Counted from the stretch's first letter, positions 1 through 64,000 are shown. The stretch: DNA of 64,000 nucleotides from Armatimonadota bacterium (GCA_963677485.1 OY781964.1:2848001-2912000); one strand, 5' to 3'. Notes: generated by a model from the sequence alone, not told the origin. Numbers and translations are program-made.

Positions 1-253
1 CTGAGTAGTTACGGATGTTTATCATCCAACATATTCAGATTATGGTGACATTAAGATGCAAATGGCCCTCTATCCGAAAAGCGTCTACGACGTCAACCTC
101 CGCCTACGGCGGATAGGATAGAGGGTCGCACTACATTTTAGTGAAACCACCACTCATCATCTATTAATCCGGCATGTATTAGCTGATTCCAGTGTCGAAG
201 CCACCTGGGGTTCTGGTGTATGCGGCCTAACTGATCGTCGGCCAATCATTGCC

Positions 254-676
254 CTAGAATGGTCCGTACGACTTCCCATGACGTGCGTCTTTTAGCGAAA
301 CCAAGGGGAAGTTATTCTCAACAGTGATCGCGATCAGATCATTCCCTTTGGCATTCGACAGCCATATGCCCGCTCCGTCGTGTCCAGTCGCTGCCCCTTT
401 TCTCGGACTCCCGTTGGAGTCCATCAGTGACAGTCCTGGCTGTTTATTTGCTACTCCCAGAACGACCGCCGGTCGACCATTATCGTATTTTAGCATTAGG
501 CTACCCGATCCATTGGTAGTACCCAGGGTTGCGACTACCTTGTTTTGGCTTACTATATCAATCTGTTGAACCTTAAGCTGCCGTACAGGACGTTCCATGG
601 CTATCATGGCACCGACGTATCCGGCCAAGGCACCACAGATTAAAACTGCGGTATACATTTTTACTCGTTCATTCAT
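254..676 (-). CDS. Hypothetical protein with N-terminal membrane anchor
   Basis: ORF 254..730; likely start MNERV at 676 after a GGAG RBS; hydrophobic N-terminus followed by beta-rich Gly/Asn sequence; no family recognised. Confidence 0.5.
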   Translation of the reverse strand: MNERVKMYTAVLICGALAGYVGAMIAMERPVRQLKVQQIDIVSQNKVVATLGTTNGSGSLMLKYDNGRPAVVLGVANKQPGLSLMDSNGSPRKGAATGHDGAGIWLSNAKGNDLIAITVENNFPLVSLKDARHGKSYGPF

Positions 677-1099
677 CCGACTATCTCCTTGCATCACAGT
701 GACGATGGTGAAGATCAGACTGTGTATCAACCATGCGATTTGTGCTCATAACATGGTATTCAACGCATGGTTTACAGAATCCTTCTTTCAAATACGCGAA
801 TTTGAATATGACGCATCACTCACGGATAATGAGTCCGCTGTTAGCTCTAGATGAATGGCCAAAAATCATCAGTGGGAAACCACCGGAGATTGCTCCACAG
901 CTGGTGTGATATGGCGCGGTTGGTAGAAGTCGCGTCTTACCTTGCATTTACTCCGTGGGGAGGATGGAACGGACGTCATATCACAACCGCCAGCCCACCA
1001 TGCGCCAGCTCCCCTCCTGACTCCTCTTCTCCTCTCCTCCTATCTCCCGGTATACTATCCTTAAGCGTTCGCCATTCCACCCAATAAGGAGCTCACACT

Positions 1100-2122
1100 A
1101 TGCGGCAAGCGATCATGACTTCACCGGGAATCATCGAGTTTCGCGACGTCCCTACGCCTACACCTGGACCAGGGCAGGTGGCGATGCGCATCCAGCGGAT
1201 CGGCATCTGCGGCAGCGACATGCACGTCTACCACGGCACGCACCCCTTCACCAGCTACCCCATCGTGCAGGGCCATGAGTATAGCGCGGTGATTGAGGCC
1301 ATCGGCCCCGGCGTGACCGGCATCCACATCGGCCAGAAGGTCACCGCAACCCCGCAAGAGGTCTGCGGCCAATGCCGACCTTGCCTGCGCGGGCAGTATA
1401 ACGTCTGCGAAAAGCTGAAGGTTCGCGGTTTTCAGGCCCCCGGAGTGGCGCAGGATGTGTATGTGACCGATGCGGACAAGATCGTGCCGCTGCCGGGCAA
1501 CTTCACACTGGAGCAGGGCGCCTTCGTGGAGCCCGTAGCCGTAGCGGTTCACAGCACCGGCCGGGCAGGAAAAATCAAAGGTGAGAATGTGGTGGTGCTG
1601 GGCGCAGGGCCCATCGGCATCTTTGCGGCCCAGGCGTGCCGAGTCCGCGGTGCCAAGAAGGTGCTGATCGTCGACCTCAGCGACTACCGCCTCGACATCG
1701 CCAAGCAGGTGGGCATCGATGAGGTCAGCAACGCCTCGCGTGAGACGCTGCCCGAGGCCAGCCGCCGCGTGTTCGGTGACGAGGGCTTCGACCTGGCGAT
1801 GGAGGCCGCGGCTTCCGAGCAGAGCATGAACGCTGCGATTACCACCATCGGCAAAGGCGGCACGATCGTGGTTCTGGGCGTGTTCGGCAAGAAGCCAAGC
1901 ATCGATATGGCCAACATGGGTGAGCATGAGATCAGCCTGGTCGGCACGCTGATGTATCGCCATGAGGACTACGCAGAGGCGGTGCAGTGGATCGCGGACG
2001 GACGTATCAAAACCGCTCCGCTGGAGACCAAGCACTTCCCATTTGAGCAGTTCCTGGAGGCCTATCACTTCATCGAGCAATCCGCCGATAAGTCGATGAA
2101 GGTGTTCGTGGACCTCGTATGA
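1100..2122 (+). CDS. Zn-dependent alcohol/polyol dehydrogenase (MDR family, sorbitol/threonine dehydrogenase-like)
   Basis: GICGSD and GHE motifs, CxxCxxC structural Zn site, GAGPIG NAD-binding motif; AAGGAG RBS. Confidence 0.93.
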   Translation: MRQAIMTSPGIIEFRDVPTPTPGPGQVAMRIQRIGICGSDMHVYHGTHPFTSYPIVQGHEYSAVIEAIGPGVTGIHIGQKVTATPQEVCGQCRPCLRGQYNVCEKLKVRGFQAPGVAQDVYVTDADKIVPLPGNFTLEQGAFVEPVAVAVHSTGRAGKIKGENVVVLGAGPIGIFAAQACRVRGAKKVLIVDLSDYRLDIAKQVGIDEVSNASRETLPEASRRVFGDEGFDLAMEAAASEQSMNAAITTIGKGGTIVVLGVFGKKPSIDMANMGEHEISLVGTLMYRHEDYAEAVQWIADGRIKTAPLETKHFPFEQFLEAYHFIEQSADKSMKVFVDLV

Positions 2123-2985
2123 CAGAAGCCAAACCCATCGTGTGCGGCATCGGGGAGCTGCTCTGGGATGTGCTCCCCCAGGGGAAGGCTCTGGGCGGAG
2201 CCCCGGCCAACTTCGCATTCCACGCCTCCTGCCTAGGCGGCCAGAGCACCGTCATTAGCCGCGTCGGCTGTGATGAACTGGGCGACGCGGCCATACAGAT
2301 ACTGGCGGAAAACGGGCTCTCATCGGACTATGTGCAGCGTGACTCGGAGCACCCCACCGGCATCGCCGAAGCGCAGTTGGATGATGAGGGTGTGGCGCAA
2401 TTCGTCATCCATGAGGGGGTAGCGTGGGATTACATCTCATGCAGTCCGGAGGCTCTGAAGCTCGCAGAAAACTGCCAGATCGCCTGTTTCGGCAGCCTGG
2501 CACAGCGCAGTCCTGTCAGCCAAGCCAGTATCATGGCTTTCGTGGGGGCGATGCCGAAGGAGAGTATCCGCGTGTTCGATGTGAACCTCAGGCAGCACTA
2601 CTACAGTCGGGAGCTGATCGAGCAGTCGCTGAAGGTGGCCACGGTCTTCAAAATCAGCGATGCGGAGTTACTCACCGTCACCAGGCTACTGGGCTGGCCG
2701 GATGCCGAACCCGAGCCGCTGCTGAGGCGGTTCTGCGGTGAGTATGATCTGCAAATGTGCGCCTACACCCGAGGAGCGCACGGCAGCCTGCTGGTCACCG
2801 GTGATCAGACCGCGGAGCACCCGGGCTTGAAGGTCAAAGTGGTCGATACCGTCGGAGCCGGCGACGCCTTCACCGCGGCGATGAGCATGGCGTTGTGGCG
2901 GGGGGAATCCCTGGAGGCGATCAATGAAGCCGCGAACCAGCGCGGTGCGCTTGTTTGCGGGCAAAAAGGCGCGATGGGCGGGTGA
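2119..2985 (+). CDS. PfkB-family carbohydrate kinase (fructokinase-like)
   Basis: GELLWD, GGAPANFA and DTVGAGDAF signatures; ATGA overlap with the upstream dehydrogenase. Confidence 0.93.
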   Translation: MTEAKPIVCGIGELLWDVLPQGKALGGAPANFAFHASCLGGQSTVISRVGCDELGDAAIQILAENGLSSDYVQRDSEHPTGIAEAQLDDEGVAQFVIHEGVAWDYISCSPEALKLAENCQIACFGSLAQRSPVSQASIMAFVGAMPKESIRVFDVNLRQHYYSRELIEQSLKVATVFKISDAELLTVTRLLGWPDAEPEPLLRRFCGEYDLQMCAYTRGAHGSLLVTGDQTAEHPGLKVKVVDTVGAGDAFTAAMSMALWRGESLEAINEAANQRGALVCGQKGAMGG

Positions 2986-2995
2986 TTGTGGGGGT

Positions 2996-3216
2996 GGGAT
3001 ATGGCGTGCCGTGCCCACCATGATCATCGGACGGATCTGACGGATCGGTCCGATTAAACGTACTAGGGGCGGTTCGCGAACCGCCCTTGGGCGTGGGGAC
3101 CACGCCCCTATGATCGAATAAACGGTTGTGGGGCGGTAGGGGCGGGGTCACCTCGCCCAAAAAACATCGTTCGGCTGGGTTACCCCGCCCCAGGGCATGG
3201 CACGCCATGCCCCTAC
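2996..3216. repeat. Cluster of GTAG-type REP-like palindromes between convergent genes
   Basis: GGCGTGCCGTGCCC, GGGGCGGTTCGCGAACCGCCC and GTAGGGGCGGGGT...GGCATGGCACGCCATGCCCCTAC; the same motifs recur near 15.6, 21.7, 29.7 and 53.1 kb. Confidence 0.8.
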
Positions 3217-3234
3217 GTGCGTCCTATACCGTGC

Positions 3235-5439
3235 CTACACCACCTGCTGGGTGCGGTTGATGATCATATCCTGCCACTGCTTGTTCAACGTGGCGAAGCG
3301 GGCGCTCCATCCAGCCACACGAACCGCGAGGTTAGGGTACTTCTCCGGGTGTTTCTGAGCATCAAGCAGCACGGCGGAATCCACGACATCGATGTGCAGG
3401 AAGCAGCCACCCATCTTCTGGAAGCCCTTGAGCAAGCTGACCATGGTCTGAATGCCCTTCTCTCCCTTGACGCTGCTGGGCATGATCTTCAACTCAAATG
3501 CGCCGATGCCGGGCATGTTGGTGAAGTCCATCTTACAGTAGCTGCACAGAGCCGCGGTCGGCCCGTATTTGTCGGTGCCGGGCGATGGCGAGAAGTTGGT
3601 GGCCAGGATGTCGCCAGCATGATGCCCATCGGCTGTAGCTTTGCGGAGCGGGCTCCACTCGATCTCGCGACCAAAGGTGCTGATACCCGCCGGGCGGAAC
3701 ACGCCTTTACGGAACTTGGTCTCGGCGACCAAACCGGTGAAGCTGTTGTATACCCGCTGCGCCATGGCATCCGCCTCATCGTTGTCGTTGCCGTATGCGG
3801 GCACTCGGCTGGCGATCAGCCGTCGCAGGCTTTCGTTGTCGCGCCAGTCGTTGCGCATGGCGGTCACAATGTCATTCCAACTAATCAGCTTGGCATCATA
3901 AACGGCATGTTTGATGGCCATCAGGCTGTTGGCGGTGTCGGCCATCCCGCCGGCATGGCAGGCCAGTTGGCAATATTTCGATCCGCGGTCATTGTAATCG
4001 GCGGCTTTTTCGATACAGCCTTCGACGAACAGCGAGGGAACCGTGGCCGGTAAGCCGCCTATTTGCCAGGCATCCGCGATGTCGTGATGCCACTTCACGT
4101 GGGTAGCCAGACGCTGCTCGAATGCCGCATACAGGTTCTCGAAACTGGCATACTGCGGAATCAACGCGTTGGCGTTTGTGACGCCCATGGCGTCCTGAAG
4201 CAGTTGCAGGGTATCAAAAGGCACGTAGGTGAAGGCGGTCTTGCCCGGCACCAGCACCTCCCAGCAGCCATCATTGGTGAAGTTGCGCGCCTCTTCCAGC
4301 GGATATCCCAGCTTCGTCATCGCCTCAATCACCACCGGCTCGTTGTAGGTGGCGATGATCCCGCCGCCCAGTCGCTGCACCTGTGCGATGCGTTTCAAAA
4401 GCAACTCTGGCGATTTGGGGTTCAGACGCACCGCGATCGGGAAGTCGCTCATGCGAAGCTCTTCGACCACATCCAGCACGAGGTAGGTGACCGGGTTGGT
4501 GACCTCTACGCCTTTTTCGTCGATCCCACCCAATACGATGTTCTGGTAGAACTGCGCGTCACCGGAGCCGGGGCCGACAGGGCGCGTCCACTCCGCACCC
4601 ATTAGCCAGAAGTGCGCCACCAGCTCGCGGGCTTCAGCGATGGTGATCTTACCCGCATCGAGGTCTTTGGCAAGCAGGGGGCCCAGCATCTTATCGAACC
4701 GGCCGATACCGCTCCAGTTGCCGCACAAACGGGTCCATGCCCAGGTGAGATGCAGTGAGAGCACCGCCTCAAAGAAGTTACTGGGGGGCAGCTCGGGAAC
4801 GCGTTTCATCGCGGCCACGATCTGTGTTTCGCCGTTTTTGGCTGCCAACTCCATATTGCGTTTGTGCCAAGAACCGTAGGCGTCCAGGCAGATCCGCATC
4901 GACTCCAGGTAGTCGCGCTGTCTCTTGCTGAGGTCTGTGTCTTTCAGACGGGCTTCCAGCTTCGCGCGGATGGCGCTGTGACCGGATTTTAGGGCCTGTT
5001 CGTAGCCGAAAGTGGTGTGGCTGACGCTACTCTGGTTGTATAGAGGTACCGAATGCCCGGCGGCCTCCAGCACGGTGGCACTGCCAATCAGGCGCATACC
5101 GGGTTCATACCGGAGGGGGGCATTTTCGGAAATCAGCCGGATGCTGTGCGCATACTTCATGTATTCGCTCATACCGGTGACATCGACTTTATCTTCCAGC
5201 TTGAAGGGCAGAGGCTTCATCTCGCGGCCCCATTCGCCCATCACCGCCTTGGTGGCGAGACGGATGGTGTCATCGCAGAGGTGCATTTGGTGCGGCAGGG
5301 TGACCACAGGCGTGTTTGCCGACCCAGGAGCGAGTGTCTGTGCGGCACCCTTCTCCTTGACGTCAGCCACCGCAGCTGCGCCTAATATGCCTGTACCGAT
5401 AGCCGTCGCCCCAGAAAGTAGGAACTTGCGTCGATCCAT
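3235..5439 (-). CDS. Glycyl radical enzyme (PFL-like family) with a twin-arginine signal peptide
   Basis: C-terminal RVAGWS glycyl-radical motif; single-Cys loop DGCWE; start MDRRKFLLSG at 5439 after a GGAGG RBS. Confidence 0.9.
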   Translation of the reverse strand: MDRRKFLLSGATAIGTGILGAAAVADVKEKGAAQTLAPGSANTPVVTLPHQMHLCDDTIRLATKAVMGEWGREMKPLPFKLEDKVDVTGMSEYMKYAHSIRLISENAPLRYEPGMRLIGSATVLEAAGHSVPLYNQSSVSHTTFGYEQALKSGHSAIRAKLEARLKDTDLSKRQRDYLESMRICLDAYGSWHKRNMELAAKNGETQIVAAMKRVPELPPSNFFEAVLSLHLTWAWTRLCGNWSGIGRFDKMLGPLLAKDLDAGKITIAEARELVAHFWLMGAEWTRPVGPGSGDAQFYQNIVLGGIDEKGVEVTNPVTYLVLDVVEELRMSDFPIAVRLNPKSPELLLKRIAQVQRLGGGIIATYNEPVVIEAMTKLGYPLEEARNFTNDGCWEVLVPGKTAFTYVPFDTLQLLQDAMGVTNANALIPQYASFENLYAAFEQRLATHVKWHHDIADAWQIGGLPATVPSLFVEGCIEKAADYNDRGSKYCQLACHAGGMADTANSLMAIKHAVYDAKLISWNDIVTAMRNDWRDNESLRRLIASRVPAYGNDNDEADAMAQRVYNSFTGLVAETKFRKGVFRPAGISTFGREIEWSPLRKATADGHHAGDILATNFSPSPGTDKYGPTAALCSYCKMDFTNMPGIGAFELKIMPSSVKGEKGIQTMVSLLKGFQKMGGCFLHIDVVDSAVLLDAQKHPEKYPNLAVRVAGWSARFATLNKQWQDMIINRTQQVV

Positions 5440-5617
5440 CGTAGCCTCCCGTGTTTGTGTGCAAACAGGTGATTGATTACCTTGATTATACCCCATATTC
5501 GTAACTACTAAGCCCTAAATAGCAATGTCCGGGGCGGTCTGCCGGATAGCCGTACTGTCACACCTGGGCTGGCAGCTTATGAAAGGCCATCAGCCCACGC
5601 TGCCGCGGGTTTTACCA

Positions 5618-5847
5618 CCAGTCTATTACCCACAAGTCCAGATTGGGATCGTATCGACCATGTACCGCGACATAAATGTCTCGGCTATTGATCATCAAGC
5701 CCGCTAAACCGGGCTGCGGAGCTCCTTGCCGACAAAGATAACGTTAATTTAGACTGCTTCAGCAGTCTTGGTGTTCAATAGCCGAGACATTTATGTCGCG
5801 GAATCGGTGACCTACTGGCCATGCAATATTTGTGGGTAATAGACTGG
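5618..5847. mobile_element. MITE (family A) with terminal inverted repeats and target-site duplication
   Basis: Perfect 18-bp TIR CCAGTCTATTACCCACAA (5618-5635 / 5830-5847); flanking direct repeat GTTTTACCA (5609-5617 / 5848-5856); internal inverted pair CCGCGACATAAATGTCTCGGCTATTGA. Confidence 0.8.
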
Positions 5848-5926
5848 GTTTTACCACCCCGGAAACGTGCTTCCTTCACCGCGCGTCTGATGGGTGACAG
5901 CCAGCAGACGGGGGCCGGGCCTACCA

Positions 5927-6188
5927 ACGCCCGCCGGAACGCGGGCCGGTATTGATAAGCGATGGGTGACAGTGCCCGTACCGGGACGCAGTCACGGACG
6001 GGCCACGGAACCCGTCGCCAAAGGTCAGTGGTGCTGATTGTAGGCGACTAGCCACCGTGCCACGGGTTTAGTCACCCACACGACTACGTTCCGGGAGCTG
6101 GCGCTCCGGGAACTGCGTCAAGTGTGGGTTCCTGCACCGCGTGGCTGATCATTAGCGGCCGGCGTCGCTTCGCTCCGGCCGGCGCAGG
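5927..6188. repeat. ~260-bp structured dispersed repeat (family B)
   Basis: Closely related copy at 47952-48212 and a partial copy at 48229-48323; several hairpins. Confidence 0.85.
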
Positions 6189-6353
6189 AGAACGTCGCGA
6201 CGCATGCGGAATAATGAATGACTATCTCCAGAGCTGAGTAGTCACCCAAATACTATTAGTATAGTGGGTAAATGAACACAGGGTTTATGTGGCAGTTTGA
6301 CAGGGAATAGGACCGCTCTTGAGTTCAATGCAGCCCGTACTACTGATACGACC

Positions 6354-6437
6354 GTAGGGGCGTCCCTTGTGGGCGCCCAAAACGTTACTTTGTTGATAGT
6401 TAGTGTTCTTTAGGGCGCCCACAAGGGACGCCCCTAC
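6354..6437. repeat. REP doublet (REPIN-like); forms the 5' exon of the group II intron
   Basis: Perfect 25-bp inverted repeat GTAGGGGCGTCCCTTGTGGGCGCCC (6354-6378 / 6413-6437); the same arm occurs at 10888-10912. Confidence 0.9.
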
Positions 6438-7179
6438 GTGCGCCTGCAAGCGTACGCGAACAAAGAGGTGCAATTCCTCTTCGAGGCCACGCCAACTCTG
6501 GCCTTGTAGTCGGCAGTAACTGCGTCACCGCGAGGTGGGGTGGAGAGCAACTGTTGGCGAGTGACCAGTCCGTAGGATAACGAACCCGTTTCGGCCGCGT
6601 AGAACCAACGAGCCAGCGTAGGAATGGTGAAGTTTGTGCTGTGAAAACAGTGCCTGTTATGCTTGAGAGTGAGCGTATAGAGCAGTGATGGGGGTTGCGA
6701 GGTGCTTGGGGATGGAATGGTCACAAGAGGTCGCGTAAGAGAAGCAGGGAGATCTGCCTGCAGTAGTGGCGATAATAAGTTCGTTGCAGGCAGAAGTCAG
6801 AGCGCCCATAGTAGCGTTGAAGCGTCTGTAATGGATGTGGAGCCAAGGGAGCGCAGGAAGGTAGATCCGTGAAGTCTCAGCCACCGAATATAGCTCCGCG
6901 CGAGAAGTGCCTAAAAAAAGGCTAAACAAGCGGAAACAACTAGCAGGCGACTGCTCAGCCATCGGTGGACTGGACAAATCGGATGTTGGTGCCCCATCAT
7001 ATGGGGGCAAAGAAGGCTGTCGCCTTCAATGCTGAGTATAGGTGTTTACACTACAAACATCCTGTGCAAAGAATCACCAATCCTCAAATGAGGTAACACT
7101 ACCAACTGGAGAGCCGTGTGCGGGAGAACCGCACGCACGGTTCGGAGGGAGGGGGAACGAAAGTTCTCCCTACCCCTAT
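6438..7179 (+). mobile_element. ORF-less group II intron (IIB-like ribozyme, 742 nt)
   Basis: 5' GTGCG; domain III-like AGTCAGAGCGCCCATAGTAGCGTTGAAG (~6795-6858); domain V GAGCCGTGTGCGGGAGAACCGCACGCACGGTTC (7111-7143); domain VI hairpin with bulged A7172, ending CCCCTAT; no RT ORF. Confidence 0.92.
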
Positions 7180-7239
7180 GACCAGTTACTTACAAGATCG
7201 GTCGGATCTGGCTGATCCGACCGATACACAGGTTGTGGC

Positions 7240-8229
7240 TTACTCTTGTTTTGGGGGACGAGTCATCAGTTCATATACAGCCTGATGGATGTTCATGCTG
7301 CCGTCCACCACATTGCGAACGACTTGGCATAACGGCATCTCGATGTCCAGTCTGGCGGCCAAATCACACACCGCATAACTGGTCGGGACACCCTCCGCAA
7401 CCTGGCGCAGTTCCTGAAGAGCTTGGTAGAGGTTCATCCCATCGGCCAGGAAATGACCGACGCGGTAGTTTCGGCTGAGCCGACTGCTGGCGGTGGCTAC
7501 CAAATCGCCCACTCCCGCCAGGCCGATGAAAGTGCGCTCCTGGGCTCCCAGCGCGATGCCCATACGGGTCATCTCAGCCAGGCCGCGGGTGATCAGCACC
7601 GCTTTGGTGTTATCACCGAAACCCAGACCGTCACTGATGCCGGCGGCGATGGCGAACACGTTCTTGATGGCACCGCTCAGCTCCACACCGATCACATCAG
7701 GATTAGTGTAGACCCGGAAGGTATCGTTCATCAGCATCTGCTGGGTCGCCTTCGCCGCCACCAGACTGCGGCTGGCTGCCACGGTGGCCGAAGGAGCTTC
7801 GCGGGCAAGCTCTAAAGCCAGGTTGGGGCCAGACAGCGCCACGATGGCACTGACGCTCTGACCTAACACCTCGGAGATCGCCTCCGAGGGGCGTTTACCC
7901 TCATCTGTCAGCCCTTTGGCGGCGCTGATGATGATGGGCTGATTTTTGAGGTGTGGCTTACAGTCATGCGCAACATCCGCGACGCCCACTACCGGCACCG
8001 CGAAGATAATCTGCTCGCAGTCGCTGACCGCTTCCGCGATGTCGGTCACCACATTGATGCACTCAGGGAATGCATAGCCGCCTAAGTAACGAGCGTTCTC
8101 ACGCTCCTTCTGAAGCGTGTCGGCATGTTCGGGGTTGCGGTCCCACAGGGTGACGGTCGTTCCCTTTTTTGCCAGATGTATGGCGAGGGCGGTGCCCCAT
8201 GAGCCCGCCCCCAAGATTCCGACATGCAT
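7240..8229 (-). CDS. gpsA: NAD(P)H-dependent glycerol-3-phosphate dehydrogenase
   Basis: GAGSWGTALA, SGPNLA, GAIKNVFAIAAG, GVGDL...SRNY and VAEG motifs. Confidence 0.97.
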   Translation of the reverse strand: MHVGILGAGSWGTALAIHLAKKGTTVTLWDRNPEHADTLQKERENARYLGGYAFPECINVVTDIAEAVSDCEQIIFAVPVVGVADVAHDCKPHLKNQPIIISAAKGLTDEGKRPSEAISEVLGQSVSAIVALSGPNLALELAREAPSATVAASRSLVAAKATQQMLMNDTFRVYTNPDVIGVELSGAIKNVFAIAAGISDGLGFGDNTKAVLITRGLAEMTRMGIALGAQERTFIGLAGVGDLVATASSRLSRNYRVGHFLADGMNLYQALQELRQVAEGVPTSYAVCDLAARLDIEMPLCQVVRNVVDGSMNIHQAVYELMTRPPKQE

Positions 8230-8233
8230 CGAC

Positions 8234-9481
8234 TTACGCCCCGTATTTTTCTTGGACGTTCATCAGGCTGGTCAGCATATTTACCAGGTGTTTTCCGCTG
8301 AACCGGCACAGGCCGCCCTTCTGAGCTGGGCGTTCGCCGAACGTCTGAACATCGTCCGTGAGCACTTCTGGGCCGTAGAGCACGATCGGCACTGGCTCGC
8401 CGGTATGGTCGCCATAGCTGCAGGAGGTGGTGTGGTCGGCGGTGACGGCAAGATAGGTCTGGTCACCCATCTTCGCGATCAGCATGCCCACCATCTCATC
8501 GATCTTCTCAATGATCGCCACTTTGGCTACAGGGTTCCCATCGTGTGCGGCGACATCCGGCCCTTTGACGTTGCACAGCACGAAATCGTGTGTCTCCAGA
8601 GCCTTCAGCACCGTGTTGCCCATAGACATCACATCGCTGTCCAAGCCGCCGGTGGCACCAGGGGCGTCCAGAAGGTCTAGTCCCACGAAGTCTGCAATAC
8701 CCTTGATCAAGCCTGTTTCGGCCACGCAGGCACCATGCAGCAGGTTCTTCTCGTTGAAGCTGGGGATATTCGGAGCCTGTCCTGCGCCACGGGGAAGGAT
8801 GATGTTGGCAGGGTTGAGCCCTTGTTGCTTGCGCGCCACATTCACAGGATGCACATCCAGCTTCTCGTAGCTCAATTTGATGAAGGCGTTCAGAATGCGT
8901 GCGGTCTTTTCGCCAGCAGCATCACCTGCGGTGATGGCCTTGACTTCAAGCACTTTTTCGCCGGTGACATGAGGGTCGCTGTCGGTGACGAGTGCGTTCA
9001 GGCCTGGCCCACGCAGCACGAGTGCGCAGCGATGAGCGACGCTCTCTTTAAAGAGGATCTTCGCATCTTCGATCATCACGCCATTGACCTGGGCGGCTAG
9101 TTGGTCCGTACCCTCTTCGATGCGTCCGGCCCGTCGGTCGGTGATCATCATATCGGCTTCCACGGTGCTGAAGTTGCAGCGGAAGGCCACATCGCCGGGC
9201 TTCACGCTGAGCCCGATGCCAGCCGCCTCGAAAGGTCCGCGGCCTGTGTAGACCACATAAGGGTCAAATCCAAGAACAGCCAGGTGGCCGGTGTCGGAGC
9301 CGACGCGCACACCTGGTGCGATGAGGTCCATCAGGCCATTGATGCCCTTAGAGGCCATGGCGTCCAGGTTGGGGGTTTTGGCGGCTTCGAGGGGCGTCTT
9401 GCCTCCCAGCTCTGGGCAGGGGCGGTCACCCATACCATCGCCGATGAGGATGACGGCCTTGCGATTACTATTTGCAGACAT
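8234..9481 (-). CDS. apgM: 2,3-bisphosphoglycerate-independent phosphoglycerate mutase (ApgM type)
   Basis: DGMGD...KTPLEAA, GSDTGHL, GRGPFEAAG, AFRCNF, DRRAGRI and TADH motifs. Confidence 0.93.
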   Translation of the reverse strand: MSANSNRKAVILIGDGMGDRPCPELGGKTPLEAAKTPNLDAMASKGINGLMDLIAPGVRVGSDTGHLAVLGFDPYVVYTGRGPFEAAGIGLSVKPGDVAFRCNFSTVEADMMITDRRAGRIEEGTDQLAAQVNGVMIEDAKILFKESVAHRCALVLRGPGLNALVTDSDPHVTGEKVLEVKAITAGDAAGEKTARILNAFIKLSYEKLDVHPVNVARKQQGLNPANIILPRGAGQAPNIPSFNEKNLLHGACVAETGLIKGIADFVGLDLLDAPGATGGLDSDVMSMGNTVLKALETHDFVLCNVKGPDVAAHDGNPVAKVAIIEKIDEMVGMLIAKMGDQTYLAVTADHTTSCSYGDHTGEPVPIVLYGPEVLTDDVQTFGERPAQKGGLCRFSGKHLVNMLTSLMNVQEKYGA

Positions 9482-9667
9482 TTTGTGCTCCTTAAGGTGT
9501 TGCGGCGTACCGCGCGTGAAATTGCTTCAATAACATATTACCTTATGGGGAGGGGCTGGGAACCGCAGTCGGTGCTCTATTGAGATGTGCTGGCCCTCTG
9601 ACAATCCCGCAAGCGAAGGTAAAATGTATTGTGCCCGCAATACGAGGGAGCACAGTAAGGAAGCTTT

Positions 9668-10315
9668 ATGGCAAAAATCGTGCTAGTATATAGCGGCGGG
9701 ATGGATAGCACGGTGTTGCTGCATGAATACCGCGATGAGATCGCACTTGCGTTGTCGTTCGATTATGGCGCGAAACACAACGCGCAGGAAAGCCGCATGG
9801 CAGAGTCGAACTGCAACCGACTGGGCATACCTCGGCGGGTCATATCGTTGGACTTCATGAAGCTGTTCCACAGCTCGCTGACCACCGATTCGCTGGCGGT
9901 TCCCGAGGGGCATTACACCGACGAGTCGATGCGCAACACTGTGGTGCCCTTCCGTAACGGCATCATGCTGGCAATCGCCGCAGGGATAGCTGAGGATATG
10001 AACTGCTCCGCGGTTGGAATCGCCAACCACGCCGGAGACCACGCCATCTACCCGGACTGCACCACCGCCTTCATCAACAGCATGGCCCAGGCGATCCATC
10101 ACGGCACCTACGTCGAGATCGAGCTGCTGGCACCTTATACCGAGCTTACCAAACGGCAGATTGCATTGGTTGGACAGAAGCTTGGGGTGGACTTCAGCCA
10201 GACCTGGAGCTGCTATAAGGGCGGTGAGAGGCACTGCGGCAGATGCGGTACCTGCGTGGAGCGGCGCGAAGCACTTGACGGTTTTGATCCAACACAATAT
10301 GAGGAGACGGAATAA
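9668..10315 (+). CDS. queC: 7-cyano-7-deazaguanine synthase
   Basis: [24 protein letters not shown] and CGRCGTC motifs. Confidence 0.97.
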
Positions 10316-10316
10316 A

Positions 10317-10712
10317 ATGCCATACGCAGAGGGACGCATTTACGATTTGAAGACCGAGGATGCCATCGATACGGAAGCACTGGAGGTGGTCGACTTCGAT
10401 ATGCCTCAGCAGTTGATCGAGATCGAGACGAAAGAGTTTTCGGCGGTCTGCCCCTTCTCCGGCCTGCCCGACATGGCGACGGTGCAGATTAAATACAAAC
10501 CCACTGGCGGCAAAATCATCGAACTGAAGAGCTTGAAATACTACTTCATCTCCTATCGCGATGTGGGCATCTACCAGGAGGGTGCCACCAAGCGGATATT
10601 TGAAGATATGAAGCGGGTATTGCTCACCGATGAGCTGCAGGTGGTGACCAAATACAACATCCGCGGCGGCATGGATGTGCGGTGTACTGCTGGGCACGTG
10701 AGCGAGCCGTAG
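10317..10712 (+). CDS. queF: NADPH-dependent preQ0 reductase (QueF, unimodular type)
   Basis: [13 protein letters not shown] and ELKSLKYY motifs, RGG near the C-terminus; ATG directly after the queC stop. Confidence 0.93.
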
Positions 10713-10722
10713 GATTATAAGC

Positions 10723-11012
10723 CAGCCAACTACCGGTAATTATAGTTTGGGGTCGTACTCATCTGGTGCCGCGACATAAATGTCTCGGCTATTGGTCAGC
10801 AAGCCCGTTGAAACGGGCTGCGGAACTCCGTACCGATATTAATAACGACATTATAGACTGCTTCAGCAGTGTTGTACGTAGCCGGCCGTAGGGGCGTCCC
10901 TTGTGGGCGCCCTAAAAACCATCGAATGAACAACGATTAGGGCTGGTCGTAGGGGCGTCCCGACAGTATCAGTGATATATTGGCTCTGCATAAATATATG
11001 GGTAATTCACTG
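10723..11012. repeat. Degenerate family-A MITE interrupted by GTAG REP arms
   Basis: CCGCGACATAAATGTCTCGGCTATTG...AGACTGCTTCAGCAGT as at 5.7 kb; REP arms at 10888-10912 and 10949-10961. Confidence 0.7.
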
Positions 11013-11053
11013 GGTATTTAATTACGGATCCGTCCAATTCTTATAAACTAACC

Positions 11054-12244
11054 CTACCGCCCTGCCTTCCCAAAACACTCTAAAGCAGCCTGGTGGAATG
11101 GTATGGTTAATGGTGAACTATCGGTCATGTTCCCAACCTGAACCATGAACACGTATATCAACTCGTTCTCCGGGTCGATATACATATCGGTGCGGAAAGC
11201 TCCGCTGTGAGCGTATGGCTTTCTGCTTAGCGGATCACCGCTGACGAAGTATTGCCCCGTGTTCCAGCCAAGCCCGTAGCCGGTTTCTGCCACACCATCG
11301 TTCAAAAGATGGCCGGTCGTGGTGGTGGTTGCCTGCCCTACTGCCTGCTCCGACAGTACGCGCACGCCCTTGTACACACCACCGTTTTACAGCATCTGAC
11401 AGTATTTCGCGATATCTTTCGCATCCGACAATAGCCCGCCTGCTGCAAAAGGTATCCGGTTTCGGTCAGTGAGCGGGAATGTGACAGGAAATGGCGTTTC
11501 CTCTAACTCGGTGCCCGCCTGGTTTGGGGTGTAGAGTTTGGCAAGTCGGCTTACCTGTGCTGCGGTCGGAATGAAGCGGGTTTGACTCATACCCAGCGGT
11601 TTCAGCAGGCGCTTTGTCAGGAACTCGCCGTTACTCATACCTGTCACCACTTCGATGATACGGCCAGCCGTTTCGTAGCCGCAGTTGCCGTAGGAGAACT
11701 GGCTTCCAGGTTCAAACTGCAGTGGGGTCATGGCTGCAGCCAGTACTCGCTGGTATTGCGAGGGGGTATCTACAAGCGGTGTGTATGGGTAGTTAGTCAA
11801 CAGGCCGCTAGTATGGTTGAGTGCCTGCAAAATAGTGATGGGTGCCTTCGGCTTTCGCAGCAGTTTATGCTCGTCGTCACCTTCCACCAGCACCATCTGC
11901 CCCTTGAACTCCAGAAGGTACTTCTCTACAGGGTCATCAAGCTTTAGCTTGCCTTCATCAACGAGCATCATGATGGCTGTGCCAGTCATCGCTTTGGTCA
12001 TGCTGGCAATAACGAACATCGTGTCTGCTTTCATTGGACGCTTGGTCTCAAGGTCTGCATACCCGACGGATTCAATGGCCAGAACCTTCTGCTTGTTGGC
12101 CACGAGCATCACCGCACCGGCAATCTGATGTTTGTCAATCGCGGGCTGAATGGATCTGGCCAGCATACCCGGCTGGTACGGTGATGCGATGCTTGCGGCG
12201 TTACATCCAAATAGCAGGATCGCTAAGATCAGGGCGATAAGCAC
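11054..12244 (-). pseudogene. Serine hydrolase (beta-lactamase-related) interrupted by an in-frame stop
   Basis: SMTK (SxxK), FSYGN and HSG motifs; reads C-Q-M-L-TAA(11389-11387)-N-G-G-V-Y-K in a single frame. Confidence 0.8.
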
Positions 12245-12292
12245 AGCAGAGTTCTCCTTGGTTCAATTCGGGTATCTATTAAGATCCGATGA

Positions 12293-15157
12293 TCAGATTG
12301 ATGTTCCGCTGTGCTGAGACCGTCCCAGCAGCCTCTTCAGATACCGGCCCGTGTGGCTGGCCTCGCAGGCGGCGACCTGCTCAGGCGTGCCCTCTACCAC
12401 CACGGAACCGCCATCGCGGCCGCCCTCAGGGCCCATGTCGATTATCCAGTCTGCGCACTTGATGACGTCCAGATTGTGCTCAATAATGAGCACACTGTTA
12501 CCGGTATCGACCAGCCGCTGCAGAACGCCCAGCAGCTTCTCGATGTCCGCGAAGTGAAGGCCGGTGGTGGGCTCATCCAAAATGTAGATGGTGCGCCCGG
12601 TGGCGCGCCGGCTGAGCTCGGTCGAGAGCTTCACGCGCTGCGCCTCTCCGCCAGAGAGCTGCGTGGCGGGCTGTCCCAGCCGGACGTAATCCAGACCAAC
12701 ATCGTGGATTGTCTGCAGCCTGCGATATATCCTGGGCACCGCTTTGAAAAACTCCAAAGCCTCCGACACCGTCATCTCCAGCACCTGGGCGATGGATTTA
12801 CCCTTGAACTTCACTTCCAGTGTCTCACGGTTATAACGCTGGCCTTTGCATACCTCGCAGGGCACATACACATCGGGCATGAACTGCATCTCGATTTTGA
12901 TGATGCCGTCACCCTTGCACGCCTCACACCGGCCGCCCTTCACATTGAAGCTGAATCGCCCGGATGTGTAACCGCGCATCTTGGCATCCTGCGTCTCGGA
13001 AAAGAGGGTTCGGATGTGGTCAAACACACCGGTGTAGGTGGCCGGGTTCGAGCGTGGCGTTCGTCCGATGGGGGACTGGTCGATATCCACCACCTTGTCC
13101 AGATACTCCATGCCCTCCACGCCGTCATGCAGCCCCCAGCGGGGATGGGCGTTGTGGATGTGGTGCTGCAGCCTTGGGTATAGGGTTTCCTGCACCAGGG
13201 TGGACTTGCCGGAGCCGGACACGCCGGTCACGCAGGTTAGCACACCCAGCGGGAAGTTGACCGTGATGTTCTTTAGATTATTCTGCCGGGCTCCCTTGAT
13301 GGTGACCATCCGGCCATCGCATTGCCGGCGCTCTGACGGCACCGCGATGCGGCGCGTTCCGCTGAGAAACTGGCCGGTGATGCTCAGCGGATCGTCCACA
13401 ATATGCTGAGGGATGCCTTCGGAGACTATCATGCCGCCGTGCTCCCCGGCACCAGGGCCGACGTCAATCAGCCAGTCGGCGGCCATCATCGTCTCTTCAT
13501 CATGCTCCACTACGATAATCGTGTTGCCGATGTCGCGAAGGTGGGTGAGTGTTTTGATGAGCTGCCCATTATCGCGCTGATGCAGTCCGATGCTGGGTTC
13601 GTCAAGGATATACAGCACGCCCATCAGTCCCGAGCCAATCTGCGAAGCCAGTCGGATGCGCTGCGCCTCACCGCCGGCGAGTGTGCCGGCAGAGCGGTCC
13701 AGCGTGAGGTAGCTCAAGCCCACATTCTTCAGGAAGCTCAGCCGGTTGTGTATCTCTTTGATCAACTGCCGGGCGATAGTGTTCTGGCGATCGGTCAGTT
13801 TAGGCGTGAGTTGAGAGAAGAAGTCGACGGCTTCCTCGACGCTCATGCACACGATCTCGCTGATGTTGTGCTCATCAATGTGGACCGCCAGGAACTCGTC
13901 CTTCAGCCTCTTGCCCTGGCACTTCACGCAAGGCTTTGCCGAGAGATAGCGGTTGAGTGCCTCTTTGATGCGGTCACTGTCGGTTTCGTCCAGGTGACGC
14001 TGCAGGATGGTGCAGACACCTTCCCAATGGGTATCGAAATAGTGAGTGCGCCCCCAGCGGTTCTTCACGCTGACCGAGACGTGGTCGGGCATACCCCTCA
14101 TGATGATGGCCTGGTGCTCGGGCGATAGCTCCTCGTATGGGGTTTTGATGGAAAAGCCGTGCTGCTTTGCCACGGTGCTCAATACGCGTTCGTAGTTGCC
14201 TTGAAGTTCGCCTTTGGCATTGGTCAGTGCTTCGATGGCACCATTGGCGATGCTCAGCTTGGGATTCGGTACGATCAGGTCGGGGTCAAACTCGAAGTGA
14301 AAGCCCAGTCCCGCGCAATCGGGACAGGCACCGAAGGGGCTGTTAAACGAAAAACTGCGGGGTTCGATTTCCGGCAGGCTGATGCCGCAGTCCGCGCAGG
14401 CGAATTTGTCGCTGAAGATGCGTTCGCCCTGCTCCATCAGATCGGCGATGACGCTGCCCTGCGCGATGCGCATGGCCGTCTCCACCGAGTCGGACAGCCG
14501 GCGCTCAATGCCCTCCTTGACCACCAAACGGTCCAGCACCAGGTCGATATTGTGCGCTTTATACCTGTCGAGTGCGGGGATATCATCGGTGGTGAGGTCT
14601 ACCAGCTCACCATCGATCCGCAGGCGGGTGTAGCCGTTGCGTCGGGCTTCCTCAATCTCCTTGCGGTATTCGCCCTTGCGTCCTTTGATCAGGGGGGCGA
14701 GTATCTGCATACGGGTGCCGACGGGCAGCGCGCTGAGGGTATCCGTGATCTGCTCCACCGTTTGTGCGGCGATCACCTTACCGCACTGGGGGCAGTGCGG
14801 GGTGCCGATGCGGGCATACAGAAGCCGCAGGTAGTCGTATATCTCGGTGACCGTGGCCACCGTGGAGCGCGGGTTACGGTTGGTGGACTTCTGGTCGATA
14901 CTCACCGCAGGGGAGAGGCCAATGATATCATCCACGTCCGGCTTATCCATCTGCCCCAGGAACATGCGGGCGTAAGAGCTGAGGCTTTCCATGTAGCGGC
15001 GCTGACCCTCCGCGTAGATGGTGTCAAACGCCAGGCTGGACTTGCCGGAGCCGGAGAGTCCTGTGATGACCACCAGCTTATCGCGCGGTATCTTAACGTC
15101 GATATTTTTCAGGTTATGTTGGCGTGCTCCACGCACCTCGATGAATTCTTGCGGCAT
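12293..15157 (-). CDS. uvrA: Excinuclease ABC subunit A
   Basis: GARQHNLKN start, two Walker A motifs ([18 protein letters not shown]), zinc fingers, LSGGEAQR. Confidence 0.99.
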
Positions 15158-15234
15158 AGTTCACCATTTATATGTGTATTTATGTCTATATTCTAAGCCA
15201 TTCGGGGGCGGGAAGCAAGGGAGGGCGGTGAATG

Positions 15235-15784
15235 TCTCACGCGAAGACGCGAAGGCGCGAAGGGTGGTACGGTATGCGGGTCAGCTTGGCCATGTCCTAC
15301 TCGTCCACCTCATCCTACCCGTCCTGTGGGGTTCATTTTAACCGCGAATGAACGCGAATGAACGCGAATGGGAACTGGAGCGTTGCGCATAGACGCGAAG
15401 GGGACGGAGAATCGCGATTGCCTATGTCCGGGGCGGTCTTTCAGAGGGATTGCGGCTGCAGATGGCAATAGACCGCGCCGGTCTTGATTCAGGGCGACAA
15501 TCTGTTGTCCCAGAAGGCTCCCAACGCAACGGCGCAAGGGACGGCGAACCGTAGGGGCAGGCCCCCGTGCCTGCCCTGTTTCGGCAGGTGGCAAACCGTA
15601 GGGGCATGGCGTGCCGTGCCCAAACGTCGCCGTGCCCAAACCCCACCATGTGCACACGAAAATGCGGGAACGCCATGGGGGCACGGCACGCCATGCCCCT
15701 ACGTGCGCGTCGTCGTCACCCCGCCCCAGGGCGCGGAAACCGCGCCCCTACACGTCGATTCCAGGCGGTCGGGAAACCCGCCCC
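15235..15784. repeat. Mosaic cluster of REP-like palindromes and 9-nt-period modules
   Basis: CGCGAAGACGCGAAG, GTCCTACTCGTCC, (CGCGAATGAA)n, TCCGGGGCGGTCT..AGACCGCGCCGG and GTAGGGGCATGGCGTGCCGTGCCC / GGGCACGGCACGCCATGCCCCTAC. Confidence 0.8.
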
Positions 15785-15800
15785 CTAGTACGCTATATAT

Positions 15801-15999
15801 GGTGAGCTCCCCGGACACCAAAAGCAGTCGGGGAGCTAATCTCACCCCTTAGCTGGGGGTGAAGGAGAAGGATTGGATGCCGGAACCGCCCCTGGTGGAA
15901 AACACCGTGACGTAGATAGGCATCCTTCTCCCAATCAACCCATATCGAACAGTATCTTGGGAGAAAACCCCGTGTTCGCTAGGCTGATTTGGTTGATTG
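15801..15999 (+). ncRNA. Predicted IS110 bridge RNA
   Basis: 5' hairpin followed by two internal-loop stems; target loop carries ACCGCCCCT (15885-15893) and GACGTAG (15909-15915); donor loop carries ACAGTATCT (15949-15957, identical to IS right end 17590-17598) and CTAG (15979-15982); RNA ends approximate. Confidence 0.82.
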
Positions 16000-16032
16000 C
16001 ACCATCAATCACTACCAACTGGAGATTACCAC

Positions 16033-17325
16033 ATGCACGAAGTTGAAGACAAAATCTACATCCATTATGTCGGGATCGACATCTCGAAATTGACGTTTGA
16101 CGCGTCTGTATTAGGTTCATCGCACAAGCCGATAGACCATAAGGAGTTCAAGAACAACAAGGCCGGATACAAGGAGTTGTTGTCATGGGTGAAGAAGCTT
16201 ACCCGAACTCCCGCCTTGTATGCGGCTGAAGCCACCGGGCCTTACAGCCGACCGCTGCTTGATTACCTCTACGAGCACCAGCACGATGCTGTCCAACTGG
16301 AGCCAAAACGGGTTCTCTATCACCGCAAAGCCAAAGGCTGGGAACAAAAGACGGACTGCTCTGACAGCGTGCTAATCGCTGACTATGTGAAAAGTCACAA
16401 TGTCTCACTCTATGTCCCTCGTCTAGCATGCTATGATGCGCTTATTGGTTACACCAATGACCGCCGTATGCTGGTGCAACACAGACAGGCGATCGCCCAG
16501 CGCCAAAGCTGTCGGCTTACGCGGAGCACAGTGCTGGACGAGATGATCGCTTTTCATGACATGGGCATCAAAAAGCTTGATGTTCAGATCAAAGAGCTTG
16601 TGATGAGTTCACCGCAGATGACCGAAGATATGGCTCTGCTGAAGAGCATTCCGGGTATCGGCGACGTCACAGCAAGCTATTTCCTTGCGAAAATCGGTGA
16701 TGCTAAACGATTTGAAACATCGAAAGCGGTCGCGCGCTATTTCGGAATGAACCCCTGCCCGCAACGGTCAGGAAGCTGCAAGACATACGACGGCTCCATA
16801 TCCAAGATGGGTGACCGATATATGCGGACATTACTCTACTGTGGATCGAGCACTGTGGTGAAGATGGTCAACGGTAAGTCGAAAAAGCTTGGCCAGAGCA
16901 TGCACGACTTCGTGAAGGAACTGCAGCATCCGAATTTGGTAAAGAATCCCAATAAGAAACCGAAGTCCAAGCGAGTTGTCCGGTGCGCAATCATGCGCAA
17001 GCAGCTGGTGCTCATGTGGTCGGTATTAATCAGCCGTCAGCCATATGATCCAAACTTCGGCATCGAACAAGCTTCAAATGCGGCCAACCAGCAACCGCTG
17101 ACCGACGCGAACGGACATGTCCAGGATCGTGCCGGAGCGGCCCATGATATAGCCGGTGTAGGCAATGATCCTGGGCTGGACGTGAGCGTTCCAAGACGGG
17201 GATGCGTGGATGGAAATCCCACCAATGAGCCCACTCCTGCCGGCGGTGGTCGGCCCGCATCCCGAAACCGGCCATCGCGCAGTCGGGTGGGCAACAAACC
17301 GAGGGTTCTGACACCAGTATCCTAG
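16033..17325 (+). CDS. IS110 DEDD recombinase/transposase
   Basis: VGIDISK, AEATG and KTDCSD (DEDD RuvC-like domain); SIPGIG; RSG catalytic-Ser region; SISKMG; GGAG RBS at 16021; ~90-aa low-complexity tail. Confidence 0.95.
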   Translation: MHEVEDKIYIHYVGIDISKLTFDASVLGSSHKPIDHKEFKNNKAGYKELLSWVKKLTRTPALYAAEATGPYSRPLLDYLYEHQHDAVQLEPKRVLYHRKAKGWEQKTDCSDSVLIADYVKSHNVSLYVPRLACYDALIGYTNDRRMLVQHRQAIAQRQSCRLTRSTVLDEMIAFHDMGIKKLDVQIKELVMSSPQMTEDMALLKSIPGIGDVTASYFLAKIGDAKRFETSKAVARYFGMNPCPQRSGSCKTYDGSISKMGDRYMRTLLYCGSSTVVKMVNGKSKKLGQSMHDFVKELQHPNLVKNPNKKPKSKRVVRCAIMRKQLVLMWSVLISRQPYDPNFGIEQASNAANQQPLTDANGHVQDRAGAAHDIAGVGNDPGLDVSVPRRGCVDGNPTNEPTPAGGGRPASRNRPSRSRVGNKPRVLTPVS

Positions 17326-17596
17326 CTGCGGCAGTCTGCCGATAGCACGCATCGAAGCATAACGATATCTTTCGAAGCCACGAAGATGTCGCACGTCCGT
17401 TCGCGACTCCGAGCGTCATGTGAGGTGCTACGGACCAACTGATGCCATCTGAGCCTGTTTCTGTCGCGGATCCAGGTTTGGTCTATATGCCACAAACATC
17501 ACATTAACGTTATTCTACGTGGTCTAGAGCCAGTGTCTGATATTCAGGTCCAAATCCCCAGATTTGCCCCTGGGGACTTGACAAAAGCCACAGTAT

Positions 17597-20500
17597 CTAC
17601 TCCAGCACGGCGAAGTGGACGCCGCCCTGGTGGGCGCTGCTGTCCAGCTTGCCCAGAGGCAGGCGGGGGGTGTCTTCTTCGCTAAGCACGGCGCTGACGC
17701 CGCTCAGGCTGACGCCCTGCTCAGGCACCAGCTTGATGACTAGCCCCTCCAGCGGATACTGCGCACGCAGCGTGAAGCGCAACTGCTTCTGACCGGCCGG
17801 TATAGGCAGCACGGTACTCAGACCGGGCAATACCGACCCATCGTGCAGCACCTGCACGCGTACATGACTGTCATGTGCGGCGGAGGCCACACCGGTGAGC
17901 TCCACCTGCGTGCCGCTGTCCAGCCGAGGCAGCGGGCCCACGGTGTTCAGTTTGACAACCTGTGGCTTCACAAGGATACGGGCATGGAACGGTGTGACAT
18001 ACACATCACCAGTCCACTCGCCGGCCTCATTTACGGCTTTAATCAAGCCGGTCCGTTTACCGGTGCCGATACCTGCCAGCGCGATGGGCTTGCCCTGCTT
18101 GTGGTAGATTTGGATTTCGCCCACGCCGCCGGTCACGCCGGGACGCGGCTTATCGCTCTCCAGCATCAGCTTCCGGATCGCCTCGTCCATCGTCTTGTTG
18201 AAGCCCTCATCGTATTCCTTCGGCCACTGCATACAGTGGACGGAGTAAACGCCGTGCTCCCACATATACTTCAGTTGCTTGTAGGCATCGTCCGCGTTGG
18301 GGGTGAGTGCTTGATACTCGCCGATGCTGATCATGTTCTGACCGGCCCGCCAGGCGTCCTGCAGCGCCTCGTGTTGCTTGTTGTACCACACGCCGTATCG
18401 GGTGAAGCCGTAAGCGGCCCCGGTGTTCAGCGCCCAGTCGATGGGGGTGATGCGCGAGGTGACGTTGCTGAATGCGCTCAGGTTGCCGATGGCGTAGGTA
18501 TCGGGAATCTGGTGTGTGCAGAGCAGCTCGGGCGGGAAGCCTGCCGCCAGTGCATTCGCCAGCGTCTGCGCGATGAAGCGGTTGACCACCGTGCGGTTGA
18601 AGTTCACCCAACTAGCGAACATCGGGTTGGTCTTTTCGTAGGCGTCCCAGGCACCGCGGTCGTTCTGCCGGGGGGCATCAAACAGATTGGAGACGGGCGC
18701 ACCCAGCTTCTTCGCGCTGGTAGTGAGCTGGTCGCCCTCCGTCTGGCGCAGATAGTCGGCGAAGTTCTGAATGTTCAGCGGGTTGTAATCGCCGTAGGTG
18801 CCGTCCGCTTCGACTGCGATTTCGTGTTCGTGGTTGGGCTCCAGCATGGCGATGTGCTCGGGGGTCTTTCGCCAATTGGTGAACAACGCCCTCAGGAAAG
18901 CCTGGTTGGGCCGATGGTAGAAGCCATCGAGGATCGGCGATCCCGTGGCGTAGGTGCTGCTGAAGAAGTCCACCGTGTCGAACTCGCCGTACAACGCCAT
19001 CTTGTTGGTGCGAGTCAGCATCGCATACGCGGGCAGTTTGGACTGAGGGTCGATGGCCTCCATCAGTTTCGGGGCCGCATGGCGTGACTGCCGGTGGGTG
19101 TAGCACGGCTCCCATTGCCCCACTATCGATGTGGCGTAGCTGTCGATCCGGCTCTTGCTGGGCACATCGTCCAGCGTGCTGAAGTCGCCAGCCAGTATTT
19201 TGTCCAGATTGCTGTATTGAGAGCCATCGGTGCGCAAATGCAGGAACTCGGAGAACTTGATGTATTTCCCATCCTGCAGCGGGTTGCCGAATGGCCAATA
19301 CCACTGGATGTAGAAGTTGTTCTCACGCTTGCCCAAATCCATCGAGGTGATCTCGTTGGCCGGGCTGAGTTTGAAGGCGATGCTCTGTAAGGGGTCGTTA
19401 CCGCTGGCCCAGAGGCTGCCGTCCTCGAACGCGCTGGGGTTCAATCGCAGCTCACGTAGTGGCTCCGGCAGGCTGATGCGCTCCACAGCTGCTGTGACTG
19501 GGTTGATCTTGCTGGCCGCATCCGCCCCTTTGTGCTGGCAGATCAGGCCGTCGCTGCTCTGGCCCGGGTTCAGGGTCAGCCAGACCGTGCTGCTGGTATC
19601 GGCCGCGGGCACCGCTCCAAGAAGCGTCTTGACAGGTCGGCCGAGTTCATCGATGATACAAACCGGTGAGCTGGCATCGTATACGCTGCCGGTGATGGCG
19701 ATCTGATCGGCTTTCGAATTAGGATCAAACCGGCCGGTGACCACGGCATATGGCGGTTTCACGGCTGCCGGCGGGGTGATCTCGCGGATCAACAGCCCAT
19801 CCTGGGTATACAGCCGCAGGTTGCGGACAGTGGCGTTGCTGGCGGGTGCGGTAAGTATCGCCACGATACCCGACTGTGTTTGCAGGCGGCGCACCGTGAC
19901 ACCACCCGTAACAGTGGCCGGATAGGCCAGGAACTGCGCCACGGGCATGGAGAACTCGTTGAGCACCCGCACCACCGTGTGGTTGTCCGGGTCGCTGCCC
20001 TCGCCGGCCACGATGACCGGTGCCTGACCTTTAGCCTGAGGTACGGTCTTCGCCAACGCCGATAGCTCCAGAGTGGGGTCCAGCAGACCCACGGCACTGG
20101 CGCCTTCATCGCTGATGGACACAGATATGCGTTCGGGCAGTTTCCTCTGCTGCAGGTTCTTGACCTGTAGTTGGGGGATATTCAAAAATTCCAAAGGTGA
20201 TGGCCTCCCTTTGATGATCAGTTGGGGTTGGCCCCACACTGCCCAGTCCAACGCGCTGTTCTTCTGCGGGTCAGTCAACAGGCTGATCGTCACCGTCTTG
20301 CCCGCATAGGCTTTCAGGTCGACTTTGAAGGGCACCCATTTCTGCTGGTTGTTTGATAATGCCAATGCGGTGGTTCCATTGATCTTGATGATGAACTTCA
20401 CGCCATCAAACAAATTCTCCACCGACGGTTTGAAGCCTTCACGGATACCCACCCAACCGGTGAGCACGAGTTTCTCTTTCGCTTTGATGGTCGGCAGCTT

Positions 20501-20746
20501 GATACCGGTGAAGTCCACTTGCACCAGCGGCTTATCGGCGGCGGCCGGGTGCTGCGAAATCACCGGGCGGGCGATGCCCTGAATGGTGCCCACGTCGGTG
20601 GATGCTTTGTTGGGGTTCTTGGTGGTTGGGCTTGTGAGCGCGTCGGTCAGACGCAGCAGGGTGGTGTCTGGCCTGGTGAGCGGCGCACACAATCCGCTGA
20701 CAGAAAGCATACAGGCCATCATTGCCGCACCGAAATGAAGTCGCAT
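17597..20746 (-). CDS. Large secreted multidomain protein, possibly a clan GH-A-like glycoside hydrolase
   Basis: Signal peptide MRLHFGAA after a GGAG RBS; FG-GAP-like segment; candidate catalytic motifs EPNHE and IGEY; its stop codon is the IS110 insertion core. Confidence 0.6.
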   Translation of the reverse strand: MRLHFGAAMMACMLSVSGLCAPLTRPDTTLLRLTDALTSPTTKNPNKASTDVGTIQGIARPVISQHPAAADKPLVQVDFTGIKLPTIKAKEKLVLTGWVGIREGFKPSVENLFDGVKFIIKINGTTALALSNNQQKWVPFKVDLKAYAGKTVTISLLTDPQKNSALDWAVWGQPQLIIKGRPSPLEFLNIPQLQVKNLQQRKLPERISVSISDEGASAVGLLDPTLELSALAKTVPQAKGQAPVIVAGEGSDPDNHTVVRVLNEFSMPVAQFLAYPATVTGGVTVRRLQTQSGIVAILTAPASNATVRNLRLYTQDGLLIREITPPAAVKPPYAVVTGRFDPNSKADQIAITGSVYDASSPVCIIDELGRPVKTLLGAVPAADTSSTVWLTLNPGQSSDGLICQHKGADAASKINPVTAAVERISLPEPLRELRLNPSAFEDGSLWASGNDPLQSIAFKLSPANEITSMDLGKRENNFYIQWYWPFGNPLQDGKYIKFSEFLHLRTDGSQYSNLDKILAGDFSTLDDVPSKSRIDSYATSIVGQWEPCYTHRQSRHAAPKLMEAIDPQSKLPAYAMLTRTNKMALYGEFDTVDFFSSTYATGSPILDGFYHRPNQAFLRALFTNWRKTPEHIAMLEPNHEHEIAVEADGTYGDYNPLNIQNFADYLRQTEGDQLTTSAKKLGAPVSNLFDAPRQNDRGAWDAYEKTNPMFASWVNFNRTVVNRFIAQTLANALAAGFPPELLCTHQIPDTYAIGNLSAFSNVTSRITPIDWALNTGAAYGFTRYGVWYNKQHEALQDAWRAGQNMISIGEYQALTPNADDAYKQLKYMWEHGVYSVHCMQWPKEYDEGFNKTMDEAIRKLMLESDKPRPGVTGGVGEIQIYHKQGKPIALAGIGTGKRTGLIKAVNEAGEWTGDVYVTPFHARILVKPQVVKLNTVGPLPRLDSGTQVELTGVASAAHDSHVRVQVLHDGSVLPGLSTVLPIPAGQKQLRFTLRAQYPLEGLVIKLVPEQGVSLSGVSAVLSEEDTPRLPLGKLDSSAHQGGVHFAVLE

Positions 20747-20855
20747 GGTTGGTTCTCCTCCGGATATTCGTATGTGTCTATTATTAAAGCACAATTTGGG
20801 GGAGGAGTGGAGAAGGAAGGAGCAGAGGAGAGGAGGAGAACGGGACAGGTACCCA

Positions 20856-21780
20856 ACGCAAAGGCGCAAGGGTGCAATGGCGCAATGTGATGTCCTACTC
20901 GTCCTACTCGTCCTGCCCGTCTTGTAGAGGTGCATTTTAACCACGGATGAACACGAATGAACGCGAATGCATCTTGCCTAAGTCCGGGGCGGTCTGTGCG
21001 CAGGCTAGCGGTTGTGGAAGGCTCGAGACCGCGCCGGTCTGGCGGTTAGCCTACCGGTTTGTTCCTTAACGTTAATATGGTCACCCGAGAGGAATGCACA
21101 ACCTTAAAGGCGCATAGTGATGCCCACTCGTCCTACCCGTCTTATTAGGGGGCCATTTTTACCACGGATGAACACGAATGAACGCGAATGGGTCTTGCCT
21201 AAGTCCGGGGCGGTCTGTGCGCAGGCTAGCGGTTGTGGAAGGCTCGAGACCGCGCCGGTCTGGCGGTGAGCCTTCCGGTTTGTTCCTTAACGGTAATATG
21301 GTCGCCCGAAGGGAACGCACAACGCAAAGGCACAAGGGTGCAATGGCGCAAAGTGATGTCCTACTCGTCCTACCCGTCTTATAAGGGGCCTATTATAACC
21401 ACGAATGAACACGAATGAACGCGAATTGGTCTTGCCTAAGTCCGGGGCGGTCTGTGCGCAGGTTAGCGGTTGCGGAAGGCTCGAGACCGCGCCGGTCTGG
21501 CGGTTAGCCTTCCAGTTTGTTCCTTAACGGTAATATGGTCGCCTGGAATAAATACACGACGCAAAAGCGCAAGGGTGCAAAGGCGCAACGTGTTGTCTCA
21601 CTCGTCCTACTCGTCCTACAAGGGGCCTATTATAACCACGAATGAACACGAATGAACGCGAATGGGTGTATTCCAACGCAATGGCGCAATAAAACGCCTG
21701 ACGCGTACTAGGAGCGGTTCGCGAACCGCCCTTCTCGCGTCGCTGGTTAGCCATGTCCTACTCGTCCTACCGGTCTTAAT
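20856..21780. repeat. Tandem array of ~220-240-bp composite repeat units (3 full plus a partial)
   Basis: AAGTCCGGGGCGGTCTGTGCGCAGG at ~20980, ~21201 and ~21438, each preceded by the same short modules. Confidence 0.9.
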
Positions 21781-21824
21781 CTGGGCACTGTAATCCGCGG
21801 TTCAGACCACTTTGCAGCGGAATG

Positions 21825-21853
21825 TTGCGGAAAGCCCAATGATGTGATATCAT
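21825..21853 (+). promoter_or_regulatory. Sigma70-type promoter for the tRNA pair
   Basis: TTGCGG-17 nt-TATCAT with an extended TG, ~45 nt upstream of tRNA-Arg. Confidence 0.55.
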
Positions 21854-21896
21854 AAGTGCTTGGTTGAGATGGATATCTACCCAAAAAACCACCTGC

Positions 21897-21972
21897 GCCC
21901 CTGTAGCTCAGCGGATAGAGCAACTGCCTTCTAAGCAGTAGGTCGGAGGTTCGAGCCCTCTCGGGGGCGCCA
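21897..21972 (+). tRNA. tRNA-Arg (anticodon UCU)
   Basis: Acceptor stem GCCCCTG/CGGGGGC, anticodon arm ACTGC-CTTCTAA-GCAGT, GGTTCGA T-loop, CCA end. Confidence 0.96.
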
Positions 21973-21992
21973 GATATTTATCCAATCATCGC

Positions 21993-22070
21993 GGCGGCTA
22001 TAGCTCAGTTGGTTAGAGCGCCTGACTGTGGCTCAGGAGGTCGTGGGTTCAAATCCCATTAGCCGCCCCA
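21993..22070 (+). tRNA. tRNA-His (anticodon GUG)
   Basis: G-1, acceptor stem GCGGCTA/TAGCCGC, anticodon arm CCTGA-CTGTGGC-TCAGG, C discriminator, CCA end. Confidence 0.96.
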
Positions 22071-22437
22071 TTACCTTATCCGCATCCCGCCACACAGACT
22101 ACCTCGAAACCGGCCCTTTACCCGCCACATCATGAATTCCGCCAGCTGCAGATCACGCTGTTAGCACCAAATCTCCATACTCTGCCTGCCCATTGCGACC
22201 ACCACCGCATGATAGTGCCATAGCCCTTCTAAAAACGTCTTTCTGCAACCCTCCTGTGAGCATAGTAGCATACACCTCCTACACACCAAAAAACACGATT
22301 TCTTCATCACCTGGCTTGGTAGACTTCAAGTACCGATCGGCGTTAATCCCGAAACGACGATTAGGCTGACTGCCGCTAGCCTGTCCCGCATGACATATCG
22401 TGCCCTACAGTGCTCTATGATACCAGGAGGTGATACA

Positions 22438-24582
22438 GTGGAAAAAACATATCCAAACTCGATCTGCCGGAGAACATGGTGGATCGCGTCACTGCTGCTA
22501 TTGACATGCTCTCTTCAGTCGTTCGCTGTGGGGGGCACAATTGAAAGCTGGGGATTTCGGCATACCGTCCCAGGCGAACTCAACGGATTCCAGGCTATCG
22601 CCGCTGGAATCGGCCATACCGCCGGGTTGAAATACGACGGCTCTGTGGTGGTATGGGGTGATAACAGTGCAAACCAGTGCATCGTACCCCTGCCCAATTC
22701 GGGATTTACCGCTGTGACGGCCGGAAGGAATCATACGGTAGGGCTCAAACTCAACGGATCGGTGGTGGCCTGGGGCCAAAACTACAACGGTCAGCTCAAC
22801 ATTCCAGCGCCAAACCAGAATTTTACGGCTATCTCCGCAGGATATAAACACACCCTTGGATTGAAGAGTGATGGCTCAGTGGTGGCCTGGGGCTATAATA
22901 GTTATGGTCAGAGCACTGTACCTTCCCCGAACACCGGCTTCATTGCCGTTGCCGCCGGTTACAACCACAGCGTGGGGCTAAAGACCGACGGCTCGCTGGT
23001 GATATGGGGCGACAACACTTCCGGCCAGACCAACCTCCCGTCTCCCAACCTGGGTTTTACGGCCATCGCGGCAGGAAATGCGCATACTGCAGGGCTGAAA
23101 ACCGATGGGTCTATTGTGGCCTGGGGAGACAACACCTACGGGCAATGCAGTGTTCCAGCACCCAACCTGGGTTTTACCACTGTAACTGCAGGTTACGAAA
23201 CTACCATCGGCCGTAAAAGCGGCGGGGTTCTGGTGGCATGGGGTAACTCCGCAAGTGGACAACTCAATATCCCTGCACCTAATTCCAGCTTCAAATCCGT
23301 GGTGGCAGGCCAGTTCTCGGTTTCAGGTTTGAAATACGACGGCTCTGTGGTGGCATGGGGTGACAACTACTATGGCCAGACGGGTTTACGAACCCCCAAT
23401 ATCGACTTTTCGGCTATCAGTGCCAGCCCATACCACACCCTGGCTCTGAGGTCGGATGGCTCCATCATGGCATGGGGCAATGACGGCAACGGCCAAAGCA
23501 CCGTGCCGGTACCGAACACCAGCTTTACCGGTGTGGCGACGGGTCAGTTCCACTCCCTTGGCCTGAAATCAGATGGATCCGTCGTGGCTTGGGGTGACAA
23601 CTTCAACGGCGAGTGCGATGTACCGGCCCCCAACCAAAACTTCACTGCCGTGACCGCCGGTGCGAGGTATTCAGCCGGACTGAAGAATGATGGCTCCGTG
23701 GTGGTCTGGGGTGACACGGCCAATGGTCTTGGCAGCGTGCCCGCTCCCAACACCGGATTCGCCGCCATTGATGCTGGTTATGGTTATCTGGTTGGGCTCA
23801 AGGCAGATGGTTCCGTCGTCGCCTGGGGCGACAACGCATCAGGCCAGTGCAATGTGCCGTCTCCCAACACGGGTTTTACGGCCGTAGCCGGAGGGGTATG
23901 GCATTCCGTTGGGGTGAAATCCGATGGTTCTCTCGTGGCATGGGGCGACAACAGCTACGGTCAGTCTAACATACCCACGCCAAACACAGGCTTTATAGCG
24001 GTGGCGGCCGGTGACATGCATACCGCCGCGCTTAAGGCAGGCGGATCGATTGTGTCTTGGGGTGTCGATAACTACGGTCAGGTGGATGTGCCAGCACCAA
24101 ATCTGGGTTTTCAAGCCATCTCCCTGGGGGGCGCTCACACCGTGGCAATACGCAGCATGCAACAGGTCACAGGGCAGATCGTGCTGAACGGCTTCCTGGG
24201 TAATCTGGCATCTCACCCAATCAACATATCGGTCATTTCGGGAAACCCGATGTCGCCCTTCAGCCAAACCAACAGCCTGTTCCCGTTGAGCGACGGCACA
24301 TTCACATTCAACACTATCCTACCGCCGCCATTTGACATGAGGGTACGCGGCCTTAACTTGATCGGGCTGCTGATACCGGCTGTGCAGAAGCTGACCGGTG
24401 TGAACATATCGCTAATAAACGGCGACGCCGATGGCGATAACCAGATCAACCTGTTCGACTTCGTGGTGCTCGATAAAAACTTCGGCACGATGAACCGAAT
24501 GGCCGACTTGAATGGTGATGGTCAGGTAAACCTGTTTGACTATGTGATCATCGACCAGAACTTCGGCGCCAGAGGTGATTAG
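22438..24582 (+). CDS. Secreted RCC1/BLIP-II-like repeat protein with a C-terminal dockerin-like domain
   Basis: About 14 repeats of ~39 aa (AGxxHxxGLKxDGSVVAWGxNxxGQ); tail GDADGDNQINLFD...ADLNGDGQVNLFD; GTG start after GGAGG. Confidence 0.88.
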   Translation: MEKTYPNSICRRTWWIASLLLLTCSLQSFAVGGTIESWGFRHTVPGELNGFQAIAAGIGHTAGLKYDGSVVVWGDNSANQCIVPLPNSGFTAVTAGRNHTVGLKLNGSVVAWGQNYNGQLNIPAPNQNFTAISAGYKHTLGLKSDGSVVAWGYNSYGQSTVPSPNTGFIAVAAGYNHSVGLKTDGSLVIWGDNTSGQTNLPSPNLGFTAIAAGNAHTAGLKTDGSIVAWGDNTYGQCSVPAPNLGFTTVTAGYETTIGRKSGGVLVAWGNSASGQLNIPAPNSSFKSVVAGQFSVSGLKYDGSVVAWGDNYYGQTGLRTPNIDFSAISASPYHTLALRSDGSIMAWGNDGNGQSTVPVPNTSFTGVATGQFHSLGLKSDGSVVAWGDNFNGECDVPAPNQNFTAVTAGARYSAGLKNDGSVVVWGDTANGLGSVPAPNTGFAAIDAGYGYLVGLKADGSVVAWGDNASGQCNVPSPNTGFTAVAGGVWHSVGVKSDGSLVAWGDNSYGQSNIPTPNTGFIAVAAGDMHTAALKAGGSIVSWGVDNYGQVDVPAPNLGFQAISLGGAHTVAIRSMQQVTGQIVLNGFLGNLASHPINISVISGNPMSPFSQTNSLFPLSDGTFTFNTILPPPFDMRVRGLNLIGLLIPAVQKLTGVNISLINGDADGDNQINLFDFVVLDKNFGTMNRMADLNGDGQVNLFDYVIIDQNFGARGD

Positions 24583-24652
24583 GGATCGCAGGGTGGCAAG
24601 GTTGATGCCTTAGCCCCTGCCTAATCTACACGTTAGTGAGTGCGCAAACCGC

Positions 24653-24698
24653 AAACCGCTGGGTATCGATTATGTCGATGATGCCCAGCGGTTTTTCT
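24653..24698 (+). terminator. Probable intrinsic terminator
   Basis: AAACCGCTGGGTATC / GATGCCCAGCGGTTT stem running into a T tract downstream of the RCC1 gene. Confidence 0.55.
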
Positions 24699-24780
24699 CA
24701 TGCGCAACAAATCCCACCAGTTCTGAGGTATTATACGTATAATAAGCGCAAACGACACCATCAGCACGGAGGAAATTGGT

Positions 24781-25404
24781 TTGAAGATTACAATACAAGA
24801 TAACAAAGGCCACACCATCATCTCAGGAAATTACGCGGATTTAGCCACTGCCATACTGGCCAACAAGGCTATCCTGCTGGATGCCAACCTGGAAGGGGTG
24901 GATTTAAGCGGTGCGAATATGTGTGACGCCAACCTGGTGGGCACCAACCTGACTGGAGCCAACCTGCAGAACGCCGACCTCAGCAGAGCCTATCTCATCA
25001 ACGCCAACCTCAAGAAAGCCGACCTGCAGTTTGCATCGCTCGTTGGAGCCAACCTGCTGGGTGCTGACTTAACGGGGGCTAACCTTGAAGGGGCTGATCT
25101 GGAAAGTGCGAACCTCAGCAGTGCCATACTCGGTAAAGCGATTCTGACCCGTGCTGACTTCCGTGGAGCCGATCTCAGCGGAGCCGACTTAAGTGGTGTG
25201 CATGGGCAAAGTGCCGGTTTTCGTAGCAGCCATCTGAATGGTGCCGACCTGACCGAATCATTTCTGCACAGCGCGGATCTCCGCGGGGCAAGCCTGAACA
25301 ACGCTGATCTGAGCAATGCGATGCTCTGCAACGCCTATCTGCAGGGTGCCGATATGACCGATGCGGAGCTCAGTGGTGCCGATTTGGAAGATGCCCGGCA
25401 GTAG
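24781..25404 (+). CDS. Pentapeptide repeat protein
   Basis: Continuous A(D/N)Lxx repeats. Confidence 0.92.
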   Translation: MKITIQDNKGHTIISGNYADLATAILANKAILLDANLEGVDLSGANMCDANLVGTNLTGANLQNADLSRAYLINANLKKADLQFASLVGANLLGADLTGANLEGADLESANLSSAILGKAILTRADFRGADLSGADLSGVHGQSAGFRSSHLNGADLTESFLHSADLRGASLNNADLSNAMLCNAYLQGADMTDAELSGADLEDARQ

Positions 25405-25457
25405 TTCGACTGTGACATTAGCGAGAATACACCAGAGCTGACCGCATCCTGGTATAT

Positions 25458-25568
25458 CAGTCTATTACCCACAAATACAGATCGGGGTCTTATCCATCCT
25501 ATACCGAGACATTTATGTCGCGGAATTGGTGATATATCGGCTCTGCTGTATTTGTGGGTAATTAGCTG
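25458..25568. repeat. Short family-A MITE derivative
   Basis: CAGTCTATTACCCACAA...CCGAGACATTTATGTCGCGG...TTGTGGGTAATTAGCTG. Confidence 0.75.
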
Positions 25569-25740
25569 TCCTTCAGGGCGCGGGGGCGGTGACCGTCACC
25601 GAACTGCTGCTGGCCGCCAACCGGTGACCGGCCTGATTTCGTAAACCAAGATAAAACTCCATACTCAGACCCCTCTAATCCATGACATACGCCCCTTACC
25701 TGCGATACACTGTGGGCAATAACAACCGAAAGGGGCCGAT

Positions 25741-28700
25741 ATGAAGTTCCTATTTGCATCCATTCTTCTTTTCGTGCTGTCCGTCTACGCGATGGCAGCG
25801 CCGCCCAATGTGAGCAAAGGCGTCAACATGCGCATGGCGGGCTGGCATATGAGCATCATCTCTGTGGATGAGCAGACGCCCAACCTCTGCCTGGCCACCT
25901 ACATGAACGACAAATTCGCCTACATGGACCTCTATTCCGTAGCGATGGTGGCCCCTGCGCTGCGTATCGATGGCAATCTGATCGGCTTCGATATGGCCAC
26001 CGATGTGACTGTGGAGGATTTCCCCGGCGGGGTACGCGCCAGCATGAAGCTGGCCGGCGTGCGTGTGAGCCTGGAAGCTACCCCGCTGATGGTGGGCCGC
26101 TATTCGGCGCAGCAGGATGGGGCGATGATGCTTAACATCAACACCTCGCCAGCCACACCGGTGGTGCTGCGTGTGGGCGGAAGTGCCCCTACCAACAACG
26201 GTGCTGCGAACTCCCAGCCGGTGTGGCTGCGAGCAGGCAAGTTCTGGGAAAACACCACCTCAGTCAAAGTGGTGGGCGAAATCGGCCGACTGGATAGCTC
26301 CGCGGTGCCCTTCAAGATGGCGGTCACCGCCTCTGGCCCCCTCACCGCCAGCGATGAAGCGGACAAAAACTATCTGCAGGCGGAACTGAGCAAGGGCTCC
26401 GGCGAAATGTTGGTGGCATTTAGCACCACCGAACCCACCGTGATGCAGATCGCTGAGGGCAGCCGGGCGACCTATAAGGCTGAACTGAAAGCATACTACA
26501 AGCAACTGATGAGTAACAGGGTGAACACACCCGACACGCTCATCAACAAGACTTTCGCGAGTGCGCTGTATAACCTGGAATACAACTACATCTATCCCTA
26601 CGGCTGGAACGAGTGCATCCACCACTGGGAGGCCCTCTGGCACATGCAGCACACCGGTGCGGCGGACTGGATCGGCCAGAGCATCCGCACCCGCGACGTG
26701 AATGTGGTGAGTGCCAAGAACCTGTTTGGCGATGGCAATGTGCCGCAGTTTATGCCATCCGGCAAAACCCGCAGCGACTTCGGTGGCTCCAACCAGTTCT
26801 TTGGCCAGCAGGTCAACCACTACTGGAAGCAAACCGCCGACCGTTCGCAACTGCAGTTCTTTGCGGACACCATGGAGAAAGTCACCACGGCCACCTTTAA
26901 TCGGTATGACACCAATGGTACTGGTTTACTTCGCTGGGGACAGCAGATCGGCAACCAGGAGGACTATGTCAGCACCCCGGGTGACGGCACCTCCACCACC
27001 GTTGAGGGCATCAACCTGCTGCGCACCACCGCGGAGCTGCAGGCTGCGTTGGGTAACACCAAGCGAGCGGAGGAGCTCACCAGCCGCGCGGATCAGATCG
27101 CGATGAAGATGCGCAAAACCCTCTGGCAGCCGGAATTCGGCCGCTACGCCTTCTACACCGACGCCTCAGGTGTGGTTCGCCCCGATGGACAGTATCACAC
27201 GCTGATCTATCCGGTGATCTACGGCCTGCTCGATCCGCTGGACAGCTACACCTCGATCCGGCAGATGAATGACCGGCTGACCGATTCCCGCGGGGCCATC
27301 ACCTGCAGCAACAACATGCCCAACCATATGACGGGCACCTGGGGTATGCAGATTGGGGCCGCGCAGCAGCCTTGGGCCGCGATGGGACTGGCCGCTGTGG
27401 GTGACCGCAACCGCACCTGGCAGCCTCTGCGAGCTGTGGGCGATTGGGTATGGGATGTCAACCACCGCGGCAGTTGGCCCGAGATCTCCATTGAAGGCTG
27501 GCCGTCCTACTTCTCGCCGCCCGCCGGATTGTATGTGCAGTCCACCATCGAGGCTTTGTTTGGCCTGAAGATGGACGTGCCTGCGAAGAGCATCCACGTG
27601 TCACCCAGCTTCCCCGATAAGTGGAACTATTCTGACATCAATCTGACCGACGCCAGTGCGTCATACAAACGCGACGGCAGCAAGATGAGCTACACCGTCA
27701 CCACGCCCAAATCACTGAAGCGTGTGATCCGCTGGAGCCTGCCGCCAGTGAACGCCGTGAAGCTGCTGGTAAACGGCAAGCCCTGCGCGTTCAAGCTGGA
27801 GGCTGTTCCTGAGGGCGTGATGCTGACGGCCACCACAGCCGCGATGACCAGCAGCCGCATCGAGCTGGCCATCGAACCAGCCGACGTGGTACTGAAAGCC
27901 CCAAAGAGCATCGCTGAGGGCGAAGTCCTGAACGTCACGATGAGCGGCGCGAAGATGGTGTCGGTGGAGGACAGGCAGAAGCTGCTTTCGCGCTTCGAGC
28001 TGAATTCAGCGAACCTGCAAGCTCGTTTGGACACCGATCTGATGAAACGCGCCCAGAGCTACGGCCGTTTGGGAGCCATGAACTTCAGTCAGCGCACGCT
28101 GTTTGTGAAGGCCATCACCACCGGCGGCATCGCCTTCTGGCAGCCGATCAACATCACCCTGCTGCCCCGTGTAGAGGCGACTCCGGTGAAGGCGATCCAA
28201 CTGACCGAAGAGGGCGGGGAGCTTCGGCTGCTCGTGCGCAATAACACCCAGAACAGCATCAGCGGGCAGTGGCAACTGAGTATTACTCAGTGTGTCTACC
28301 CCTTCAATCTGAAACTAGCGGCCCGCTCTGAATCTGAGGCGGTCGTCAAAATCCCCAAGGGCCGTCTGGCGTTGTTTAGCGCGGGCGACAACACGGGCGA
28401 GCTGTTCACACCGGACCATCAGCGGATTTCCGTGGTATGCAGTGCAGATGAGCTTTACAAGCAGCCCGCACTGGCCTCCTATATGGCCCCGAAGATCAAG
28501 CACCTGGCACTGCCTCAGACCAAGCTGGCAGAAGATACCAAGTGGCGCGAATGGCGGCAGTATACCGCCTTTGGACACTGGCCATGGGCGAACAGCCGTC
28601 CACCGATGGAGGCACTTGGTGAAAAGACCGGCGTGACCGTGCCCGGACTAGAGGGCGTGAGCTTCATCACCAACCCTCGAAAGCTGATCCCTCTGTCGCA

Positions 28701-29706
28701 GAGGTCAGGCCAGCCTTCCATCCAACTGCCGGTTGCCCAGGAAGGCGTTCGGAAGATATACCTTCTCGTTCTACCCCTGCTGGATAATCACGACACCTAT
28801 GTGTCAGCCGCACGCGTGGATGTACAGTTGAACAATGATGAGATCATCTCACGCACCTTCACCTCTCCTGGCGACCTGGACTGGTGGGTACCGCAGGAGG
28901 TGGTGGGTGAGTTCTGCACCAGCCGCATTCCGCGTGAGAACCGCTTCGGTCTGCTGCCGATGCTCAAATCCACACAAGGTGACTGGGCGATCGCTCATCC
29001 CATCGCATCTGGTGATGTGGACAGCCATAAAGGTCTACCGCAGCCGGAGTTCTGGGCCAGCAGCCGAAACTTCAACACGGCCTCGGCCACATTCAATGTG
29101 CTTGAGATCGACCTTGGGGCTCCCCGGCGAGTGGAGTCACTCAGCGTGAGTGCGCTGGGTCTGGAACCTGCTATCGGGCTGGTAGCGGTGAGCTACGAAC
29201 AGGGCGATGGCGGCAGCTTGCAGGGCACCGAGTACCAGTTGGCTGGAGAGTATCGCATGCCGACCACGCTGTTCCAGGCCGACGCGCCGAACGCACTTGA
29301 TGGCTGGCAGTTGGAGGGCGACGCCTTCAGCGTATGTGCCATTCCCAGCCTGTTCACGGAGCACACGTTTAACAGCATGGGCAAGTCTGGTGAGAAAGCC
29401 ACAGGAACCGCCACCTCTCCGGCGTATACCGTGCCGGTGGACGCAAAGTATCTGGAGTTCTACCTGCAGGGTGGTACCAGCACCGGGCTCAGCGGAGAGG
29501 GCTCGCTGCGGATCGAGGTCCGAGATGTGGTATCGAACCAGCTCTACCATGCCATCAGCATAGAGGGCAGCCATCAGTTGCGTCGGCAGTATGTGGATGC
29601 CGCGAAACTGCACGGCAAGCAGATCAAGCTGGTGATGGTGGATAACAACCGCAACCTCAGCTACGCCTGGCTGGGGCTGATGTCATTGAAGGTGGCCTAT
29701 CGGTAG
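25741..29706 (+). CDS. Large secreted (alpha/alpha)6-barrel glycoside hydrolase-like protein with accessory domains
   Basis: Signal peptide; central six-hairpin glycosidase-like region (HYWKQTAD, YDTNGTGLL, LWQPEFGRY, EALFGL..VSPSFP); family not assignable by eye. Confidence 0.6.
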   Translation: MKFLFASILLFVLSVYAMAAPPNVSKGVNMRMAGWHMSIISVDEQTPNLCLATYMNDKFAYMDLYSVAMVAPALRIDGNLIGFDMATDVTVEDFPGGVRASMKLAGVRVSLEATPLMVGRYSAQQDGAMMLNINTSPATPVVLRVGGSAPTNNGAANSQPVWLRAGKFWENTTSVKVVGEIGRLDSSAVPFKMAVTASGPLTASDEADKNYLQAELSKGSGEMLVAFSTTEPTVMQIAEGSRATYKAELKAYYKQLMSNRVNTPDTLINKTFASALYNLEYNYIYPYGWNECIHHWEALWHMQHTGAADWIGQSIRTRDVNVVSAKNLFGDGNVPQFMPSGKTRSDFGGSNQFFGQQVNHYWKQTADRSQLQFFADTMEKVTTATFNRYDTNGTGLLRWGQQIGNQEDYVSTPGDGTSTTVEGINLLRTTAELQAALGNTKRAEELTSRADQIAMKMRKTLWQPEFGRYAFYTDASGVVRPDGQYHTLIYPVIYGLLDPLDSYTSIRQMNDRLTDSRGAITCSNNMPNHMTGTWGMQIGAAQQPWAAMGLAAVGDRNRTWQPLRAVGDWVWDVNHRGSWPEISIEGWPSYFSPPAGLYVQSTIEALFGLKMDVPAKSIHVSPSFPDKWNYSDINLTDASASYKRDGSKMSYTVTTPKSLKRVIRWSLPPVNAVKLLVNGKPCAFKLEAVPEGVMLTATTAAMTSSRIELAIEPADVVLKAPKSIAEGEVLNVTMSGAKMVSVEDRQKLLSRFELNSANLQARLDTDLMKRAQSYGRLGAMNFSQRTLFVKAITTGGIAFWQPINITLLPRVEATPVKAIQLTEEGGELRLLVRNNTQNSISGQWQLSITQCVYPFNLKLAARSESEAVVKIPKGRLALFSAGDNTGELFTPDHQRISVVCSADELYKQPALASYMAPKIKHLALPQTKLAEDTKWREWRQYTAFGHWPWANSRPPMEALGEKTGVTVPGLEGVSFITNPRKLIPLSQRSGQPSIQLPVAQEGVRKIYLLVLPLLDNHDTYVSAARVDVQLNNDEIISRTFTSPGDLDWWVPQEVVGEFCTSRIPRENRFGLLPMLKSTQGDWAIAHPIASGDVDSHKGLPQPEFWASSRNFNTASATFNVLEIDLGAPRRVESLSVSALGLEPAIGLVAVSYEQGDGGSLQGTEYQLAGEYRMPTTLFQADAPNALDGWQLEGDAFSVCAIPSLFTEHTFNSMGKSGEKATGTATSPAYTVPVDAKYLEFYLQGGTSTGLSGEGSLRIEVRDVVSNQLYHAISIEGSHQLRRQYVDAAKLHGKQIKLVMVDNNRNLSYAWLGLMSLKVAYR

Positions 29707-29739
29707 GGGATGAACTAACGACTCATTTCGCTATTGGCG

Positions 29740-30020
29740 TGTAAGGGCGGTTCGCGAACCGCCCTTCACGTGTTGCTGGTCTGTTGATAGATGGAACCCA
29801 ACGTAAAGGCGCAAGGGTGCAATGGCGCAAAGATATGTGACCGCGCCGGTTTCTCGGTACGCTGCCAATCGCCATGCAAATACTCTCCGGCGCGGTCTGG
29901 CGGACAGCCCAATCCGTAGCTGAAACATACAAAGGCCCCCCTGGGAACGCCAATCTCCCGATTGGCATTTCCCTTCCCATCCTCCCCATCCGCGGTATCC
30001 GTGTCATCTGTGGTTCAGAC
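29740..30020. repeat. Mosaic repeat cluster
   Basis: GGGCGGTTCGCGAACCGCCC, AAAGGCGCAAGGGTGCAATGGCGCAA, GACCGCGCCGG and CTGGGAACGCCAATCTCCCGATTGGC. Confidence 0.75.
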
Positions 30021-30212
30021 AAATGGTAAGCAACACGGTGGCCTATTGCTCACTTGCCGGCTGACCAACCCAGATTCGATGATGGGCATCGTCATTTGGA
30101 TTCAGCATAAAGAACAGAGATGAGATTACAAACTTTCTGTGAATAGGCAAAATGGCAATGCAGTTCGAGAAATAACCATAGTGATACAGCATACTCATAT
30201 TGGAGGTCGGTA

Positions 30213-31118
30213 ATGACATTATCGGAACCGGTAAAAGCTGTAATACGTATGCAAGATTACATTCACCGAAGTATCCATGACGAACTAACCATTGATGATA
30301 TATGCTCCGAATCGGGTTATTCAAATAGGCACTCTTTACGGTTATTCAAAGTGCATTTGAATAAAACAGTTTTTGAGTATATACGGGATTTACGGTTAGC
30401 AATAGCTGCTGGTAAACTAATTGGTTCCAATAGCCATGAATGCATTTTGGAAATTGCGCTAGATTCAGGATTTGGGTCACACGAAGGGTTTACAAAAGCA
30501 TTCAACAGTCACTTTGGAGTATTACCGAGCTATTATCGTAAAAAGTGGTTCCCGACCAACTATACAGCTCCAACTCCTATGAGTTATTACTATCTACTGC
30601 TGCGTTCGAAAGGAATGAATACGATGGGTGAATCAAGAACCGTGACGGCCACCTATATCACAAAACCCGCTTGTAAACTGATTGCCAGGCGTGGGATATT
30701 ATCGACCGACTACTGGTCCTATTGTGACGAAATCGGGTGTGACATCTGGGACACTTTGGTACAGGTACCGAACCGACTAGATAAGGTCGCGTTTGTCATA
30801 CTGCCAGATGCTTTGGTTACTGACGGCACATCGAAACCATGTTGTGCTGTCGAAGTGCCGTTGGATTATACACAGCCTGTGCCTGAGGGCTGTGATATCA
30901 TCGAACTGACTGAACACACTATGCTGTGGTTTCAAGGTGCGCCATATGAAGATGAGGATTGGTATGGTGGTGCGCATTCCGAAATGTCCAATGCCATACA
31001 ACACTACAAGCCTGAACTGTATGGATATCGGTTTGCTTATGACATGGCACCGGAGTTCCACTACGGCACTTCAGCGAAGGATGGCTGCAGACAGTTAGTT
31101 CCGGTAGTTGCCTTGTGA
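30213..31118 (+). CDS. AraC-family transcriptional regulator with a C-terminal effector-binding domain
   Basis: N-terminal double HTH (IALDSGFGSHEGFTKAF); visibly more AT-rich than its neighbours. Confidence 0.88.
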   Translation: MTLSEPVKAVIRMQDYIHRSIHDELTIDDICSESGYSNRHSLRLFKVHLNKTVFEYIRDLRLAIAAGKLIGSNSHECILEIALDSGFGSHEGFTKAFNSHFGVLPSYYRKKWFPTNYTAPTPMSYYYLLLRSKGMNTMGESRTVTATYITKPACKLIARRGILSTDYWSYCDEIGCDIWDTLVQVPNRLDKVAFVILPDALVTDGTSKPCCAVEVPLDYTQPVPEGCDIIELTEHTMLWFQGAPYEDEDWYGGAHSEMSNAIQHYKPELYGYRFAYDMAPEFHYGTSAKDGCRQLVPVVAL

Positions 31119-31146
31119 TATCGCCAAGGTGGCTTAACGTCATGCG

Positions 31147-31180
31147 GCCTGGCGGTTGCCATCGGCAACCGCCAGGCTTT
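31147..31180 (+). terminator. Perfect hairpin, possible terminator
   Basis: 14-bp stem GCCTGGCGGTTGCC-ATC-GGCAACCGCCAGGC followed by TTT. Confidence 0.5.
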
Positions 31181-31457
31181 CACCTTGCGACAGTCTGTTG
31201 GCCCAAAGTGGATTCCAACGAATAGCTGCCATGGTATGTCACCGCGCCGGAAGTAATCTGCATAGCGATTGCCAGCATACTGAGAAATCGGCGCGATCAT
31301 TATCTGATCTGCGTCATCTGCGTCATCTGTGGATGTTAACTCCCCTTCGTGCCAAGCGTCAACCGCCAAGGAGCAAGACCGGCGCGGTCTGATAGCTTTC
31401 AGTAGCCGCTATACCTCTGAAAGACCGCCCCGGACATGGCAAATAGTTGCCCCTCCG

Positions 31458-32366
31458 CTACTCCTCGGGCTTGCCCAGGTCGGCGGGGGCTTTGGAGCGG
31501 CCGGCGAAGCCGGCCAGCACGATGACGGTCAGTATATACGGCATCGCCAGGAATAACTCGCTGGGTATCTCTACGCCTCGGAACAGGCTGCCTTGAAGCC
31601 GCTGCTGCATGGCATCCAGCAGGCCAAACCCCAGACTGGCTCCCACCACTCCCAGCGGGGTCCAGCGTCCGAATATCACCGCAGCCAGTGCCACAAACCC
31701 CTTGCCAGCACTCATGTTGTCGGAGTAGACATTCATCTGGCTGATGCTCAGGTAGACGCCTGATAGCCCGGCCAGCGCCCCGCTGATCCCCACACAGATC
31801 ATGCGGATACGCCGCACAGGCAGACCGGCGAGTCGGCTGTGCGAGGCACTCTCGCCGCAGGCACGGATGCGCAGTCCCCAGCCGGAGTGGTTCATGAGGT
31901 GGTGCATGGCCAGTAACATCAGGATCAGCAGCCACACGAAGGGGCTTTGGTCGTTCAATACCGGACCGATCACCGGAATACGATCGAGCCAGGATGCACT
32001 GATGCTGGCAAACGGCGTGCAAGATGGCGTATCGGGGAAGAAGCGGTGCATCAGATAGATGGTGCTGCCGGAGGCAAACAGGTTCACCGCAGCTCCGCTG
32101 ACCACCTGGTCTGCGCGGAACCGCTGGGTCAACAGCCCATGCGTCAGCCCCAGCAACGCGCCCGCGGAGCATCCGATGACGGCTCCTGCCCAGGCCGACC
32201 CAGTGAGCATCGCACCCGCGTATCCTGCGAAGGCACCCATCAGCATCTGACCTTCGAGTCCGATGTTCACCACTCCGCTGCGTTCGGATATGGTGCCGCC
32301 CAATGCGGCCAGTCCCAGAGGCACACTCAAGCGCAGAGCACTGCGGATCAGTTCGGTGTCAAACAT
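31458..32366 (-). CDS. ABC transporter permease (nucleoside/simple sugar type)
   Basis: SERSGVVNIGLEG, GLRIRACGE, GKGFVALAAVIFGRW, PYILT. Confidence 0.92.
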   Translation of the reverse strand: MFDTELIRSALRLSVPLGLAALGGTISERSGVVNIGLEGQMLMGAFAGYAGAMLTGSAWAGAVIGCSAGALLGLTHGLLTQRFRADQVVSGAAVNLFASGSTIYLMHRFFPDTPSCTPFASISASWLDRIPVIGPVLNDQSPFVWLLILMLLAMHHLMNHSGWGLRIRACGESASHSRLAGLPVRRIRMICVGISGALAGLSGVYLSISQMNVYSDNMSAGKGFVALAAVIFGRWTPLGVVGASLGFGLLDAMQQRLQGSLFRGVEIPSELFLAMPYILTVIVLAGFAGRSKAPADLGKPEE

Positions 32367-33390
32367 TGGCAGGCCCTCGGCGCATGGCGCGAATGGCTGC
32401 GATCATCATGATCACTACCGCCTCCACAATCCAACTGATCTCACGCGGCACCTGCGGCGTGGTGAGCACCTGCATAGTGGTGGCCCCGTTGTGCAAGGCG
32501 CCCAAAACAAATCCGCTGACCAGCACTCCGAATGGATGGTTCGCGCCGAGTAGGGCCACGGCGATGCCGTCAAAACCGTATCCGGGCGAGAAGGCGTCGA
32601 TGAACTTGTGGTGAATACCCAGCACCTCGATGCAGCCCGCCAGGCCCGCGATGGCTCCGCTGATGGTGAGGCTAACCCAGGCCATCCGTTTGACATCGGC
32701 TCCAGCCACCGCCGCCGCCTGCTCGTTGGTGCCGGTGGCGCGGAACTCAAATCCCCAGGCTGTGCGGTAGAGCAGATACCACATCAACACGCAGATACCA
32801 AGAGCGAAAAACAGTCCGATGTGCAGACGGGTGTCTTGTATCAACAACGGTAGAACGGCCCCCTTCGCGATGGGAGCGGTCTGAACCGCCATGTTCGCGG
32901 GTGAGGGGTCTTTCAGAATGCCTCCCGCCAGCCAGTGCGTGCCATACAGCGCGATGTAGTTGAACATAATGGTGGTAATGACCTCATGTGCACCCCGCTT
33001 GGCCTTCAGAATGCCGGGTATCCAGGCCCAGAAAGCTCCGCCCAGCACTCCGGCTCCGATGCAGAGGGTGATATGCAGCCAGGACGGCGTAGCAGGAAAG
33101 GCGATGCCCATCATACCCGCACAGAGTCCGCCTACCAGCAACTGCCCCTCCACGCCGATGTTGAACACACCGGCTTGCAGTCCCACAGCAATCGCTAAGC
33201 CGCAGATGGCGAGAGGAATCGCCCGTAAAGTGCTCTCCGCCAGTGCTCCGGGGTCGGTCAACCCGCCAGCAAACCAGGCGGACATCGCCTGCATCGGCTT
33301 CGCCCCGCTGATGGCGATGAGCAGGGCGGATATTAGCAGACTGGCCGCGAATACGGCGACGGGCCATCCCCATTTCCAAATCTGCTTCAC
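32359..33390 (-). CDS. ABC transporter permease (nucleoside/simple sugar type)
   Basis: FNIGVEGQ, HEVITTIMFNY, GYGFDGIAVALLG. Confidence 0.92.
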   Translation of the reverse strand: MKQIWKWGWPVAVFAASLLISALLIAISGAKPMQAMSAWFAGGLTDPGALAESTLRAIPLAICGLAIAVGLQAGVFNIGVEGQLLVGGLCAGMMGIAFPATPSWLHITLCIGAGVLGGAFWAWIPGILKAKRGAHEVITTIMFNYIALYGTHWLAGGILKDPSPANMAVQTAPIAKGAVLPLLIQDTRLHIGLFFALGICVLMWYLLYRTAWGFEFRATGTNEQAAAVAGADVKRMAWVSLTISGAIAGLAGCIEVLGIHHKFIDAFSPGYGFDGIAVALLGANHPFGVLVSGFVLGALHNGATTMQVLTTPQVPREISWIVEAVVIMMIAAIRAMRRGPANV

Positions 33391-34919
33391 TCGCGTAATC
33401 CCACCATCAACTTGCCAATGGCCTCCCTGTTCTCGTCAATACCATCTAAAATACCCATCAACTGGCCGTTATATAGCACAGCGATACGGTGGCACAGCTC
33501 AACCAGCTCACCGATGTCATAACTCACTATCACTGCGGCACAGCCTGTGGCACACGCCAGGGTGATCTGCTCGCGGACAAACTGCGCGCTTTGGGTATCC
33601 AGTCCACGGGTAGGGTGGCCTGCCACCAGCAGCGCGGGCGTCTGGTAGAGTGCGCGTCCGACCACCAGCTTCTGCTGGTTACCGCCAGAGAGTGTGCTGA
33701 GGCTTTGCTGCGGCGATTCGGCCTTCACCCGGAAGCGTTCGATGGTTTGAGTTGTGAACTGCCCCATGACCTTTGGCTTCAACATCCATCGGCCGAACTG
33801 CGGTTCACGCTGGTGACCCAGCATGGCGTTATCCACCAGGCTCCATTCGCTGATCGTGGCCCGGGAGTGGCGGTCCTCCGGGATGTAGCGAACCCCGCGA
33901 GCCAGGCGTCCACTCACCCCCAGATGTCCCACATCCTCGCCCATCAGCAACAACTGCCCGCCCTTGCAGCGTCGCAGCCCAACCAGCAGCTCCACCAGTT
34001 CCGCCTGGCCGCTTCCATCTACTCCGGCGATGCCCAGCACCTCGCCTTTTCTCACGGCGATGCTCAGGCCCTTCAATCCACTCCGGGCGTGTTTAGCGGC
34101 AATGCTTACCTGGCGCAGTTCCACCGCCAGCTCCTCGGAAGGAGCAGGCAGGCTGACGGGATCTGAGGTGACTATCACTTCGTCGGTGCCCATGATCTGG
34201 TTGGAGAGCTCAGTCAGGTTTAAATCCGCTGTGACGGGGTAGTCCGCCACGCTGCAGCCATTGCGCAGAACGGTGACGTGCTGGGCATGCTGCACCACCT
34301 CCTGAAGCCGATGGGTGACTACTATCGCGGTATGGCCATCCGTGGTAAGGCGATGAAGAAGTTCGTAAAAGCTCTCGGCATCGGAAGGGGGCAACACCGC
34401 TGTGGGTTCGTCGAAGATCAATATGCGGCAGCCGCGCATCAGCAAGCGCAGAATTTCCACCTTCTGCTGCTGTGAGACGCTGAGTTCACCGGCTGGTTGG
34501 TTCCATTCGACGTTCAGACCGAGGCCTTCGGTGTATTTCTGGGCTTCTTGAATGACCGGTGCCTTGGGCATGGACCTCCAACCGGTGGAGGGGTAGGTCA
34601 GCATGAGGTTTTCGATGATGCTGAGCTCCGGGATGAGCGCGTAATGCTGGCTGACCATGCCCACACCGGCACTTAGTGCATCAGCAGGACTGCCGAATTT
34701 CACTTTCTCACCGAACAGCGCCACACTCCCGCTATCCGGCGTGATCACACCATACAGCATGTTCATGAGGGTGGTCTTACCGGCCCCGTTCTCACCGACG
34801 ACAGCGTGTATTGAGGCCGATTCCACCTGCAAACTCACACGGTCATTGGCGATGCAGCTGCCGAAATGTTTATGCAGCTTCTCGGCCGCCACCGCCATTG
34901 GCTTCACGGATTGGCTCAT
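33387..34919 (-). CDS. ABC transporter ATP-binding protein (two ATPase domains)
   Basis: GENGAGKTT, FDEPTAVL, YIPEDR, LSGGNQQK, PTRGLD. Confidence 0.95.
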   Translation of the reverse strand: MSQSVKPMAVAAEKLHKHFGSCIANDRVSLQVESASIHAVVGENGAGKTTLMNMLYGVITPDSGSVALFGEKVKFGSPADALSAGVGMVSQHYALIPELSIIENLMLTYPSTGWRSMPKAPVIQEAQKYTEGLGLNVEWNQPAGELSVSQQQKVEILRLLMRGCRILIFDEPTAVLPPSDAESFYELLHRLTTDGHTAIVVTHRLQEVVQHAQHVTVLRNGCSVADYPVTADLNLTELSNQIMGTDEVIVTSDPVSLPAPSEELAVELRQVSIAAKHARSGLKGLSIAVRKGEVLGIAGVDGSGQAELVELLVGLRRCKGGQLLLMGEDVGHLGVSGRLARGVRYIPEDRHSRATISEWSLVDNAMLGHQREPQFGRWMLKPKVMGQFTTQTIERFRVKAESPQQSLSTLSGGNQQKLVVGRALYQTPALLVAGHPTRGLDTQSAQFVREQITLACATGCAAVIVSYDIGELVELCHRIAVLYNGQLMGILDGIDENREAIGKLMVGLRE

Positions 34920-35653
34920 CTTCGGATGGCGACCATGCGGTTGATCAGGCGTCCGCCTACCAGCTTCTCCACCATCACATGACCATAGGCGCTGGTGGCG
35001 TGGATCATGCGGCCATCACCGATATAGATGCCCGTGTGGTCAATCACACCATCTTTAGCAAAGTAGACGCGGTCGCCAGGCTGGGCTTCATATATGTTGC
35101 CGATAGGCCGTCCCACGCTGACCTGCTGCCGTGCGGTCCTGGGCAGGTGGATGCCAAACCGGCGGAAGACCTGAAGCACGAAGCCGCTGCAGTCTGTGCC
35201 ATACTGGCTGGTACCGCCCCATACATAGGGGATGCCAAGGTATTGAAACGCCGTCTGCACGATGGGGCTGCCTATCCCGTCGGCCAGCCGCAGATTCACC
35301 AGCTCGATGGAGCCGCGCGGAACCCAACCTGGGCGGCCATCGTTCATCAGCAGGCCCAGCCAGCCGTCGGCCTCTTTGATCACCGCAACTGTCACGCCAG
35401 CGGGCACCAGCAGGTAACGCTGTGCCATACTATTCCGCTCACGGAATATGCCCACCGAGACCTTGGTGAAGCCGATGCGCCCAATCACGTTGTTGTTTTT
35501 GGGCTGCTCTTTGGGCTTTGGGGCCGGCTTAGGCGGCGGCATCAGTTTGTTCACCTCAGGGGTTAAGTCCCAGGTGATGGTGCTGTCTGCCCATGCCGTG
35601 GTTCCCAGCAGCAGCAGAGCGATCGCGAACAGTGGTATTACGCGCAACTTCAT
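34916..35653 (-). CDS. Secreted NlpC/P60 cell-wall peptidase with an SH3-like domain
   Basis: PYVWGG, DCSGF, LPRTA, HTGIY and IHA motifs; signal peptide. Confidence 0.92.
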   Translation of the reverse strand: MKLRVIPLFAIALLLLGTTAWADSTITWDLTPEVNKLMPPPKPAPKPKEQPKNNNVIGRIGFTKVSVGIFRERNSMAQRYLLVPAGVTVAVIKEADGWLGLLMNDGRPGWVPRGSIELVNLRLADGIGSPIVQTAFQYLGIPYVWGGTSQYGTDCSGFVLQVFRRFGIHLPRTARQQVSVGRPIGNIYEAQPGDRVYFAKDGVIDHTGIYIGDGRMIHATSAYGHVMVEKLVGGRLINRMVAIRR

Positions 35654-36387
35654 TTGATAAGCTTGTCCAAGTGCAATCCGTCAATGGTGATAAAGAAGAG
35701 CCGTTCGTAGAGAAGAGACAACCTCGCCATGATGGTGGAGCCGAATAGCGCACCAAAAGCGATCATCAACAGCATTCTACCGCTGGTGGCACTGAACTTG
35801 ATGGCCTTGTTCTCTTGCTTGAAGCTGAAGAAGAAGTAGCTCATCACGGCCAGCATGACGATGACGAAGATGAAGTTGTTCAGCACGCCGACCCAGCCGA
35901 TGGCCGCACCAGAGTCACCCAGCGCGAAGGGGTTCAGCGGCAGGAAGGATTTTTCGAGTTGCGGCCACATGGTGTTGGCGTAGATCTGGAATATCTGGCC
36001 GGCACTCATTCCCATGATCAGCCCGATGGGGATGCGGCTGATCCAGTTCAGTTTCTTGCTGTACACGAAGTAGAACATGATTCCGGCGAGGGCCGCGAAG
36101 ATGCCCCACCACTTCCCTTCGATAAACACCGGTTTGATGAAAAGCGGGTCGATCACCTCTCGGATCACGATCTGCAGCGAATAACCCGCTGCCAGGCCGA
36201 TATAGATGCGCTCAAACAGCCGGTAGAAGGCGTTCTCTCGAAACACCAGTGAGAAGATGGCCAGGGTGCAGATGATGGCGACCACTGTGCCGATCCCGGC
36301 CATGTTCACTCCGCCACCGGGCAGAACAAACATGCTGTGCATGGCCTGAAACCAGGCGACAGGATGGAATGCTGCTAAAAACATCAT
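35650..36387 (-). CDS. Conserved multi-pass membrane protein (DUF6754-cluster type)
   Basis: About 6 TM segments; ENxFYRLFExIYIG and GRMLLMIAFGALFG motifs. Confidence 0.7.
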   Translation of the reverse strand: MMFLAAFHPVAWFQAMHSMFVLPGGGVNMAGIGTVVAIICTLAIFSLVFRENAFYRLFERIYIGLAAGYSLQIVIREVIDPLFIKPVFIEGKWWGIFAALAGIMFYFVYSKKLNWISRIPIGLIMGMSAGQIFQIYANTMWPQLEKSFLPLNPFALGDSGAAIGWVGVLNNFIFVIVMLAVMSYFFFSFKQENKAIKFSATSGRMLLMIAFGALFGSTIMARLSLLYERLFFITIDGLHLDKLIK

Positions 36388-36393
36388 GTTAGT

Positions 36394-37233
36394 TTACCCT
36401 TTGGCCTTTCTGCGCTTTTGATTGATATACCCGATGTTGCCCAGCACGATCAACGCCATGATGAGCACATGCCCCCATGAGACCGCCCCCATGGCGGCTG
36501 TGGCAGAGCTGTTCACACCAATTAGTTTCTCATATTCCGCGGCACCTTTCATACCCTCCAGCAGGCCGTTCATCTGGCCGCTTTGCAGCAGAGGGTAGCT
36601 TTCGGGTGCCATAACGGCGGTTAAGGCGCAGACATACTTCAGGTTTGGCGTGGATTTAACCAGCAAGCCGATCCACATTTGGTAGAATGCGGTGCCGGTG
36701 ATCTCCACCAGGTAGTCGACATTCTTGATGGTTTTGATGCCCTCAAAGATGGGCAGCTTGGAGCAGGGGGTGCCGTTGCGGTCCTTGATGAAAGCACCTT
36801 GAATGTCGTTCTTCATCGCCTTCGCCATGATGTAGGGCTGCTGTATCCAACCCAGATGCACCCACTGGGTGCCATACTTGTAGTTGTATTCCTTAGCGAT
36901 GTTGGCGGCTATGCTGTAACTGAACGTAGCACCCACTGGATCCGCTGACAGTACGCAGACCTTGACACCCCGCTTCATCAGGTGACGTAAAATGACTTCG
37001 GTTTGGGGTTGATTCTCAGCCTTGGACCCTCCAGCCCAGGTGCAGCTTACGATGGCGAAGCCGTGATCTGGTATCTTTTCTGCCACATCATATGCCATTT
37101 GCGTGCTGTTCGTAATAAACATCGGCAACGGCCTTGGGTTGAAGATGGGCAGTATCATCACCACCATCAGCAGCACATACAGATAACGGCGGTCGATGTT
37201 CTGCATCCGGCTCCAAATATCTGGTCGATCCAT
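36394..37233 (-). CDS. Conserved membrane-anchored protein (DUF6754-cluster type)
   Basis: N- and C-terminal TM segments around a soluble domain; PLLQSGQMNGLLEGMKGAAEYE. Confidence 0.7.
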   Translation of the reverse strand: MDRPDIWSRMQNIDRRYLYVLLMVVMILPIFNPRPLPMFITNSTQMAYDVAEKIPDHGFAIVSCTWAGGSKAENQPQTEVILRHLMKRGVKVCVLSADPVGATFSYSIAANIAKEYNYKYGTQWVHLGWIQQPYIMAKAMKNDIQGAFIKDRNGTPCSKLPIFEGIKTIKNVDYLVEITGTAFYQMWIGLLVKSTPNLKYVCALTAVMAPESYPLLQSGQMNGLLEGMKGAAEYEKLIGVNSSATAAMGAVSWGHVLIMALIVLGNIGYINQKRRKAKG

Positions 37234-37239
37234 GCTTAT

Positions 37240-38079
37240 CTATACCTCCGCATCATAATATGCGCCGCGCTCAAGGCTGAGCCACAAACGCAATGCTATC
37301 GCCAGTCCACCGACGCTCAGGCCAAATCCCACCCCGCGCAGCGCAGCGGCGTTGACCTCCTGCAGTATCCATTGCTTGATCACTTCCACACGCATACAGG
37401 CGTATGGGCCATCCACCGGTATCCAGGCGGTCAGCATGTTGCCCAGCGGAATGGCACCCAGCATCACCACGAATGCGGTGATCATGAGTATGGTGGCTTC
37501 CGTGGAGCGGATGCGGAAGGCGCGGTAGGAGGCGCTGACTATGTAGAACGCCACCAGTGAGAACATGCTGCTATCCATGCTGATCAGCATGTTGTTGAAC
37601 ATGATATCCCAGGCGTTGTTGGCAAATGTGAGTGTGGATTTGGAGCTGCCATACTGCTGCATCATGCCGATGACCGTGATGGCTGCGATGGAGATGATCA
37701 GCGCCAGACTGCTGGGCCAGCCCTTGCGCAGCTTGGCCAGGTTTCGGCCATGCACGCGCAGCAGACCCCAGATACCCACCGCGATGGTCATTCCGCCCAT
37801 CACACGGGCAAAGTCTGAGATAGGCACCAGCCAGCTTGAGAAGAGGTTCTCGCCGGCCTTAATGGGACCGCATCCCTCGGGTTTACCGCAGGTCGGCCAG
37901 AAGAATTCCAGCGCGAAATACAAACCGCCTAAGAATGTGACGATGGCAATGACTGTCTTCCGGCCTTTGGATGACATGGCCCCGATGGCCACCAGGCATA
38001 ATATCCAGATGAGAATGGAGACGATGAGTACCCCAGCCAGTGCCCAACTGTGCAGGGGGGTTGAGAAAAACTTCAGCAT
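37240..38079 (-). CDS. Conserved multi-pass membrane protein (DUF6754-cluster type)
   Basis: MFSLVAFYIVSASYRAFRIRS motif; 7-8 TM segments. Confidence 0.7.
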   Translation of the reverse strand: MLKFFSTPLHSWALAGVLIVSILIWILCLVAIGAMSSKGRKTVIAIVTFLGGLYFALEFFWPTCGKPEGCGPIKAGENLFSSWLVPISDFARVMGGMTIAVGIWGLLRVHGRNLAKLRKGWPSSLALIISIAAITVIGMMQQYGSSKSTLTFANNAWDIMFNNMLISMDSSMFSLVAFYIVSASYRAFRIRSTEATILMITAFVVMLGAIPLGNMLTAWIPVDGPYACMRVEVIKQWILQEVNAAALRGVGFGLSVGGLAIALRLWLSLERGAYYDAEV

Positions 38080-38097
38080 GAGTGACGACTACCTCCC

Positions 38098-38913
38098 TTA
38101 ACCGGCGTTGACATTAAATAACTTCAAGATATGCTGCAACAGATGGCCAAACATGCTGGTTTCTGGCACTGCTGGCGCAAGGCTGGCCGCGATGACGCCC
38201 AATACTATTACGATGATGATCATCAGTTTTCCGATGTCCTGTCCCACCAAGCTGCCCAGGAGGGTAGGTTCGCGCGACAGATAGGCTGAGGCCGCGTAGA
38301 ACTCGTCTCCGATGATGGTGTAGTCGCAGGCGGCGATGAAGAAGGGCACCTGGGTGGTGCTGTCGGTACCGGCGATCTGAATGGCGCCCACCTGGTTGCC
38401 CGATTCGGCGAAAATCAATGATTCGGCAAAGAAGGAGCCAAACATGAAGATAGCGGCGGCCTTTTCGCGTTGAATCATACCGGCCACACCGGAGGCGTAG
38501 GCAAACTGGCGTTCGCTAAGGAACCTCACCGTGTCGGGATCAAACCGCTCTGGCACACCCTCCGCCTCGTAAGCGTTGCGGATCACCTCTTCGGCGACGG
38601 TCAGCACCTGGGCATCGCACACCGGCAAGAACATGGAGTTACCAAACCGCGCGATTTTGCGCGTAATATAGCTGAAAATGGTGAGGGCTTGTAGGGTGAC
38701 CACATCAAAGCCACTTAAGCCTGGGATCATGATGACCGGCCGTCCCATCTCTGTGGCGCGACCAATGGCCTCTTCTACAGCGGTCAGACCTGGAATCCGT
38801 CGGATGAACATCTGCTTGCCCCGACGGGCGGATAGTATTTTATATAGGATGACTGCAGCAATGACTAACTCAAACAGGATCACGGCAAGCCAGTTTTGAT
38901 CGGCATGTTGCAT
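38098..38913 (-). CDS. DUF6754-like membrane protein
   Basis: IRRIPGLTAVEEAIGRATEMGRP, QFAYASG, IGDEFYAASAYLS, GSLVGQD. Confidence 0.75.
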   Translation of the reverse strand: MQHADQNWLAVILFELVIAAVILYKILSARRGKQMFIRRIPGLTAVEEAIGRATEMGRPVIMIPGLSGFDVVTLQALTIFSYITRKIARFGNSMFLPVCDAQVLTVAEEVIRNAYEAEGVPERFDPDTVRFLSERQFAYASGVAGMIQREKAAAIFMFGSFFAESLIFAESGNQVGAIQIAGTDSTTQVPFFIAACDYTIIGDEFYAASAYLSREPTLLGSLVGQDIGKLMIIIVIVLGVIAASLAPAVPETSMFGHLLQHILKLFNVNAG

Positions 38914-38922
38914 ATTGGGCTC

Positions 38923-39261
38923 CTAAGTCGTTGCGTTGGGGTGCGGTTGGTGATCTGCTGGCTCATCGCCAGAGGCAGGCGGATCGTGCTCAAGCTGCTG
39001 GATGCGGTCGACCAGCCTCTCTACATTCTCCCGCTTTTCAAGAAACATGCGGTAGCGATTGACTTGCTCTGGCCCAAACAGTGGGCCAAGGATGGGCATC
39101 AAGACCGCCACTGCACTGCTGCCCAGCATATGGATGGGGGCGTGCAGCTCCAGCAGCAGCGTGGCTGGTACCGCCATTCCCCGTTTGACAACCTGGGTGG
39201 CGATGCGTTCGATCAGCCAATCGGCCTCTTGAGCACTCAGTTCAGCGTCTTCTAGCCACAT
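38923..39261 (-). CDS. Hypothetical protein
   Basis: Operonic ORF overlapping its upstream neighbour; PATLLLE...RENVERL. Confidence 0.65.
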   Translation of the reverse strand: MWLEDAELSAQEADWLIERIATQVVKRGMAVPATLLLELHAPIHMLGSSAVAVLMPILGPLFGPEQVNRYRMFLEKRENVERLVDRIQQLEHDPPASGDEPADHQPHPNATT

Positions 39262-39683
39262 AACGCCCTCCAGTGCTTGATCGCCTGCATCACTGGCTGC
39301 TTGTCGGGGGGAAGGCGCAGCTCCACTCCGCGGAATGGGGCCAGTCGGGAGGCCTGGGGCACCGAGCTGAGCTTCAGCCGGCCGTCATCGGTGGCGGAGA
39401 TATACTTCACACGGCTCCAGGCGATGTCATAACGGGCGAGCAGGGTGGCCATGTGCGCGCCCTCTTCGTCAAGCCAGTAACGCACCGGCAGCCAGTATTC
39501 GCGTGTGGACATAAAGATAAGGAGTAACGCCAGCAGACCGTATCCCACTTGCCGGAAGGCCAACCCCGCCAGCAGACTGCCCAGCATGGTGATGCCCAGC
39601 AGCGGCCAGGCCTTGCCGCGCTGCTGCGCGTAGAGGTGAACCCGCCACTGCAGTGAGGGTGGAACCACGGGGTCTAGCGGCAT
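39252..39683 (-). CDS. Hypothetical membrane protein (2 TM plus a possible PH-like domain)
   Basis: First gene of the operon; GGAG RBS; two hydrophobic segments. Confidence 0.65.
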   Translation of the reverse strand: MPLDPVVPPSLQWRVHLYAQQRGKAWPLLGITMLGSLLAGLAFRQVGYGLLALLLIFMSTREYWLPVRYWLDEEGAHMATLLARYDIAWSRVKYISATDDGRLKLSSVPQASRLAPFRGVELRLPPDKQPVMQAIKHWRALCG

Positions 39684-39718
39684 CAGATGCTCCAGGGAAT
39701 AAAATGGGCGCCAGAGTC

Positions 39719-39748
39719 ATTATAGGAAGCAACGAAACAGCCTGTCAA
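39719..39748 (-). promoter_or_regulatory. Consensus sigma70 promoter for the 39683-31458 operon
   Basis: Minus strand reads TTGACA-18 nt-TATAAT, 35 nt upstream of the start codon. Confidence 0.75.
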
Positions 39749-39819
39749 ATGCCGGGGGGAAGGAGGTAGGAGACAGGAGGCAGGTGATCAGAATGGGAAC
39801 GATTGCTGGAGGGAGGGAT

Positions 39820-40030
39820 CATCCACAGATTACACAGATTACGCAGATTATGTTGTGTGACAAATGGACCGCGCCGTTAATAATCCTTCGTGTTCATTCG
39901 TGTTCATTCGTGGTTAAAGTAAGACCGGTAGGATGAGTAGGACGAGTCGGACGGGCAGACCTTCTGCGTAATCTGCGTAATCTGTGGATGAATCCCTCCC
40001 CTCTGCGCCCTCCGCGCCTCCGCGTGACAA
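39820..40030. repeat. Nested inverted cluster of 9-nt-period modules
   Basis: ATCCACAGATTACACAGATTACGCAGA and its reverse complement near 39965 enclose other modules. Confidence 0.75.
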
Positions 40031-40042
40031 ATCCCCCCACCT

Positions 40043-42019
40043 TCACGGCCAGGGGAATTTGGGCGTGGGGGCGTGCAGGAACCAGCTCACCATGCTCCAG
40101 AGGCAGGCACTCAGGAACTCGCCGAACACCAACCCCAGGAACAGCGGCCGCATGGTGCGGAAGGCTTTCATACCGCCGTAATGAACCAGAGGGGCCTTGA
40201 TGGCCCAGGCGATGAACATGCTGGCCCAGAACACCACCACTCCCCAGGTGGCGGTCATGCAGTATCCCAGCGGGTGCAGCGGAAAGCCCGGCATGGTCAG
40301 CCGAAGGTAACTCAACAGCGCGCACACGATCCCGCCCACGGTGATCCAGAAGGCGTTGACAGGCATCTTGTTGGGGTCGGGGGCCATGCCGGTCAGGATG
40401 CCGCTGTTTTCGCGGAAGAACTGCGTGTTGGCCTGACCCACCAAATAGTAATACAGGCTGTTCGCCCCTCGATGGTAGGTCAGTGTCATCTGAATAAACA
40501 ACGCGGCGAAGATGGCCAGCAGGGTGCCGCCCACCACGATCCAGAGCATCCGCCGGGCGTTGATTTTCGCTTGCTCCGCGATCTTCTGCCCATCTAACAT
40601 GCCGGTCAGCCATAATCCACGCGTGTCACGGGTATACATGCCGTCCAGGAAGGAGAGCATGGTCAGGCTTTTCGCATTCACCATGCCTCGGTTGCCCAGC
40701 AGGAACACATCGGATGGGGTGAACGCCCCCTCGGAGATGAGCATACCGCCTTCGGCCGTGGTGCGAGAGATGATGAGGGCCTGCACGAAAAGAAAAATCC
40801 CAAACTGGAGGAATGCCACCCACAGACTCATGCCGAAGAACACGCACCAGCACATGATGACCAAAAAACTGCCCACGAATCCCCAGAAAGCCACTTTGTA
40901 GGACATCATCTCCCGTGATTCGCCTGCATCGGCGGGCACCCTGTTCATCGCCCTCGCGTAGACAAACCGCAGATGGTGCCTTGCGCTGTAGAGCGTGACC
41001 ATCGCCAGCACGATGAACGCGCCGGCACACTGGTTGGCCACGTGGATGCCTGCCGCAGCGTGCAGCGCCCCCTCGTTGGCGTTCAAACTGCCGGCGATCA
41101 CCTCCTGACCTTTCCCGACCAGGAAGAAGAACCAGAAGCTGAACAGCAGATCCAAGGGCATCAGGTAGAAAAATCCGATGGCCGCGGGTGAGATATAGAT
41201 CGGGAAGTAGCTGACCTCATTCCATGGTTTTGTGGTGAGCATGTCATTAATCGAGAAGGCGAGTGTGACAGAGGGCACATTGGGAAACCATTGGGCGAAG
41301 CCGTTGATGCCGAACAGGAAAAATGCCAGACAGAAGCCGACCCACATCATGGGGCTGCGGAAGAAGGTGCCAGGCTGAAGCATCAGCTCCAGGGGCAGTT
41401 GCACCAGCGGGAAGGGCAGCTTTTCGTTCTCCACCCATTGCCGGCGCAGGATCACCGTGATGCACATATAGGCGAAATAGACCGCCAGAATCAACACTCC
41501 CCAGCAGATCAGCGGTCGTGCCCAGGCGTCCCAGGGGAGCATCTTGCCCAGCGGAAGACCGTCGTAATACCAGGTGACCACATGATCGATGCTCTTCGAG
41601 CTGGTATCCCAGGGCACCAGCCAGGGGTGGATGTGCTTCCAGAAAGTTGTCTCCCAGCCGTTTTTCGGTCCGAAGTAGTTCACACCTACCAGCAGCGGCA
41701 GCCACTTTTCCATCAGGCCGCGTGAGCTGATGAATGTGGCAGGCATCATGATGAGGTAGGAGGTGACGAGTTCGGTCGGGGTGAGTTTGGCCTTCGGTGC
41801 GACCCGTCCCAGTATCTGGTTGCAGAACACCACCGCGAAGAGCAACCCCACCAGTGCTGGCGCGAGCTGCATCATGCCGATCTGGATGTTGACGGCGATC
41901 AACTCGCCTGCGGGCACGATGTAACACAGCGCGATGGAGCCCAGCACGCCGGTGACGATGGCGCGGGCGCGGATGCGGCTTGGGGCAGGCGGTAGTGTGG
42001 ACATGGGGCCGAACAGCAA
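40043..42019 (-). CDS. DUF6785/DUF6784-like polytopic membrane protein (putative transporter)
   Basis: RRQWVENEKLPFPLVQLP, FPLHPLGY, YGG...RPLFLGLVFGE; many TM segments; alternative start at 42004. Confidence 0.75.
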   Translation of the reverse strand: MLFGPMSTLPPAPSRIRARAIVTGVLGSIALCYIVPAGELIAVNIQIGMMQLAPALVGLLFAVVFCNQILGRVAPKAKLTPTELVTSYLIMMPATFISSRGLMEKWLPLLVGVNYFGPKNGWETTFWKHIHPWLVPWDTSSKSIDHVVTWYYDGLPLGKMLPWDAWARPLICWGVLILAVYFAYMCITVILRRQWVENEKLPFPLVQLPLELMLQPGTFFRSPMMWVGFCLAFFLFGINGFAQWFPNVPSVTLAFSINDMLTTKPWNEVSYFPIYISPAAIGFFYLMPLDLLFSFWFFFLVGKGQEVIAGSLNANEGALHAAAGIHVANQCAGAFIVLAMVTLYSARHHLRFVYARAMNRVPADAGESREMMSYKVAFWGFVGSFLVIMCWCVFFGMSLWVAFLQFGIFLFVQALIISRTTAEGGMLISEGAFTPSDVFLLGNRGMVNAKSLTMLSFLDGMYTRDTRGLWLTGMLDGQKIAEQAKINARRMLWIVVGGTLLAIFAALFIQMTLTYHRGANSLYYYLVGQANTQFFRENSGILTGMAPDPNKMPVNAFWITVGGIVCALLSYLRLTMPGFPLHPLGYCMTATWGVVVFWASMFIAWAIKAPLVHYGGMKAFRTMRPLFLGLVFGEFLSACLWSMVSWFLHAPTPKFPWP

Positions 42020-42092
42020 CCTCCGTGGATGTGATATTACTTATTTCACCGCAGCCGGGGCGAATTCCTGCTGATGGGTTTGGCGGTGTTCT

Positions 42093-42385
42093 CACGCGGA
42101 GGGGGAGGGTTCATCCACAAATTACGCAGATTGCACAGATTATATGGTGGGAGGGGAACAACCGGCCGCTGGGAACGCCAATCTCCAGATTGGCCTCCGG
42201 TGGGGATATGTCACGCGGAGACGCGGAGGGCGCGGAGGGGGAGAGTTCCTCCATAGATTACGCAGATTGCACAGATTATATGGTTGGAAAGGGGAACAAC
42301 CTGCACAGATTGACGGCTAACCTCTGGGAACGCCAATCTCCCGATTGGCCTCCCGTCTGGATGTGTCACGCGAAGATCGCAGAAG
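42093..42385. repeat. Mosaic repeat cluster
   Basis: Repeated CACGCGGAG, CAGATTACGCAGATT and CTGGGAACGCCAATCTCC.GATTGGC modules. Confidence 0.8.
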
Positions 42386-42469
42386 GGGGCTTGACAACCC
42401 ACAACGCAACCGGGTAAAACCATCTCAGGGCCGAACTGGAAAGCACAGGAAAGCAATGGAGGAGATCGC

Positions 42470-43579
42470 ATGTCACGTCACCTGATGGACGAGTTTTGTT
42501 GGATCGATATCGAAGAGCTAAAGCAAGCAAACCTGAGCGATGAAGTGAAATATAGCAGAATTGTGAGCTGGGCCCGCAGAGCCAGAGGGCAAAATCCGGG
42601 CGTATTTGATGCGCTGACCGAATGGGTGCTGGATGATTCGGAGTGGAGTGACGAAAAACTCGCCGAAAACAAGCAGATTTTGATGCAGGGTGTATTGACG
42701 CGGTTCAAAGAACAAAATGACCAACTTCGGGCGTGTTTGTCAGGTTTAGAGCCGTCTGGGATTGTGAATCCACCGGTGTACATGGCTTTGGATCGATTGG
42801 ATGACGAGCTTTCGGGGCGTCCTCATGACGAACGGTTGGTAGATGCGGTCGCCCAGATCTTTGCCGATTTTTCTGCCATGCGGGAGCGCAGTATTCGAGA
42901 GCTCATAGCCGGAAATCGAACAGGACCTACGGGTACGAATAGCGTCGATCTATTTGGATACATCAATTACCTGAAGGACTGCGATGCTGCGGTACAGTGG
43001 GCACTTTTCATGCCGGAGTTGGTTGAGAAACAGCAAAGTGGTTTCAAAGTGGATAGCTTTGAATACAAGAAAATGGGCGCTATGCGCTTTATCGGTCGGG
43101 AAAGCCGGGAAGGAGACGGCCTGGACAATATAGAGAACCTCAAGAAACTTTTTCACACTCTGGATGACCTTGGGGATTTTAAGTCCGGTTTTGACTATGA
43201 TGTGCTGTTTATGCATCATTACGGGCGGGGTGTCGATGTGGAGCCTTGGCATGGTTTTTGGGGGCGGTTTATGAAGGCAGAAACCCCTGTGCCGGAAGGA
43301 TTTCTGCATATCGACTTCGTTCCGGAAAGAACGGACGAACACCTCACGCCGGGACCGCCGTATCTTTCCCAGTTTGCGTTCGCCACTTTCTCCGGCGATA
43401 TGGTCGAACTGCACCAACACGAAGGATATGACGGCGATGCCATGTACGATGTGACCCGAAACACCATGCTTGGTGAGGGTGTATGTATTCCTTACCCGGA
43501 TAAATACTGGACTGCGGAAGTATTTCTGAACGGATGCGACCAACCCAGCACCGCCTATATGTTCAGCGCGGAACTGTAA
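42470..43579 (+). CDS. Hypothetical protein with a possible GyrI-like effector domain
   Basis: GGAGGAG RBS; C-terminal half has MRFIG...FMKAETPVPEGF. Confidence 0.65.
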   Translation: MSRHLMDEFCWIDIEELKQANLSDEVKYSRIVSWARRARGQNPGVFDALTEWVLDDSEWSDEKLAENKQILMQGVLTRFKEQNDQLRACLSGLEPSGIVNPPVYMALDRLDDELSGRPHDERLVDAVAQIFADFSAMRERSIRELIAGNRTGPTGTNSVDLFGYINYLKDCDAAVQWALFMPELVEKQQSGFKVDSFEYKKMGAMRFIGRESREGDGLDNIENLKKLFHTLDDLGDFKSGFDYDVLFMHHYGRGVDVEPWHGFWGRFMKAETPVPEGFLHIDFVPERTDEHLTPGPPYLSQFAFATFSGDMVELHQHEGYDGDAMYDVTRNTMLGEGVCIPYPDKYWTAEVFLNGCDQPSTAYMFSAEL

Positions 43580-43589
43580 AAGACGGGAT

Positions 43590-43980
43590 GTGTCACGCGG
43601 AGACACGGAGGACGCAGAGGGGGAGAATTCATCCACAGATGACGCAGATTACTCAGATTATGTGGTGTGTAGTGTAAAAACCGGCGCGGATTGGAGGCTA
43701 GCCCCTGGGCACGCCAATCTCCTGATTGGCCTCCGGTGGGGATGTGTCACGCGGAGACGCGGAGACGCGGAGGGGGAGGATTCATACACAGATTACGCAG
43801 ATTACGCGGATTTTCAGCTAGCCCCTGGGCACGCCAATCTCCTGGTTGGCCACCCGTGGGGATTGTCTCACGCGAAGACGCGAAGACGCGAAGGGGGGAT
43901 GATTTATCCGCCACCTCCCCATCCGTGACATCCGCGTCATCCGTGTAATCCGTGGTTCAGACAAGGCCGGCGCGGTCGTA
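43590..43980. repeat. Mosaic repeat cluster
   Basis: Same modules as at 42.1 kb, repeated two to three times. Confidence 0.8.
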
Positions 43981-44028
43981 ATATAGCACACCGGTCTACG
44001 TTTTCCCGAACCCCAGAGAGGCCAGTCC

Positions 44029-45930
44029 TCATCGGTTGTCGATGATGACCGTGCCTTCTGCCAGCGACGGCCGGGGTTTTTGCTTACTTTCCGGTGCTAC
44101 ACTCATCCAGACAGCAATCTGCTTATTCTGTTCTATATACCCACGGCTGACATATGTGCTGCCCATGAGTGAGCAATAGGTGTTACCCCGCTCATCGTCG
44201 GCTTTAACATCCAGCATGGCCGACTGCGGTTCGGCGATGTTGCTTCCGGCTGCGGCCAGATACAGCTTTCTAGGAGCAAGGCCAGTGCGTTTCATGTGTA
44301 CGGTATAGGTGCCGGCCGGCAGTTTTGGCTGCAACAGCGGCTTAGTGCAGGTAAATACCCCTACCACGACATCACCACTATTTGATCGATTCTTCATCTG
44401 CATATCTAGTTGCTGGTTCCAGTAGATGCCGAAGTAGTCCGTTTGCTGGGTGTTTACGTAGTTGATCAATCCTGCGTCCTCACCTAGTGATACCTTGTTC
44501 ATTCGTGCGATGAGGGTCGCTACGTCGGATTTCACCTTCGCCTCTTGTGGGTAGAGCTGAGCCAGGGGAACAGCTCTTAATGTCAGTGCGATGGTGGGTT
44601 TGATATACATAGGCCAATCAGGTAAATTCGATATTGTGTAAACTTTTTGCCCAATGTGGCGGTAAATCGCTGATGTACCGTATCGGCTCGGACCAAAATA
44701 CCAGCGTGCTGAATTTGGTAGTTGAAGATCGGTGCCGTCGTATAGTTGGTTGTCTCCATGGGTAGTAATCAGGTTAGCCACCAGCGACACGCTGTGGCCT
44801 TCAGTATCGGATATCTGCCATACCAGATTGCCATTGTTCATCACGAGCTCCAGCAAGCAGGCTTTCACTCCACCGCCTAACGGTTGAAGCCCTGACACCA
44901 TGATTAACGCGGTGGGTATCCGCCAGCGAGAGCTCTCTGTGCCGCCGCCGCAAAGACTACGCATGATATCGATGTAGTGCGCATCTACCGTTTGCTCAAG
45001 TCCCGCCACCATACTGATACCGTATAAGACGGCTTTATCAGCCGACAGGTACCGGCAGTATGAGCGTGAACTAGAAAGAACTATACCCGGATACTTATCG
45101 TGTAGTTTTCTGACGCATCGCTGCCACATAAGTTGGTCGGCGCTGTTGATCGTTTCGTTAATATCCACACGCCTCGGTGATTGCCCACTTGAATATGGCC
45201 TCGCAATGCTGTTGACAATAGGCGTCTGTTTGTTGTCTACCAACAGCACATCATCGACACCAAGTTTCACCTTTCGGGACTTCGGACCCGCGGCGACCCA
45301 CACCCAGCCTTTGGACACCTTCACGTAGTCGAGTTGCGGGCCGGATCCGACCTCGAACCGCGTGCCCATGTCGGTGATGCTCACGCGTTTGGTGCTGATC
45401 TGGATGGGGCGACCGGTCACGCTGGCCTCCACCCAGCCTTTGATAAGCTTGATGGAGCGCGGCCCGGTGCGCAACACCTGGCTGTTGGGGCCGATATTCA
45501 AGCTGACGCCCCACGCCAGACGCCTCTTTTCGATTTGGGTTGAGGTGACCACTGACGACCCCTCACCGCCCATGCTGGGCATCCGCGACCAGACCACCCA
45601 CTGGCCCAGCAGCACACACAGCACCAGCACCGCTGCCCAGGCCAGGCTTCGCCGGACAATCACACCCTTCGTAACTGACTTGCGGGGTTTCATTTCGGGC
45701 ATTTCACTACTCACTTTGGGGCTCTCCTTCACACGCACAGTGTTCTCTTCGTCGATCTGTTGTGAGTAGGCCCAGCTGAACAGGCTCTGGTTGTCACCCC
45801 ATTGCTGCAGCAGCTCGCGGCATGTCTGGCACTGGCCCAGATGCGTTCGAACCTTCGCCGCCTGAGCCGCGTCCAGTTCCCCATCTGCATATGCCGAGAC
45901 TAAAACTTTCCAGTTTTGTGAACAGCGCAT
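44029..45930 (-). CDS. Anti-sigma factor (zf-HC2 zinc finger, TM segment, FecR-like domain)
   Basis: MRC...SAYADGEL...HLGQCQTC; one TM segment; ITDMGTRFEV. Confidence 0.85.
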   Translation of the reverse strand: MRCSQNWKVLVSAYADGELDAAQAAKVRTHLGQCQTCRELLQQWGDNQSLFSWAYSQQIDEENTVRVKESPKVSSEMPEMKPRKSVTKGVIVRRSLAWAAVLVLCVLLGQWVVWSRMPSMGGEGSSVVTSTQIEKRRLAWGVSLNIGPNSQVLRTGPRSIKLIKGWVEASVTGRPIQISTKRVSITDMGTRFEVGSGPQLDYVKVSKGWVWVAAGPKSRKVKLGVDDVLLVDNKQTPIVNSIARPYSSGQSPRRVDINETINSADQLMWQRCVRKLHDKYPGIVLSSSRSYCRYLSADKAVLYGISMVAGLEQTVDAHYIDIMRSLCGGGTESSRWRIPTALIMVSGLQPLGGGVKACLLELVMNNGNLVWQISDTEGHSVSLVANLITTHGDNQLYDGTDLQLPNSARWYFGPSRYGTSAIYRHIGQKVYTISNLPDWPMYIKPTIALTLRAVPLAQLYPQEAKVKSDVATLIARMNKVSLGEDAGLINYVNTQQTDYFGIYWNQQLDMQMKNRSNSGDVVVGVFTCTKPLLQPKLPAGTYTVHMKRTGLAPRKLYLAAAGSNIAEPQSAMLDVKADDERGNTYCSLMGSTYVSRGYIEQNKQIAVWMSVAPESKQKPRPSLAEGTVIIDNR

Positions 45931-45934
45931 CTGC

Positions 45935-46468
45935 CTACCTCACTTCCTTCTGAGGGACCGTGGAGAGGTGTGACTTGGGGTTGGTGCCGGAAAGGTTCAG
46001 TCCCGCTTCCTCCATCAACTGCCGCAGCCGCTCCTTCGCACGGAAACACCGCACTCTGACCGTTCCCTCCGACACACTCAGGCTTTCCGCCAGCTCCTGG
46101 TAGCTCAAGCCCAGCAGATACTTCCCCGCCAGAAGCTCGCGCTCCGCGTGGGGCAGCTTGACCATCTGCTCGCAGAGTATCTCCGCGGTGGCGGTCTGGG
46201 TGTCGTCTGGGGCGGCCAATTCCTCGGGCAGCTCCAACTCCTGAGGCCGCTGACGGCGATAGCTCACCGCTTTGCGGCGCAGGATGGTGTAGAGCCATGC
46301 CCCAAGTTTCTCCCGTTCACGCAGTTTCTCGATGCCCTGATAGGCGTCGAGCAGCGTCTCCTGCACCAGATCGTAGGCCGCCTCCCGATCGCCGCACAGA
46401 TGGTACGCCGCCCGCGTGAGCGGGAGACGCCATCGCTGTGCGTGGCCGTCGAAATCTGCCTGTCTCAT
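45935..46468 (-). CDS. ECF RNA polymerase sigma factor
   Basis: AYDLVQETL, AWLYTI, LSYQELAE...GTVRVRCFRAKERLR; alternative start at 46534. Confidence 0.9.
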   Translation of the reverse strand: MRQADFDGHAQRWRLPLTRAAYHLCGDREAAYDLVQETLLDAYQGIEKLREREKLGAWLYTILRRKAVSYRRQRPQELELPEELAAPDDTQTATAEILCEQMVKLPHAERELLAGKYLLGLSYQELAESLSVSEGTVRVRCFRAKERLRQLMEEAGLNLSGTNPKSHLSTVPQKEVR

Positions 46469-46601
46469 GGGCTGTATGTTGTTTTCCGAGTGTTGAGATT
46501 GGTGTTCATAGTGATAGTGGTGCGTAATCTGCATTTCGTTACATGATGACGCAAAATGCGGACGAACTACTGGCGAAGAGGCGACCGGCCGACCGCTGCG
46601 G

Positions 46602-47342
46602 CTACCAGCGCACCTGGTCGAAGGAGGTGAACTTCTTCGCCTCGCTGGCAACACGCGCCACCGATGCGGCATGACCATCGGCGAAGGTGAAGTTGGCAAA
46701 CCGAGTGTCACCCACGCCTTTACTGTTGCCGATGTTGGAGCTGTTGATACGGTGCCGGAAATCGACCGTCTCGGGCCCGCCGGAGGCACTGGCCTGCTGT
46801 ATGGCGCAGTCGAATGCCAGTGCAGTGAGTCCGGGAGTGGGGGTTTGCTCCAGTATCGCTCCGCTCATCGAGCCGTTCATGCCGTACGCCAGCTCAGGGT
46901 TGGGGGAATCGGAGCACTTGAATGTGTAAGGCAGTTTGGTATAGACCTTCAGCGGCTCCTGCCAGTTCTCTCGCAAGGGCAGCCTGCCGTCATTGTCGTC
47001 TGCATACATGTGCATGGCCATACCGATCATCTTTTGGTTTTGGTAGCAGTTGGTCTGCTGTCCACGTTCTTTTTCGAGGCCTATTACGGGAAACACCAGA
47101 AGGTAGATGACGAAGCCAATTAGAAGGCCTACGGCAGAAAAGCTGAGTGCCCATTGGGACATCCGTTTGCTGACCGAAGACTGTGACTGGCTGGACACGG
47201 CGTATGCGATGATGCCGACCAGCAGCCCAAGCACACATAATAGCGGGCACAACAGGGAGCTGACTCCGATGATCATGGCGATCAGTGCCAGTTTGTATGC
47301 TGGTTCCTTCTGTGAATCCTCTGTAAAGAACGGTGACTGCAT
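46602..47342 (-). CDS. DUF4190-like membrane protein with an H-X9-DG (prepilin-associated) domain
   Basis: Two TM segments; CYQNQKMIGMAMHMYADD; ANFTFADGHA. Confidence 0.8.
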   Translation of the reverse strand: MQSPFFTEDSQKEPAYKLALIAMIIGVSSLLCPLLCVLGLLVGIIAYAVSSQSQSSVSKRMSQWALSFSAVGLLIGFVIYLLVFPVIGLEKERGQQTNCYQNQKMIGMAMHMYADDNDGRLPLRENWQEPLKVYTKLPYTFKCSDSPNPELAYGMNGSMSGAILEQTPTPGLTALAFDCAIQQASASGGPETVDFRHRINSSNIGNSKGVGDTRFANFTFADGHAASVARVASEAKKFTSFDQVRW

Positions 47343-47428
47343 GTCGGCCAACTCCTGTGTCGTTTATCTATAGTTCGTGTTACCATAAATTGTTTGCTAT
47401 CGCCACAAACATATGGAGGCCATATTCA

Positions 47429-47893
47429 ATGTTGATTTCAAAGTGGTATAGAACGATGATCCTGGTATTTACCGCACTGCACATCATGCCGTGTATGGGT
47501 AGCTTCACGGCGATATTTGCCACCGGCGATATCGGTGCCTTCTATACATTCATCATTTTAGCTACCGTAACGTATTTGTTTTGGCTGAGCTACGACCGAA
47601 TGAAAAAATCGCTCAAAGGCGGTCTTGGCCTATCATTCGTACTCGTATCCGCCGACTGGCTGCTGGTATGCTTATATCTTGTAAATGTCGTGCTTTTCGT
47701 CAACAAGTCCAGCATTGACGTCGTCGATCCCCCCAGTTCGCCGATGGCAGCCCTGTTAGGTATCGCCACTGGGTTGTTTTGGTTAATCGTGTTGTCCATC
47801 ATGATGGCGATGGGTATTCTTGAGATCATGCGCGCACGGTGCGATAAACGTAGTTCTGCGACAGGCACCCCGGGCGATTTGTTGGCAAACTAG
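47429..47893 (+). CDS. Hypothetical membrane protein (4 TM)
   Basis: GGAGG RBS before the ATG at 47429; four hydrophobic segments. Confidence 0.6.
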   Translation: MLISKWYRTMILVFTALHIMPCMGSFTAIFATGDIGAFYTFIILATVTYLFWLSYDRMKKSLKGGLGLSFVLVSADWLLVCLYLVNVVLFVNKSSIDVVDPPSSPMAALLGIATGLFWLIVLSIMMAMGILEIMRARCDKRSSATGTPGDLLAN

Positions 47894-47951
47894 TAGGTGA
47901 GAGTTGATGCTCATCGCTCAACAACGATAGTAGTAGTGTGCCGCGGTCCCT

Positions 47952-48323
47952 ACGCCCGCCGGAACGCGGGCCGGTATTGATCAGCGATGGGTGAAAGTGC
48001 CCGTACCGGGACGCAGTCACGGACGGGCCACCGAACCCATCGCCAAACGCCGATCGCCCATATCGCAAGCCACCAGTCACGGTGCCGCGGGTTTAGTCAC
48101 CCACACCACTCCGTTCCGGGAGCTGACGCTCCAGGAACTGCGTTGGTGCGGGTTCCTGCACCGCACGGCTGATCATTAGCGGCCGGTGTCGCTTCGCTCC
48201 GACCGGCGCAGGGAGGGTGGCCTTCCCTACGCCCGCCGGAACGCGGGCCGGTATTGATCAGCGATGGGTGAAAGTGCCCGTACCGGGACGAAGTCACGGA
48301 TGGGCCACCGAACCCATCGCCAA
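47952..48323. repeat. Family-B structured repeat, one full and one partial tandem copy
   Basis: Homologous to 5927-6188. Confidence 0.85.
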
Positions 48324-48417
48324 GGGCCAGAGGTGTCGATCGCCAGCTGCCAGCACGACAACTGCCCCCTGCCAACGGTAAACTGATAGTATTGTACGCG
48401 TATAGGAGAATCTCGTC

Positions 48418-49560
48418 ATGACCATTTTGCTTCCATTAATACTCACCGCCTTATTACTGGCCGTCTGCGGCTGGCGATGCACCGCGGCCGAGGTGCCGGC
48501 ACCTCCAGACCCCATCCACTCGCCGGAGCTGCTGCCCGATGGCCGTGTGACGTTCCGCGTGCAAGCCCCACAGGCCAAAGAGGCGGTGGTGGCCCTCGAC
48601 GGTGTGGGCATGCTGCCGATGACTAAGGATGCCAAAGGGATATGGAGTGCCACCAGCGCACCCATCAAGCCGGATGTGTATTCCTACAGCTTTATGGTGG
48701 ATGGCCTGGCCATGCCTGACCCTGCCAACTCCGACACGAAGAGCTTTGTGGCGGGCAGCCGCTGCAGTCTGCTTCACGTGCCCGGTGCACCAGCAAACCC
48801 TTGGGACTGGTGCGAAGTGCCGCATGGTGTGGTGCATCACCACGTGCTGGACTCGAAGCTGATCGGTGACCGGCGCGACTTCTACGTCTACACCCCACCG
48901 CAGTTCGACAGCACAGGCAAGACGCGCTACCCGGTGCTGGTCCTTCAGCACGGTTTGACCGACGATGCCAGCGCCTGGATGACCATCGGCCGGGCGAATG
49001 TAATCATGGACAACCTGATCGCGAAAGGCAAAATGGTGCCGATGGTGGTGGTGAACACGCTGGGGTACGGGATGCCCAACCCCCATCGCAGCTTGAAGCC
49101 GATGTTCGAGCCACAGACGGAAAGGCAGTGCGCCGAGGCCTTCACCAACTGCCTGCTGCAGGAGATAATGCCTGAGGTAGAACGGATATACCATACCTCG
49201 AGCGAGCGCGAGATGCACGCCATCACTGGGCTGTCGATGGGTGGGGGGCAGTCGCTGAGCATCGGACTGACTCATCTGGACCGCTTTGCGTGGGTCGGCT
49301 CGTTCAGCGGGGCGATCACCATGATCATCGACCCTGCGAAGGTGTTTGAGAACCTCAGAGCATCGACTAATGCGCAGATTCGGCTGTTGTGGATCGCCTG
49401 CGGGGTGGATGACTTCTTGATCGAGCCCAACCGGCAGTTCGATGCGATGTTGAAATCAAAGCAAATCAGGCACACCTACATCGAAACGCCGGGTGCCCAC
49501 ACCTGGTCGAACTGGCGTCAGTATCTTTCGGATCTGCTGCCGCTGCTGTTCCGAAGGTGA
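48418..49560 (+). CDS. Secreted esterase (CE1-like) with an N-terminal Ig/CBM48-like domain
   Basis: VYTPP, YPVLVLQHG, GLSMGG nucleophile motif, GAHTW. Confidence 0.9.
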   Translation: MTILLPLILTALLLAVCGWRCTAAEVPAPPDPIHSPELLPDGRVTFRVQAPQAKEAVVALDGVGMLPMTKDAKGIWSATSAPIKPDVYSYSFMVDGLAMPDPANSDTKSFVAGSRCSLLHVPGAPANPWDWCEVPHGVVHHHVLDSKLIGDRRDFYVYTPPQFDSTGKTRYPVLVLQHGLTDDASAWMTIGRANVIMDNLIAKGKMVPMVVVNTLGYGMPNPHRSLKPMFEPQTERQCAEAFTNCLLQEIMPEVERIYHTSSEREMHAITGLSMGGGQSLSIGLTHLDRFAWVGSFSGAITMIIDPAKVFENLRASTNAQIRLLWIACGVDDFLIEPNRQFDAMLKSKQIRHTYIETPGAHTWSNWRQYLSDLLPLLFRR

Positions 49561-49672
49561 TTCTGGCGCGCTGAGCATCGTGCTGACCGGCGCAGATCCC
49601 CCACGCCGGTCTGGCCGCTGTGATAGAATCAAACTGTCCCTACAGCACGCAAATCACCAGGTGAAATCATTT

Positions 49673-50449
49673 ATGCAAGAGCTCCCTCAGCGTCGTGAAC
49701 CTACCACTCGCGAAAAGATCATTGTGGTCATCATCATCGCGGTGGTAGCTGGGTTCGGTACGCCTAGCTTCCTGCAGTTTCGCCGACAGGCGTTGAACGG
49801 CACCTGCGTGAGCAACCTTCGCAACCTGTCCGAGGGGATACGGCTCTACAGCCAGGACAACGATGACATCCTGCCGCTGGCCCACTACCTCCACCCCAAG
49901 ACCAAACAGCTTATCACCTGGGCTGAGCTGCTGTCGAACTACACCGATCCCAAATATCTCACCTGCCCGGCCGACCCGTCACCCAAGGGCCCGCCGTTTA
50001 TGGATATCAGCGACAGGGAGCGGGTGCATATCTCTTACGGCTATTTCCCCGGTGCGTCGGCAGCACACAAAGAAAAACTGGCCTACAACGGCTCCGAGTT
50101 GGCGATGCTAATGGACACCAGCGACGCCGGTTACCGCATCCACCCGATGCCCGGCATACCCGCCGAGAAGCAGGCGCTGTTTGTGGGTTTTGATACGCCC
50201 GATGGCCGCTACAGCAAGTCGGCGAAGGTGATGCAGAACACCGCGGTGATGCCCGCGAAGGGCAGTTGGCCTACGCCGACCAAGCTGCGCACCCGTCACG
50301 GCGAGACGTTCAACGTGCTGTTCGCGGACGGCCATATCGAGGGTGCCCCCATGAACACCGTGTTCCTGGACAACTCCACCGGCAGCCCCAGCACCCCCTG
50401 GAACCCCAAGCAGAAGGAAGCCAAACCGCTGGCCACCCCGAAGTTTTAG
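49673..50449 (+). CDS. Prepilin-like H-X9-DG domain protein
   Basis: Hydrophobic N-terminus; CVSNLRNL...YSQDND; CPAD; RHGETFNVLFADGH. Confidence 0.82.
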   Translation: MQELPQRREPTTREKIIVVIIIAVVAGFGTPSFLQFRRQALNGTCVSNLRNLSEGIRLYSQDNDDILPLAHYLHPKTKQLITWAELLSNYTDPKYLTCPADPSPKGPPFMDISDRERVHISYGYFPGASAAHKEKLAYNGSELAMLMDTSDAGYRIHPMPGIPAEKQALFVGFDTPDGRYSKSAKVMQNTAVMPAKGSWPTPTKLRTRHGETFNVLFADGHIEGAPMNTVFLDNSTGSPSTPWNPKQKEAKPLATPKF

Positions 50450-50476
50450 CGAGGGACCGGCTCGCGGCTTGATAAT

Positions 50477-50707
50477 TCAATCTCTTACCCACGAATACTT
50501 GCAGAGCCAGTAGACCGTCGATTCCGCGACATAAATGTCTCGGCTATTGAACACCAAGACTGCTGAAGCAGTCTACGATGTCGTTATCACCATCAGCACG
50601 AAGTTCCGCAGACCGTTTTAACGGGCTTGCTGATCAGTAGCCGAGACATTTATGTCGCGGAATCGGCGAAATACGAGCCCGGCTTGTTTTTTGCCGGTAA
50701 TGGCGTG
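50477..50707. repeat. Family-A MITE copy in the opposite orientation
   Basis: CCGCGACATAAATGTCTCGGCTATTG...AGACTGCTGAAGCAGTCT...CCGAGACATTTATGTCGCGG; degenerate ends. Confidence 0.75.
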
Positions 50708-50858
50708 TGCAAGCCCCCGTGCTTACCCCTGCTTTTGCACTCTCGCACCCGCCATTTGTCTGTTTTGCCCGTATCCTCAAAATCAACTCCCATCTGACGT
50801 AAACTGATACTAACCCGTGCATGCATCGGGCAGCTCATCATCTTGCGAGGTCATAAAT

Positions 50859-53096
50859 ATGTCAGAGATACGTCCGCTTTGGTTCACACACTCAAAAACA
50901 CCAGCCGATACCCACGTTGCGTTCAGGGGTCGCTTCAGCCTCTCTTCAAACCGTCCTGCGGAGCTGCACATCCTGGGGGCAAGCTGGTACCGGGTCTGGC
51001 TGGACGGCCAGGAACTGACCGAAGGGCCGCACCGGTTCCCCATTGCTCACCCGGAATACCAAGTGGTGCCTCTACCAGCCATATCCGGCGAGCATCTGCT
51101 GGCGGTGCAGATACATCATGAGGGCGTCAGCACGCGCATTCTGGACGATGTGCCGCCGTTCCTGTGGGCGCGAGTGATGTCGGATGGCAAGCCACAGCCG
51201 ATCACCTGGCGGTGCATCGAGCTGCCCGGCTACGCTAAGGCGACCAGGCGGATCAACGCCCAGTTGGCCTGGGTGGAGTGGTGCGATACCCGCGTGCAGC
51301 CCGTCGATTGGCAGAAACCGGCCTTCGATGACACTGCCTGGGCTGCGCCTGTGGAGGTCTCGCCAGCCCTGGGAGAACTCAAACCCGCCTCCATCGCGGA
51401 GCTACCCATCACCAAGCGACCGCTGGTACAGATTGCGAACGGGCTTCTCACAGAGGAATACGGCTACGAGCTGGATAACCCCAGCGCACGCTTTTTCCTG
51501 CGCAAGCTCAACGCCTCGCCGATGGTCGCCAACGGATTGTGGCGTAGGTATGATCTGGGCTTCATCAGCGTAGCGCGTCCGCAGATTGAGTTGGACCTCC
51601 CCGTTGGTGCGATTGTGGAGATGGCGATGAGCGAGGCTCTGCAGCATGACCGCGTATGCCCCTGGATTACACTCTCCGCCAGCGACTCTTGCAATATGGA
51701 CCACTATGTGGCCCGAGGCGGCAGGCAGTTGTTCGCACCGTTGACGCCCAAGGGTGGACGGTATCTGGAAGTGCATGTGCTGTGCGATCCGGAAAAGGTG
51801 AAGTTCCTCTCCGAAAGTGCCGATATCCGCTGCTACTTCAGCAAAGTGGTGGGCAGCTTCAAGTGTTCCGATGATGTGCTAAACCGCATCTGGATGCAAG
51901 GTGTGCATACTCACATGAGCTGCAGCGAGGATGCGCTCATCGACAACCCCACGCGCGAGCGCGGTCAGTGGACCGGCGACGTGGTCTCCGCCGGGATGGA
52001 TATCGCGGCCTCGGCGTTCACCGACCTGCGCCTCCTTCGGCGTGCCGTGCTTCAAAGCGCTCAATGTGCCGATGAGCGCGGCTACATCAGCGGGCTGTGC
52101 CCCGGTGGCGGAGGGGTGTTCAGCGCGTATGCGGTGCAGTGGAATACCGCTGTGATGCACTACTGGGCGCTCACCGGCGAGAACGACCTGCTGGAGCCGA
52201 TGTGGCCTCACGCTGTGCGCAACCTGCAGGGCGTAGAGAAGGCAATGAACGAGCAGGGCGTGGTGGACTTCGGCGTGCCCTTCATCGACTGGGGATATGT
52301 GCCCAATCCGGGCCAGGCCGACATGGGGCTCACGCTTCACAGTCTGGCAAGCGTGCGTGACACCATCCGCTGGGCAGAGGCCATCAGCCGGACGCAGGAG
52401 ATGCCGTGGCTGAAGAAGCTCGATCAGCGGCTGTCAGAGTGTGTGGCCCGGTATCTGGAGAGCAACCGCGTCTGCACTGTGGACTGGCGCGCGGTGGGAT
52501 ACCACCGCACAGTGCTGGCCTTGCGGCTGGGCTTAGTGCCGAGTCAGGAGGAGGCCGCGGCGGTGGCCTACATCAAGGCGCACATGCTGAGCTGCTTCCC
52601 CAACAACCCCAGCGCACCGCGGCTGGGATCGCCCACCATGGCTAACCCGCAACTGATCACGCCTTATTTCGCCCATTACGCCTTCCCTCCGTTACTGGAG
52701 CGTGGCGAGGCCGATTTCGTGCTGCAGCAGATGCGCGCCTGCTGGGGCTGGGCGATGGAGACCGGCATCACCACCTGGGTGGAGGTGTTCGATACCCGAT
52801 GGAGCCATTGCCACCAGTGGGCGGGTTGCCCCACCTGGCAGCTCAGCCAGTATGGGCTGGGTCTGCACCCGTGCCTGGACCAGGGGGATCGCCATTACCG
52901 GTTTGTGTTGACCCTCGGTAGCCTGGATTGGGCCGAGGGTATCCTGCCCGTGCCACACAGTGAAAGCGGCATCCGCATCAGCTGGCGGCGTGACGGCAAG
53001 ACGATCGTGTGGAAGGCTGAGGCCGATCAGCCCATCACCGTGCTGAACACACCGCAGGGCACCCTCACCGGCACCAGCCTCGAGCTGCGGTTGTAA
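50859..53096 (+). CDS. GH78-like alpha-L-rhamnosidase-family glycoside hydrolase
   Basis: LNRIW, DNPTRERGQWTGD, FIDW, TTWVE, SHCHQW. Confidence 0.85.
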   Translation: MSEIRPLWFTHSKTPADTHVAFRGRFSLSSNRPAELHILGASWYRVWLDGQELTEGPHRFPIAHPEYQVVPLPAISGEHLLAVQIHHEGVSTRILDDVPPFLWARVMSDGKPQPITWRCIELPGYAKATRRINAQLAWVEWCDTRVQPVDWQKPAFDDTAWAAPVEVSPALGELKPASIAELPITKRPLVQIANGLLTEEYGYELDNPSARFFLRKLNASPMVANGLWRRYDLGFISVARPQIELDLPVGAIVEMAMSEALQHDRVCPWITLSASDSCNMDHYVARGGRQLFAPLTPKGGRYLEVHVLCDPEKVKFLSESADIRCYFSKVVGSFKCSDDVLNRIWMQGVHTHMSCSEDALIDNPTRERGQWTGDVVSAGMDIAASAFTDLRLLRRAVLQSAQCADERGYISGLCPGGGGVFSAYAVQWNTAVMHYWALTGENDLLEPMWPHAVRNLQGVEKAMNEQGVVDFGVPFIDWGYVPNPGQADMGLTLHSLASVRDTIRWAEAISRTQEMPWLKKLDQRLSECVARYLESNRVCTVDWRAVGYHRTVLALRLGLVPSQEEAAAVAYIKAHMLSCFPNNPSAPRLGSPTMANPQLITPYFAHYAFPPLLERGEADFVLQQMRACWGWAMETGITTWVEVFDTRWSHCHQWAGCPTWQLSQYGLGLHPCLDQGDRHYRFVLTLGSLDWAEGILPVPHSESGIRISWRRDGKTIVWKAEADQPITVLNTPQGTLTGTSLELRL

Positions 53097-53114
53097 GGAA
53101 ACACCGGGCGAAAT

Positions 53115-53163
53115 GTAGGGGCATGGCGTGCCGTGCCCGTAGGGGCGTCCGGCCGGACGCCCC
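53115..53163. repeat. GTAG REP-like palindromes between convergent genes
   Basis: GTAGGGGCATGGCGTGCCGTGCCC and GTAGGGGCGTCCGGCCGGACGCCCC. Confidence 0.8.
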
Positions 53164-53175
53164 CAAAATCCCACC

Positions 53176-56100
53176 TTACCCCATCCGCAGCCGGTAGCTC
53201 ACGATCTCAAACGCACGCAGCGTCATCGTGAGCCCTCCATCCCAGCTCGCCTGATCGAGCTGATCCTCCAGGATGTTCACCATCTCCGCTGAAACTACGG
53301 GCAGAGCGGTGGTCAGGCAGCCTGTCTGGCGTGAGCCGCTGCTTTCGTATAGGCGCACGATGAGGTCGTCGCTGTCCTCCGCCTTCTTCACAGTGTCGAT
53401 CACTATCGCGGGGTTGTCGATTTCGAAGAACGACTTGCTGGTGGGCTGAGTCACCGTCGGCAGAACGGCAAGCGGCTGGTTGAAGCACATCGCCTCGCGC
53501 ACCACACCACCGAGTTGTGGTCCACCAGCGTGCGGATAGAGCGCATACCGGAACCAGTGCCGGCCCATATCGGCCTGCGGATCGGGCCATTTCGGCGAGC
53601 GCAGCAGCGAAAGCGAGAGCACACCGGCGTGGCAGGAGTAGCCGTATTTGCTGTCATTGATCAGTGCCACACCGAAAGCTGGCTCCGAAAGGTCAGCCCA
53701 GCGTTGGCCTGGAACCTCAAACCTCGCCCAGTCCCAGGAGGTGTTGTAGTGTGTAGGTCGGCGCAGATGTCCAAACTGAATCTCGTAGGTGGCGTAATCC
53801 GTATGGATGTCCAGCGGGAACTCCACTTTCAGCATCTGGCTGTCTTCGTGCCAGTCGGTCACCACATCGAAGTTTAGCCGACAGGATCTGGCGTCCAGAG
53901 AGATTGTCTGCGACATGCTGGACACCGCACTGATGGCGGTCTCAACCCGGATGTTGCCGCGCAGCCCACCTTGGTCTACAACCGATGCCGAGATTGCCTC
54001 ACCGACTTCCCGCCGGTAATCCAGGTGGTAGATATCCAGGTTCCAGGCGTCATAGGCGCGCGGATGGTCCTCAAACAGCGCCATCTGGTTGGCCACGCAG
54101 CCGGATTTGACGGTTTCGCGCCGGTTGCGTTTGTCAAAGAAGCTGGTGATTCGGCCTGTGGCATCTATTGCCGCGCGCACCAGACCGTTCTCCAGCACAT
54201 ATCCGCTCTCGGACATGGTGACGGTGACCTGGTCATCCATCTGAGGCTGAGGTGTGACCACCGCGTAGCCCATCGAAGGTGCGGTCACGCAAGCTGGCCC
54301 ATCGCTGGTGTCCACCACCTCACTACGATCAAAGCTCAGCGTGTTCACCACCAGCAGATTCGGCTGATCTGATGATATTTTGGGTATGGATGGCACGCCA
54401 AACGGGTGCTCTTCACATTGATCCACCATCAGATTCGCAGCGACGGTTTCGCTTGCCATCGCAGCGATCAGGCGCGACTTCATCTGGTGGCCTGCTATGG
54501 CGATCTGGGCATATTCTTTGCGCGTCACTTCATACACATCGGGGATAGACGACCCAGGAAGGATGTCGTGGAACTGGTTGAGAAGCACGGTTTCCCACAG
54601 CGCGTTGATTTCGGATTGAGGATAAACGCCCAGTTTGAGAGCAGAAGCCAGAGATGCCAGCAGCTCCAGGTCGTGCAGCATCTCCTCACTGCGGCGGTTG
54701 TCCCGTTTGACCGCGGCCTGCGAGGTGAATGTGCCGCGGTGTTCCTCAAAGTAGAGCTCGCCGACCCAAGTGGCCGGATCTTTGATATCCGCTTTTGCCC
54801 GTTTGAAGAACTCCGGTGCCGACCGGATTTCGATGTCCGGCATCGCAGGGATGTCTTTCAGCAGCCGATACCGATCGAGCATCACCTCAGTGGGCGCGCC
54901 GCCTGCGTCGCCATAACCGAAGGTCATCAGCGTCTCATGGCCGCGGTCATGGTCCAGATAGTGGTTGACCTGGTTGAGTACGGTGTCCGCCTCAAAGCAG
55001 AACCCGCCGGGCGGCAGGTGCGTGAAGGTCTGGGTGCCGTCGATGCCTTCCCACAGGAAGCTGGTGTTGACCGGCTTGTTGAACTGGTTGCCCCAGAGCT
55101 TGATGGTGTAGAAGTTGCTGATGCCCGACAGCTTGAGTATCTGCGGCAGCGCGGCGGTGTAGCCGAACACATCGGGCTGCCAGAACTCCTCGCATGTGAT
55201 GCCAAACTCCTGCCGGAAGAACCGCTGGCCGAACAGGAACTGCCGCGCCAGTGACTCACCGGAGGGCACGTTGCAGTCAGGTTCGATCCAGGAACCACCC
55301 ACCGGCACGAACCGTCCCTCGCTCACACGCCGCTGGATCTGCTTCCAGACATCGGGATAGAGGTCGCGCATCCAACGGAACTGCAGTGCCTGAGAGCACG
55401 AGTAAACTAGATCCGGGTATTTCTCCATCAGCCGCATCACACCCGCAAACCCGCCGGCGCACTTGCGCTTGGTCTCTTCAACGGGCCACATCCAGGCGGT
55501 GTCGATGTGCGCTTCGCCGATGGCGGATATCTTGAAGGGGTTGCCGGGCTGCTTTACGTTAAAGAAGCCGTCTCCAGCTTGAATCGCAGCGGTCCAGCTT
55601 GAGCGGTCATCCAGGTCGCATAATCTGGTCATCTCGTATGCGGCGGTGATGGCTGAGGTGCGGTTCGGGCCAGCCGGCAGTGAACGGTAGAGGTTGAGCA
55701 GGGAATCCAGCCGGAGCCATAGATCCCAAGCCTCGCGGTCAAACCTGACCAGCCTGACGCGCTTAACCACGAACTCCCGTTGCTCCCGTGAGCCCACAAA
55801 CGGCTCCCGGAGGTAGCCCCAGTAGGCGCAGCAAGACATCTGGGCCACACAAGACAGGGTTTGGCCGCCTTTGGCCGATGTGACCAAGGGGCAGTATGGC
55901 TTGATGTTGTCCGTTTGACCGGGCCAGGAACAGTTGATGATGCTCTGAAGTACCACACCATCTGACCATATCAGCGCTTCGGCGTCGTTCTCGAAGATGA
56001 GGCCGACTTCCGAACCGGTCCAATCATCTGGCACACGTCCCTCGATTTTGAACCAGTGGTGCGACCACATCCCAGTGAAGAGCTCTCCCTCACTGACGGG

Positions 56101-56262
56101 CCGAAAGTCGCCCTGCATTGCCTGGTCATACGAGACTGTTCCAGCGGGGGAGGTAACGGACATCGTGACCGGAGCCATATCCATCGCCTGCAGTTTTTGC
56201 TGCTTGAACAAGGCTGTGAACTGCGTCACGTGATCATATGAGATGTCTGGGTGCTTAAGCAT
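53176..56262 (-). CDS. GH38 alpha-mannosidase
   Basis: HIDTAWMWP, SGESLARQ, PDVFGY, GELYFE.HRG, LNQFHDILPGS, FEVPGQRWAD. Confidence 0.95.
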   Translation of the reverse strand: MLKHPDISYDHVTQFTALFKQQKLQAMDMAPVTMSVTSPAGTVSYDQAMQGDFRPVSEGELFTGMWSHHWFKIEGRVPDDWTGSEVGLIFENDAEALIWSDGVVLQSIINCSWPGQTDNIKPYCPLVTSAKGGQTLSCVAQMSCCAYWGYLREPFVGSREQREFVVKRVRLVRFDREAWDLWLRLDSLLNLYRSLPAGPNRTSAITAAYEMTRLCDLDDRSSWTAAIQAGDGFFNVKQPGNPFKISAIGEAHIDTAWMWPVEETKRKCAGGFAGVMRLMEKYPDLVYSCSQALQFRWMRDLYPDVWKQIQRRVSEGRFVPVGGSWIEPDCNVPSGESLARQFLFGQRFFRQEFGITCEEFWQPDVFGYTAALPQILKLSGISNFYTIKLWGNQFNKPVNTSFLWEGIDGTQTFTHLPPGGFCFEADTVLNQVNHYLDHDRGHETLMTFGYGDAGGAPTEVMLDRYRLLKDIPAMPDIEIRSAPEFFKRAKADIKDPATWVGELYFEEHRGTFTSQAAVKRDNRRSEEMLHDLELLASLASALKLGVYPQSEINALWETVLLNQFHDILPGSSIPDVYEVTRKEYAQIAIAGHQMKSRLIAAMASETVAANLMVDQCEEHPFGVPSIPKISSDQPNLLVVNTLSFDRSEVVDTSDGPACVTAPSMGYAVVTPQPQMDDQVTVTMSESGYVLENGLVRAAIDATGRITSFFDKRNRRETVKSGCVANQMALFEDHPRAYDAWNLDIYHLDYRREVGEAISASVVDQGGLRGNIRVETAISAVSSMSQTISLDARSCRLNFDVVTDWHEDSQMLKVEFPLDIHTDYATYEIQFGHLRRPTHYNTSWDWARFEVPGQRWADLSEPAFGVALINDSKYGYSCHAGVLSLSLLRSPKWPDPQADMGRHWFRYALYPHAGGPQLGGVVREAMCFNQPLAVLPTVTQPTSKSFFEIDNPAIVIDTVKKAEDSDDLIVRLYESSGSRQTGCLTTALPVVSAEMVNILEDQLDQASWDGGLTMTLRAFEIVSYRLRMG

Positions 56263-56301
56263 TTGTTTACCTCGTGCGTTGTGATGCTATACCTGTGGTT
56301 C

Positions 56302-58578
56302 CTATTTGGATATGACGACCCGACCGACGCCAACGCTGCCGGAGGTGGCCCCAAACCGCAGCCGGAATCCGGTAATAGTGCCCTTCCAGGCGAGTGTGTC
56401 TGACATGTCGACGACGTAGTTTTTCCACAATGGCGTCATGATATTGAATGGGTAGCCATCTTTGCTCATCGCTCGGATATCTACCGTCTTCGAACTCCAG
56501 TTGATGCCTCCATCGGTTGAGAACTCGATGCTCAGCTTGGGGCTTGTGGTGGAGTTACGCATATACACGTTGACTTTATTGTAACCACCGGTGACGTCTA
56601 CCTCCACATCTTTCTTCTCTATGTAGGCATCTGGGCCGGCGATCTCCGCGTAGCCAACCGAATAGGGCTTGTAGAGCCAGTCTATGATGCCGTCACTGGC
56701 GGTCCAGTTCTGCTCCAGTTTGAACATATCTCCCGCGAACGGGAAAAGTCCACCGGGGGCACCGTTCTGAATGTCTATGACGCTGACCTCACGCTTGCGA
56801 TTGGCCTGTTTGTAGACCAGCAGCTCATCTGCAGTGGCTTTTCCGTTGGCGTTGAACCCGACTGAGCCCGTGCGATAAGTGGCGTCTGCCAGCGTGTCCA
56901 CCAGCCGCTCGTCGATGTAGGTTTTGATTGCCGCACCGCTGGCATCTATCCGAACTCGGAACCAACGGTTTGGGTCTAGATCAGGCACCGCAATCATCTT
57001 GAGTGTGGTCAGCGAGTTGCCCGTCCGCTTTTTGGCGGTGATGGTGCCCTTCGCGAACGCCCACACGTATCCGTTGGCCTTATCCGAGTAGAATTCCAAA
57101 TCGGCAGCACCTTTCATATACGTGTTGACGATGTAGTCAGAGCCTGAAAACTTCGTGCGGATTTTGGCACCCTTCGCTAACGCGAGGTGGCTGTTGGATA
57201 CCGAAGCACCCTTCGTGTTGGAGAAGCGCCCAAGCCCCTGTTCATCAAACGCCTCGCCTACATCGGCGGTGGTGGAGGTGAAGTCCGTGACATCAAACCG
57301 GCTGGCTGGCAGTTCGCTCATCATCTCCTTACTTCCAGTTTTCGTGAAGTAGTAATAGGGCACGGTACCGGGAAGGCCCACATCGATACAGTTCTGTATC
57401 GTGATCTTGGGATGTGTTTCATAGTGGTCGGAGCTGACGTAAAATGTGGACTGGGCGGTGATGTCCCTTCGTCCGTTATTGATGGACAGACTGTTTTTGA
57501 TGGTGTTGCCATGGGTCGTTCCTTTGCCATCATTTTGCAGCAGAAACTGGCCGTCGTTGTCGTGGACATAGCAGCGGTCGATCACGCAGTTGGTGTTGTT
57601 CTCTTCCCAGTCAATGCCGCAGGCATCATAAGCTTGTCCGCCGTTGGTGGTATACGCCACCTCAGTATCTTGAATCAGGCACTCCGTAGTATTTTGCACC
57701 AGGATGCCGCACGAACCAGGGTTGAAACTTCGTCGTCCAGTGTTGATGAACTTCGAGTTTCTGACGGTGATGTGGCCTTCTACCTTATCGACATCCGCAA
57801 AGTTCTCACAACTGTAGAGCATCAACCCCTGTATCGCGGAGTTGTAGGCCTGGAAGTTGTTGATGTCCACATAACTGCCTACGATCTCGCCTGGCGAGTC
57901 GCAGTTGTCGGTGGTGACATCCGTAATCTCGACATGCTTGATAAACCTGAGCCACATCCCCCAGGACAACGGCGCACCCTCTGGACCCCGCTTATCGACA
58001 TCAAAAATCGTGTTGATGGTCATGTTGGAGAATCGACAGTTTTGGATGCTCAAGCCATCGAAAAAGGAGTCAAAGGACTTGAACGATGAGATACCCAAAA
58101 GATAGTGGTCCATGTTGATGTTGCGTATCCGGTAAGCCTTCATGGTCTCTGGATTGGAGAGGGAGATACCCGGCTTATCCTTGCCGCCATCCTTGAACAG
58201 CGGGTTAAATCCTGCGCCATAGGCATCGATGGTGATCCATCGGCCGGCCGTCAGATCTCCGCTGCCTTTCGGGGCCAGGTGGGCATTAATGAATGTGTCA
58301 CCACGCTTGAAGAGTATGTTGTCTCCCGGCTGCATGGCGATCTTGTTGACCGGTAGCACCGTCTTGAAAGGGCTCTTTTCACTCCGGCCATCGTTGTGGT
58401 CATCGCCAGTGGAGGCACTGACATAGTAGGTCGTGCCAGAACCCAGATCGCTTGGGGTGCCACTCATCTTGACCGCTGCCGGTGGTTTCGGCCAGTTCGG
58501 AGCTGGCAGTTGTGTTGCCTGCGCCTGCGATGCGTATAAGCAGAGCACCAGCAGTGCGGGTATGATGTGTTTGGCCAA
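56302..58578 (-). CDS. Secreted right-handed beta-helix (pectin lyase-like fold) protein
   Basis: Signal peptide; TTYYVS...GDDHNDG...PFKT...PGDNILFKRG; PbH1-like repeats. Confidence 0.8.
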   Translation of the reverse strand: MAKHIIPALLVLCLYASQAQATQLPAPNWPKPPAAVKMSGTPSDLGSGTTYYVSASTGDDHNDGRSEKSPFKTVLPVNKIAMQPGDNILFKRGDTFINAHLAPKGSGDLTAGRWITIDAYGAGFNPLFKDGGKDKPGISLSNPETMKAYRIRNINMDHYLLGISSFKSFDSFFDGLSIQNCRFSNMTINTIFDVDKRGPEGAPLSWGMWLRFIKHVEITDVTTDNCDSPGEIVGSYVDINNFQAYNSAIQGLMLYSCENFADVDKVEGHITVRNSKFINTGRRSFNPGSCGILVQNTTECLIQDTEVAYTTNGGQAYDACGIDWEENNTNCVIDRCYVHDNDGQFLLQNDGKGTTHGNTIKNSLSINNGRRDITAQSTFYVSSDHYETHPKITIQNCIDVGLPGTVPYYYFTKTGSKEMMSELPASRFDVTDFTSTTADVGEAFDEQGLGRFSNTKGASVSNSHLALAKGAKIRTKFSGSDYIVNTYMKGAADLEFYSDKANGYVWAFAKGTITAKKRTGNSLTTLKMIAVPDLDPNRWFRVRIDASGAAIKTYIDERLVDTLADATYRTGSVGFNANGKATADELLVYKQANRKREVSVIDIQNGAPGGLFPFAGDMFKLEQNWTASDGIIDWLYKPYSVGYAEIAGPDAYIEKKDVEVDVTGGYNKVNVYMRNSTTSPKLSIEFSTDGGINWSSKTVDIRAMSKDGYPFNIMTPLWKNYVVDMSDTLAWKGTITGFRLRFGATSGSVGVGRVVISK

Positions 58579-58815
58579 GTTGAGTTCCCTTTCGTCTGAG
58601 CCTGAAGTTTATTGCTATGTTTATTGTGTCGCACTATTAGCAGAATTGCTAGACCGGTCTAGCATGGGTTTGGTGGGGGTGCCACACCCCGGTTGCTGAT
58701 TGGACGGATGCGATAGTATACGGGTTGGTGCTACTCATGAGAAGGCAATTACCCACCAATAATAAACGAGCTCACACGCATCCACCACCGAGACATTAAT
58801 GTCGCGGCAGCATGG

Positions 58816-61800
58816 TCATTTAACCAATCTGGCGCGGAAGTCATACCTGCCCGACGGCAGCTCGCAGACCACGACACCGTCCGCCAGCCGGAGCAGCTTC
58901 ACCTCGGGAACCGCAACCAGCGGGTGGCCGCCTTCGGTGACCGCACTGGGTTTGGACGCCGGTATATGAACCGTGGCGGTGCAGTTTGCGGGCACGCGAA
59001 TCTGCCAGTGAAAGCTGTCGCCTTCGATCTTCCAGTTACTCTCGATCAAACCGTAGATCGACTGGAATGAGGCGTTCACCCACTCCAGATCGCCTACGGG
59101 TTCCGGACACATGATGATGTGCTTGAAGCCGGGCTTCTGCGGATCATACGCAATCCCGGCCAGCGAGCGATACATCCAGGCGCCCAGATAGCCGGACAGG
59201 ATGGTCTGGCTCTGCCCGTTCATGCCCGGGTCGCGGGTGTCACGGTCCCAGCGTTCCCAAATCGATGTGCCGTCTTTCGCCACCATATATCCCCAGCTCG
59301 GGCGCGTGGTCTGGGTGAGTATCGTGTAGCCCACATCGGTTCGGCCGACCTCGGTGAGGGTCTGCATCAGCCATTTCATTCCCGGACAGCCGACGGTCAG
59401 ATGGCCGTGTTTTTTGACCATGATGTCCTTCACCAGGTTCTCCGCCACGGCCTTTCGATGATCTGCAGGAACCAGTCCGAACGCCAACGGCAGCACATAG
59501 GATGTCTGGGTTTGGCTCAAGTAGCAGTTACCCTTCGGGTCGAAGAACGCCTTGTTGAACGCCGTTCCCACCTTCTCCGCCAGCGTTCGAAAGTGGGTGG
59601 CCTCCTTAGGTTCTCCCAGGAAGTCGGCGGTCTTGGTCAGCATCGTGCAGTTGTAATACAGATACGCGGTCGCGAACAAGTCTTTCGGGGTTCCGCCGAA
59701 GTCCGACATCTTACCGTCCATGCTGTAGGCGTCCACCCAGTCGCTATAGGTGCCCCGCCGGTAGATGAAGTCGGAATCCAGCCGGGTCTCCAGGAACCTG
59801 ACCCAGCGATTCATCATCGGGTAGTTTTCGGCGATGATACGCTTGTCGCCATACATGCGGTAGTTGGACCATGGGTTGGTGGTGACCACAGAGGGCCAGC
59901 AGGGGTCGCCGGTGTATGCCCACGCCCAGTAGGAGCCAGCATCCGATATGCAGCCGTCTTCGCGCTGATCAACACGGCATTCACCCAGGAAGCTATTGTA
60001 GAAGGCGGCCACATTGTACATATAGCCTTCGGTCTCGGAGCTCATCTCCGACACACTGAGCCAGGCCTGCCGCTCATCGCGGTCGGGATCCATCGGCACA
60101 CCGCGCTCCTGCATCCGCACCGTGCGCTGCATGTTGGCGTAGATTTTGTTCACCAGCTCGTTGGAGCAGCTTAATGAGCCGACCTTCTCCAGGTCGGTAT
60201 GCACCACCAGCATCTCCAGATCGTTGATGGTTGGAACGCCAGGCCAGCCGGTGATCTCCGCGAAACGCATCCCCTGACCACGGAAGCGCGGTGCCCATGT
60301 TTCCAGTCCATCCCCTTTGAGGGTATACATGTCCGTAGAGAGCGCGCTGCGGTTCGGCGCCATGTCGATCATGCCATCGGGATGACGGTCGAATGTGGTG
60401 CGAATCACCACCCGAGTATCCCTGGGCCCCTTGAGCTTGATGCGCACCATGCCGTAGAGGTTCTGGCCGAAATCGGCCACATACACCCCGGGCCTGGGGT
60501 TGGCGATCGCCATCGGCTTGAGCGTCTCGATCACCCGCATCGGTTCGTGCATCTGCACGATCAGCTTGCCGCCCGGGGCGGAGACCAACTGAACGGGCTG
60601 CCATTTGGAGTCATCGAAACCCGTCTTATCCCAGCCAGCCTGCTCCATGCGGGCGTCATACTCCTCGCCGTCAAATTCGCTGTTGGCGCGGATCGGCCCC
60701 TGGTCGGTGATCTTCCAGTTGGCGTCGCTGACCACAAGCCGCGAACTGCCGTCGGCGAACTCCAGCCGCATTTGAAACAGCAGCTTCGGATAGCCGAAAG
60801 TGGGCGTGGCCACCGGCAGCAGCACCCTCGGAGCAAAGAAGCGTCCGTTGCCCAGCATCACCCCCACCGCATTCTGACCATCCTGCAGGTATTTGGTGAC
60901 GTCAAAGCAGACGTACATCGCCCGCTTGTCGTATCGGCTGTGGGTGGGGTCCATGATGCGGTTGTCCACCTTCTTGCCGTTTAAATAGAGCTCCGAAAAG
61001 CCCAGACCGCTCATGAACACGGTGGCCCGATCGAGCCTTGGTAATACTTCGATCTCGCGGCGCAACATGCGGGCAGGCAGACGGCGGTGGTCGGATTGTG
61101 CTGTGCTGCCCCAGGGTGCCATCCCGTAGGATCCCAACACGCGGGCCGGCTTCCATGCGGGCTCGTCCAGCGGTGCGGTCTGCCAGCCAGCGTCTACACT
61201 CTTGCTCACACGCCAGTCGGCATCCGTGTTGATGATCAGCGGGCTGCCCTGAGAAAACTCTAGCTGCAGCTCCGCCAGCAACCCTGCTGGATTCACCGTG
61301 TCGGTGCCCAGCTCGTTCGTCACCTCGATCGCCAGGGTGTTTTCGCCGCTGTGCAGCCACCGGCTGATATAAGCATCTGCTCGGTTGGGGTAACCGCCGC
61401 CGTCAGCCGCCTTTTCGCCGTTGACCCAGAGGGCGAATTTGTTGTCGGTCAGCAGATATATGTGCGCCTTCGTCAGCGTCCGGTCGGACGGAAGAGTGAA
61501 TGTGCGACGGAAATGGCGTGTCTCGGCCCCGACGCCCGCCACGGCGTTTCCCTCAGGATACCAGAGCCATTTGGCCTCGCGGAAGAGGGGGTCTGAAGCT
61601 TCGTCCAGGCCGATCCATTTACCCTTCCAGTCTTCGGGCTGCAGTAGCCCCATCGACCAGTGTGCCGACGCACTCCATTGTGAGGCCCGGCCCTGCTCAT
61701 CCCACACTCGCAGCTTCCAGTAGCATCTTTGCTCAGATTTCAGGCGTTTTCCCGCATACACGATGTGCAGTTGCTGATCGGACTGGATTTTGCCGGTATC

Positions 61801-62004
61801 CCACAGATCACCGTGCTCGCGCCGCAGGGCCTCTTCGCTGGAGGCCACTATGATCTGATATGCCGTCTGCCGCTGACCGCGGGCTTCGCCCTCACCCGCT
61901 TCCAGCCGCCAGTTGAGACGTGGAGCGGTGACATCAATGCCCAGCGGGTTCTTGAGATACTCACAACGGAGATCGGTGGGGCTCAGACTGTTTAGAATCG
62001 GCAT
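58816..62004 (-). CDS. GH78 alpha-L-rhamnosidase
   Basis: LRCEYLKNPLGID, QTAYQI, DFGQNL, DPDRDERQAW, SWGYM...TSIWERW. Confidence 0.93.
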   Translation of the reverse strand: MPILNSLSPTDLRCEYLKNPLGIDVTAPRLNWRLEAGEGEARGQRQTAYQIIVASSEEALRREHGDLWDTGKIQSDQQLHIVYAGKRLKSEQRCYWKLRVWDEQGRASQWSASAHWSMGLLQPEDWKGKWIGLDEASDPLFREAKWLWYPEGNAVAGVGAETRHFRRTFTLPSDRTLTKAHIYLLTDNKFALWVNGEKAADGGGYPNRADAYISRWLHSGENTLAIEVTNELGTDTVNPAGLLAELQLEFSQGSPLIINTDADWRVSKSVDAGWQTAPLDEPAWKPARVLGSYGMAPWGSTAQSDHRRLPARMLRREIEVLPRLDRATVFMSGLGFSELYLNGKKVDNRIMDPTHSRYDKRAMYVCFDVTKYLQDGQNAVGVMLGNGRFFAPRVLLPVATPTFGYPKLLFQMRLEFADGSSRLVVSDANWKITDQGPIRANSEFDGEEYDARMEQAGWDKTGFDDSKWQPVQLVSAPGGKLIVQMHEPMRVIETLKPMAIANPRPGVYVADFGQNLYGMVRIKLKGPRDTRVVIRTTFDRHPDGMIDMAPNRSALSTDMYTLKGDGLETWAPRFRGQGMRFAEITGWPGVPTINDLEMLVVHTDLEKVGSLSCSNELVNKIYANMQRTVRMQERGVPMDPDRDERQAWLSVSEMSSETEGYMYNVAAFYNSFLGECRVDQREDGCISDAGSYWAWAYTGDPCWPSVVTTNPWSNYRMYGDKRIIAENYPMMNRWVRFLETRLDSDFIYRRGTYSDWVDAYSMDGKMSDFGGTPKDLFATAYLYYNCTMLTKTADFLGEPKEATHFRTLAEKVGTAFNKAFFDPKGNCYLSQTQTSYVLPLAFGLVPADHRKAVAENLVKDIMVKKHGHLTVGCPGMKWLMQTLTEVGRTDVGYTILTQTTRPSWGYMVAKDGTSIWERWDRDTRDPGMNGQSQTILSGYLGAWMYRSLAGIAYDPQKPGFKHIIMCPEPVGDLEWVNASFQSIYGLIESNWKIEGDSFHWQIRVPANCTATVHIPASKPSAVTEGGHPLVAVPEVKLLRLADGVVVCELPSGRYDFRARLVK

Positions 62005-62174
62005 GGTTTGTTATATCCTCTATATGGTGATCGCAGGAATGCATGTCTCTTTCCTCCATTGTACTCTGCGACCGATATGGGGGCGAAACCAGGCAAAACA
62101 CCTTCATGGCGCGAGCGGTAAGAATGGCGGGGTACCAATGTCGAATACCCGGCCAATGACAAATAAGGACTAAT

Positions 62175-64000
62175 ATGAATACCACTACTTCCAGTCACAT
62201 GCGAATGCTACAGTTCTGGACAGCACTCATTGCCTCTCTGGCATTGGTAGGACCGCTGAATGCCGCGACACCGCGCTTCGAGGCCCGGTATGACGCCACT
62301 GACCAAGGCCCCATCATACGCCACGGTGACGGGCCGGATGGCTGCGATGCGCATGGAATGCGCGAGCCCAGCATCGTGCAGCAGGACAGCAAATTCTACC
62401 TTTTCTATGACGGTTGTGCCGCTCCCGGCTGGATCGCCTGCCTGGCGACCAGCGATGACCTCAAAACCTGGAAGAAGCACGGGCGTGTTCTGTCACTGGG
62501 TCCTGCGGGGTCCGATGACTCCGCGACCGCCAGCAGTCCCTGGCTGAGGAAGCAGGGCGATACCTGGTATATGTATTACCTCATTTCTGCCGCAGCTTCA
62601 CCAGCTCCAGACTACGTGCCCATTGGGCCATACCTGGCGCGAATGGCCACCTCAAAGTCGATCATGGGGCCGTGGATACAGCACAGGGACTATGTGCCGT
62701 TCCGTGGGACCTATGCGGGAGACATCATATGGTACCACGGCGAGTACATGATGTTCGTCAATGGCGGTCAGGGGATCGCACGAACCAAGGATCTGAGTAA
62801 GCCATGGACGGTAGACGCGAAACGGCAGATCACGCTGCCAATGGAAAACTCCTCTATATATTTCGAGCCGAGTAATGGCTACTACTGGATGTTCTTGAAC
62901 CACATCCGTCTATACCCTTATCCACATACCGATGCGACTTATGTGTTCTGGACGAAGAACCCCAATAAGTGGAGCGACCGCGACCATGCCGTCGTGCTGG
63001 ACGGCCGCAACAGCAAGTGGAGCAAGGCGATTACGGGCATGGCGACGGTGACGAAGGTGGGTAACCGCCTCGCCATCTTTTATGACGGTAATGATTCGAC
63101 TGACATTGGCCACATGGGACGCGATATCGGCCTGGCCTGGCTCGATCTTCCGCTGTCACCCGAGAAGGTGAAGCTGCTGGCTTTACCTCCCAGTGAGGAG
63201 GACGACACAAGCAGTCTGAAGGACTGGATATGGCACCCGACGGTGGGTGATCAAGCCGCCACGGTGCGCTTCCGAGGGAGCCTCGATCTCCCTGCCGGTG
63301 TGAAGGCCAAACGCGCCCAGTTGACCATCACCGCCGATAAATCCTACACGCTTTGGTTGAACGGCCAGCGCGTCGGCAGAGGAACCAACTGGCAGGGGTT
63401 GGGCATATATGATGTCACGAAGAATCTGCGGGCAGGCCGCAACACGATTGCCGCAGAGGTGGTCAACGACGGTGGTGCAGGCGGGATGATCGCGGGCCTT
63501 AAAGTGTGGCTTGCGAATGGGCGGGTGATCACCAGCGGCTCATCCAGCGACTGGCGATGCGAAACCGGCACTGGGACTGATCTGAGTTGGACGAAACCGG
63601 AGTTTCAAGCCAACTGGCTTGCGGCGAAGAAGCTGGGGAATGCGGGTGCTCTACCCTGGCAGTTGGGCTCCTCTGAGCTGGATCTGCTGCCCAAGGCCTT
63701 GGCAGCCCGTGCCGCGAAGGTGCAGGCAGGTCCACCCAGCCTGCATCTGGGTGGCGGCTTTGAGAAGGGGATGCAAAACTGGAAGGTGACCGGTGGAGAC
63801 CGCATCGCGTATGACTGGGACCGCTTCTCGCGTAACCTCTGGATGGGTGACTTCTACCTCTGGCTGAACGGTCCGGGTGGTGTGGCGGAGCAAATCAGCT
63901 CTGTGCCCATCCAGGCAGGAACCAGATATACCCTTTCCGCCGAGGTGGGATACAGCCTGGACATCCGCAAGAGCAACCTGCCGTGGCCTGGTGGTCGGCT
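62175..64000 (+). CDS. Secreted multidomain glycoside hydrolase (five-bladed beta-propeller plus sugar-binding domain), truncated by the window end
   Basis: Absent from the ORF track; hand translation from ATG 62175 after AAGGA gives a signal peptide, REPSIV..FYLFYDG..ATSDDLKTW and later WIWHP..ITADKSYTLWLNG. Confidence 0.78.
   Translation, partial: MNTTTSSHMRMLQFWTALIASLALVGPLNAATPRFEARYDATDQGPIIRHGDGPDGCDAHGMREPSIVQQDSKFYLFYDGCAAPGWIACLATSDDLKTWKKHGRVLSLGPAGSDDSATASSPWLRKQGDTWYMYYLISAAASPAPDYVPIGPYLARMATSKSIMGPWIQHRDYVPFRGTYAGDIIWYHGEYMMFVNGGQGIARTKDLSKPWTVDAKRQITLPMENSSIYFEPSNGYYWMFLNHIRLYPYPHTDATYVFWTKNPNKWSDRDHAVVLDGRNSKWSKAITGMATVTKVGNRLAIFYDGNDSTDIGHMGRDIGLAWLDLPLSPEKVKLLALPPSEEDDTSSLKDWIWHPTVGDQAATVRFRGSLDLPAGVKAKRAQLTITADKSYTLWLNGQRVGRGTNWQGLGIYDVTKNLRAGRNTIAAEVVNDGGAGGMIAGLKVWLANGRVITSGSSSDWRCETGTGTDLSWTKPEFQANWLAAKKLGNAGALPWQLGSSELDLLPKALAARAAKVQAGPPSLHLGGGFEKGMQNWKVTGGDRIAYDWDRFSRNLWMGDFYLWLNGPGGVAEQISSVPIQAGTRYTLSAEVGYSLDIRKSNLPWPGGR

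Follow-up and report, generated by a model that had tools for sequence, protein, structure and literature searches.

The window analyzed here, a 64,000-nucleotide stretch of an Armatimonadota bacterium genome (GCA_963677485.1 OY781964.1:2848001-2912000), contains an insertion sequence, IS-A, in which a recombinase gene is flanked by a left end of 248 nt and a right end of 273 nt (Table 1). The genome holds 12 copies of IS-A with identical ends: all 12 start with CTAGTACGCTATAT and end with AAGCCACAGTATCT, fixing the boundaries at 15785 and 17598 exactly. Ten copies are 1814 bp long, differ by at most two SNPs, and keep the 430-aa ORF intact; the remaining two, of 1798 bp, have a frameshifting deletion of 16 bp (16471-16486). 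None of the SNPs among the copies lies within 15785-16032. All 12 copies have CT at both ends, and their flanks reconstitute REP-CT-AC, the pattern of a short-core insertion without long terminal inverted repeats. In two isolate sequencing runs, the assembly collapses into a contig corresponding to 15782-17599 at ~10-12x the depth of the flanks. Among the contigs of the sequencing runs, all of them assembled, we saw neither the empty-site joint 15784/17599 nor a right end-left end (RE-LE) joint, the latter result saying nothing about the existence of circles. A metagenomic relative that is ~94% identical to IS-A has one difference in 15830-16004 versus ~100 in the remainder of the element. RNA-library contigs of a relative span 15782-16152 and 16177-16837, which documents presence in such a library and is no proof of transcription.

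The recombinase contains the domains PF01548 (1.8e-21; 77.0 bits versus a cutoff of 29) and PF02371 (4.4e-22; 78.7 bits versus 21.3). Its best solved relative is IS621 of Escherichia coli (PDB 8wt6; E = 2.5e-28; ~28% identity), and the second best is the ISCro4 bridge recombinase (PDB 9t56; E = 5e-26), which aligns over the same region. The DEDD/Ser residues D16, E66, D108, D111, and S246 align with D11, E60, D102, D105, and S241 of IS621 (chain numbering offset by 2), the roles of which are described in PMC11208158, and all five are invariant in eight sequences. A tail of ~90 aa is predicted to be disordered.

Table 1. Features of IS-A and its insertion site, numbered from the first nucleotide of the window
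Feature	Position	Strand	Remarks
REP-like hairpin giving the left target at this copy	15764-15784	+	Last 7 nt, CCGCCCC (15778-15784), replace the left target
IS-A, whole insertion sequence, 1814 bp	15785-17598	+	CT core at each end (15785-15786, 17597-17598)
Right donor half-site AGTACGC	15787-15793	+	Overlaps -10-like TACGCT at 15789-15794
Predicted bridge RNA, ~200 nt	15801-16000	+	Start inferred from -10, end from last helix
5' stem-loop of bridge RNA	15805-15837	+	Fold and consensus fold
Second 5' hairpin of bridge RNA	15842-15862	+	Conserved in 5/5 sequences of consensus fold
Target-binding module	15864-15931	+	Guides match flanks
Left target guide ACCGCCC+CU	15885-15893	+	5' side of first internal loop
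Right target guide GACGU+AG	15909-15915	+	3' side of first internal loop
Putative handshake positions A, U	15916-15917	+	Directly after right target guide
Donor-binding module	15932-16000	+	Fold, motif matches
Left donor guide ACAGUAU+CU	15949-15957	+	Second loop
Right donor guide GUGU...CUAG	15972-15975, 15979-15982	+	CTAG on 3' side of second loop
Putative handshake G	15983	+	After right donor guide
Recombinase gene, 430 aa	16033-17325	+	GGAG 9 nt upstream of ATG
Conserved long hairpin, ~130 nt	17084-17213	+	In 3' extension of ORF; clade-specific
Small hairpin CCCCAG...CTGGGG	17556-17575	+	Directly upstream of -35
-35 TTGACA	17578-17583	+	Meets -10 only after circularization; invariant in 5/5 relatives
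Left donor half-site ACAGTAT	17590-17596	+	Identical in IS-B, IS-C, L044, L045, and IS621
Right target at this copy, ACTCC	17599-17603	+	Only AC matches guide

A preliminary description of the locus had proposed that the 5' noncoding end folds into a hairpin plus two internal loops, and the sequence motifs that it named are all in the places it gave, to within one base. Both the single fold and the consensus fold of five related elements predict this architecture, with a second 5' hairpin in addition. The fold of 15785-16035 has z = -3.96, and 0 of 200 shuffles fold as well. The consensus fold comprises 34 pairs that are 94.7% paired and include six compensatory pairs, this covariation coming from five sequences, four of which are close to one another. 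With respect to the proposed comparison with a bridge-RNA covariance model, an Rfam scan of 15300-18000 at E values up to 10 returned no bridge RNA and two chance-level matches (snR39 and mir-764); covariance model R1, which we built from the IS-A clade only and with IS621 left out, finds the IS621 bridge RNA. R1 scores 129.6 bits on the IS-A bridge RNA and matches the IS621 copy at L079:443-595 (E = 0.016 among 27 sources; E = 2.4e-4 alone with filters off), the alignment including all four guide segments. Sequences upstream in four relatives that are more distant also match R1.

The donor loop of the predicted RNA matches the RE-LE junction. As the preliminary description had it, ACAGTATCT is present at 15949-15957 and again at the right end at 17590-17598, and CTAG is at 15979-15982. 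Within IS-A, both guide 9-mers are absent elsewhere on either strand; by our own arithmetic, a given 9-mer is expected ~0.001 times in the 248-nt left end. GUGU of the donor loop may in addition pair with ACGC of the left end. The AGTACGC of IS-A aligns with TGTATGC of the related elements IS-B and IS-C and with TGTAT of IS621. Joining the right end to the left end in a script rebuilt the predicted TTGACA (17578-17583), 17-nt spacer, and TACGCT (15789-15794), which together are sigma-70-like. The small hairpin upstream of the -35 element is replaced by another hairpin in IS-B and IS-C. Handshake guides are described to pair with the noncognate DNA after strand exchange (PMC11208158); by sequence logic only, IS-A agrees with this published rule, as donor T7 and A6 are possible partners of A15916 and U15917, and target C7 is a possible partner of G15983.

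The target loop, in turn, matches the IS-A flanks with ACCGCCCCU and GACGUAG; the corresponding ACCGCCCCT (15885-15893) and GACGTAG (15909-15915) form the two sides of the first internal loop, as had been proposed. Compared with the 7-nt guide, the left target is perfect in six of the 12 copies, has one mismatch in five, and three mismatches in one. On the right, the guide predicts ACGTC; AC is present in 11 of the 12 copies, and beyond AC the 12 flanks share nothing further. The right-side pairings are accordingly short (4 nt common to 11/12 targets; CUAG plus the discontinuous GUGU for the donor), and those of IS621 are likewise reported to be short (PMC11208160). Ten copies are carried by the REP palindrome, one of them with a mismatched arm. 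On the repeat, the preliminary description was right in part: the symmetric 28-mer that it envisaged (GTAG...CTAC) has 0 matches in the genome, and the host repeat is asymmetric, (A/G)A-GGGCGNTTCGCGAANCGCCC-CTAC. Different boundaries or unrelated flanks in other copies were named in advance as speaking against a REP-targeting bridge RNA; we found identical boundaries in the 12 copies and flanks that correspond to the predicted target. Occupancy of N7-CT-AC sites is graded, with 6/9 sites occupied at a perfect match, 4/148 at one mismatch, and 0/584 at two mismatches (perfect versus one mismatch, Fisher test, p = 8.7e-7). The site occupied in the window, CCGCCCC-CT-ACTCC, is indeed an imperfect match to the guides: without gaps, CCGCCCC has 3/7 mismatches to ACCGCCC and is the worst of the 12 copies. 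Because of this copy, not every insertion can be accounted for by base pairing alone, and bulge tolerance at this site is one possible reading.

In four related elements, the left guides differ, each tracking its own flanks. IS-B has the guide CGCGCCC and the flanks CGCGCCC and CCTGCCC; IS-C has the guide GTCATCC and flanks that are identical in 6/9 cases and have one mismatch in 3/9; L044 has the guide GTGGCCC and the flank GTTGCCC; and L045 has the guide CGTGCCC and the flank CATGCCC. No guide fits the flank of another element better than its own; that of L045 ties with both IS-B flanks. IS-A, IS-B, and IS-C differ in the palindrome that they use and show how the REP families of one genus are partitioned among such elements. 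A single-protein search of genome contigs found no relative, and a metagenome scan with alignment A1 returned only ~42% identical and more distant relatives and not the 61-95% identical P0001-P0005; the guide covariation therefore rests on five elements.

Altogether, the anatomy, the identity of guides to flanks and to element ends, the covariation, the graded occupancy, the catalytic residues, and the homology to the IS621 RNA support in silico that IS-A is probably (with a probability of about 0.9) an insertion sequence of the IS110 group (IS110 family) that was active recently and works as IS621 does. By analogy, we infer a circle, a transcript, RNA binding, and catalysis for IS-A. According to this model, the DEDD/Ser recombinase would excise IS-A as a circle with an RE-LE junction containing one CT core, and this junction would set TTGACA of the right end 17 nt from TACGCT of the left end. 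The resulting promoter would drive synthesis of the ~200-nt bridge RNA and then of the recombinase mRNA. The first internal loop of the RNA would pair with the target and the second loop likewise with the junction ACAGTAT-CT-AGTACGC, and strand exchange at CT would insert IS-A into the palindrome GGGCGNTTCGCGAANCGCCC at its CTAC end.

It could be argued that the target is chosen mainly by the protein, through recognition of the REP hairpin as a DNA structure, and that the identities between loop and flank add little. Each of the 12 insertions, including the window copy with its three guide mismatches, lies where a GC-rich hairpin ends on its 3' side, and a 2026 preprint reports that ISPpu10 draws a second layer of specificity from a stem-loop in its target (10.64898/2026.03.19.712850). 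However, guide and flank change together in five elements, and occupancy drops from 6/9 to 4/148 with one mismatch, despite the many REP ends among the one-mismatch sites. We consider hairpin recognition plausible as an additional layer and unlikely as the main determinant. It is less probable still that IS-A is a dead relic spread by segmental duplication, such that the flank logo merely reflects copied flanks: two of the 12 copies are frameshifted, but the other ten are intact and nearly identical, past the ~25-nt REP the 12 copies have unrelated flanks, with no long shared flanks seen, and relatives with other guides occupy other repeats. Equally improbable is that the real guide RNA is at the 3' end, as in IS1111/seekRNA, built around the conserved 3' hairpin, and that the 5' structure is something else, since the unusually long right end and the conserved hairpin at 17084-17213 on the + strand, which would suit this reading, are set against target and donor 7- to 9-mers and reverse complements that occur only in the 5' loops and the right terminus, a 5' RNA that aligns with the IS621 bridge RNA, and, by inspection, the lack in that hairpin of an internal loop matching target or donor.

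Beyond the insertion sequence itself, two features appear to be novel, at least to us, i.e., the conserved ORF hairpin and element-free REP ends with the left-end motif. The ORF hairpin (17084-17213), which lies within the stretch encoding the tail predicted to be disordered, shows nucleotide-level conservation and compensatory changes. We considered an antisense RNA at this place and rejected it, as the minus strand folds no better than shuffles (z = -1.21). In the same genus, there are REP ends that bear the 7-nt left-end (right-donor) motif and have no element behind them. A search for larger composite elements extending from a solo CT-AGTACGC start to an ACAGTAT-CT end gave only chance-level CAGTATCT and the right end of a downstream IS-A copy. 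In comparison with the sister genome G001, the flanks are noncollinear for two of three solo sites and collinear for both informative plain-REP controls (the third control was uninformative), with the numbers being few and one match perhaps a paralogue; the orthologous G001 intergenic regions contain other repeats, which did not reveal the origin of the solo sites. We tentatively speculate that the ORF hairpin could be a second functional RNA module, lacking in IS621, of IS-A, IS-B, IS-C, and their metagenomic kin, and that the solo REP ends may represent attL-like half-sites of bridge-RNA-guided rearrangement, whether fossil or reusable. If so, the hairpin could control or scaffold transposition, e.g., by determining how much recombinase the junction transcript yields or by acting as a binding partner of the recombinase.

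Work is under way to turn bridge recombinases into programmable tools with which DNA can be inserted, excised, or inverted, and its raw material is natural orthologues whose activity is clearly evidenced. IS-A offers twelve near-identical copies with a natural specificity profile (occupancy versus guide mismatches) and three sister elements with differing guides and unchanged scaffolds. Moreover, a protein with ~28% identity to IS621 and a recognizably homologous RNA make it a comparison point for essential RNA and protein features.

For IS621, we checked a fetched copy (L079), in which the left flank ATCAGGC is followed by the CT core and the right end is ACAGTAT-CT; the layout, CT core, ACAGTAT-CT donor, and REP target given in the preliminary description were all borne out on this copy. 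IS621 shares with IS-A both Pfam domains, the DEDD+S residues, the CT core, a bridge RNA in the left end with the target module before the donor module and the guide loops in the same order, an identical left donor ACAGTAT, handshake A,U and G at the same places, a junction-split promoter of the same layout, and insertion at the CTAC end of a REP. IS-A differs in having 430 aa with the ~90-aa tail versus 326 aa in IS621, the target ACCGCCC-CT-AC versus ATCAGGC-CT-AC, and the right donor AGTAC(GC) versus TGTAT. Thus, the suggestion that IS-A is a distant orthologue, its donor guide conserved and its target guide changed, holds for the protein, the target guide, and the left donor half, but not for the right donor half. 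In the IS-A RNA, there is also one more 5' hairpin, and the basal stem of the target module is longer, whereas the available sections of PMC11208158 describe for IS621 a 5' stem-loop (nt 1-33) and then the target-binding loop, with no second 5' hairpin; the 273-nt right end and the conserved ORF hairpin are likewise absent from IS621. An identity of 28.1% (tblastn) rules out that IS-A is IS621 itself; the two are separate elements within one group. For ISCro4 (PDB 9t56), the likeness is one of protein match. ISPpu9 (PMC12288879) and ISPpu10 of Pseudomonas putida are described, as is IS-A, as multicopy IS110-family elements adjoining GC-rich palindromes (REP/stem-loop); unlike in IS-A, the small-RNA gene of ISPpu9 lies downstream of the transposase. 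The IS1111 group with its seekRNA has the same recombinase family and RNA-guided logic (PMC11208160); however, it is described as having the guide RNA in the right end and subterminal inverted repeats of 7-17 bp, while the guide motifs of IS-A were found in the left end and not as a right-end guide RNA, which speaks against membership in this group. The slightly longer right end of IS-A goes against the IS110-group trend given in PMC11208160. The same source, published in 2024, sets out the bridge-RNA mechanism and predicts thousands of orthologues computationally; the mechanism is known already, and IS-A adds to it a new and clean example from nature.

IS-A, the IS110/IS621-like insertion sequence at 15785-17598 of the window, is a discrete element of 1814 bp. 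In its own genome (5.22 Mb, one contig), we found 12 full-length copies, 10 of 1814 bp and two of 1798 bp, and all 12 start with CTAGTACGCTATAT and end with AAGCCACAGTATCT; outside these ends, the copies are unrelated in sequence save for a short repeat on the left. The same search returned four further short matches (~70% identical), which are part of a second related element. Relative to the window copy, SNPs number 0-2 in the ten full copies and all lie outside 15785-16032. Both 1798-bp copies lack the same 16 bp (window-equivalent 16471-16486), a loss that frameshifts and splits the recombinase ORF; the deleted form has therefore been copied or mobilised in trans. In the contigs of two isolate runs, IS-A is collapsed to a single contig spanning 15782-17599 at ~10-12x the flanking depth; because these runs may be from the same strain as the genome, this contig is not independent support.

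Coordinates of features of IS-A, its relative IS-B and solo right-donor motifs
Feature	Location	Strand	Remark
5' stem-loop	window 15805-15837	+	predicted fold
Second hairpin	window 15842-15862	+	predicted fold
Recombinase ORF	window 16033-17325	+	430 aa; GGAG 9 nt 5' of ATG
Conserved ~130-nt hairpin	window 17084-17213	+	in 3' extension of recombinase ORF
16-bp-deleted IS-A copies	own genome 1369194-1370991, 1871159-1872956		
IS-B, intact copy	own genome 1296594-1298385		1792 bp, CT core to CT core
IS-B, second copy	own genome 2667671-2672044		split by 2.56-kb insertion at 2668304-2670866, 6-bp overlap
Solo CT-AGTACGC sites	own genome 1990835, 2010704, 2382966, 264920, 3436711		

The recombinase contains the domains PF01548 and PF02371, and its closest solved structures are the IS621 transposase (8wt6, E = 2.5e-28; 28.1% identity by tblastn) and ISCro4 (9t56). 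In the alignment with IS621, D16, E66, D108, D111 and S246 face the DEDD motif and S241, the roles of which are described in PMC11208158 (in part), and all five residues are invariant in IS-A and seven relatives. Among 5.8 billion proteins searched, only seven are >40% identical to the IS-A recombinase (five at 61-95% and two at 41-42%) and all remaining matches are at ≤34%; by this measure, the IS-A clade is small and isolated.

The left end (15785-16035) has a predicted fold with z = -3.96, which none of 200 shuffles equalled. Beyond the two 5' hairpins, it forms two long stems, both of which carry a terminal hairpin and are opened by a large internal loop. The first internal loop carries GGAACCGCCCC(U) on the 5' side and UGACGUAGAUA on the 3' side; the second carries ...ACAGUAUCU on the 5' side and GUGUUCGCUAGG on the 3' side. 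Pairing between the 3' side of a bridge-RNA loop and the top strand is reported to span 4-7 nt (PMC11208160, in part). Read on the IS621 pairing model, the loops specify the target ACCGCCC-CT-ACGTC and the donor ACAGTAT-CT-AG.., as the preliminary description had proposed. The A and U after the right target guide could pair with T7 and A6 of the donor, and the G that follows the right donor guide could do so with C7 of the target; these positions correspond to the "handshake" arrangement reported for IS621 (PMC11208158, in part). The junction sequence expected after circularisation was confirmed as well: joining the right end to the left end in a script yields TTGACA, 17 nt and TACGCT, and TTGACA is invariant across five relatives. 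In integrated IS-A, TACGCT is instead preceded at a 17-nt spacing by GGCGGT, a hexamer contributed by the REP (the GC-rich palindromic repeat serving as target), and integrated copies should therefore produce bridge RNA poorly. For IS621, poor RNA production from integrated copies has been reported (PMC13626964, in part).

The occupied sites agree with these guides. Ten of the 12 copies have the 20-nt palindrome GGGCGNTTCGCGAANCGCCC as their left flank, one of them with a mismatched arm, and the right flank begins with AC in 11. The flanks of the other copies bear out the earlier expectation, in that 11/12 left flanks are within one mismatch of the 7-nt left guide (six perfect, five with one mismatch) and only the window copy has three. 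With the IS-A copies left out, the whole genome contains three perfect, 144 one-mismatch and 584 two-mismatch empty N7-CT-AC sites; occupancy is thus 6/9, 4/148 and 0/584, respectively (perfect versus one mismatch, p = 8.7e-7, Fisher's test). Because the right flanks vary past AC, visible use of the right guide is limited to 4 nt (core plus AC); 4-bp RTG-RT pairing is likewise reported for IS621 (PMC11208160, in part). A symmetric GTAG...CTAC 28-mer, the form previously suggested for the repeat, had no match in the genome, and the actual repeat is asymmetric. IS-A is present at nine of the 38 palindromes found on the + strand.

The window copy lies at the foot of a variant hairpin (15764-15784) within a cluster of REP-like palindromes, and its imperfect match was correctly noted before: the left target CCGCCCC has three mismatches or, alternatively, one extra C and one mismatch. 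Possibly the target hairpin itself contributes, for which there is precedent in an ISPpu10 preprint (10.64898/2026.03.19.712850, in part); a "half-match" insertion, as described in 10.64898/2026.08.31.748434 (in part), is also possible, as is a tolerated bulge. Directly upstream of IS-A, in 15540-15784, REP-like palindromes of the GTAGGGGC...GCCCCTAC type are clustered, at least four of them distinct. Elsewhere in the genome, an abundant ~190-nt MITE-like repeat (e.g. 1990843-1991035; 92 to 160 BLAST matches by query) contains GCGCCGGCCGGAGCGGAGCGAC and is at times fused to a REP palindrome. Three Y1_Tnp (PF01797) genes, at 376078, 2992049 and 4121913, could be REP-associated transposases or IS200/IS605 TnpA.

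Related elements provide natural guide swaps. IS-B (loci L040, L013-L016 and L043), an IS110-group element in the same genome, has 45% protein identity to IS-A; IS-C (42%) has nine copies in the sister genome G001 of the same genus, and L044 and L045 are clade members on two metagenomic contigs. All four RNAs align with that of IS-A over the whole length, and the 7-nt left guide differs. The left guide of IS-B is CGCGCCC (left flanks CGCGCCC and CCTGCCC), that of IS-C GTCATCC (identical flank in 6/9 copies, one mismatch in 3/9), that of L044 GTGGCCC (flank GTTGCCC) and that of L045 CGTGCCC (flank CATGCCC). No guide fits the flank of another element better than that of its own; the guide of L045 fits its own flank and the two IS-B flanks equally well. 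At the level of sequence, the left flanks thus follow the guides across relatives. The right guide is (N)ACGUAG in all relatives, and the right flanks begin with ACG in both IS-B copies, L044, L045 and 8/9 IS-C copies. When both guide modules were aligned across the five sequences, pairing at the 34 proposed pairs was 94.7%, and six pairs have changed on both sides; 2/500 shuffles were as good, and pairing in slid controls was 32-46%. With five sequences, four of them close, this covariation is supportive of the predicted pairs rather than strong. Comparing runs X6 and X15 with 15300-18100, we observed in a digester metagenome a relative of ~94% identity, with one difference (15883) within 15830-16004 and ~100 in the rest of the element; a biofilm RNA library includes contigs of a similar relative.

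The right donor CT-AGTACGC also follows a REP end without an element at five places, two of which are copies of one repeat. Among the 1586 [CT]GCCCCT sites of the genome (AC next in 341), ~0.1 such occurrences are expected. A near-match (AGTACGt) lies at window 3058-3066, within 3058-3086 on the - strand. The IS-B right-donor motif TGTATGC is likewise found at five REP ends without the element. GCCCCTAGTACGC occurs at seven sites in G001, a genome in which no IS-A was found; six of these sites are on the IS-A-type palindrome, and the reversed-pattern control gave none. Some solo sites lie within a larger composite repeat.

The recombinase ORF itself contains a conserved hairpin. Over 17081-17214, IS-A and IS-B DNA is 79% identical while the proteins are 45% identical; third codon positions here are 0.73-0.77 identical, versus 0.11-0.57 elsewhere, and as conserved as first and second positions. 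The fold is specific to the + strand (z = -3.56; - strand, z = -1.21), and its 50 pairs are 94.8% paired in five sequences, seven being compensatory (0/500 shuffles as good). The recombinase tail (residues 342-430) is predicted to be without structure (pLDDT <35). Among 28 sources, the hairpin model matched only the IS-A/B/C clade and not IS621.

The IS621 copy used for comparison (L079) comes from an E. coli plasmid record. Its left side reads ...ATCAGGC|CT-TGTATTAT... and its right side ...TTGCAG-gccataACAGTAT-CT|ACGTG, verifying the IS621 donor given in the preliminary description, and its loops are UAUCGGGCCU, GCGUAGAU, ACAGUAUCA and GUAUUUGCAAGG. R1, a covariance model built from five clade members only, recovers IS621 with 17.6 bits at L079:443-595, on the correct strand and with four of four guide segments aligned (E = 0.016 in a search of 27 sources, and 2.4e-4 for IS621 alone with filters off); it also matches regions upstream of recombinase genes in four more distant relatives (E 1e-7 to 3e-4). 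IS-A differs from IS621 in its 430-aa protein, its 273-nt right end, an extra 5' hairpin and a target module with a longer basal stem in the RNA, and its right donor (AGTACGC versus TGTAT..). IS-A shares with IS621 the left half of the donor, CT as the core, a right target that starts with AC, the A and U of the handshake, and the split promoter.
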